In this document: in pieces, positions 1 through 27,392 of the stretch
Numbering within the stretch: the first letter of the stretch is position 1
How the letters are laid out: each line of letters opens with the position of its first letter
Assembly (NCBI GenBank): GCA_043798915.1
Contig: JAZDOG010000023.1
Location: forward strand, 1-27,392
DNA from: Pseudomonadota bacterium
GTDB lineage: Bacteria > UBA10199 > 2-02-FULL-44-16 > JAAZCA01
Direction: 5' to 3'
Length of the DNA: 27,392 nt
Notes under the pieces: generated by a model
Told to the model about the DNA's origin: nothing
The model's input: the letters and a program-made list of their open reading frames with translations, nothing else
Database searches by the model: none
Position numbers and translations under genes: made by a program

Positions 1-2
1 TG

Positions 3-188
3 AGCGGCAGCGGAAAGGGCTATGACATCCATCAGATCGATCTCGTCCCGATCAGCTCGGACGGGTCGGATTACCTCCTCGATGGCGGCGATGGCACGGA
101 TTTCGTCTTCGCACAGAAGGGATCGAGGGTGAAAAACGATGACGGCCTGGATGATGTGGTCGATGTGAAAGACACGCCGGCGAAATAA
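3..188 (+). CDS. 3' end of a gene entering from the left edge; Gly/Asp-rich, possible RTX-type calcium-binding protein (partial)
   Basis: Open frame from nt 3: SGSGKGYDIHQIDLVPISSDGSDYLLDGGDGTDFVFAQKGSRVKNDDGLDDVVDVKDTPAK*, TAA at 186-188 abutting the truA stop. LDGGDGTDFV matches the GGxGxDxLx RTX nonamer. Confidence 0.55.
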   Translation, partial: SGSGKGYDIHQIDLVPISSDGSDYLLDGGDGTDFVFAQKGSRVKNDDGLDDVVDVKDTPAK

Positions 189-1022
189 TCAGTACAGCAC
201 CTCCATAAGATACAATCCGCAGGCCGGGGCACAGCGCCCGGCCTGTTCTCTTCTGCGCGCCTCCAGGATGCCCTTGATCGCATCCAGCTCGATCTTCCCA
301 AGGCCAATATCCACGAGCGTACCGACGATGTTGCGCACCATGTGGCGGACAAAGCCGTTGCCCTCGATTGTGATATCAATGATCTCGTCGCAGTTCTCCC
401 TCCCTTGATGGGAGGGAGTCGGAGGGAGGGTGACCCGGTTGCAATTGCCACCCTCACCCTGACCCTCTCCCCTCAAGGGAGAGGGAAATGAGTGTGTAAT
501 CTCGATGTTTTTGATCTCCCGCACGGCGTTCCTGCTCGAACACCCGGCCGCCTTGAAGCTCGCGAAGTCGTGCTTCCCGACCAGAACCGATGCCGCCTCG
601 CGCAGCCGGTCGAGGCCCGGCCGCACGCCCATCTGCCAGAAGCGATTCATGATGAGGGGGCGGCGCTCGCCGGAGATGAGAAGGCGGTAGAGATAGCGCT
701 TACCTTTGGCATCGCGTCGTGAATTGAAGCCCTCGGCGGCCTCCTCCGCGCCCACGACAGCGATGTCCTCCGGCAGCAGCGAATTGAGCCCCATTTTGAA
801 TCCGTCGCATAGGACGTCCATGGAGGTTCGAAAATGCGCGACCTGCCCCAGCGCATGCACGCCAGCGTCGGTCCGCGATGCGCCGATGACAGGCGTCTCC
901 TTGCCCGTCATCCTGCAGACCGCCTTCTGGAGAAGCGCCTGTATCGACACGCCGTTTGGCTGCGCCTGCCAGCCGACGTAGCGCGTGCCATCGTACATCA
1001 ATGTGAGTTTTATCGTGCGCAT
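189..1022 (-). CDS. truA: tRNA pseudouridine(38-40) synthase TruA, with an in-frame palindromic-repeat insertion
   Basis: Motifs YDGTRYVGWQAQ, GASRTDAGVHA (catalytic Asp), GKHDFASF, GNGFVRHMVRNIVG, APACGLYL. Start placed at ATG 1022 (MRTIKL), 4 nt after the upstream stop. Confidence 0.96.
   Translation of the reverse strand: MRTIKLTLMYDGTRYVGWQAQPNGVSIQALLQKAVCRMTGKETPVIGASRTDAGVHALGQVAHFRTSMDVLCDGFKMGLNSLLPEDIAVVGAEEAAEGFNSRRDAKGKRYLYRLLISGERRPLIMNRFWQMGVRPGLDRLREAASVLVGKHDFASFKAAGCSSRNAVREIKNIEITHSFPSPLRGEGQGEGGNCNRVTLPPTPSHQGRENCDEIIDITIEGNGFVRHMVRNIVGTLVDIGLGKIELDAIKGILEARRREQAGRCAPACGLYLMEVLY
394..488. repeat. Palindromic double-hairpin element inside the truA coding sequence
   Basis: Hairpins CTCCCTCCC-TTGAT-GGGAGGGAG (396-418) and CCCTCTCCC-CTCAA-GGGAGAGGG (463-485), with inner IR GAGGGTG...CACCCTC. 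Same architecture as the intergenic copies at 6759, 16440, 25654 and 26230. Confidence 0.85.
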
Positions 1023-1026
1023 GGGA

Positions 1027-1719
1027 TTAAAATTCAAACAGCAACCCAGCCGAATAGACCCCGCCGGAGAGACTGAGGCCGCGGCTGCCGAAGTTGTTGA
1101 TCCACTGGTAGCGGCCTTCGAGCGTCAGGAACATGCCCTTGATGCTGTAGTCTGTGCCGAGCGTGTGCCCGGCATCGCCGATCCAGCCCAGGTCGACGCC
1201 CACGCCCCCGCCCCCGTGGAGTCCCCATTTCAGCCCTTGTATGGTCTTCCCCTTGTCGCCCTCACGGAAATACACATAGTCGACGCCGGCCCTCACATAG
1301 GGCACGATATAGCGCCATGTGAAATAATCGGCGCGCCATACGAAGTTCGTCTCCATCGGGATCATGAGAAAGCTGAAGCTGTCCTGCGACTGCCGGCCGC
1401 TTACCAGCCCCATCGCATCCGCGCTCTTGAAGAAGATACCGACCCCCTCCTCGATGCCGTACCTTCCATGGATGAGGGCGCCACCCTCGATCCGCGTTAT
1501 TATGTTGCAGCAGTTGTTGAAAAATCGCTTCATGACGGCGTTGCTCGGGAGCCAGAATCCGCTCTTGACCTCGACCGACCACATCGCCGGCCGGCTGTTC
1601 GTGCCGTCTCCCGTCGCGGCCACCGGGCGCTCCTCTATCGCCCCGGCCTCCTCCGCGCAGAGGGGCGCCGCTGCTAAAAGAAGAAAGGCGAGAATGATAA
1701 ACAGGATGGGCTTTTTCAT
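1027..1719 (-). CDS. Outer-membrane beta-barrel protein, about 8 strands; resembles the myxobacterial MXAN_2562 family
   Basis: Signal peptide MKKPILFIILAFLLLAAAPLCA, alternating amphipathic strands (VPYVRAGVDYVYF, WGLHGGGGVGVDL, MFLTLEGRYQW) and C-terminal Phe beta-signal (AGLLFEF). Family resemblance is from memory. Confidence 0.8.
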   Translation of the reverse strand: MKKPILFIILAFLLLAAAPLCAEEAGAIEERPVAATGDGTNSRPAMWSVEVKSGFWLPSNAVMKRFFNNCCNIITRIEGGALIHGRYGIEEGVGIFFKSADAMGLVSGRQSQDSFSFLMIPMETNFVWRADYFTWRYIVPYVRAGVDYVYFREGDKGKTIQGLKWGLHGGGGVGVDLGWIGDAGHTLGTDYSIKGMFLTLEGRYQWINNFGSRGLSLSGGVYSAGLLFEF

Positions 1720-1724
1720 TAGTG

Positions 1725-1844
1725 TATTCAGCCAGGGAGCTGTCTGTTGCTGGACAGAACTTCGGAGGGGGAAACCCCCTCCCCACGCCTGTCGGCGCGG
1801 TTCCCCTCCCCATGTCCTGCAACAGACAGCTCCCCGGCTGAATA
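1725..1844. mobile_element. MITE-like element, 120 bp, with 32-bp terminal inverted repeats
   Basis: 1725-1756 TATTCAGCCAGGGAGCTGTCTGTTGCTGGACA matches the reverse complement of 1813-1844 at 30/32. TA at both outer ends. Internal hairpin GGAGGGGG-AAA-CCCCCTCC (1764-1782). Confidence 0.7.
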
Positions 1845-1848
1845 GGAA

Positions 1849-3762
1849 TTAATTTGTCAACGCGCTAGCTTTCCATTTCCTTGCGATCATGAGAATCAGG
1901 ACTGCATTAAAAATGGCAGTGATCGACATCCAATCGAAGGCAAAATCGCCTCTCACTACGGAGCACCCTTTCTCCCCCATCATAGCTGCAGGGCCAACGG
2001 TCATCTCGGGGAGACCAGTCGCAACGGTTCCGTCCTTGAATGTGTTGGTGCGGGAGCGGCTCACGAGCCCGCCGGTGTCGATCGCATCCATGGCGACGTA
2101 ATAGGTCGTGCCGTCGGTCAGGCCATCGACCTCAGCGCTCTGCGTCGACCCCGACGAGGCCTGCGCCACAGTCGCAGCCGCATCCGTCTTTGTGAGGACC
2201 GCATTGGGATCGGTGTCCACGTACACCCTGTAGCTCGCCATATCCGAAACAGTCAGCCGCTCGAAGTTCACGTATATGCGCCCCTCGCCGAAACCGGTGG
2301 AATCCATCACGACGTCTGGCGGGGGCAGATTCAGAGTGACAGTCGTCGACCTCCTCCCGATGTTCGATCCAGCAGTCACGAAGACCCAGACGTCATTATC
2401 GCCCTCCTGAAACGCCGACACGTTGTCAGCCTGGTTTATCGTCACGGAGGTATCGGTGTTGAGTGTCACGGAGCCCGACGTGTTGCCGGCACTGTCCTTC
2501 AAGACAGTGCCGTTGCCGCTCACGGAGCCGCCCGCCTTGATCGTGTAAGTGCCAGTCTGGTTTGAGTTGAACGTCATCGTGAAGCTTCCGCCCTCTATGA
2601 GCGCGCTGCCGCCCCCGGAGTAGGTGACGCTCCTGATCGTCGTGAAGGGATTCTCTGAAAGCAGCCCCATCTTGCCAGTCGAAAAACCCATGTAGATGTT
2701 GCCGTCAGATACGCTCGAAGCAGCAAGCCAGGCGGGCGTGGCCGAAATCGGGAGCGGCGCGCCGACTGAATCGGGATCACTGCCAAGGTTGAAGACGGTG
2801 TCGGTCGCCGTATCAACGACGGATACCCCTCCGCCCGGCGAAGCGGCGCCGGAGACGAAGGCGTAGTTCGCGCCGGGATTGCTGACGGCCGTGATGACTA
2901 TGTCGCCAGGGCTGGGATTCAGGGATATATCTATGTTGCTCGTGACCACGCTGTGGGTCGAAGTGCTTATCTTGATCAGGGACGGCGTGGTCGCATCGAC
3001 GACATAGAGGTAGTCGCCTCCTGGAAAGGTCGCGAGGGCCGCCAGGTTCTTTTTGCCTGTGGCATCCACAACTATTGCCGTCGCTGTCGTTCCGCCGGAG
3101 GCTATGTAAAAAACGATCCCGGCGCTAGTGCTGAAGTAGGATTCTTTTGTGTAGGAGTTGTAGGCAGCGTCGGTGACCATGAATGAGGTCGTCATCAGCG
3201 TCGGCAATGCGATCGAACCGGAGAGCGTGCCCGACGAGAGGCTTACGACCTGCAGCGCAAGCGCAGTGTTGTCGGAAACATAGGCCACATCGGCGTTCGT
3301 ATCCATCGCTATGGGACCAAGCGTATCGCCGTCAACGAGCTTCACATCCGACGGATCCGCCGAGACATTGTTGAGGTCGTAGTTGAACAGGTGTCCGCTC
3401 TGCATCGACGCCAGGACGTTATTTCTGCCGCTGTCATAGGCGATCGCCGTTATGTTGCCCGCCGATACGCTTGATGTGGTGCCGTCGGAATTCGTGACGG
3501 TAATCGAGGGGGGCAGCGGCGGCTGGACCGGCTCGAGAGCGTATGAACCCACATCCACGAGGGCAAGCGACTGGCCGTAGCTCATGAGAAGGAGCTGGTC
3601 GGAGGCGAGAAGAAAACCGCTGAGATTCGAAGTTACGCCGAAATCGAACGGCGGGTCCACGCCGCCGATTCCAATCACCTCTGGGCTGGGGTACGCAAAG
3701 AGGCAGAGGGGCCACATCGATATGGCTGCAATTACGACTAAGAGGGCTGCTGATCGCCTCAT
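1849..3762 (-). CDS. Secreted surface protein (637 aa): beta-propeller-like region, Ig/fibronectin type III-like domains, MYXO-CTERM-like tail
   Basis: Signal peptide from ATG 3762 (MRRSAALLVVIAAISMWPLCLFA). Propeller-type strands (YLYVVD, VSVVDTATDTV). FN3 signature (SYRVYV...VDGLTDGTTYYVAMDAID). Tail GCSVV-linker-hydrophobic helix-RKWK. The ORF-track start at 4005 lies inside asd and is rejected. Confidence 0.8.
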   Translation of the reverse strand: MRRSAALLVVIAAISMWPLCLFAYPSPEVIGIGGVDPPFDFGVTSNLSGFLLASDQLLLMSYGQSLALVDVGSYALEPVQPPLPPSITVTNSDGTTSSVSAGNITAIAYDSGRNNVLASMQSGHLFNYDLNNVSADPSDVKLVDGDTLGPIAMDTNADVAYVSDNTALALQVVSLSSGTLSGSIALPTLMTTSFMVTDAAYNSYTKESYFSTSAGIVFYIASGGTTATAIVVDATGKKNLAALATFPGGDYLYVVDATTPSLIKISTSTHSVVTSNIDISLNPSPGDIVITAVSNPGANYAFVSGAASPGGGVSVVDTATDTVFNLGSDPDSVGAPLPISATPAWLAASSVSDGNIYMGFSTGKMGLLSENPFTTIRSVTYSGGGSALIEGGSFTMTFNSNQTGTYTIKAGGSVSGNGTVLKDSAGNTSGSVTLNTDTSVTINQADNVSAFQEGDNDVWVFVTAGSNIGRRSTTVTLNLPPPDVVMDSTGFGEGRIYVNFERLTVSDMASYRVYVDTDPNAVLTKTDAAATVAQASSGSTQSAEVDGLTDGTTYYVAMDAIDTGGLVSRSRTNTFKDGTVATGLPEMTVGPAAMMGEKGCSVVRGDFAFDWMSITAIFNAVLILMIARKWKASALTN

Positions 3763-3814
3763 CGGGATCCAAGATTGCAATAGCGGGCCGGCCAAATCAA
3801 GGGAATTGCCACAA

Positions 3815-3895
3815 GATGTCATTGCGAGGAGCCGGAGGCGACGAAGCAATCCCTTTGAGTCATAGAGATTGCTTCGCTTCGCTCGCAATGACATC
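3815..3895. repeat. TGTC/CGTC-tagged REP-like palindromic doublet
   Basis: Perfect 14-bp terminal IR GATGTCATTGCGAG...CTCGCAATGACATC and inner IR CGAAGCAATC...GATTGCTTCG. Lies 3 nt from the asd stop. Confidence 0.85.
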
Positions 3896-3898
3896 ACA

Positions 3899-4924
3899 TT
3901 ATTTAAGGTGGTCCCGCGCGAGGATCTCGGCGATCTGGACGGCGTTGAGGGCCGCCCCTTTCCGGAGGTTGTCCGCGACGATCCAGAGGGCAAGGCCGTT
4001 TTCAACCGATGGATCGCGCCTTATGCGGCCCACGAAGACGGCGTCCTTTCCGGCGGCATCGGTAGCCAGGGGATAGCGGCAGAGATTGGGGTTATCTATC
4101 ACAGAGACGCCTGGCGCTTCCGAAAGGGCCTCGCGCGCCTCGTCAATATCTATGGGATCGTCGAACTCGATGTTGACCGCCTCGGAGTGTCCGCAGAAGA
4201 CCGGGACGCGCACGGCGGTCGCCGCCACGCGTATGGAGGCATCGCCCATGATCTTTTGCGTCTCCTCCACCATCTTCGTCTCCTCCTTCGTGGACCCGTC
4301 CTCGAGAAAGCGGTCGATGTGCGGGATGCAGTTGAAAGCTATCCTGTGGGGGAAGACGTTCACACGGGGCTCCCTCTGTGAAAAGAGGGCCACCGACTGC
4401 TGCGAAAGCTCCTCCACCGCCTCGATGCCAGCCCCCGAGACCGCCTGGTAGGTCGCCACGACCACCCTCCTGATGTGCGAGATGCGGTTGAGCGGTGCCA
4501 GGACCACAACCATCTGAATGGTGGAGCAATTGGGGTTCGCTATTATGCGCCGCTTCTTCCATCCGGAAATCGCCTCTGCATTGACCTCGGGGACGACAAG
4601 GGGCACATCGGCCTCCATCCTGAACGCGGAGGTGTTATCCACGGAGACCGCTCCCGATTCTGCGGCGATCGGCACAAATTTGAGGCTCACATCGGAGCCC
4701 GCCGAAAAGAGGGCGATATCGACTCCGAAAAACGAATTCTCGCCCAGGATTTCAACCGGGACCCGATCTCCCCGAAACGCGCATTCCTTTCCGAGCGACT
4801 TCTCGGACGCGAGCGGAATGAGCCTCTCCACCGGAAAATCCCGCTCCTCAAGGACCTTTATCATCTCCCCGCCGACCGCCCCTGTGGCGCCGACGACTGC
4901 TACGTTGTATGATTTCTTCGTCAT
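3899..4924 (-). CDS. asd: Aspartate-semialdehyde dehydrogenase
   Basis: VAVVGATGAVG Rossmann motif, IIANPNCSTIQM (catalytic Cys), YQAVSGAG, RVPVFCGHS, DNLRKGAALNAVQIAE. Confidence 0.97.
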   Translation of the reverse strand: MTKKSYNVAVVGATGAVGGEMIKVLEERDFPVERLIPLASEKSLGKECAFRGDRVPVEILGENSFFGVDIALFSAGSDVSLKFVPIAAESGAVSVDNTSAFRMEADVPLVVPEVNAEAISGWKKRRIIANPNCSTIQMVVVLAPLNRISHIRRVVVATYQAVSGAGIEAVEELSQQSVALFSQREPRVNVFPHRIAFNCIPHIDRFLEDGSTKEETKMVEETQKIMGDASIRVAATAVRVPVFCGHSEAVNIEFDDPIDIDEAREALSEAPGVSVIDNPNLCRYPLATDAAGKDAVFVGRIRRDPSVENGLALWIVADNLRKGAALNAVQIAEILARDHLK

Positions 4925-5214
4925 TTTTTAAACAGCTCCTCCAGTTTATTCTTAGAGTCCATGGCCTTCTTCTTTTCCGAAACTGCATCGCGCCCGAATT
5001 CGAAGAACTCGCAGAAGTTTGACTGCTCCCTGTCAGATATATAGCCGGCCTGGGATTCGCGGCACTGGTTGTGATAGCTGCGGTCGCAAAAGCGGCACTG
5101 GAGGCAACAGTGGATATCTCTCCTGCAGGATGGGCATTCCGCGCTGCGGCCGGCGCGCCCCTCAAGCTCGACAGGCGCCCCGCAGAAGGCGCATGGAAAG
5201 ATGACCTTCGTCAT
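4921..5214 (-). CDS. Small Cys-rich (zinc-ribbon or Fe-S-like) hypothetical protein
   Basis: Ten Cys: CAFC, CPSC, HCCLQCRFC, C...NFC. Overlaps the pssA stop (TGATG) and the asd start (ATGA), consistent with translational coupling. Confidence 0.8.
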   Translation of the reverse strand: MTKVIFPCAFCGAPVELEGRAGRSAECPSCRRDIHCCLQCRFCDRSYHNQCRESQAGYISDREQSNFCEFFEFGRDAVSEKKKAMDSKNKLEELFKK

Positions 5215-6059
5215 CAGAGGGCTTCCCCGGAGCTTTGATTCTCGGAGGGATATTCGGTCCCGCCGACCACCTCTAGCTTTCTCTGGCGGCGCATCACCCT
5301 CGCCTCGCGCATCTTGCCGAGTATCTGCCTGCTCTGGTGAAGCGTGACGATCTCCTCGATGAGCCCGGAGGACACATATCCCAGGGTCAGCACGAACATG
5401 GTGACCTCGGGTTTTATCGCGACAACGAAGATGCCGAAGACGACGAGCACCAGCGCAAAAAACGAATTGCGGTTCTTGAAATCGAACACCTTCATGCTGC
5501 GGTAGCGGATAGTGGAGACCATGAGCAACGCCAGCATCATCGTCATTCCGGCGACCAGATAGCTGGCCTCAGGCGGAAAGGCAAAGAGGTGGTGATGGAA
5601 GATCACGTACGTGGCGATCACGTAGGCGGCGATCGGTATGGGCAGGCCCTGAAAGTATTCCTGCTCGATGTCGTCATGCTGCACGTTGTAGCGCGCGAGC
5701 CTTAAGGCGCCGCAGGCGAAGTAAAGGAATGCCGCGAGCCAGCCCAGCTTCCTCAAGCCGTAGAGTGACCAGGTGTAGATCAATATGCCAGGGGCAAGCC
5801 CGAAGGACGAGAGGTCGACCAGCGAGTCGTACTCTATGCCGAATGCGCTCTCGGCCTTCGTGAGCCTCGCGATCCTTCCGTCCAGGAGATCGAAGACCCC
5901 CGCCAGGAGGATCGCCCATGCTGCGGCGACGAACTCGCCTGAGAGCGACTTGACCACTGAGAAGAAGCCGCAGAAGAGACTCGCCGTCGTGCAGAGGTTG
6001 GGCAGGAGGTACACCCCGCGCTTCATCCCTTCGCGGCGCCTCATTATTTTCTGCCTCAT
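5214..6059 (-). CDS. pssA: CDP-diacylglycerol--serine O-phosphatidyltransferase
   Basis: YLLPNLCT, DLLDGRIAR...FGIEYDSLVDLSSFGLAP (CDP-alcohol phosphotransferase motif), CGALRLARYN, FQGLPIP. Start at ATG 6059 with GGAGG RBS and ATGA overlap with the psd stop. Confidence 0.93.
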   Translation of the reverse strand: MRQKIMRRREGMKRGVYLLPNLCTTASLFCGFFSVVKSLSGEFVAAAWAILLAGVFDLLDGRIARLTKAESAFGIEYDSLVDLSSFGLAPGILIYTWSLYGLRKLGWLAAFLYFACGALRLARYNVQHDDIEQEYFQGLPIPIAAYVIATYVIFHHHLFAFPPEASYLVAGMTMMLALLMVSTIRYRSMKVFDFKNRNSFFALVLVVFGIFVVAIKPEVTMFVLTLGYVSSGLIEEIVTLHQSRQILGKMREARVMRRQRKLEVVGGTEYPSENQSSGEAL

Positions 6060-6727
6060 GCAAACCTCCCTATCACCGACTCCCCCGACTTCACGCGGTC
6101 GCCCGGGCGCACCCCGATTTTGGCGCCCGGCGGCAGATAGATATCCACGCGGGAACCGAAGCGTATGAGGCCAAACCTCTCGCCGCGCGCGCGGAAATCC
6201 CCTTCCCTCACGTAGCATACGATGCGACGGGCGACAAGCCCGGCTATCTGAACCATCACAAGCTCCCTGCCCGACTCGTCCTCAAGGACCAGCGCGTTCC
6301 GCTCGTTGGCCTCCGAGGCCTTGTCGAGACTCGCGACCAGGAACCGGCCGGCCGAATAGGCGACCCTCTTCACCTTCGCCGCTACCGGGAAGCGATTGAT
6401 ATGGACGTTCAGGACCGACATGAATATGCTGACCTTCGTCGACTCGCGGCCAGTGCAGGGCGCCACAACGCCTTCGGTCACCGAAAGGATGCGCCCGTCG
6501 GCAGGCGCGATCACGAGGCCGGCCTCATCCGGCGGAACCCTCTCAGGATTCCGGAAGAAAAACGCCACGAAACCTGCCACGCCAAGCATGAAGATCCACG
6601 CCGCGAAGCAACCGGTCGCGCGCAGCAGAAGTACCGCCGCGATGGCGATCGCGATAAAGGGATAGCCCTCGCGGGCGATATACGACTGCCTGGGGCTTGG
6701 GCGATATGCAGTTATAGTGGAATCCAT
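6056..6727 (-). CDS. psd: Phosphatidylserine decarboxylase proenzyme (short type)
   Basis: FFRNPER, APADG, SIFMSVLNVHINRFP, QIAGLVARRI and the IRFGSRVD self-cleavage site. Adjacent to pssA. Confidence 0.95.
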   Translation of the reverse strand: MDSTITAYRPSPRQSYIAREGYPFIAIAIAAVLLLRATGCFAAWIFMLGVAGFVAFFFRNPERVPPDEAGLVIAPADGRILSVTEGVVAPCTGRESTKVSIFMSVLNVHINRFPVAAKVKRVAYSAGRFLVASLDKASEANERNALVLEDESGRELVMVQIAGLVARRIVCYVREGDFRARGERFGLIRFGSRVDIYLPPGAKIGVRPGDRVKSGESVIGRFA

Positions 6728-6758
6728 AATGAACCTTGCAAAAACACCGGATACAAAT

Positions 6759-6852
6759 TCCCCTCCCCTTTGTAAGGGGAGGGTCAGGGTGGGGTAGACC
6801 TCTGTTTCAATGCTGATCTACCTCCCCCATCCCCTCCTTACAAAGGAGGGGA
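6759..6852. repeat. Double-hairpin palindromic element, copy 1
   Basis: CCCTCCCCTT-TGT-AAGGGGAGGG ... GGGGTAGA-N18-TCTACCTCCCC ... CCCCTCCTT-ACA-AAGGAGGGG. Confidence 0.92.
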
Positions 6853-6853
6853 G

Positions 6854-7090
6854 TCAGGAAAGCGAATCCTGCTTCCTATACAAGCTCAAGATATCCTCGA
6901 TTTTGTCGCGCCCCAGGAGCTTCTTCTTCTGGAGATTCTTGCGCTCCGTCTCCTCCATGGGAGTGAGAAACGGCTTGTTGTTGTATTTCTCCAGCTGCTT
7001 CTCGAAAGTCACATGCTCGTGATAGAGCATCTCCAGCAGCTTGTCATTCGACACATGCCTCTCTATCAACTCCAGATCGCGCTGCTCCAT
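6854..7090 (-). CDS. DUF465 / YdcH-family small coiled-coil protein
   Basis: Pattern LYHEH..FEKQL....KPFLTP.EE.ERK.LQKKKL.GRDKIE.IL. RBS GAGGGAGG upstream. Confidence 0.8.
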   Translation of the reverse strand: MEQRDLELIERHVSNDKLLEMLYHEHVTFEKQLEKYNNKPFLTPMEETERKNLQKKKLLGRDKIEDILSLYRKQDSLS

Positions 7091-7124
7091 GTTTCCCTCC
7101 CTCTTTGACTGCGTTTATTCAATC

Positions 7125-7160
7125 AAAAAGGGCCTCGGACTTGTTCAGGCGCCCGGGCCC
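7125..7160 (-). terminator. Intrinsic terminator upstream of the DUF465 gene
   Basis: Minus strand GGGCC-CGGGC / 10-nt loop / GTCCG-A-GGCCC followed by TTTTT. Confidence 0.65.
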
Positions 7161-7240
7161 TTGGGAATCTCAAGGATTTGATTCCGGGGCAGGCATCCTC
7201 ATACTTCTTTGAGCCCACCCCGGCTCATGTCCCTTCATAT
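7125..7240 (-). ncRNA. Candidate sRNA or attenuator leader (about 115 nt)
   Basis: Bounded by a near-consensus sigma70 promoter and a terminator, with several mutually exclusive stems. No known family recognised. Confidence 0.4.
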
Positions 7241-7244
7241 CTAA

Positions 7245-7274
7245 ATGTTATACAATCGCCCCCCCACCTGTCAA
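7245..7274 (-). promoter_or_regulatory. Sigma70-type promoter
   Basis: TTGACA (7274-7269) then TATAAC (7252-7247, 16-nt spacer) or TAACAT (7250-7245, 18-nt spacer), with AT-rich sequence upstream. Confidence 0.65.
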
Positions 7275-7329
7275 TGAATTAGTTGATTTGGCTGCCGGTC
7301 TGGAAAATATTTGATATTATTTATATGGA

Positions 7330-7908
7330 TTAAAGTTTAAACGCGCCCTGTATCCCCACCCTCATCATCATCACAGCGATCGCGGCGAGGAAGAGGCCGA
7401 CGATCTTCGAAAGGGCCGTCATCCCGCCTGTGCCCAGCGCCCTGGCGATGTAGCGGCTGTATATGAAAACCAGCGCCACGAGGCCCAAGTTGGCCACTAG
7501 ACTCGCGATCACCCACGGCAATTCATGGCTGTCGACCTGGATGAGGAGCGTCGTGATGGATGCGGGGCCGACGATGAGCGGCACCCCCAGCGGGACGATG
7601 CCAACAGCATGGTCCAGCTTCTCCTCGCGCTCCTTCCCCGAAAGGACCATATCGAGTGCGATGAGCAGGAGGATGATCCCGCCGGCTATCTTGAAATCAT
7701 GCACCGATATGCCGAGGAAGGTGAATATCCCTTTGCCCAGCATGAGAAACGCGACCGCAAAGATGACAGCAGTGAGCATGGTGAGGCCTATGACCCGCTT
7801 CATCTGGCGCGGGGCCATGCCCTCGGTGAGGCTTAAGTAGATGGGGATCACGCCCAGAGGATCGATTGCCACGAAGAGCGGAATGAAACACATCATAAAC
7901 GAGCCCAT
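7330..7908 (-). CDS. MarC-family (NAAT) inner-membrane protein
   Basis: LFVAIDPLGVIP, FLGIS..DFKIAGGIILLLIALDM, IVPLGVPLIVGPASIT, KIVGLFLAAIAV. GGAGG RBS. Confidence 0.92.
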   Translation of the reverse strand: MGSFMMCFIPLFVAIDPLGVIPIYLSLTEGMAPRQMKRVIGLTMLTAVIFAVAFLMLGKGIFTFLGISVHDFKIAGGIILLLIALDMVLSGKEREEKLDHAVGIVPLGVPLIVGPASITTLLIQVDSHELPWVIASLVANLGLVALVFIYSRYIARALGTGGMTALSKIVGLFLAAIAVMMMRVGIQGAFKL

Positions 7909-7920
7909 TGAAACCTCCGT

Positions 7921-9453
7921 TTATACCGCCAGCGTCCCGCATGCATCCTCGGCCGCGGCGACGAGTTCTCCAGAGCGCACGAGTTCTTCGCAGTGCGCAA
8001 TATCGTGCCTGTATTCGCGGTCTCCCTCGATGAACGGAACGCACTGCCGCACGAGTTTGTAAACGCCAGCCGTGCCTCTGCCGGGCCTTCCGTATTGATG
8101 CTGAAGGTCGATCGCCTGGCACGCTGCGAGGACCTCGATTGCAATGATCGTCTCGACGTTCCGGATGATGGCGAGCGCCTTGCGGCCCGCGATGGGCCCC
8201 ATGCTCACATGGTCCTCCTGTCCACCGCTCGTCGGTATGGAGTCGACCGACGCGGGATGCGCCAGGGCCCTGTTTTCGGAGACAAGGGCGCTCATCGTCA
8301 CGTGCGCGATCATGAGCCCGGAATTGAGCCCCGGGTTCGGCACCAGGAATCTCGTCTTGAGCTCGCCTGAGAGCGGTGCCGTCATTATAGCCACCCGCCG
8401 CTCGGAGATACTCCCCAACTCGGAGGTCGCAATCGCGATCATGTCGAGCGCGAATGCCAGGGGCTCGCCGTGAAAATTGCCGCCGGAGATGATCTCATCG
8501 TCCTCCGCAAATATGATCGGGTTGTCGGTGCAACTCCCGGTCTCCCTCATAATTACGGAGCGCGAGTAGGCGAGGGCATCCTTCACCGCGCCGTGCACCT
8601 GCGGGATACAGCGGAAGGAATAAGGGTCCTGCACCCTCTTGCAGTTTGCATGGCTCGCAATGATGCCGCTTGCGACGATGAGCCTTCGCACGTTGGCGGC
8701 CGTCGCGATCTGCCCCGGATGAGGACGAAGTTTGTGAATCCTCGCATCGAAAGGCCGGCGCGAAGCGCGATCTCCCTCGATCGAAAGCGCACCGGCGATG
8801 TCGGCCACCTTTATAAGATTCTCAAGCCTCACCAGTGCGGCCGCGCCCATCGCCGCCATCGCCTGCGTGCCGTTGGTGAGGGCGAGCCCCTCCTTCGCCG
8901 AAAGCCTGATGGGCTTGAGACCCTCCGCCTTCAGGGCGCGCTTCGCAGCGACGACCCTGCCTTTGTGGAAGACATCGCCGCGGCCGATCATCGCCAGCGC
9001 GATGTGCGCCAACGGCGCAAGATCACCGCTCGCCCCTACCGACCCCTGCTCCGGGATGATGGGCACGACGCCGCGGTTCATCATGTTGACGAGGAGCTTG
9101 AGGGTCTCCTCGCGAACGCCGGAATAACCCATGGCCAGGACATTGGCGCGCAGAAGCATGATGAGCCGCGCCATCGGGAGCGAAAACGGATTTCCGACGC
9201 CGACCGCATGCGAGAGGATCAGATTTTCCTGGAGCTTTTCAAGATCCGCTGGAGGTATCGGCCGATCCGCGAGCATCCCGAAGCCGGTGTTGATTCCGTA
9301 GAACGGTTCGCGCGAGGCGAGCTTCTTCTCGACGAAGGCCCTGGCCCTCTTAACGCGCGCCATGGCCTTTGAAGAGACGGCGACGCGCACCCCTCCCTCG
9401 AGAAATTCCTTCATCTCAGCAAGCGACAACGCCCCGCCGTCGATGACTAGCAT
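7921..9453 (-). CDS. hutH: Histidine ammonia-lyase
   Basis: YGINTGFG, LILSHAVGVG (His-specific SH), GSVGASGDLAPLAH (MIO Ala-Ser-Gly), VQDPYSFRCIPQVHGA, GGNFHGEP, QEDHVSMG. Confidence 0.93.
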   Translation of the reverse strand: MLVIDGGALSLAEMKEFLEGGVRVAVSSKAMARVKRARAFVEKKLASREPFYGINTGFGMLADRPIPPADLEKLQENLILSHAVGVGNPFSLPMARLIMLLRANVLAMGYSGVREETLKLLVNMMNRGVVPIIPEQGSVGASGDLAPLAHIALAMIGRGDVFHKGRVVAAKRALKAEGLKPIRLSAKEGLALTNGTQAMAAMGAAALVRLENLIKVADIAGALSIEGDRASRRPFDARIHKLRPHPGQIATAANVRRLIVASGIIASHANCKRVQDPYSFRCIPQVHGAVKDALAYSRSVIMRETGSCTDNPIIFAEDDEIISGGNFHGEPLAFALDMIAIATSELGSISERRVAIMTAPLSGELKTRFLVPNPGLNSGLMIAHVTMSALVSENRALAHPASVDSIPTSGGQEDHVSMGPIAGRKALAIIRNVETIIAIEVLAACQAIDLQHQYGRPGRGTAGVYKLVRQCVPFIEGDREYRHDIAHCEELVRSGELVAAAEDACGTLAV

Positions 9454-9456
9454 CTT

Positions 9457-10155
9457 TTATTTCCCCCTGAATCCTATCTCCGCATCGGAGTGGCGGATGT
9501 AATTCGGGACGAGGGATGCTATGTCGTCGCCCTTTCCGCGCTCGAAGCGCGGGAGCGAAAGAAGCGCCAGGTTGACGGCCTGAGGAAGAGAGGATGTCCC
9601 GGCGGCGATCTCCGCCCTCGCCCCCACAGCTTTGAGGATACGGGCTCCATATTCGATCGCGCCGTCTCCCACTAAAAGAAGATTCCCTTTTATTCGCTTC
9701 AATGCCTTGATGAGATCAAGCGGGGGCAGCACACACTCCCTCAACACGAATACGGTCCTCCCCCTCTGCGGAACTTTGATGGCCGCGGCATATATCTCGC
9801 CACGCCGCGCATCTATGAGCGGAACGACGGTCCCGGCGAAACCTCGCCCGTTGAGCGCAAGCGAAGCGAGAGAAGAGACCCCGGCGACAGGCACGCCGAG
9901 CGCGAGTGCGATCCCCTTTGCGGTGCCGAGCCCGATTCGCAATCCCGTGAACGAGCCGGGACCGATAGCCACGGCGACCGCATCGAGTTCGCCCCGCTGC
10001 CATTGCGCGAGCGACAGGAGGTGGTCGATCGAAACCATGAGCCTCTCGGAGTGTGTGCCGGGGACGCCCTGCTGCTCCTGCGCGACGAGTCTCTCATCTT
10101 CCGAGAGCGCCACGGAGCCCAGCATCGAAGTAGTGTCTATGGATAGAATGCGCAT
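9457..10155 (-). CDS. tsaB: tRNA t6A modification protein TsaB
   Basis: ILSIDTT, HSERL, GPGSFTGLRIG, IDARRGEIY, LVPNYIR. Confidence 0.95.
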   Translation of the reverse strand: MRILSIDTTSMLGSVALSEDERLVAQEQQGVPGTHSERLMVSIDHLLSLAQWQRGELDAVAVAIGPGSFTGLRIGLGTAKGIALALGVPVAGVSSLASLALNGRGFAGTVVPLIDARRGEIYAAAIKVPQRGRTVFVLRECVLPPLDLIKALKRIKGNLLLVGDGAIEYGARILKAVGARAEIAAGTSSLPQAVNLALLSLPRFERGKGDDIASLVPNYIRHSDAEIGFRGK

Positions 10156-10163
10156 GCCGATTT

Positions 10164-10225
10164 GTCATTCCTGCGGAAGCAGGAATCCCTTGAACGCATT
10201 GGATTCCCGCTTTCGCGGGAATGAC
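10164..10225. repeat. dRS3-like REP doublet (GTCATTCCyGC family)
   Basis: GTCATTCCTGCGGAAGCAGGAATCC (10164-10188) and inverted GGATTCCCGCTTTCGCGGGAATGAC (10201-10225). Fills the rseP-tsaB gap. Confidence 0.85.
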
Positions 10226-10231
10226 TTCCCG

Positions 10232-11578
10232 CTAGAATATTTTCTTCAGTATTTCCTTTATCCCCCACACATTCTGAATATCATTATATGTGACGAGGAG
10301 CATGAGGGAGATCAGGACCACAAAACCGACCTGGTCGGCAACCGAGCGTATCCGGACGCTGAGCGGATGTTTGAACAGCGCCTCGAAGCCTAAGAAAACC
10401 AGGTGGCCGCCGTCCAGCACCGGTATCGGAAGAAAATTCAGTATGGAAAGCTGAAGGCTCAGGAATGCCAGGAAGTAGAGAAAGTCGGAAAGGCCCGATG
10501 CGGCCGCCGCGGCCGAGGTCTTCGCGATGATGATCGGGCCGCCGAGCACTTTATAGGAGAGCTTGCCCGTCACGAGGCGCCGGAGCACATCCATGGTCAG
10601 CCCGGCAAGCTTCACGTTCTCCTTCGTGCCCATGACGATCGAATTGATGAACCCGTAGCGCACCACGAACATCGGGACGCCGCTCCTGCGGTCCTTCGAG
10701 ATGCCGATGAGCCACCGGCCATACTCCTCGCTGTGGACGGGCGTGACCTGAAACGACTGCGTCCCGCCGTCGCGCATGACGACGATCGGCGCCGTGGCGC
10801 CGCGGTTGGCATCCACGCGGGCCGAGAGATCGATCCAGTCGGCCACCGGTTCGCCGGCGAACGAGACCACCTTGTCGCCAGCCTTGAGTCCCGCCGCAGC
10901 CGCCGGCCCCTGCGAGCGGATGCCGTCGATCGTCGCCTCATTGCCCATGAAGAGCATCGGTTCGAAGCCGACGTAGCCGCCTTTGAGCTCCGGCATCTCG
11001 CCGACGGTCACGCTGCGCTCGATCCGCTCCCCTCCCCGCATGGTTTCGATCTTCAGCTTCGAGCCGGGCCCGAGCAGCACCCGGTTCAGGACATCCTCCC
11101 AGCTCTTCGCCGATTTTCCGTCGACCGAGACTATCAGGTCGCCCTTCTCGAAACCCGCGCCCGCCGCCGGCGAGCCGACCCGCACGCCCATGAGCGCCGG
11201 GGTCTCGTGGAGAAAGACCGGCTCCGACCTCCCGATCATGAAGACGATCGGCATAAACACGAGGCAGAGGAAGAGATTCATGAGCGGCCCGAAGATGATG
11301 ACCTTGACCCTCGCCCACACGCTCTTTGCGGCAAAGGATCGCGGGTCGCCAGCAGCTTCGTCGCTGGCATCCTCGCCGCGCATCTTGACGTAACCGCCCA
11401 GCGGGAGCAGGGAGATGCGATAGTCGGTCTCCCCACGCTTTATGCCGAAGAGCCTTGGCCCAAACCCCAGCGAAAACGCCTCGACGTATATGCCCGCCCG
11501 CTTCGCGAATATGAAATGTCCGAGCTCATGGACGAAGATGAGCAACCCCAGCGCAATGATGAAATAGATTATGGTCAT
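10232..11578 (-). CDS. rseP: RIP metalloprotease RseP (two PDZ domains)
   Basis: HELGH zinc motif, [27 protein letters not shown]. Follows dxr. Confidence 0.96.
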
Positions 11579-12723
11579 ATAAGTTCGCGCGCCTTTCCAC
11601 GCGCCCAGCTGTCGATCTCCAATATCTCCTCGATCGTGTCGAACGGGCGCGGTTCATGCGCATCCATCGTCTTCTTTACGATGCGCGCGATGTCGCCGAA
11701 ACGGATGCGCCCCTCGATGAACGCCGCCACCGCGATCTCATTGGCCGCATTGAGGCAGCACGGCATCGAGCCCCCCGCTCCGAGCGCCAAGTATGCGAGA
11801 TCGAGGCAGGGAAAGCGCTTCCGGTCGGGCATCTCGAATGACAGATTCCCGATCTTTGCCAGGTCAAGTTTCTCCACACCGCTCTCCACACGCTTGGGAT
11901 GAGAGATCGCATAAGCGATCGGCGCGCGCATGTCTGGAACTCCCAGCTCGGCCATGACGCAGCCGTCCGTGTACTCGACCATAGAGTGAACGATGCTCTG
12001 TGGATGGACGACGACGTCGATCTTCTCCGGCGGCACATCGAAGAGCCACCGCGCCTCGATGACCTCCAGCCCCTTGTTCATGAGCGTCGCCGAATCGATC
12101 GTTATCTTGGCGCCCATCGACCACCGCGGATGTTTGAGGGCCGCCGCAGGCGTTGCATTCTCGATCTCCGAAAGGCTCGCGCGCAAAAACGGCCCGCCCG
12201 AGGCGGTGAGGATGATCCTTGAGACGTCCTCGCGGCGGTGGCCGGCCAGCGACTGGTAGATCGCGGAATGCTCGCTGTCGACCGGCAGGATCTCCACGCC
12301 TTTTCTGGCGGCGAGCACAGTCACGAGTTCGCCCGCGACCACCATCGTCTCCTTGTTGGCGAGCGCGATCCTCTTCCCCGCCTTTATGGCGGAGATCGTG
12401 GGAGCAAGCCCCGCCGCGCCGACTATCGCCGAGACGACGGTATCGACCCCGTCAGCGGCCGCGACGGCGCATGCGCCTTCGATGCCGTGCAGGACTTCCG
12501 GGCAGCCTGCGCCCGCTATCTCCTTGAGCCTCTTCGCCGAAGCCACATCGCGCACGGAGACGAGCTTAGGGCCAAACTCCTTGATCTGCCTTGCAAGGAG
12601 CTCCACGTCGTGCCCCTCGGCGAGCCCGGCGATGCGGAACCTCTCTGGATGGCGCCGCACGACATCGAGCGTGCTCTGGCCGATGGAGCCGGTGCTGCCC
12701 AGAATTGAAAGTGTTTTAATCAT
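11575..12723 (-). CDS. dxr: 1-deoxy-D-xylulose-5-phosphate reductoisomerase
   Basis: [61 protein letters not shown]. Start at ATG 12723 with ATGA overlap with the cdsA stop. Confidence 0.97.
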
Positions 12724-13517
12724 ATTCCTATCACATATTTCACGAACACATACGCGGCGGGCCCGGAAAAGATCAGCGCATCGAGCCTGTCGAGGACGCC
12801 GCCGTGACCCGGAATGATGCTTCCGGAATCCTTCACGCCCGCGCTGCGCTTGAGCATCGACTCGATAAGGTCGCCCATGGGCGAGATTATCCAGATGACG
12901 AGCGCCAGGCCCAAGGCAAATTGCCACGCGATCTGAGGCAGCACCAGCCACCGCACCAGAAATGTCCCCACGAGCGACCCAACGAGAGCGCCGACAAATC
13001 CTTCGACGGTCTTATTGGGGCTCACCAGCGGCGACATGCGCCTCTTGCCGAATAGCTTTCCGGCGAAGAATGCAAATGTGTCACAGAGGCAGGCCGGGGC
13101 AAGGGTTAATAGAACTAACTCGCGTCCCCAATACAGCCCGCGCAGCCAGCCCCAGAATGGAAACGCGAGGCCGAGATAGACGATGCCCAGTATTGAAAGG
13201 CCGAGCTGCTCGGCGATGCCGGTCAAGTCGGTTGCGCGCCACATGAAAAGGAGCGCCATCAGGAACAGCAGCGCCGCCAGGAGGATGACGATCGACTCCG
13301 GGCTCAGAGGACAAAAAAGCATCGCAGCGGAGAGCGCGAGGCCGGAAAGTGTCGTGGCCCAGCGCATGACGCCGTCGCGGATGAATATCCGGCTGAACTC
13401 GAAGAGCCCCAGCGCCGCGATGGCCACGACCAGGAGGTTGAACAACCTCCCCGGCAGCCACCAGATGACCGCGATGGCCAGCGCCCCAAGGATCACAGCG
13501 GTGATTATGCGAAGCAT
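12720..13517 (-). CDS. cdsA: Phosphatidate cytidylyltransferase
   Basis: [46 protein letters not shown]. Confidence 0.96.
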
Positions 13518-14234
13518 CTATCCCCCTGACGCCTTCGGCGCCACCTGTTCGCTCGTCAGGCCATAGCGGCGCTCGCGCCCGGCAAAAGACTTTATCGCCC
13601 GGTCGAGTTCAGCCTCGCCGAAATCAGGCCAGAGAATCTCGGTGAAAAAGAGCTCCGTGTAGGCCAGCTGCCAGAGGAGAAAATTGCTGATGCGGTACTC
13701 GCCGCTGGTGCGGATCAGGAGATCGGGGTCGGGGATATCGGTCGTGTACAGCGCGGACGAAAATCTCTCCGGCGTTATCTCCTTCACCCCGGCGCGGAGG
13801 AGGTTTGTCACGGCCCTGCATATCTCCTGCCTCCCGCCGTATGACAGCGCCACGATGAGCGTCATGTCCTTGCCGCCGCGCGTCGCCTCCGCGGTCTCCG
13901 CCAGGTCGCGGCCCACATCCTCGGAGAGCTTCGAGACGTCGCCGATCGTCATGAAACGGATCCCCTTCTCGAGCATCTCATCCCGCTTGCTGGCCAGGAA
14001 GATGCGCAGGAGCTGCATGAGCCCGCTGACCTCCTCGGAGGGTCTCATCCAGTTCTCCTCGGAGAAGGCATAGAGCGTGAGATATTTGACGCCGCGGTCG
14101 TGGCATGCGCGGACGATCTTTTCAATCGTCTCCGCCCCGCGCCTGTGCCCCTCGGCGCGAGCGAGCCCGTGCTCCTGGGCCCAGTGCCCGTTGCCGTCCA
14201 TGATTATCGCTATGTGATTGGGAATATTTTTCAC
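13518..14234 (-). CDS. uppS: Undecaprenyl/isoprenyl diphosphate synthase
   Basis: PNHIAIIMDGNGHWA, TLYAFSEENW.RP, LSYGGRQEI, PDLLIRTSGEYRISNFLLWQLAY. GTG start. Confidence 0.95.
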   Translation of the reverse strand: MKNIPNHIAIIMDGNGHWAQEHGLARAEGHRRGAETIEKIVRACHDRGVKYLTLYAFSEENWMRPSEEVSGLMQLLRIFLASKRDEMLEKGIRFMTIGDVSKLSEDVGRDLAETAEATRGGKDMTLIVALSYGGRQEICRAVTNLLRAGVKEITPERFSSALYTTDIPDPDLLIRTSGEYRISNFLLWQLAYTELFFTEILWPDFGEAELDRAIKSFAGRERRYGLTSEQVAPKASGG

Positions 14235-14244
14235 GGCGATCCGG

Positions 14245-14802
14245 TCACACCTGCATTATGTCCTTCTCTTTGTGCGCCAGAGTCTCGTCGATCTGCTTGA
14301 TGCAGTCATCCGTCATCTTCTGGATGCGCTCGATGCCCTTGCGCTCATCGTCCTCGGTGATCGTCGACCCCTTCTGCAGGGCCTTGAGCTCCTCATTGGC
14401 GTCGCGGCGAACGTTTCTCACGCTCACCTTGCACTCCTCGCCATGCTTGTGGATCACCTTGACAAACTCCTTGCGCCTCTCCTCGTTGAGCGCCGGTATC
14501 GGCAGTCGGATGACCTTGCCGTCATTCACGGGGTTCAACCCCAAGCCCGATTTTTGTATCGCCTTCTCGATGGCGGAGGCTGCGGACGTGTCCCACGGCT
14601 GGATCGCAATCGTGCGCGCATCCGGCACGGAGAGCGTGGCGAGCTGGTTGAGCGGCGTGGCCGCGCCGTAATAATCCACGCGCACGTCGTCGAGGATCGA
14701 GAGCGACGCCCTGCCGGTCCTCATCTTGGAGAGCTCATGGCGCAGCGCCTCCACGACCTTCTTCATCCTCTCTGTCGCCTTGTCGAAAACTTTGTTATCC
14801 AT
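14245..14802 (-). CDS. frr: Ribosome recycling factor
   Basis: [50 protein letters not shown]. Confidence 0.97.
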
Positions 14803-15514
14803 AGATCACCGTTCCTATTTTTGCTCCCCCTATTATCTTCTCGAGATTTTCAGGAACGAACATGTCGAAGACAACGACGGGGAGTCTGTTGTCCATGCAC
14901 ATGGATATCGCCGTGGCATCCATCACCTTGAGCTGCTTCTTCAAGACATCGAGATACGTGAGTTTCTCGAAGCGCGTGGCCTTTGGGTTTTTCTTCGGGT
15001 CGGCGGAATAGACGCCATCCACCTTCGTGCCTTTGAGGATCACTTCTGCGCCGATCTCCAGCGCTCTGAGCGATGCGGCGGTGTCGGTCGAGAAAAACGG
15101 GTTGCCGGTGCCGCCGGCGAAGACGAGAGTCCTGCCCTCTTCGAGGTGAACGAGGGCATTCCGGCGGACAAACGGCTCGGCGACATTGTGCATCGCGATG
15201 GAGGTCATGAGGCTCGTGGCAAGGCCCGCCTTCTCCATCGCCTCCTGCAGGGCCAGCCCGTTGATGACGGTAGCCAGCATCCCCATCATGTCGGCTTGGG
15301 GCCGATCGATCTTGCCCTCTGCCGATGCCGCCGCGCCTCGGAAGATGTTCCCGCCTCCGATGACGACGGCCATCTGGACGCCGCTCTCGACGACGGGCTT
15401 GATCTCCAGCGCAATCTTCGATGCGGTCTTGATGCTGACGCCGTCCGTCTGGCCCTCAGGCAGCAGGGCCTCGCCGGACAACTTGAGCACAACGCGCTTG
15501 TATTTGGGTTTCAT
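14795..15514 (-). CDS. pyrH: UMP kinase
   Basis: [51 protein letters not shown]. Confidence 0.97.
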
Positions 15515-15533
15515 GCGCCCCCCGCCTTACGCC

Positions 15534-16403
15534 CTATGCCTTCTTCTCGATCCCCTCGCCCACCTGCATCCTCACGAACGTGGCGACGCGAATGGATGCG
15601 TCTATCTTCTTGAGCCATGCTCCGACGGGCGATTTTCCATCCGGATCGCGGACGTATATTTGGTCGTCCAGGCAGACCTCAGTGAAGAATTTGCCGATCT
15701 TTCCCGAGACGATCTTCTCCATGACCTCGGGCGGCTTCTTCATGTCGCCCATCTGCGCCAGCATGATCTCTTTTTCCTTGGCGAGGACGTCGGCTGGCAC
15801 CTCGCTGCGGTTTGTGTACTGCGGGTGCATCGCCGCGACGTGCATCGCAATCTCGCGGGCGGTCGTCGGATCGAGCTTGGCCGAAGGGTCGTCGAACACG
15901 ACGATCACGCCTATCTTCGAGCCGGCGTGGATGTACTGCGAGAGTTTCTGCGTCGGGCCCGCGGCCACGCGCGAGAAACGCCTGACGCCCAGGTTCTCGC
16001 CGATTTTGGCGATGAGGCCCGTCTGCGTCTCCTTGACCGTTGCGGAGCCCATGGCGGTGCTAAAGAGGGCGTCGAGGTCGCGCGGATTTTTCTCCTTCAC
16101 AATCTCTGTGACGGACTTCACGAAGCCCTGGAAATCCTCCGTCTTCGTGACGAAATCAGTCTCGCAGTTAACCTCGGTGAGCACGCCGAGCCTGGCGTCG
16201 CCGCTCAAGTGCGAGCCGATGAGGCCGTCGGCCGCGATGCGTCCGGCCTTCCTTTCGGCTGTGGAGATGCCCTTCTTGCGCAGGATCTCGAATGCGCCGT
16301 TCATGTCGCCGCTCGCTTCAGCGAGCGCATTTTTGCAGTCCATCATCCCCGCGCCGGTCTTCTCGCGCAGGTCCTTCACCATTGTGGGTGTGATGTCGCT
16401 CAT
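15534..16403 (-). CDS. tsf: Translation elongation factor Ts
   Basis: VKDLREKTGAGMMDCKNAL, EVNCETDFV, KIGENLGVRR, IAMHVAA. Confidence 0.97.
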   Translation of the reverse strand: MSDITPTMVKDLREKTGAGMMDCKNALAEASGDMNGAFEILRKKGISTAERKAGRIAADGLIGSHLSGDARLGVLTEVNCETDFVTKTEDFQGFVKSVTEIVKEKNPRDLDALFSTAMGSATVKETQTGLIAKIGENLGVRRFSRVAAGPTQKLSQYIHAGSKIGVIVVFDDPSAKLDPTTAREIAMHVAAMHPQYTNRSEVPADVLAKEKEIMLAQMGDMKKPPEVMEKIVSGKIGKFFTEVCLDDQIYVRDPDGKSPVGAWLKKIDASIRVATFVRMQVGEGIEKKA

Positions 16404-16439
16404 CTGTGAAATCCTCCTTATATTTTATGATCCGATATC

Positions 16440-16531
16440 TCCCTCCCCTTTGTAAGGGGAGGGTCGGGGTGGGGTAGATCACTGATGCAACAAAGATCTA
16501 CCTCCCCTTCCCCTCCTTACAAAGGAGGGGA
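16440..16531. repeat. Double-hairpin palindromic element, copy 2 (rpsB-tsf gap)
   Basis: Same arms and orientation as 6759-6852, with a different 18-nt spacer. Confidence 0.92.
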
Positions 16532-16549
16532 AAATCAAACAGGCTGTCA

Positions 16550-17482
16550 TTACGATTGAGTGCCCGTATCAGTCTTCTCTTCTGTTGTCGTCTCCACCGG
16601 TGTCTCCACCGGCACCTCGGCCTTTGCGCTCGCAAACTTCTCGGCCTCGGCCGCAGCCAGCCCCTTGTCCTCGCCCAGGCGTCCGACCCAGGCCTTGCCC
16701 TTGCCGCCGATCTTCTGCTCGCGGACCGCAGCGCCCTTCGGCCTTGCGCCCTTCTCCTTCTCCGCCGCAGCCGTCTGCTCGCGCAGGGCCGCCTCGCGGC
16801 GCTTGCCGCCCTCGACGCAGGCGTCGGCAGCCAGCTTCGTGAAATACTGGATGGAGCGGATCGCATCGTCGTTGCCGACGACCGGATGGTCGATGCCGTC
16901 TGGATCGCTGTTCGTGTCGATCAGCGCTACAATGGGGATTCCGAGCTTCATCGCCTCGCGCTTGGCGATCTCCTCGTGGTTGGGGTCGACGATGAAGATG
17001 ACGCCCGGCAGGCGGGTCATGCTCTTGATCCCGCCGAGGGAATGTTCGAGCTTCGTGATCTCGCGCTCGATCATGAGCGCCTCTTTCTTCGTCAGCTTAT
17101 CGAGCTCGCCCTTTTCCTTCCGGACGTAAAAACCGTTCAGCCGGTCGATCGACTTTTTGATCGTCCCGAAATTCGTGAGCATGCCGCCCAGCCAGCGGTT
17201 CGAGACATAATACTGGCCGGAGCGCTGCGCCTCCGATTCGATCACGTCGTGCGCCTGCTTCTTGGTTCCGACGAAGAGGACGCTATTCCCAAGCGCCACG
17301 GTGTCGGCGATGAACTTGTGGGCCCTTTTTGCCTGCTCGACCGTCTGCTCTAAATCGATGATGTGGATCCCATCGCGCGCCGTGAAGATGTACGGCCGCA
17401 TCTTGGGATTCCAGCGTCTGGTCTGGTGACCGAAATGGACACCTGCCTCCAGCAACTCCTTTACCTCGATTTCCGGCGACAT
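16550..17482 (-). CDS. rpsB: 30S ribosomal protein S2 with long C-terminal tail
   Basis: LLEAGVHFGHQTRRWNPKM, LFVGTKKQA, RWLGGMLTNF, DTNSDPD, GNDDAIRSI. AAGGAGG RBS. Confidence 0.97.
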   Translation of the reverse strand: MSPEIEVKELLEAGVHFGHQTRRWNPKMRPYIFTARDGIHIIDLEQTVEQAKRAHKFIADTVALGNSVLFVGTKKQAHDVIESEAQRSGQYYVSNRWLGGMLTNFGTIKKSIDRLNGFYVRKEKGELDKLTKKEALMIEREITKLEHSLGGIKSMTRLPGVIFIVDPNHEEIAKREAMKLGIPIVALIDTNSDPDGIDHPVVGNDDAIRSIQYFTKLAADACVEGGKRREAALREQTAAAEKEKGARPKGAAVREQKIGGKGKAWVGRLGEDKGLAAAEAEKFASAKAEVPVETPVETTTEEKTDTGTQS

Positions 17483-17680
17483 CAGAAGCCTCCTTTGGTT
17501 TAGTCCTTAAGGGTCCCTCGTGCCGCTCATCCTGAAGCCCCCGGCCAATTCCGGGGCAGGCCCAAGCGGAACCAAAGGGAGAGACCTTTGAGGGTTTTCC
17601 GCGCGCTTCAGGATGCGAAGTCCGCGGATTTCATTAACAAAAAGCTGGGCTGCCTTAACACGCTGATTCTCCGGATGCAA
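17483..17680 (-). promoter_or_regulatory. rpsB promoter and structured 5' leader (possible S2 autoregulatory element)
   Basis: TTGCAT-N17-TAAGGC with TGn extension (17680-17652). Perfect 11-bp IR CATCCTGAAGC (17528-17538) / GCTTCAGGATG (17605-17615). rpsB leaders are commonly structured. Confidence 0.5.
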
Positions 17681-17780
17681 GGGGAAATCAAAATGCCGAC
17701 CTTGATTTGCCAACCCATCTGAGGCATCCTCTCCCCCATCTGGAAGTCGCTCCGCCTGACGGAATTAAGGAGAATGCGAT

Positions 17781-18536
17781 ATGAAATATATTATAAATAT
17801 AGCTATACTATCATCATTTATCTTATGTTTTACATTAAGTCAGGCGACTGCGGCCAGCGACTACCAGCTCTACCTCAAATCCGGCGACCGATCGCCCAAG
17901 TGGAACGAATTCATCGAGCCGGGCTTCCAGTCCTTCGACAGCGGAAACTACGCCACCTCCTATGTCTTCCTGCACCGGGCCTATGACCTCGGCTGCCGCG
18001 ACGGCCTCCTCCTTTTCCGCCTCGGCATCTTCAGGGAAACACAGGGGCAGTACAAAGAGGCGGCTGACATCCTCGCGCAGGCCGCGGAGAAGATTCCGCA
18101 GCAGTATCCGAACCATCCCCTGATAAAGTCGATCCACGAACACGCCGGCCGGGTCCTCTATCAGGCCGACGACTACGACCGCGCCCTCCCCGAACTCAAA
18201 AAGGCGATCGAGTCCGCGCCGGACAATTTCATGCTCCTCTTCATGGCCGGCCAGATATCGAGGATCAAAAAGCAATATGCCGAGGCAAAGGAACTCTTCG
18301 AGCGTGCCCTCAAGGCACCGCTGCCCGCGGGGGCGCCGGATGCCAGACCCAAGGTGCTCAAAGAGCTGATGATCCTCTCCTGTGAGCTCAAGGAACTCGA
18401 TGCCTGTCTGTCCTATTCCGTTCAGGTCCTGGCCGCAGCGCCGCAGGACGCCACCGCAATCTCCTACAAGCAGAAGATCGAGCAGGAACGAATCAAGCAG
18501 CATGAACGAGAGATAATGGAAAAGATGGTGAAGTAA
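17781..18536 (+). CDS. Secreted/periplasmic TPR protein
   Basis: Signal peptide ending ATA-A. TPR helices (LFRLGIFRETQGQYKEAA, AGRVLYQADDYDRALPELKKAIESAPDN). AAGGAG RBS. Confidence 0.85.
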   Translation: MKYIINIAILSSFILCFTLSQATAASDYQLYLKSGDRSPKWNEFIEPGFQSFDSGNYATSYVFLHRAYDLGCRDGLLLFRLGIFRETQGQYKEAADILAQAAEKIPQQYPNHPLIKSIHEHAGRVLYQADDYDRALPELKKAIESAPDNFMLLFMAGQISRIKKQYAEAKELFERALKAPLPAGAPDARPKVLKELMILSCELKELDACLSYSVQVLAAAPQDATAISYKQKIEQERIKQHEREIMEKMVK

Positions 18537-18575
18537 AAAATCAGCCCCGGGGTGCAGACTTCACACGCCCGGGGC
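18535..18575 (-). terminator. Intrinsic terminator for the giant minus-strand gene
   Basis: GCCCCGGG (18544-18551) / CCCGGGGC (18568-18575) stem, followed on the minus strand by TGATTTTTT. Lies between convergent genes. Confidence 0.65.
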
Positions 18576-18669
18576 CTCTTGGGGGAGTCAATTTTCCCAT
18601 TCTACTACACCCTTACAGCATCCCTCCTACATGCCCGCCGACTCCTCGGCAGCGGGTCCCAAACAGGGG

Positions 18670-21600
18670 TTATCCCCTCCGCCTGCGGGCGACCATCGGC
18701 ACGAGGCCGGCGAGCAGCGCCGCGAGCGAGATGATGCTTCCTGACGAGCCTCCCGCGCCTGCGACCAGCGAACAGCCATGGTCTGCCTGCGTCGCATGAT
18801 CGATGTTCGCCAGGTTGAAGTATCCGCCGCTGTACATCGCGTCCTTGTCATTCGTCCCGTCGAAGTTGGAATCCGGGAGCCTTGGATCAGTCTCGGCCCA
18901 GGTTGCATCCGCCTTCTGGTCGCGAACTCCGTTGCAGTTCATATCTTCGCCGGTTCCAGTGACGTTGCCGTCGGGCAGGCCGTCGCCGTCAGTGTCCGGG
19001 TTGTTGGCATCCGTGTCGGACGCTGTCAGCTTGCCGCCAAAGTCGGGTTGATGAATCTCGCCGAAGCTCCAGACCTTCGCGCCCGTGCTGTCGGTGATAT
19101 TCGACGGGCCATCCGGGATGCAGTCGCCATCCGTGTCGGCCTTGTTCGGATTCGTGCCGTATGCCTTCTCCATGCCGTCGTTCAGGCCGTCATGCTCCGT
19201 GTCCCCATCGAGCGGGTTCGTGTCGCCGCGGAGAGGCAGGACGGCGCAATCATGGTACATTGCCCACTGAATTTCCTCGCCATTGTGGAGGTTATCTCCG
19301 TCGGCGTCCTTCTGGCCGGCCGGAAGGCCGAGCTTCGTCTGGCACCAATCCGGGAGGCCGTCGCCGTCGCCATCGGTGCCGTTGCTCGTGTCGATGTCCG
19401 CACTCGTTGCGTTGGCGGGCTTGTCCTTCATCGTCTTCGGCGTCTTGCCGTCGCTCTGCATCTGGCCGCTGCCAGCGCAGCTCTGATCTTTGTTGAGGGC
19501 GCAGCCGATCTTCTCATCCTTGTCCCATACAGTATCGTTGTCGGCGTCGTGCATGCAGGGGTTGGAGTCGTACTGCCTGATGAAGCCTCCGGCGTACTCC
19601 TGCGAATCCAGGAGGCCGTCGCCATCGCTGTCGCCCGATCTCGGATTCGAGATGCTCGGCACGCCTACTCCCGCGGGCGGGGTCGTGATGTACCCTTTCT
19701 GTATGGCTCCGCCGGTTGCGCGCTTCGTCGCATCCCAGCTGAGCTCCGCGTTGTCGGCCAGGCCGTCGCCATCGGTGTCCTTCTCGGTCGGGTCAGTGTC
19801 GACGGTCACGGCGTTCGCGCAACCATCCTGACCCGTGATGTTGTCCTCTTTCCCGTTTGCGTCGCTCTGGCCGAGCTGGAACCCAGGCACGCCGTCGCGA
19901 TTTTCATCGCCGTCCATGATTGTATCGCCGTCCGTGTCCGGATCCTGCGGGTTCGTGTACACGCCCTTGCCGCTCTCCTGTTTGACCGCCTTCGCCTTCT
20001 CAAACTGGTCGTTCAGACTGTCGCCGTCTGTATCCTGCATCAGCGGATCGGTCTCAATCGTGGCCATGATATCGTCGGTGATGTAGCTCTTGATATGGCC
20101 GACCTTGTCGACGCTGCCGTTTCTGTTCACATCCTCCTGCGCATCGGTCAGTCCATCCCCGTCGCGGTCGAAGAAGCAGGCCAGCGTGCTGTTGTTGGCG
20201 GGGTTGACGTATATCTTGCGGACCTGATCGAGGCTGCTTCCGCAGCTGTAAGATGTCTTGCCCGCCACGAAGCCGTCGGTTGCTGACGTATTGCCCACCA
20301 TCGGGCAGACATCCTCGCCCTTGTAGCCCGGGGGCACCACGTTGTTCTTCCCGCGGCCGTCGATGAAGAGATCGCCGTCGCTGTCGGAGTTGTTCGGCTT
20401 CAAACCCGTCTCATTCAGCTTCGGATCGCACTTGCCGTTCGGACTCTCGATTATGTCCGGAATTCCGTCGCCGTCCGTGTCCGCCGCGAACTTTGCAATC
20501 TCGTCGCAGGGAAGCTCGAAGATGTCGGCTATGTTAGCGTCTTTGCCTTTGGTGCCGTCGGTGGCGTCCTTCTCGCCGACGACGAACTTTCCGTCCTTGT
20601 CCTGCAGGAGCGTCCTGATCTTTCCATCCATGCGCAATCCGTTCGGCTGCCCGTTCTGATCCCACACCACGTAGTCGGGGCTCACCGTGAAGAAGATCAT
20701 GCCGTCGCTGCACGGTGCGTCGCCCTTGCAATCATTGTTGAGGTCCGTGATCGTCGGGCACTTGTCCTGCTCACTTTTAGGATTGCACGATTTTGTCTGC
20801 AATCCTTTTCCCAGGATGTCGTCGTCTACGCCATCTGTGCCGCAGTCGCTGCCGCATGAAGGCCCGTCGCAGAATTGATCCCCATCCGTATCGCGCTTGA
20901 ACGGGTTGAGTTCGCCGTTCCCGGTCGCACTTGAATATTTCCCGTCGAAGTTTTCCGGGGAGGCGAGCGACGAGTTCTTGCAGGCCAGGACATGGATATC
21001 GCACTTGCTGGCGTCAAAACCGGCCGGGAGGTCCGTCAGGAGCTGCCCGCCCTCAAGCATCTTGGGATCGCTTCCGGTGCACATCATATACATGTTGTAC
21101 TGGATGCCGAGCGACTTGCCCTGGGGATCCGTCTGGTCGCAGGGTATGGGCCCGTTTTTGGCGACGTTCGGGTAGCGCTGGCCGGAAGAAACTGCGTTGT
21201 CGAACCAGTAGAGGTAGCTCGGCGTCGTCCAGTTGCCGTTGACCGAAACCATCGCGGCCAGCGCCTGGTTGCGATCCTCCATGCCGTCTATCTTGCCGTC
21301 GCCGTCGGAGTCGTTGTTGACCGCGTCGTAACAGATGTGGCTGGGGCTGCCACAATTCACCTGCGGCGCGCCTTTCACCGTATAGTGGTTCCAGGGCGTC
21401 ACACCGCCTGTAAATTTGGTATTGTCGCAAATCGCCGTTTTCGCCAGCTGGATGACGTTGGTCGTCTTGTCATACGTGAGGCAGCCCTTCGGAGGAAGCG
21501 CCTCGGCGCCGTCCGGGACGCCGTCGGTGTCGGTGTCGGGCTTATACCAGCAGGTCTCGCCGGGATCGCATGAGCAGTCCAGGTTTATATCCTCATCGTC

Positions 21601-23007
21601 ATCCTGGATGCTGTCGCCGTCGGTGTCAAATTTGGGATTGAACGCCTTCGGCCGCCTGCCAGTGGTGATGTTAATATTTGCCAGGCACTCGCGTATCGAC
21701 ACAAAGCCGGTCGATTTGATATGTTTTAACTTGCCGGCACCGCCGCTGCCGCCATTGCCGCCGCCGTTCCCCGCCGTGCCAGCCTCATGCAGGCCATCGT
21801 CGCCGCGCTCCCACGAGTTGCAGGGCCCGGGGCCGGATGAGGCATCCCTCGGTGGCATCATCGGGCGGCCGACCCTGCCATCTGTCCCCTCGGGAACGAG
21901 GGTGAACCGGCCGGCTGATTTGGGGATGTTGAAGGCGAAATAACCGGTGTCGCCCAGGTATTCGCCTGTGCCCGTCGTTTGGTTGGAACCCATCCCCATG
22001 TCGCCGCCATCGGGCATTGCGCCAACGTATCCGTAAAAACCGGTTCCGTTGTATATCTGCAGGCGCTTGACCTTGGTGCTGAACCCGAAATCGGCCTCCG
22101 AAGCGTCGCTTGCGGGAAGGTCCTTTGAAGACTCCACCACCCAGCCCCTCACGAATATCTTGTCCGGGTCTTCCGCTGGGAGGCCCACCTTCACGCACAC
22201 CTGCGTCTGTGACTTGCTGTAGAAAAACTTGTCGATGCTCCCTTCGATCAGGAGCCTGCCCGCGCCGGCAGGCGGGAGCTGAAGGCCGTCCGCGTCGGTG
22301 TCGTCGAGCGTCGTGCCGGCCGCCAGCGCCAGCGGCTGAAGGATGTTCCTGCTGCCGACAACGTTATCGGACTCATCGCCAAAGTTGATCGCAAACAGAC
22401 TCGCGCTCTTGATGTTGGTCGGCGCAGCGATGACATTGTTGATCGCATCTGTGGTGTTGCCGAAGCTGACGCCGTTATCGCCGCCTCTGGTAGTCACGTT
22501 TTCAATCCGGCCGCTGTCCTTGACCATGCAGACGGCATCATAGCCCGAAGGGACGCTGTTTATCGTCAAGTTCTTGACTGTGACGTACTGGCCGGAGATG
22601 AGGACCACGCACTTGGACTTGGCCTGCTTATTGGTGGCCACCAGAGCGGCATCAAGCACGACGCCGCCGCCGTCGATGACGTAGGGGTTAGCGGCGCTGG
22701 CGCCGAGCATATCCGCATAGAACGAGATGGGGCCCAGCATCTTGATCGACGGCACCTTGATGTTGATTCCCTTCTTGCAGCCGTAGAGGTTCGGGTCGCC
22801 ATGGTTTGCGACCGCAAACGCGGCATAGGGGAGAGTGAGGCCGCCGGTCGAACCGGCCATCGCCCAGACCTGGGACGTGACGTCGCAGTAGTCCGTCTGG
22901 ACCAGCGGCTGAACGCCGGCAGCATGGGCGCTGCGCCCGACTGCCGCGAGAGAAGCGACGGCTATCAGGACGCCTGCGATCACATTGAGAATCTTCGTGG
23001 TCTTCAT
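18670..23007 (-). CDS. Giant surface protein (1445 aa): beta-helix-like N-terminus, thrombospondin type-3-like DxDxDG repeats, MYXO-CTERM-like tail
   Basis: Signal peptide ending AHA-A and GGAGG RBS. About 18 D-[TSA]-D-x-D-x-x-x-D repeats with interspersed Cys, several preceded by ETDP/TNP. Tail GCSLVAGAGGSSGS-hydrophobic helix-RRRRG. Confidence 0.88.
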   Translation of the reverse strand: MKTTKILNVIAGVLIAVASLAAVGRSAHAAGVQPLVQTDYCDVTSQVWAMAGSTGGLTLPYAAFAVANHGDPNLYGCKKGINIKVPSIKMLGPISFYADMLGASAANPYVIDGGGVVLDAALVATNKQAKSKCVVLISGQYVTVKNLTINSVPSGYDAVCMVKDSGRIENVTTRGGDNGVSFGNTTDAINNVIAAPTNIKSASLFAINFGDESDNVVGSRNILQPLALAAGTTLDDTDADGLQLPPAGAGRLLIEGSIDKFFYSKSQTQVCVKVGLPAEDPDKIFVRGWVVESSKDLPASDASEADFGFSTKVKRLQIYNGTGFYGYVGAMPDGGDMGMGSNQTTGTGEYLGDTGYFAFNIPKSAGRFTLVPEGTDGRVGRPMMPPRDASSGPGPCNSWERGDDGLHEAGTAGNGGGNGGSGGAGKLKHIKSTGFVSIRECLANINITTGRRPKAFNPKFDTDGDSIQDDDEDINLDCSCDPGETCWYKPDTDTDGVPDGAEALPPKGCLTYDKTTNVIQLAKTAICDNTKFTGGVTPWNHYTVKGAPQVNCGSPSHICYDAVNNDSDGDGKIDGMEDRNQALAAMVSVNGNWTTPSYLYWFDNAVSSGQRYPNVAKNGPIPCDQTDPQGKSLGIQYNMYMMCTGSDPKMLEGGQLLTDLPAGFDASKCDIHVLACKNSSLASPENFDGKYSSATGNGELNPFKRDTDGDQFCDGPSCGSDCGTDGVDDDILGKGLQTKSCNPKSEQDKCPTITDLNNDCKGDAPCSDGMIFFTVSPDYVVWDQNGQPNGLRMDGKIRTLLQDKDGKFVVGEKDATDGTKGKDANIADIFELPCDEIAKFAADTDGDGIPDIIESPNGKCDPKLNETGLKPNNSDSDGDLFIDGRGKNNVVPPGYKGEDVCPMVGNTSATDGFVAGKTSYSCGSSLDQVRKIYVNPANNSTLACFFDRDGDGLTDAQEDVNRNGSVDKVGHIKSYITDDIMATIETDPLMQDTDGDSLNDQFEKAKAVKQESGKGVYTNPQDPDTDGDTIMDGDENRDGVPGFQLGQSDANGKEDNITGQDGCANAVTVDTDPTEKDTDGDGLADNAELSWDATKRATGGAIQKGYITTPPAGVGVPSISNPRSGDSDGDGLLDSQEYAGGFIRQYDSNPCMHDADNDTVWDKDEKIGCALNKDQSCAGSGQMQSDGKTPKTMKDKPANATSADIDTSNGTDGDGDGLPDWCQTKLGLPAGQKDADGDNLHNGEEIQWAMYHDCAVLPLRGDTNPLDGDTEHDGLNDGMEKAYGTNPNKADTDGDCIPDGPSNITDSTGAKVWSFGEIHQPDFGGKLTASDTDANNPDTDGDGLPDGNVTGTGEDMNCNGVRDQKADATWAETDPRLPDSNFDGTNDKDAMYSGGYFNLANIDHATQADHGCSLVAGAGGSSGSIISLAALLAGLVPMVARRRRG

Positions 23008-23052
23008 CTTGAACCTCCCGATTTACTCCCCCCGGCAAGTATGTTGTTTATG

Positions 23053-24633
23053 TCAGTCATTGGATGCATCATCCTCTGGAGGCGGCAACACCTCTGGTCC
23101 CGGTTTAGGAACTCTCCTGAATATCTTCGGCTCTTCGGCGGCACTCTTCGGTCCACCATCAAAATAGCCGCCGATGAGGAACCTCAGGCCGAAGCCGTAA
23201 AAAAAGCCCATTCCGGGAAGATCCGGCACCGCGCCGGCAGCGGCTGGCTGCGAATTGTAGAGCTGCGAACTCAAGCTGCCGCCGACATTAAAGAATGGCT
23301 CGATGATCAGATTGTCGCCAACTCTTACATCGAGAAAGATTTCGCCTTTGGGCGTAACGTCGAGATACGCGAACTGCTTGTTGCAGAGCATCTGGCTGTT
23401 GGCCGTCTTGATGGACGGACAGCTTTCCGATCCATCGGGAGATGTCACTTTGTCGCCGCTGCTGTAGGAATCCAGGCCGGTCCATCCGACGCCCAGCAGG
23501 CCGGCGACGCCGACCGCTCCCCAGCTGAACTGGTAGCTGAGCCTCAGCCCTATCTCGCCTCTTATGCTCATAACGTTTGCGGGCCTCGCGGTGATCGACT
23601 GATTCGGATCGACGGGATTGCTGGTGAAGTAGTAATCGAGCGCGGCGCCAACTCTGAAGCCAATGCCGAATCCGTTCGCCCTTCGTTTGTCGAGAACAAG
23701 GCCGGCGCCAATATTCACACCGCCATTGATCGAGGTCTGCAGACTATCGCTTGACAAGCCTCCGCCGCTGCCGTCGCACAGGCCCGTATCCTGGCAGAAT
23801 TTGCTGCCGTCTGTGGTGGTGGTATCCCCTCCAACCTGCTGATGGTTGCGATCACTGCCCAGAGAGCGATTGCCGCCGCCGACGTCGATATATCCGCCCA
23901 CAAAGGTGCTGTTTTCATGTGCGTCGACCTCTTTCGGCGGAACATGGAATTTTTTGAAGACGTCCATGTATTTTTTTTGACTAATGCCATTGTCACGCAG
24001 TTCCTTCCTGACTGATTTCGGGAGTTCTTCCCAGCTGACCATCTGTTCTTTATCTGCGAACTCCGCCCTCGCTCTCTTCTCGCTCATGTCATCAGGCCGA
24101 TTGGCTTTTTCAGCCAGGGCCATGTTGATTATCTCTATTATAGACGCCCTGTTCTTCTCCATACTGGACGCCTGAACTTCGGATTTTGATCCTGTCATTG
24201 TTATTTCCGGGCGCCCGCTTCCGATCTCGTCATCCGACCCTTCTTCGTCTTCTGCCTCCGGCTTCCTGCCGTGAGACACCTTTGGCCCTTTTTGTCCTTT
24301 TGGAGCGGGCTTGGATCCTTCATCTTCAGCAGGAGGGGGATAGGCAGCCTTAATTTTACCCGCATCGCCTGATTCGATCGCCTTGAGGCGCGCAAATTGC
24401 GCCTCGACTTTGGCCTTTGTTATCACCGGATCGGCCGCATCCGGCAGCCGGGTCACGTGATTAGCCTTGCAGGAAGCCACCTTTGCCGGTGTCGTCTGCT
24501 TTGCGCAGGCAGATTTAACAGCCGTCTCATAATCGGTCGCGTCTTTCTGGCAACTGGCGACATTTTCAGGAGAAAGTTTTCTATTCTCGCAATCGAGCCT
24601 GATGCCCGTGATCCCTCTGCCTGCCGCTATCAT
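23053..24633 (-). CDS. Hypothetical protein (526 aa): charged/Cys-containing N-terminal half and predicted C-terminal beta-barrel; no signal peptide
   Basis: ATG 24633 preceded by AAGGAGG. About eight Gly/aromatic amphipathic strands in the C-terminal half (e.g. GFGIGFRVGAALDYYF, IRGEIGLRLSYQF, FFYGFGLRFLIGGYF). Confidence 0.7.
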   Translation of the reverse strand: MIAAGRGITGIRLDCENRKLSPENVASCQKDATDYETAVKSACAKQTTPAKVASCKANHVTRLPDAADPVITKAKVEAQFARLKAIESGDAGKIKAAYPPPAEDEGSKPAPKGQKGPKVSHGRKPEAEDEEGSDDEIGSGRPEITMTGSKSEVQASSMEKNRASIIEIINMALAEKANRPDDMSEKRARAEFADKEQMVSWEELPKSVRKELRDNGISQKKYMDVFKKFHVPPKEVDAHENSTFVGGYIDVGGGNRSLGSDRNHQQVGGDTTTTDGSKFCQDTGLCDGSGGGLSSDSLQTSINGGVNIGAGLVLDKRRANGFGIGFRVGAALDYYFTSNPVDPNQSITARPANVMSIRGEIGLRLSYQFSWGAVGVAGLLGVGWTGLDSYSSGDKVTSPDGSESCPSIKTANSQMLCNKQFAYLDVTPKGEIFLDVRVGDNLIIEPFFNVGGSLSSQLYNSQPAAAGAVPDLPGMGFFYGFGLRFLIGGYFDGGPKSAAEEPKIFRRVPKPGPEVLPPPEDDASND

Positions 24634-24703
24634 AATGCCTCCTTGCCTTCTCCCCCGTGCCTTCTGGTCTGATGATTCTACTCCGTTTTCCTCTCCATCC
24701 TCA

Positions 24704-24730
24704 TTATCGGGTGATTTTTTGAAAAGTTGC
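24704..24730 (-). promoter_or_regulatory. Sigma28 (FliA)-like promoter
   Basis: Minus strand GCAACTTT-N11-CCCGATAA versus consensus TAAAGTTT-N11-GCCGATAA: -10 box 7/8, -35 box 5/8, exact spacing. Confidence 0.5.
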
Positions 24731-24932
24731 GTGGTTTTTGAGGGGATTTGTTTCGCCCCGCCCGCCCCAACCCAAAAAGGCATTATAATTCAATTAGTTG
24801 AATACACTAATAGGCACACCAAAAAACAGGCAGAAAATTTTTTTAAAATACGTTTTTTCCCTCTGCGTGTATTCAGGTGTAAGGCTGAAAAATCCTTGAA
24901 GGCCGGCACCCGCCATGATAGGAGCACGCACT

Positions 24933-25640
24933 ATGCTTCAAATCCGGCCAAAGACCTTTCTCATCATTACTGTCGCACTGACTGCCTCCTGCATCTTTTT
25001 TGGCTGTTCAGCAAACAAAGGCCGCCCTCCGGTCGCGGCCGGGACCGGCTGGAACATCGAGAAGCTGGTTGAGTCCGCGCGAAAGGCCGCCCTCTCGGCC
25101 TTGAGGGAGCAGAAGCGCGGGAGGTCCAGGGACTTTGCCGAACAGGGAATAGAGCTGGCCGAGCGCTGCCTGGCGACGGCGCCCGAGGAACCGGGTTGCT
25201 ACTACTGGCGAGCCGTGGCGACCGGCCTCTATTACCGCGCCCGCGTTATCGGCTATCAGCGCGGCGTAAAGAGGATGATCGAGGACTGCCACAAGGTGAT
25301 CGCCCTGGACGAGCGCTATGACAACGCCGGCGCCTGGCGGATTCTGGGCCAGCTCTACACGCAGCTCCCGCAGACCGGCGGCGCCGCGGACAGCATCACG
25401 CGAGACCTCGATCTGGCCGAAGAATCATTGAAGAAGGCCATCAGCATCGCGCCGGACTATCCCGAGAACCATATCGCACTCACGGAGACGCTTTTGGCCC
25501 AGGAGAAGTTCGAGGAGAGCGCCAAGACGCTCGAGGCTGCGATGAACCTCATGCCCCGCTGGAAGCGCGATGCATCTTATAATGAATGGCGCACACAGAT
25601 GGCTACGCTTTCGAAAAAAATAATTAAAACATATAAATAG
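24933..25640 (+). CDS. TPR-containing lipoprotein (possibly TatT-like)
   Basis: AGGAG 8 nt before ATG 24933. Hydrophobic leader with lipobox-like IFFG-C. Helical repeats (CYYWRAVATG, AGAWRILGQLYTQLP, LKKAISIAPDYPENH). Confidence 0.75.
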   Translation: MLQIRPKTFLIITVALTASCIFFGCSANKGRPPVAAGTGWNIEKLVESARKAALSALREQKRGRSRDFAEQGIELAERCLATAPEEPGCYYWRAVATGLYYRARVIGYQRGVKRMIEDCHKVIALDERYDNAGAWRILGQLYTQLPQTGGAADSITRDLDLAEESLKKAISIAPDYPENHIALTETLLAQEKFEESAKTLEAAMNLMPRWKRDASYNEWRTQMATLSKKIIKTYK

Positions 25641-25653
25641 ACATAATTTATTT

Positions 25654-25746
25654 CCCCCTCCTTTGTAAGGAGGGGATAGGGGAGGTAGATCAGCATTGAA
25701 TCAGCGGTCTACCCCACCCTGACCCTCCCCTTACAAAGGGGAGGGA
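25654..25746. repeat. Double-hairpin palindromic element, copy 3 (inverted relative to copies 1 and 2)
   Basis: CCCCTCCTTTGTAAGGAGGGG...GGTAGA-N18-TCTACCCCACCCTGACCCTCCCCTTACAAAGGGGAGGG. Confidence 0.92.
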
Positions 25747-25783
25747 ACACACTCATCAAACAACCAAACGAAGGGAGAATGCC

Positions 25784-26224
25784 ATGGCAAGCGTAAACAA
25801 AGTGATCCTCATCGGCAACCTGGGCGCTGATCCGGAAAAGCGCGTCACCGGCACCGGACAGGTCGTCACCAACTTCAACATCGCCACGACCGACCGCTGG
25901 ACCGACAAGAGCGGGCAGAAGCAGGAACGCACCGAGTGGCACAAGATAGTCGTCTGGGGCCCGCAGGCCGAGAACTGCGCGCAGTATCTTGCGAAGGGCC
26001 GCCCGGTCTATGTGGAGGGGCGCCTGCAGACGAGGCAGTGGGACGACAAGGAAGGCAACAAGCGCTACACGACCGAAGTAGTCGCCCAGCGCGTGCAGTT
26101 TCTGGGAGGCGCCACCGGAGAGCGCAAGCAGTCGCAGGATGGACAGCCAGCCGCGATCGGACCGGACCAGACCCCGGAACTCGACATGGGCGGCCCCGCC
26201 CCCGGCAGCGACGTGCCGTTTTAA
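25784..26224 (+). CDS. ssb: Single-stranded DNA-binding protein
   Basis: [48 protein letters not shown]-terminal DVPF. Confidence 0.97.
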
Positions 26225-26229
26225 AACAA

Positions 26230-26323
26230 TCCCCCTCCTTTGTAAGGAGGGGTTAGGGGAGGTAGATACCGTGTTTCCGGCAGGTCTACCCCACCCTGAC
26301 CCTCCCCTTACAAAGGGGAGGGA
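26230..26323. repeat. Double-hairpin palindromic element, copy 4
   Basis: Same arms and orientation as copy 3, with an unrelated 18-nt spacer. Lies between the convergent ssb and DUF3187-like genes. Confidence 0.92.
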
Positions 26324-26332
26324 ATTGTCAGT

Positions 26333-27391
26333 TTAGGGTTTTTTCGCTATCCAATCTCCCACGGGCTTCGAGCGGCCGAAGATGTCGAAGCGCACGCCGA
26401 CCGAAATGAACGCGGTGAAGTCCACCGAGGGCCCCCTGCTCGTCACGTCCTCTGCGAAACCCACCTGCCAGATGAAATCGCTCTTGGGGATCATATCCGG
26501 CTCCTCTCCCCTGAAGCCTATGATGAGGTCGAGCGGCACGCCGTCCCATTGCTCCATCCCGCTGTGCGCAAGGAGCGGGGTGGAACCGTTTAGCTGAACG
26601 ATCAGCGCCAATGTGGGGATGATCGACACCTCGCCGGCGATCATGTAGGCGAGCATCTCATTCTGCATGTAACTGGAGATGAGGTCGTTCCCGCCCGTGA
26701 CGAAATAGCCCACGTTGAAATAGCCATGCAGGCGCTTCCAGCTCGCATCGAGCGCACCGCCGACGCCCAAGTCAGGGCTGCCGTTTCCAAACCCCCTGCT
26801 CTTCCTGCCAGTCGGAAATTTGAGATCGGCAAAGACCGAGATCGCCGGCCAGTTGTCGTCCTCGCCGGTGATCTGATGCTTCGCGGAGATCACGATGTCG
26901 CCCAGCCCGAATGTCGCCGGCGGAAAATTCATCAGGTTCGCGCCCCCCGCTGCGAAGCGGTACGAGAAGCGGTCGCCGGGATAGAGATCGCGCCCGGCGT
27001 TCGGAAAGCCGAATGCCTTGTGAAACTTCTGGATGAAGGAACCCAGGAAGCCGCCGCTGAAATGCAGGAGGGGGACCTCGAGGCCAATCTCGAAATCGTC
27101 GGTCAGACCGTAGTCGATGTGGGGCGCGAGCCTCCATATCTCCATCTGCATGTCGAGGACGTTCCCGGATTTTGCGTCCTCGTCGAAGACGCTCGAATAG
27201 GCCGAATCGATTCGCGCCTCCATGACGCCTTCGGGAAGCGTCGTCGCGCGCATGGGTGTGAGCGAGAGGGTCTGCAGATAGACGGGATTCTGATTCCTGG
27301 TCGTGAATGGGCCGAAGCCTTCGTACTCCATGGCGTCGGCAGCGCCGGCCCAGAGGATAAGAGCGAGACAGAGCAGGATGCGTATCCGCAC
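26333..27391 (-). CDS. DUF3187-like outer-membrane beta-barrel protein (start may lie at or beyond the window edge)
   Basis: Signal peptide ending ADA-M, GPFTTRNQNP, HFSGGFLGSFIQKFHKAFGFPN, GLGDI, LKFPTG....GFGNGSPD, terminal strand FTAFISVGVRF. Confidence 0.75.
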   Translation of the reverse strand: MRIRILLCLALILWAGAADAMEYEGFGPFTTRNQNPVYLQTLSLTPMRATTLPEGVMEARIDSAYSSVFDEDAKSGNVLDMQMEIWRLAPHIDYGLTDDFEIGLEVPLLHFSGGFLGSFIQKFHKAFGFPNAGRDLYPGDRFSYRFAAGGANLMNFPPATFGLGDIVISAKHQITGEDDNWPAISVFADLKFPTGRKSRGFGNGSPDLGVGGALDASWKRLHGYFNVGYFVTGGNDLISSYMQNEMLAYMIAGEVSIIPTLALIVQLNGSTPLLAHSGMEQWDGVPLDLIIGFRGEEPDMIPKSDFIWQVGFAEDVTSRGPSVDFTAFISVGVRFDIFGRSKPVGDWIAKKP

Positions 27392-27392
27392 G

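Follow-up and report, generated by a model that had tools for sequence, protein, structure and literature searches.

The accepted view is that outer-membrane β-barrel proteins require Sec for passage across the inner membrane and BAM for insertion. Among them are OmpA and OmpX, which have no open channel; an eight-stranded barrel of this type is too narrow for a pore. Leaderless export is exemplified by Campylobacter jejuni Feds, FspA and CiaI, which are non-machine proteins co-regulated by sigma28 and exported via the flagellar type III secretion system (T3SS). In Escherichia coli and Salmonella, the class-3 flagellar promoters have the sigma28 (FliA) consensus TAAAGTTT-N11-GCCGATAA. Known T3SS translocators are helical and, to our knowledge, known T3SS signals are not conserved motifs.

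Other relevant systems have been described. For Bdellovibrio bacteriovorus FliA, a sigma28-like motif, TTAAG-N16-CCGATA, is reported in 92 of 140 promoters of the attack phase; these promoters serve many non-flagellar genes, including those for surface and uncharacterised proteins (PMC3627812). For Chlamydia trachomatis sigma28, a ChIP-seq study gives two chlamydial targets only, hctB and tsp (PMC12282069). The ‘Myxo’ T3SS of Myxococcales is presented as a system with neither motility parts nor a secretin of its own, vertically conserved throughout a lineage, for which protein translocation independent of host contact has been argued (Abby and Rocha, 2012; PMC3459982). The words ‘sigma’ and ‘FliA’ do not occur in the text of that paper (PMC3459982).

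The locus described here lies in a window of 27,392 nt, that is, the whole stretch of DNA that was analysed (contig JAZDOG010000023.1, positions 1 to 27,392). It encodes a protein of 526 aa, P0001, to which the following features belong.

23053..24633, minus strand: coding sequence of the leaderless 526-aa protein P0001, stop codon included; the start is kept in two homologues.
24638..24644, minus strand: ribosome-binding site AAGGAGG, read from the sequence, four bases 5′ of the ATG at 24633.
24619..24633, minus strand: N-terminal motif MIAAG (M-x-small-[AG]-G), a candidate export tag; M1, I2, A4 and G5 are invariant in the alignment of the three family members.
24343..24615, minus strand: helical N-terminal domain, residues 7-97, with cysteines 15, 28, 43 and 55 (pLDDT 72-85).
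24190..24342, minus strand: disordered charged linker, residues 98-148 (pLDDT 25-36).
23947..24189, minus strand: second helical domain, residues 149-229 (pLDDT 67-81), common to the homologue P0002 only.
23158..23916, minus strand: predicted 8-stranded OmpA/OmpX-like β-barrel, residues 240-492 (AlphaFold2, Foldseek, ESM Atlas).
23056..23157, minus strand: Pro-rich acidic C-terminal tail, residues 493-526, after the ...GLRF strand; absent from both homologues.

The P0001 gene is intact. The long open reading frame spans 23053-24783 (576 aa), with a TGA three codons ahead of its first ATG, and the start backed by the ribosome-binding site at 24633 (MIAAG) is also the start given in the public protein record. 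The extension that the long frame would add, MPFWVG...RRQGG, is without a hydrophobic stretch. Judged by eye and hydropathy (maximum 11-residue Kyte-Doolittle mean 1.1), a Sec signal peptide is absent at both possible starts of P0001 and in its homologues P0002 and P0003, which begin at the same conserved residues. An earlier note on this DNA had reported no leader at either start and an AT-richer 5′ half of the gene, and both observations hold: GC is 0.523 over codons 1-234, 0.578 in the barrel part and 0.597 in the whole window. Translation of the conserved upstream in-frame peptide (…TQLF..SPDN.DGEENG…) was considered and rejected because the bases conserved there belong to the promoter boxes, and the spacer that separates these varies.

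P0001 is a rare protein. Only two homologues of P0001 are detectable, P0002 on a 1911-nt Logan contig and P0003 on a 2166-nt metagenome contig, and both begin MISAGE. Word-index searches, whether started from the protein or from the 3-row alignment, matched P0001 alone, no homologue was found among 60 relatives (best E 0.013), and a profile search over 93 genomes of the class gave a match in the protein's own genome only. Pfam returned no family for P0001 and P0003 at E up to 10 and a noise match alone for P0002 (DUF5930, E 0.2); NCBIfam returned no family for P0001. P0004, from a genome of the same order, has a similar build, with the same promoter type, an MFSGGK start, Cys-rich helices, an acidic linker and a beta-rich end. 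Its kinship is not demonstrable by hhalign (probability 3.7%, E 0.012), and it is therefore counted as an analogue only.

Upstream and downstream of the gene, three further features were mapped.

24704..24730, minus strand: sigma28-type promoter, -35 box GCAACTTT (24730-24723), 11-nt spacer, -10 box CCCGATAA (24711-24704); one match in the window.
24683..24740, minus strand: 58-nt block conserved with the homologous locus L017, comprising the promoter and the first ~21 nt past the -10 box (GGA-rich leader start).
18670..23007, minus strand: gene, after a 45-nt gap, of a 1445-aa protein that has a leader of Sec type, calcium-binding repeats of TSP3 type and a Cys/hydrophobic/RRRRG tail.

The promoter lies 70 nt ahead of the ATG, as previously noted, and places the expected transcript start near 24697. 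Its -10 box agrees with GCCGATAA at 7 of 8 positions, and the exact pattern occurs once in the window and not at all in 100 shuffles of it. In L017 the homologue has the same boxes at the same spacing upstream. There the 58-nt block is identical at 49 of 58 positions, as against 31 of 58 for the best coding window of that length and 471 of 1221 (38.6%) for the codon-aligned coding region; the promoter block is thus the best-conserved part of the locus in this comparison. The promoter is very probably real and P0001 a member of its regulon. The 45-nt gap before the 1445-aa gene contains neither a terminator-like nor a sigma70-like site, and this giant gene, which the earlier note had considered co-expressed, is probably co-transcribed with that of P0001. 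The 1445-aa protein scores 22.8 bits with TSP3_bac (cut-off 25) and 92.8 bits with the CglD model, far enough below its cut-off of 400 that only the repeats are held in common with CglD. The neighbouring TPR-lipoprotein and SSB genes are kept in 12 of 12 family relatives. Four of these loci were read and carry different genes beside the pair, two of them again behind a sigma28-type promoter.

The promoter is one of a family. Across the 2.34-Mb genome there are 27 strict sites and 51 relaxed ones (up to 1 mismatch per box), and none in the reversed sequence. The consensus of the 27 is cACGCAACTTT followed by N11 (22 sites) or N12 (5 sites) and GCCGATAA. The -10 box is invariant save for its first base, reading GCCGATAA in 26 of the 27 and CCCGATAA at the window's own site, and a T-G-G-purine pattern follows about 6 nt past it. 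The exact pattern is present in 41 of 61 genomes of the class, where the control gave 1 hit in all. Among the first genes behind the 51 promoters, 11 encode a hydrophobic leader of Sec type, and the products of several appear to be cytoplasmic (GGDEF/GAF/HAMP, a ResIII helicase-like protein). Fast-evolving orphans make up most of the regulon, and no Pfam family was found for 14 of 20 tested. Because the regulon is mixed in this way, membership does not imply export through a T3SS.

The genome encodes a FliA/WhiG-like sigma factor, for which FliA/WhiG is the best NCBIfam family at 130-131 bits, below the 189.6 cut-off, with SigB/F/G at 80. Its gene sits in a T3SS cluster that begins with an SctJ-like lipoprotein, a 154-aa protein, a thioredoxin/TPR protein, the sigma factor and a 164-aa protein. 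The cluster continues with FliG-like, FliH, FliI/SctN, YscO-like, FliK-like, FliM-like, FliN, FliO, FliP/SctR, FliQ/SctS and SctT-like genes. Orthologues of the sigma factor are found in 60 of 61 genomes of the class and FliP/SctR in all 61; wherever coordinates were compared, the sigma gene was on the FliP contig, 7-10 kb from the FliP gene. This class-wide factor is most likely the one that reads the regulon.

Several components score over their NCBIfam cut-offs, namely SctV (791.8; cut-off 692.25), SctR (228.8; 208.6) and SctN (623.5; 604.75), the last of which also passes FliI_clade2 (645.3 vs 629.8). SctU/FlhB, SctS and an SctT-like gene are present in the genome as well. Flagellin, rod and hook genes are absent from the 2.34-Mb assembly (105 contigs, 97% complete): Flagellin_N, Flg_bb_rod and FlgEFG gave no matches, and control genomes were matched. 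On gene content, the machine is a non-flagellar T3SS and not a flagellum. The earlier tie between promoter and non-Sec export stands in part: the family of 27-51 sites and the position of the sigma gene inside a T3SS cluster strengthen it, but the machine is not flagellar. Of the three outcomes that the earlier note had named as refuting it, none occurred: a membrane-type barrel is predicted, the two homologues are leaderless too, and a FliA/WhiG-like sigma factor is encoded in the genome. No T3SS-type secretin, SctC, was found; the four secretins of the genome score 114.5, 147.7, 111.2 and 40 bits against a cut-off of 238.45; PilQ or GspD fits them better, and all lie off the T3SS contigs. 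No needle gene was recognised in the genome. Secretin and needle genes could be too divergent for detection, or could lie in unassembled sequence between the 105 contigs. The T3SS cluster also contains TPR proteins of translocator-chaperone size.

The C-terminal half of P0001 is likely to be a membrane barrel. AlphaFold2 places eight strands at residues 240-252, 304-317, 322-336, 353-368, 372-387, 422-438, 442-458 and 478-492, in line with the roughly eight that had been read from the sequence. The predicted strands are 13-17 residues long, with turns of 3-4 residues on one face and long loops, of up to 51 residues, on the other. Two of the loops, of 51 and 34 residues, each bear a Cys pair (Cys 280/286 and 405/417), agreeing with the Cys-paired loops first noticed, and lie in the model on the face opposite both termini. 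Confidence in this model, built from the 3-row alignment, is moderate (strand pLDDT about 55-74, whole-model mean 53, pTM 0.31); a single-sequence model was too poor for use (pLDDT 41.9). The top Foldseek matches in the PDB are all outer-membrane barrels (OmpA, OprG, OmpX, Ail and NspA), with E 1.5e-4 and a target TM of 0.58 for OmpA (1bxw) and target TM of 0.60-0.62 for OmpX, NspA and Ail. Outer-membrane barrel clusters are also nearest in the ESM Atlas, with 0.94 in the feature comparison and TM 0.50-0.59 in the structural one; the N-terminal half has no look-alike there. No barrel-family HMM in Pfam or NCBIfam, such as OmpA_membrane (PF01389) or OMP_b-brl (PF13505), gave a match.

The strands alternate hydrophobic with Gly or small residues. 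The last one carries G-F-G-L-R-F, aligned to G-C-G-L-R-F-HNP in P0002 and to the true C-terminus of P0003, ...S-Y-R-F, which resembles the end signal of outer-membrane proteins. In P0001, 41 residues come after the F of this motif. The last strand ends ...GFGLRFLIGG and is followed by a 34-residue tail with the end PPPEDDASND, the Pro/acidic tail that the earlier note had described. The eight cysteines fall into four local pairs, none in the CxxC spacing of metal sites. Those of the N-terminal domain (15, 28, 43 and 55) are invariant in the alignment and probably form two disulfides.

An alternative is that P0001 belongs to the sigma28-type regulon but stays in the cytoplasm, and that its beta-rich domain is not a membrane barrel. 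The lack of any export signal of known type, the moderate confidence of the model, the missing HMM match and the cytoplasmic look of other regulon members fit this view. It is nevertheless unlikely, being opposed by the outer-membrane barrels that head both the Foldseek and the ESM Atlas results, by the strand pattern, by the G-x-G-L-R-F of the last strand with its ...YRF counterpart at the end of P0003, and by the pairing of all eight cysteines outside metal-site spacing.

The reading we prefer, tentatively and at somewhat less than an even chance, is that P0001 is a leaderless envelope protein of the sigma28-type regulon that passes the T3SS gate and becomes part of the outer membrane of the producing cell itself. 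The predicted protein would consist of two helical N-terminal domains, an 8-stranded OmpA/OmpX-like barrel and a short Pro/acidic tail. It would be transcribed from the sigma28-type promoter, probably jointly with the 1445-aa TSP3-repeat surface protein. Having no Sec leader, it would cross the inner membrane via the type III export gate; this export step, taken by itself, is possible, though rather short of even. No T3SS secretin or needle gene was recognised, and release would therefore be into the periplasm, where the disulfides would form. BAM would then put the barrel into the cell's own outer membrane, where it could serve as an anchor or partner for the TSP3 protein expressed alongside. 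In a complex prediction, residues 1-110 and the 158-aa TPR protein adjoining SctJ scored 0.00 (mark 0.32), a result that counts neither way.

The M-x-small-[AG]-G motif could be the signal for this export. Of the 55 SD-backed starts that follow the promoters 10 show it, as against 43 of 8663 elsewhere, and it is found on 11 of the 51 chosen first genes; paralogues inflate these counts, with MIGAG at three sites and M-x-AGGEIKK at two. Unrelated proteins carry it, including FGE-sulfatase domain proteins and a 2635-aa protein, and genomes of the same order show it too (MWSGG, MFSGGK, MISGG, MFSGGQ). The strict motif is absent from 20 loci of other families of the class and present in 2 of all 58 relatives' loci with an open reading frame. 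Motif-bearing proteins were considered as a cysteine-rich group and this was dropped, with 2.0 Cys in the first 60 residues against 1.67 in the rest and no clear difference.

The same motif bears on a different explanation, in which the leaderless protein leaves by a route other than the T3SS: an unrecognised Sec/SecA signal, vesicles, or a dedicated system that reads the N-terminal motif. Conservation of the motif, unlike known T3SS signals, and the ordinary Sec substrates in the regulon speak for such a route. It remains a rather unlikely one, as no candidate machine was identified and the motif is strongly tied to promoters of the sigma type encoded in the T3SS cluster.

The earlier note had suggested that the barrel is secreted out of the cell and forms a pore in prey or host membranes. 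Consistent with type III secretion of this kind are the missing leader, the T3SS-linked regulon of mostly fast-evolving orphans (14 of 20 tested without a Pfam family), the co-expressed large adhesin-like protein and the translocator-chaperone-sized TPR proteins of the cluster. The proposal is not supported and is improbable. All top structural matches are monomeric 8-stranded barrels, a narrow fold, and the Cys-paired loops of 51 and 34 residues lie opposite the termini, so that they would have to traverse the target membrane. No secretin or needle gene was recognised for such secretion. In the model, the barrel is arranged like a resident outer-membrane protein that is assembled from the periplasmic side, and unlike a hairpin inserting into a foreign membrane. 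An artefact, in which an ordinary outer-membrane protein gene lost its leader by frameshift, truncation or a wrong start call, is very improbable: small barrel proteins normally carry leaders and the in-frame extension is open in both loci, but three independent sequences begin at the same conserved residues behind a strong ribosome-binding site here, the extension has no hydrophobic stretch and is occupied in both loci by the conserved promoter, which puts it upstream of the expected transcript start, and the remaining 130-nt intergenic space contains only a 40-codon open reading frame, which has no leader-like sequence and is not joined to the gene.

The preferred reading, T3SS-gate export followed by insertion into the cell's own outer membrane, would extend beyond this gene. 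A secretin-less T3SS with its own sigma28-like factor could serve as a second, Sec-independent envelope route that brings tagged leaderless proteins to the periplasm, from which this barrel is then inserted by BAM; this generalisation is doubtful. If true, P0001 would be the first outer-membrane barrel known to bypass Sec. A conserved leaderless barrel wired to a T3SS sigma factor would be a concrete, testable exception to the rule of Sec and BAM. Literature searches on Omnitrophota and T3SS, and on signal-less barrels with type III secretion, found no description of a barrel of this kind controlled by the sigma factor of a T3SS. Passages of Omnitrophota papers contain neither ‘flagell’ nor ‘T3SS’, and ‘type III’ stands there solely for restriction-modification systems. 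Throughout an uncultured class whose genomes are small, there is a non-flagellar T3SS with a built-in sigma28-like factor, which probably drives dozens of promoters, mostly before orphan, fast-changing genes. The shared N-terminal motif could be the first sequence-defined signal of T3SS type. For organisms that cannot be grown, the analysis yields a list of candidate substrates, and a promoter/sigma pair open to testing in a surrogate host.

The locus can be compared with the systems introduced above. As in Bdellovibrio, a flagellar-type sigma factor has here probably been co-opted for global regulation. Bdellovibrio is flagellated and its FliA still controls the flagellum, whereas the present genome yielded no genes for flagellin, rod or hook, its sigma gene sits within the cluster of a non-flagellar T3SS, and the -35 box, GCAACTTT, differs. 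Chlamydia trachomatis, which has no flagella and relies on a non-flagellar T3SS, likewise has a sigma28, but with two targets there against 27-51 sites here. The T3SS of this genome resembles the ‘Myxo’ system in having neither motility parts nor an own secretin and in being lineage-wide; the ‘Myxo’ system belongs to another lineage, and FliG-, FliM- and FliO-like genes remain in the cluster described here. The promoters share with class-3 flagellar promoters the -10 box GCCGATAA (26 of 27 strict sites) and the 11-nt spacer (22 of 27), and differ in the -35 sequence cACGCAACTTT, the T-G-G-purine past the -10 box and targets that are not flagellar. Feds, FspA and CiaI of C. jejuni are soluble, use a complete flagellum as their exit and include no barrel of outer-membrane type. 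The OmpA N-terminal domain, OmpX, NspA and Ail (1bxw, 1qj9, 1p4t, 3qra) match the predicted domain as eight-stranded antiparallel barrels with long loops and short turns (Foldseek E 1.5e-4 to 6e-3), with 6-11% identity, no HMM match and no detectable relation in sequence. In contrast to these proteins, P0001 has no Sec leader, begins with about 235 residues of helical domains and ends with a 34-residue tail.

The leaderless protein of the window belongs to a large regulon of sigma28 type that is linked to a non-flagellar type III secretion system (T3SS), and a structural model of moderate confidence suggests that it is probably a small membrane barrel. Its gene is intact; the ORF, its promoter and the gene downstream are placed as follows:

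23053-24783, minus strand: long ORF with a coding capacity of 576 aa
24704-24730, minus strand: sigma28-type promoter, GCAACTTT-N11-CCCGATAA, ending 70 nt ahead of the ATG
18670-23007, minus strand: gene for a 1445-aa TSP3-repeat protein with a typical Sec leader, starting 45 nt past the target's stop

A TGA is read from the sequence three codons ahead of the first ATG of the long ORF. AAGGAGG precedes the internal ATG at 24633 by four bases, and this ATG is also where the publicly recorded protein (P0001, 526 aa) begins. The earlier note had described a protein with no Sec-type leader at either start, an AT-richer 5' half and a large gene 45 nt downstream, all of which hold: neither candidate N-terminus (long ORF or 24633 start) contains a hydrophobic stretch, GC is 0.523 in codons 1-234 versus 0.578 in the remainder of the gene and 0.597 in the window, and the downstream gene is as listed. 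No terminator-like or sigma70-like site was found in the gap between the two genes.

P0001 matched no Pfam or NCBIfam family. An exhaustive phmmer search over 1.84 billion representatives (E up to 0.001) returned three proteins: P0001 itself, P0002 (485 aa, E 1.6e-12, 27% identity) and P0003 (422 aa, E 4.3e-8, 29% identity), each a singleton cluster on a short contig. No homologue was present in the 60 relatives' genomes searched, and a profile search of 93 genomes of the class matched the window's own genome (G000) alone. All three proteins begin MI[A/S]AG, and four cysteines within the first 55 residues are invariant. Since this start is shared, the leaderless N-terminus is, by sequence comparison, a family trait rather than damage to the window's copy, which answers the earlier concern that homologues might carry signal peptides or that this copy might be truncated. 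The beta-rich C-terminal domain is likewise found in all three, with a last strand containing ...G-L-R-F or ...S-Y-R-F; P0003 ends there, P0002 continues for three residues and P0001 for 41, the tail that had been noticed before. A 411-aa protein from a same-order genome (P0004, L049:1617-2852, genome G016) stands behind the same promoter type and has a similar build, comprising an MFSGGK start, a Cys-rich helical part, an acidic linker and a beta-rich end. It was rejected as a homologue, as the sequence relation is not significant (hhalign E 0.012).

AlphaFold2 performed poorly on the single sequence of P0001 (pLDDT 41.9), and a three-row alignment gave a mean pLDDT of 53 and a pTM of 0.31. 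The latter model contains:

Residues 7-97: helical domain (pLDDT 72-85)
Between the two helical domains: disordered linker
Residues 149-229: second helical domain (pLDDT 67-81)
Between residues 240 and 492: eight strands of 13-17 residues each (pLDDT ~55-74)

These strands agree with the eight-stranded, barrel-like C-terminal half proposed from sequence. Their connections alternate between long loops (51, 16, 34 and 19 residues) and turns of 3-4 residues, and the Cys pairs 280/286 and 405/417 fall in two of the long loops, as had also been anticipated. The top Foldseek matches in the PDB are all outer-membrane barrels, including OmpA (1bxw, E 1.5e-4, target TM 0.58), OmpA-short (0.61), OmpX (0.62), Ail (0.60), NspA (0.61), OprG and OmpW. 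The ESM Atlas independently agrees: the nearest clusters by features are OMP beta-barrel and PorT-like (0.93-0.94), and by structure OmpA-like and OMP_b-brl_2 (TM 0.50-0.59); the N-terminal half has no look-alike there. Because the strand number is even, both termini would lie on the short-turn face of the predicted barrel. In resident outer-membrane proteins the termini and short turns face the periplasm, and the predicted barrel has this layout.

The sigma28-type promoter reported earlier is present, and its exact site gave no match in 100 shuffles of the window. In L017, the only homologous locus within reach, the same boxes at the same spacing precede the gene for P0003. Over a 58-nt stretch made up of the promoter plus the ~21 nt that follow, the two loci agree at 49/58 positions, versus 471/1221 for the codon-aligned coding regions, whose best 58-nt window reaches 31/58. 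Conservation does not extend to the spacer that separates the boxes. An in-frame upstream 'peptide' looks conserved in both loci because the conserved bases are those of the promoter boxes, and it was rejected as coding sequence. The leader begins with three or four GGA in ~20 nt (window 24683-24703; L017 700-720), one base differing between the two loci, a likeness exceeding what promoter-family sharing gives. CsrA-type sites are GGA-rich, and this segment could be a regulator binding site. A simple scan also placed a terminator-like hairpin with a T-run at 24696-24713 on the plus strand, exactly over the -10 box, which may be chance (7 such sites in the region versus 6.3 expected).

A loose form of the promoter pattern occurs at 29 sites in the 2.34-Mb genome, and 27 of these share the extended consensus cACGCAACTTT-N11 (22 sites) or N12 (5 sites)-GCCGATAA, with T-G-G-purine ~6 nt after the -10 box. 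When one mismatch per box is allowed there are 51 sites, versus none in the reversed sequence, and every one has a correctly oriented ORF downstream. Among 20 first genes scanned against Pfam, 14 had no family and one a weak sub-threshold match; the other five encode HAMP-GAF-GGDEF, TPR, TSP3, ResIII helicase-like and FGE-sulfatase domain proteins. The exact 17-base pattern is found in 41/61 genomes of the class, most often in G000 (19 sites), while a control pattern matched once over all 61 together. Counted from the -10 box, positions +7 to +12 of the 27 sites (~24692-24697 in the window) follow a T-G-G-purine-purine-G pattern (T 17/27, G 20/27, G 15/27, A 16/27), which could reflect conservation around the start or an additional element for recognition.

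No match came up in G000 to flagellin, to the rod motif or to the FlgE/F/G family, all of which did give hits in control genomes. Type III export genes are present instead:

Contig C20, start of row: 848-aa unknown, two small unknowns, 158-aa TPR protein, SctJ-like lipoprotein, 154-aa unknown
Contig C20, middle: thioredoxin/TPR protein, sigma factor (309 aa), 164-aa unknown, FliG-like, FliH/SctL, FliI/SctN
Contig C20, end: YscO-like, FliK-like, FliM-like, FliN, FliO, FliP/SctR, FliQ/SctS, SctT-like
Contig C42, 16881-19058 (L012): SctV, alone, directly after secA
Contig C13, 18369-19508 (L016): FlhB/SctU, alone on its contig

The gate genes are thus scattered over C42 and C13, with the remainder of the machine on C20. 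SctV, SctR and SctN score above NCBIfam's non-flagellar cut-offs, SctN also above that of one FliI clade. The four secretin genes of G000 fit PilQ or GspD and fall far under the SctC cut-off. The predicted sigma28 is upheld in part: FliA/WhiG is the top NCBIfam family of the C20 sigma factor (next SigB/F/G, 80 bits), but its 130 bits lie under the cut-off of 189.6. FliP/SctR occurs in 61/61 genomes of the class sample and a sigma orthologue (50-79% identity) in 60/61, the sole miss being a 78%-complete genome; wherever coordinates were compared, the two genes share a contig, 7-10 kb apart. From sigma family, -10 box type and this co-occurrence we infer that the C20 sigma factor reads the 27-51 regulon promoters. 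Beside the cluster, L040:6465-10770 (C20) encodes a Ser/Thr kinase with six PEGA domains and then a sigma54 activator with an FHA/YscD-cytoplasmic-like N-domain, candidate upstream regulators of the machine.

Regulon members also share an N-terminal feature. The motif M-x-[AGSTN]-[AG]-G opens the products of 11 of the 51 first genes; another 11 carry a hydrophobic leader, and the remaining 29 show neither feature. Over all starts backed by a ribosome-binding site with at least 80 codons left, the motif occurs at 10/55 within 300 nt of a promoter versus 43/8663 elsewhere (odds ratio 44.5, inflated by paralogues). Carriers form about seven unrelated families, including FGE-sulfatase proteins (MIGAGD...), small Cys-rich proteins, the target and, with M-x-AGGEIKK..., two long products: one of 2635 aa and another of at least 884 aa whose ORF runs off its contig. 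Promoter-driven genes in same-order genomes start MWSGG, MFSGGK, MISGG and MFSGGQ; the strict motif is found at 2/58 relatives' loci with an ORF and at 0/20 from other families of the class. On these counts the motif is real but limited in range and frequency, and it is a candidate export tag. FGE-sulfatase family enzymes are usually exported; at least four paralogues (C102:7251-8117, C92, C74, C20) are leaderless, starting MIGAG[D/E] or MTGAGE, and three stand behind the promoter type.

A TPR-lipoprotein gene flanking the target is conserved in 12/12 family relatives. Different genes lie beside it across the four relatives' loci examined, so the target occupies a variable position flanked by core genes, in keeping with its lower GC and its rarity. 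Regulon cargo that differs between genomes seems to be housed at this position. The promoter type precedes a gene in 2/4 of these loci; in one (L065:4998-11788, same-family genome G003) it drives a leaderless 2257-aa ORF. The C-terminus of the 1445-aa protein (18670-18810, minus strand) consists of a Cys, ~25 small/hydrophobic residues and RRRRG; it looks like a C-terminal sorting tag of a MYXO-CTERM-like kind. The pattern occurs once in G000, and no NCBIfam sorting-domain model matched this tail.

We tentatively propose, with somewhat less than even confidence, a chain whose export steps we infer. The barrel protein would cross the inner membrane via the T3SS gate and then be released into the periplasm, given that the machine showed no recognisable secretin or needle. 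Disulfides would form there, and BAM would insert the barrel into the outer membrane of the producing cell, where the probably co-transcribed TSP3 protein may be its partner. That the protein stays in the cytoplasm is unlikely, and leaderless export by a route other than the T3SS is slightly less likely still. A pore inserted into a prey membrane, as first suggested, is improbable, given a predicted fold with no channel and long loops on the wrong face. An artefact is the faintest prospect.

A literature search found no description of a leaderless barrel under such sigma28-type, T3SS-linked control. The regulatory logic matches that of the Bdellovibrio FliA attack-phase regulon, where the motif occurs in 92/140 promoters (PMC3627812). 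In contrast to the large regulon here, Chlamydia sigma28 binds two promoters only (PMC12282069). The machine itself is similar to the secretin-less 'Myxo' T3SS described by Abby and Rocha (PMC3459982).
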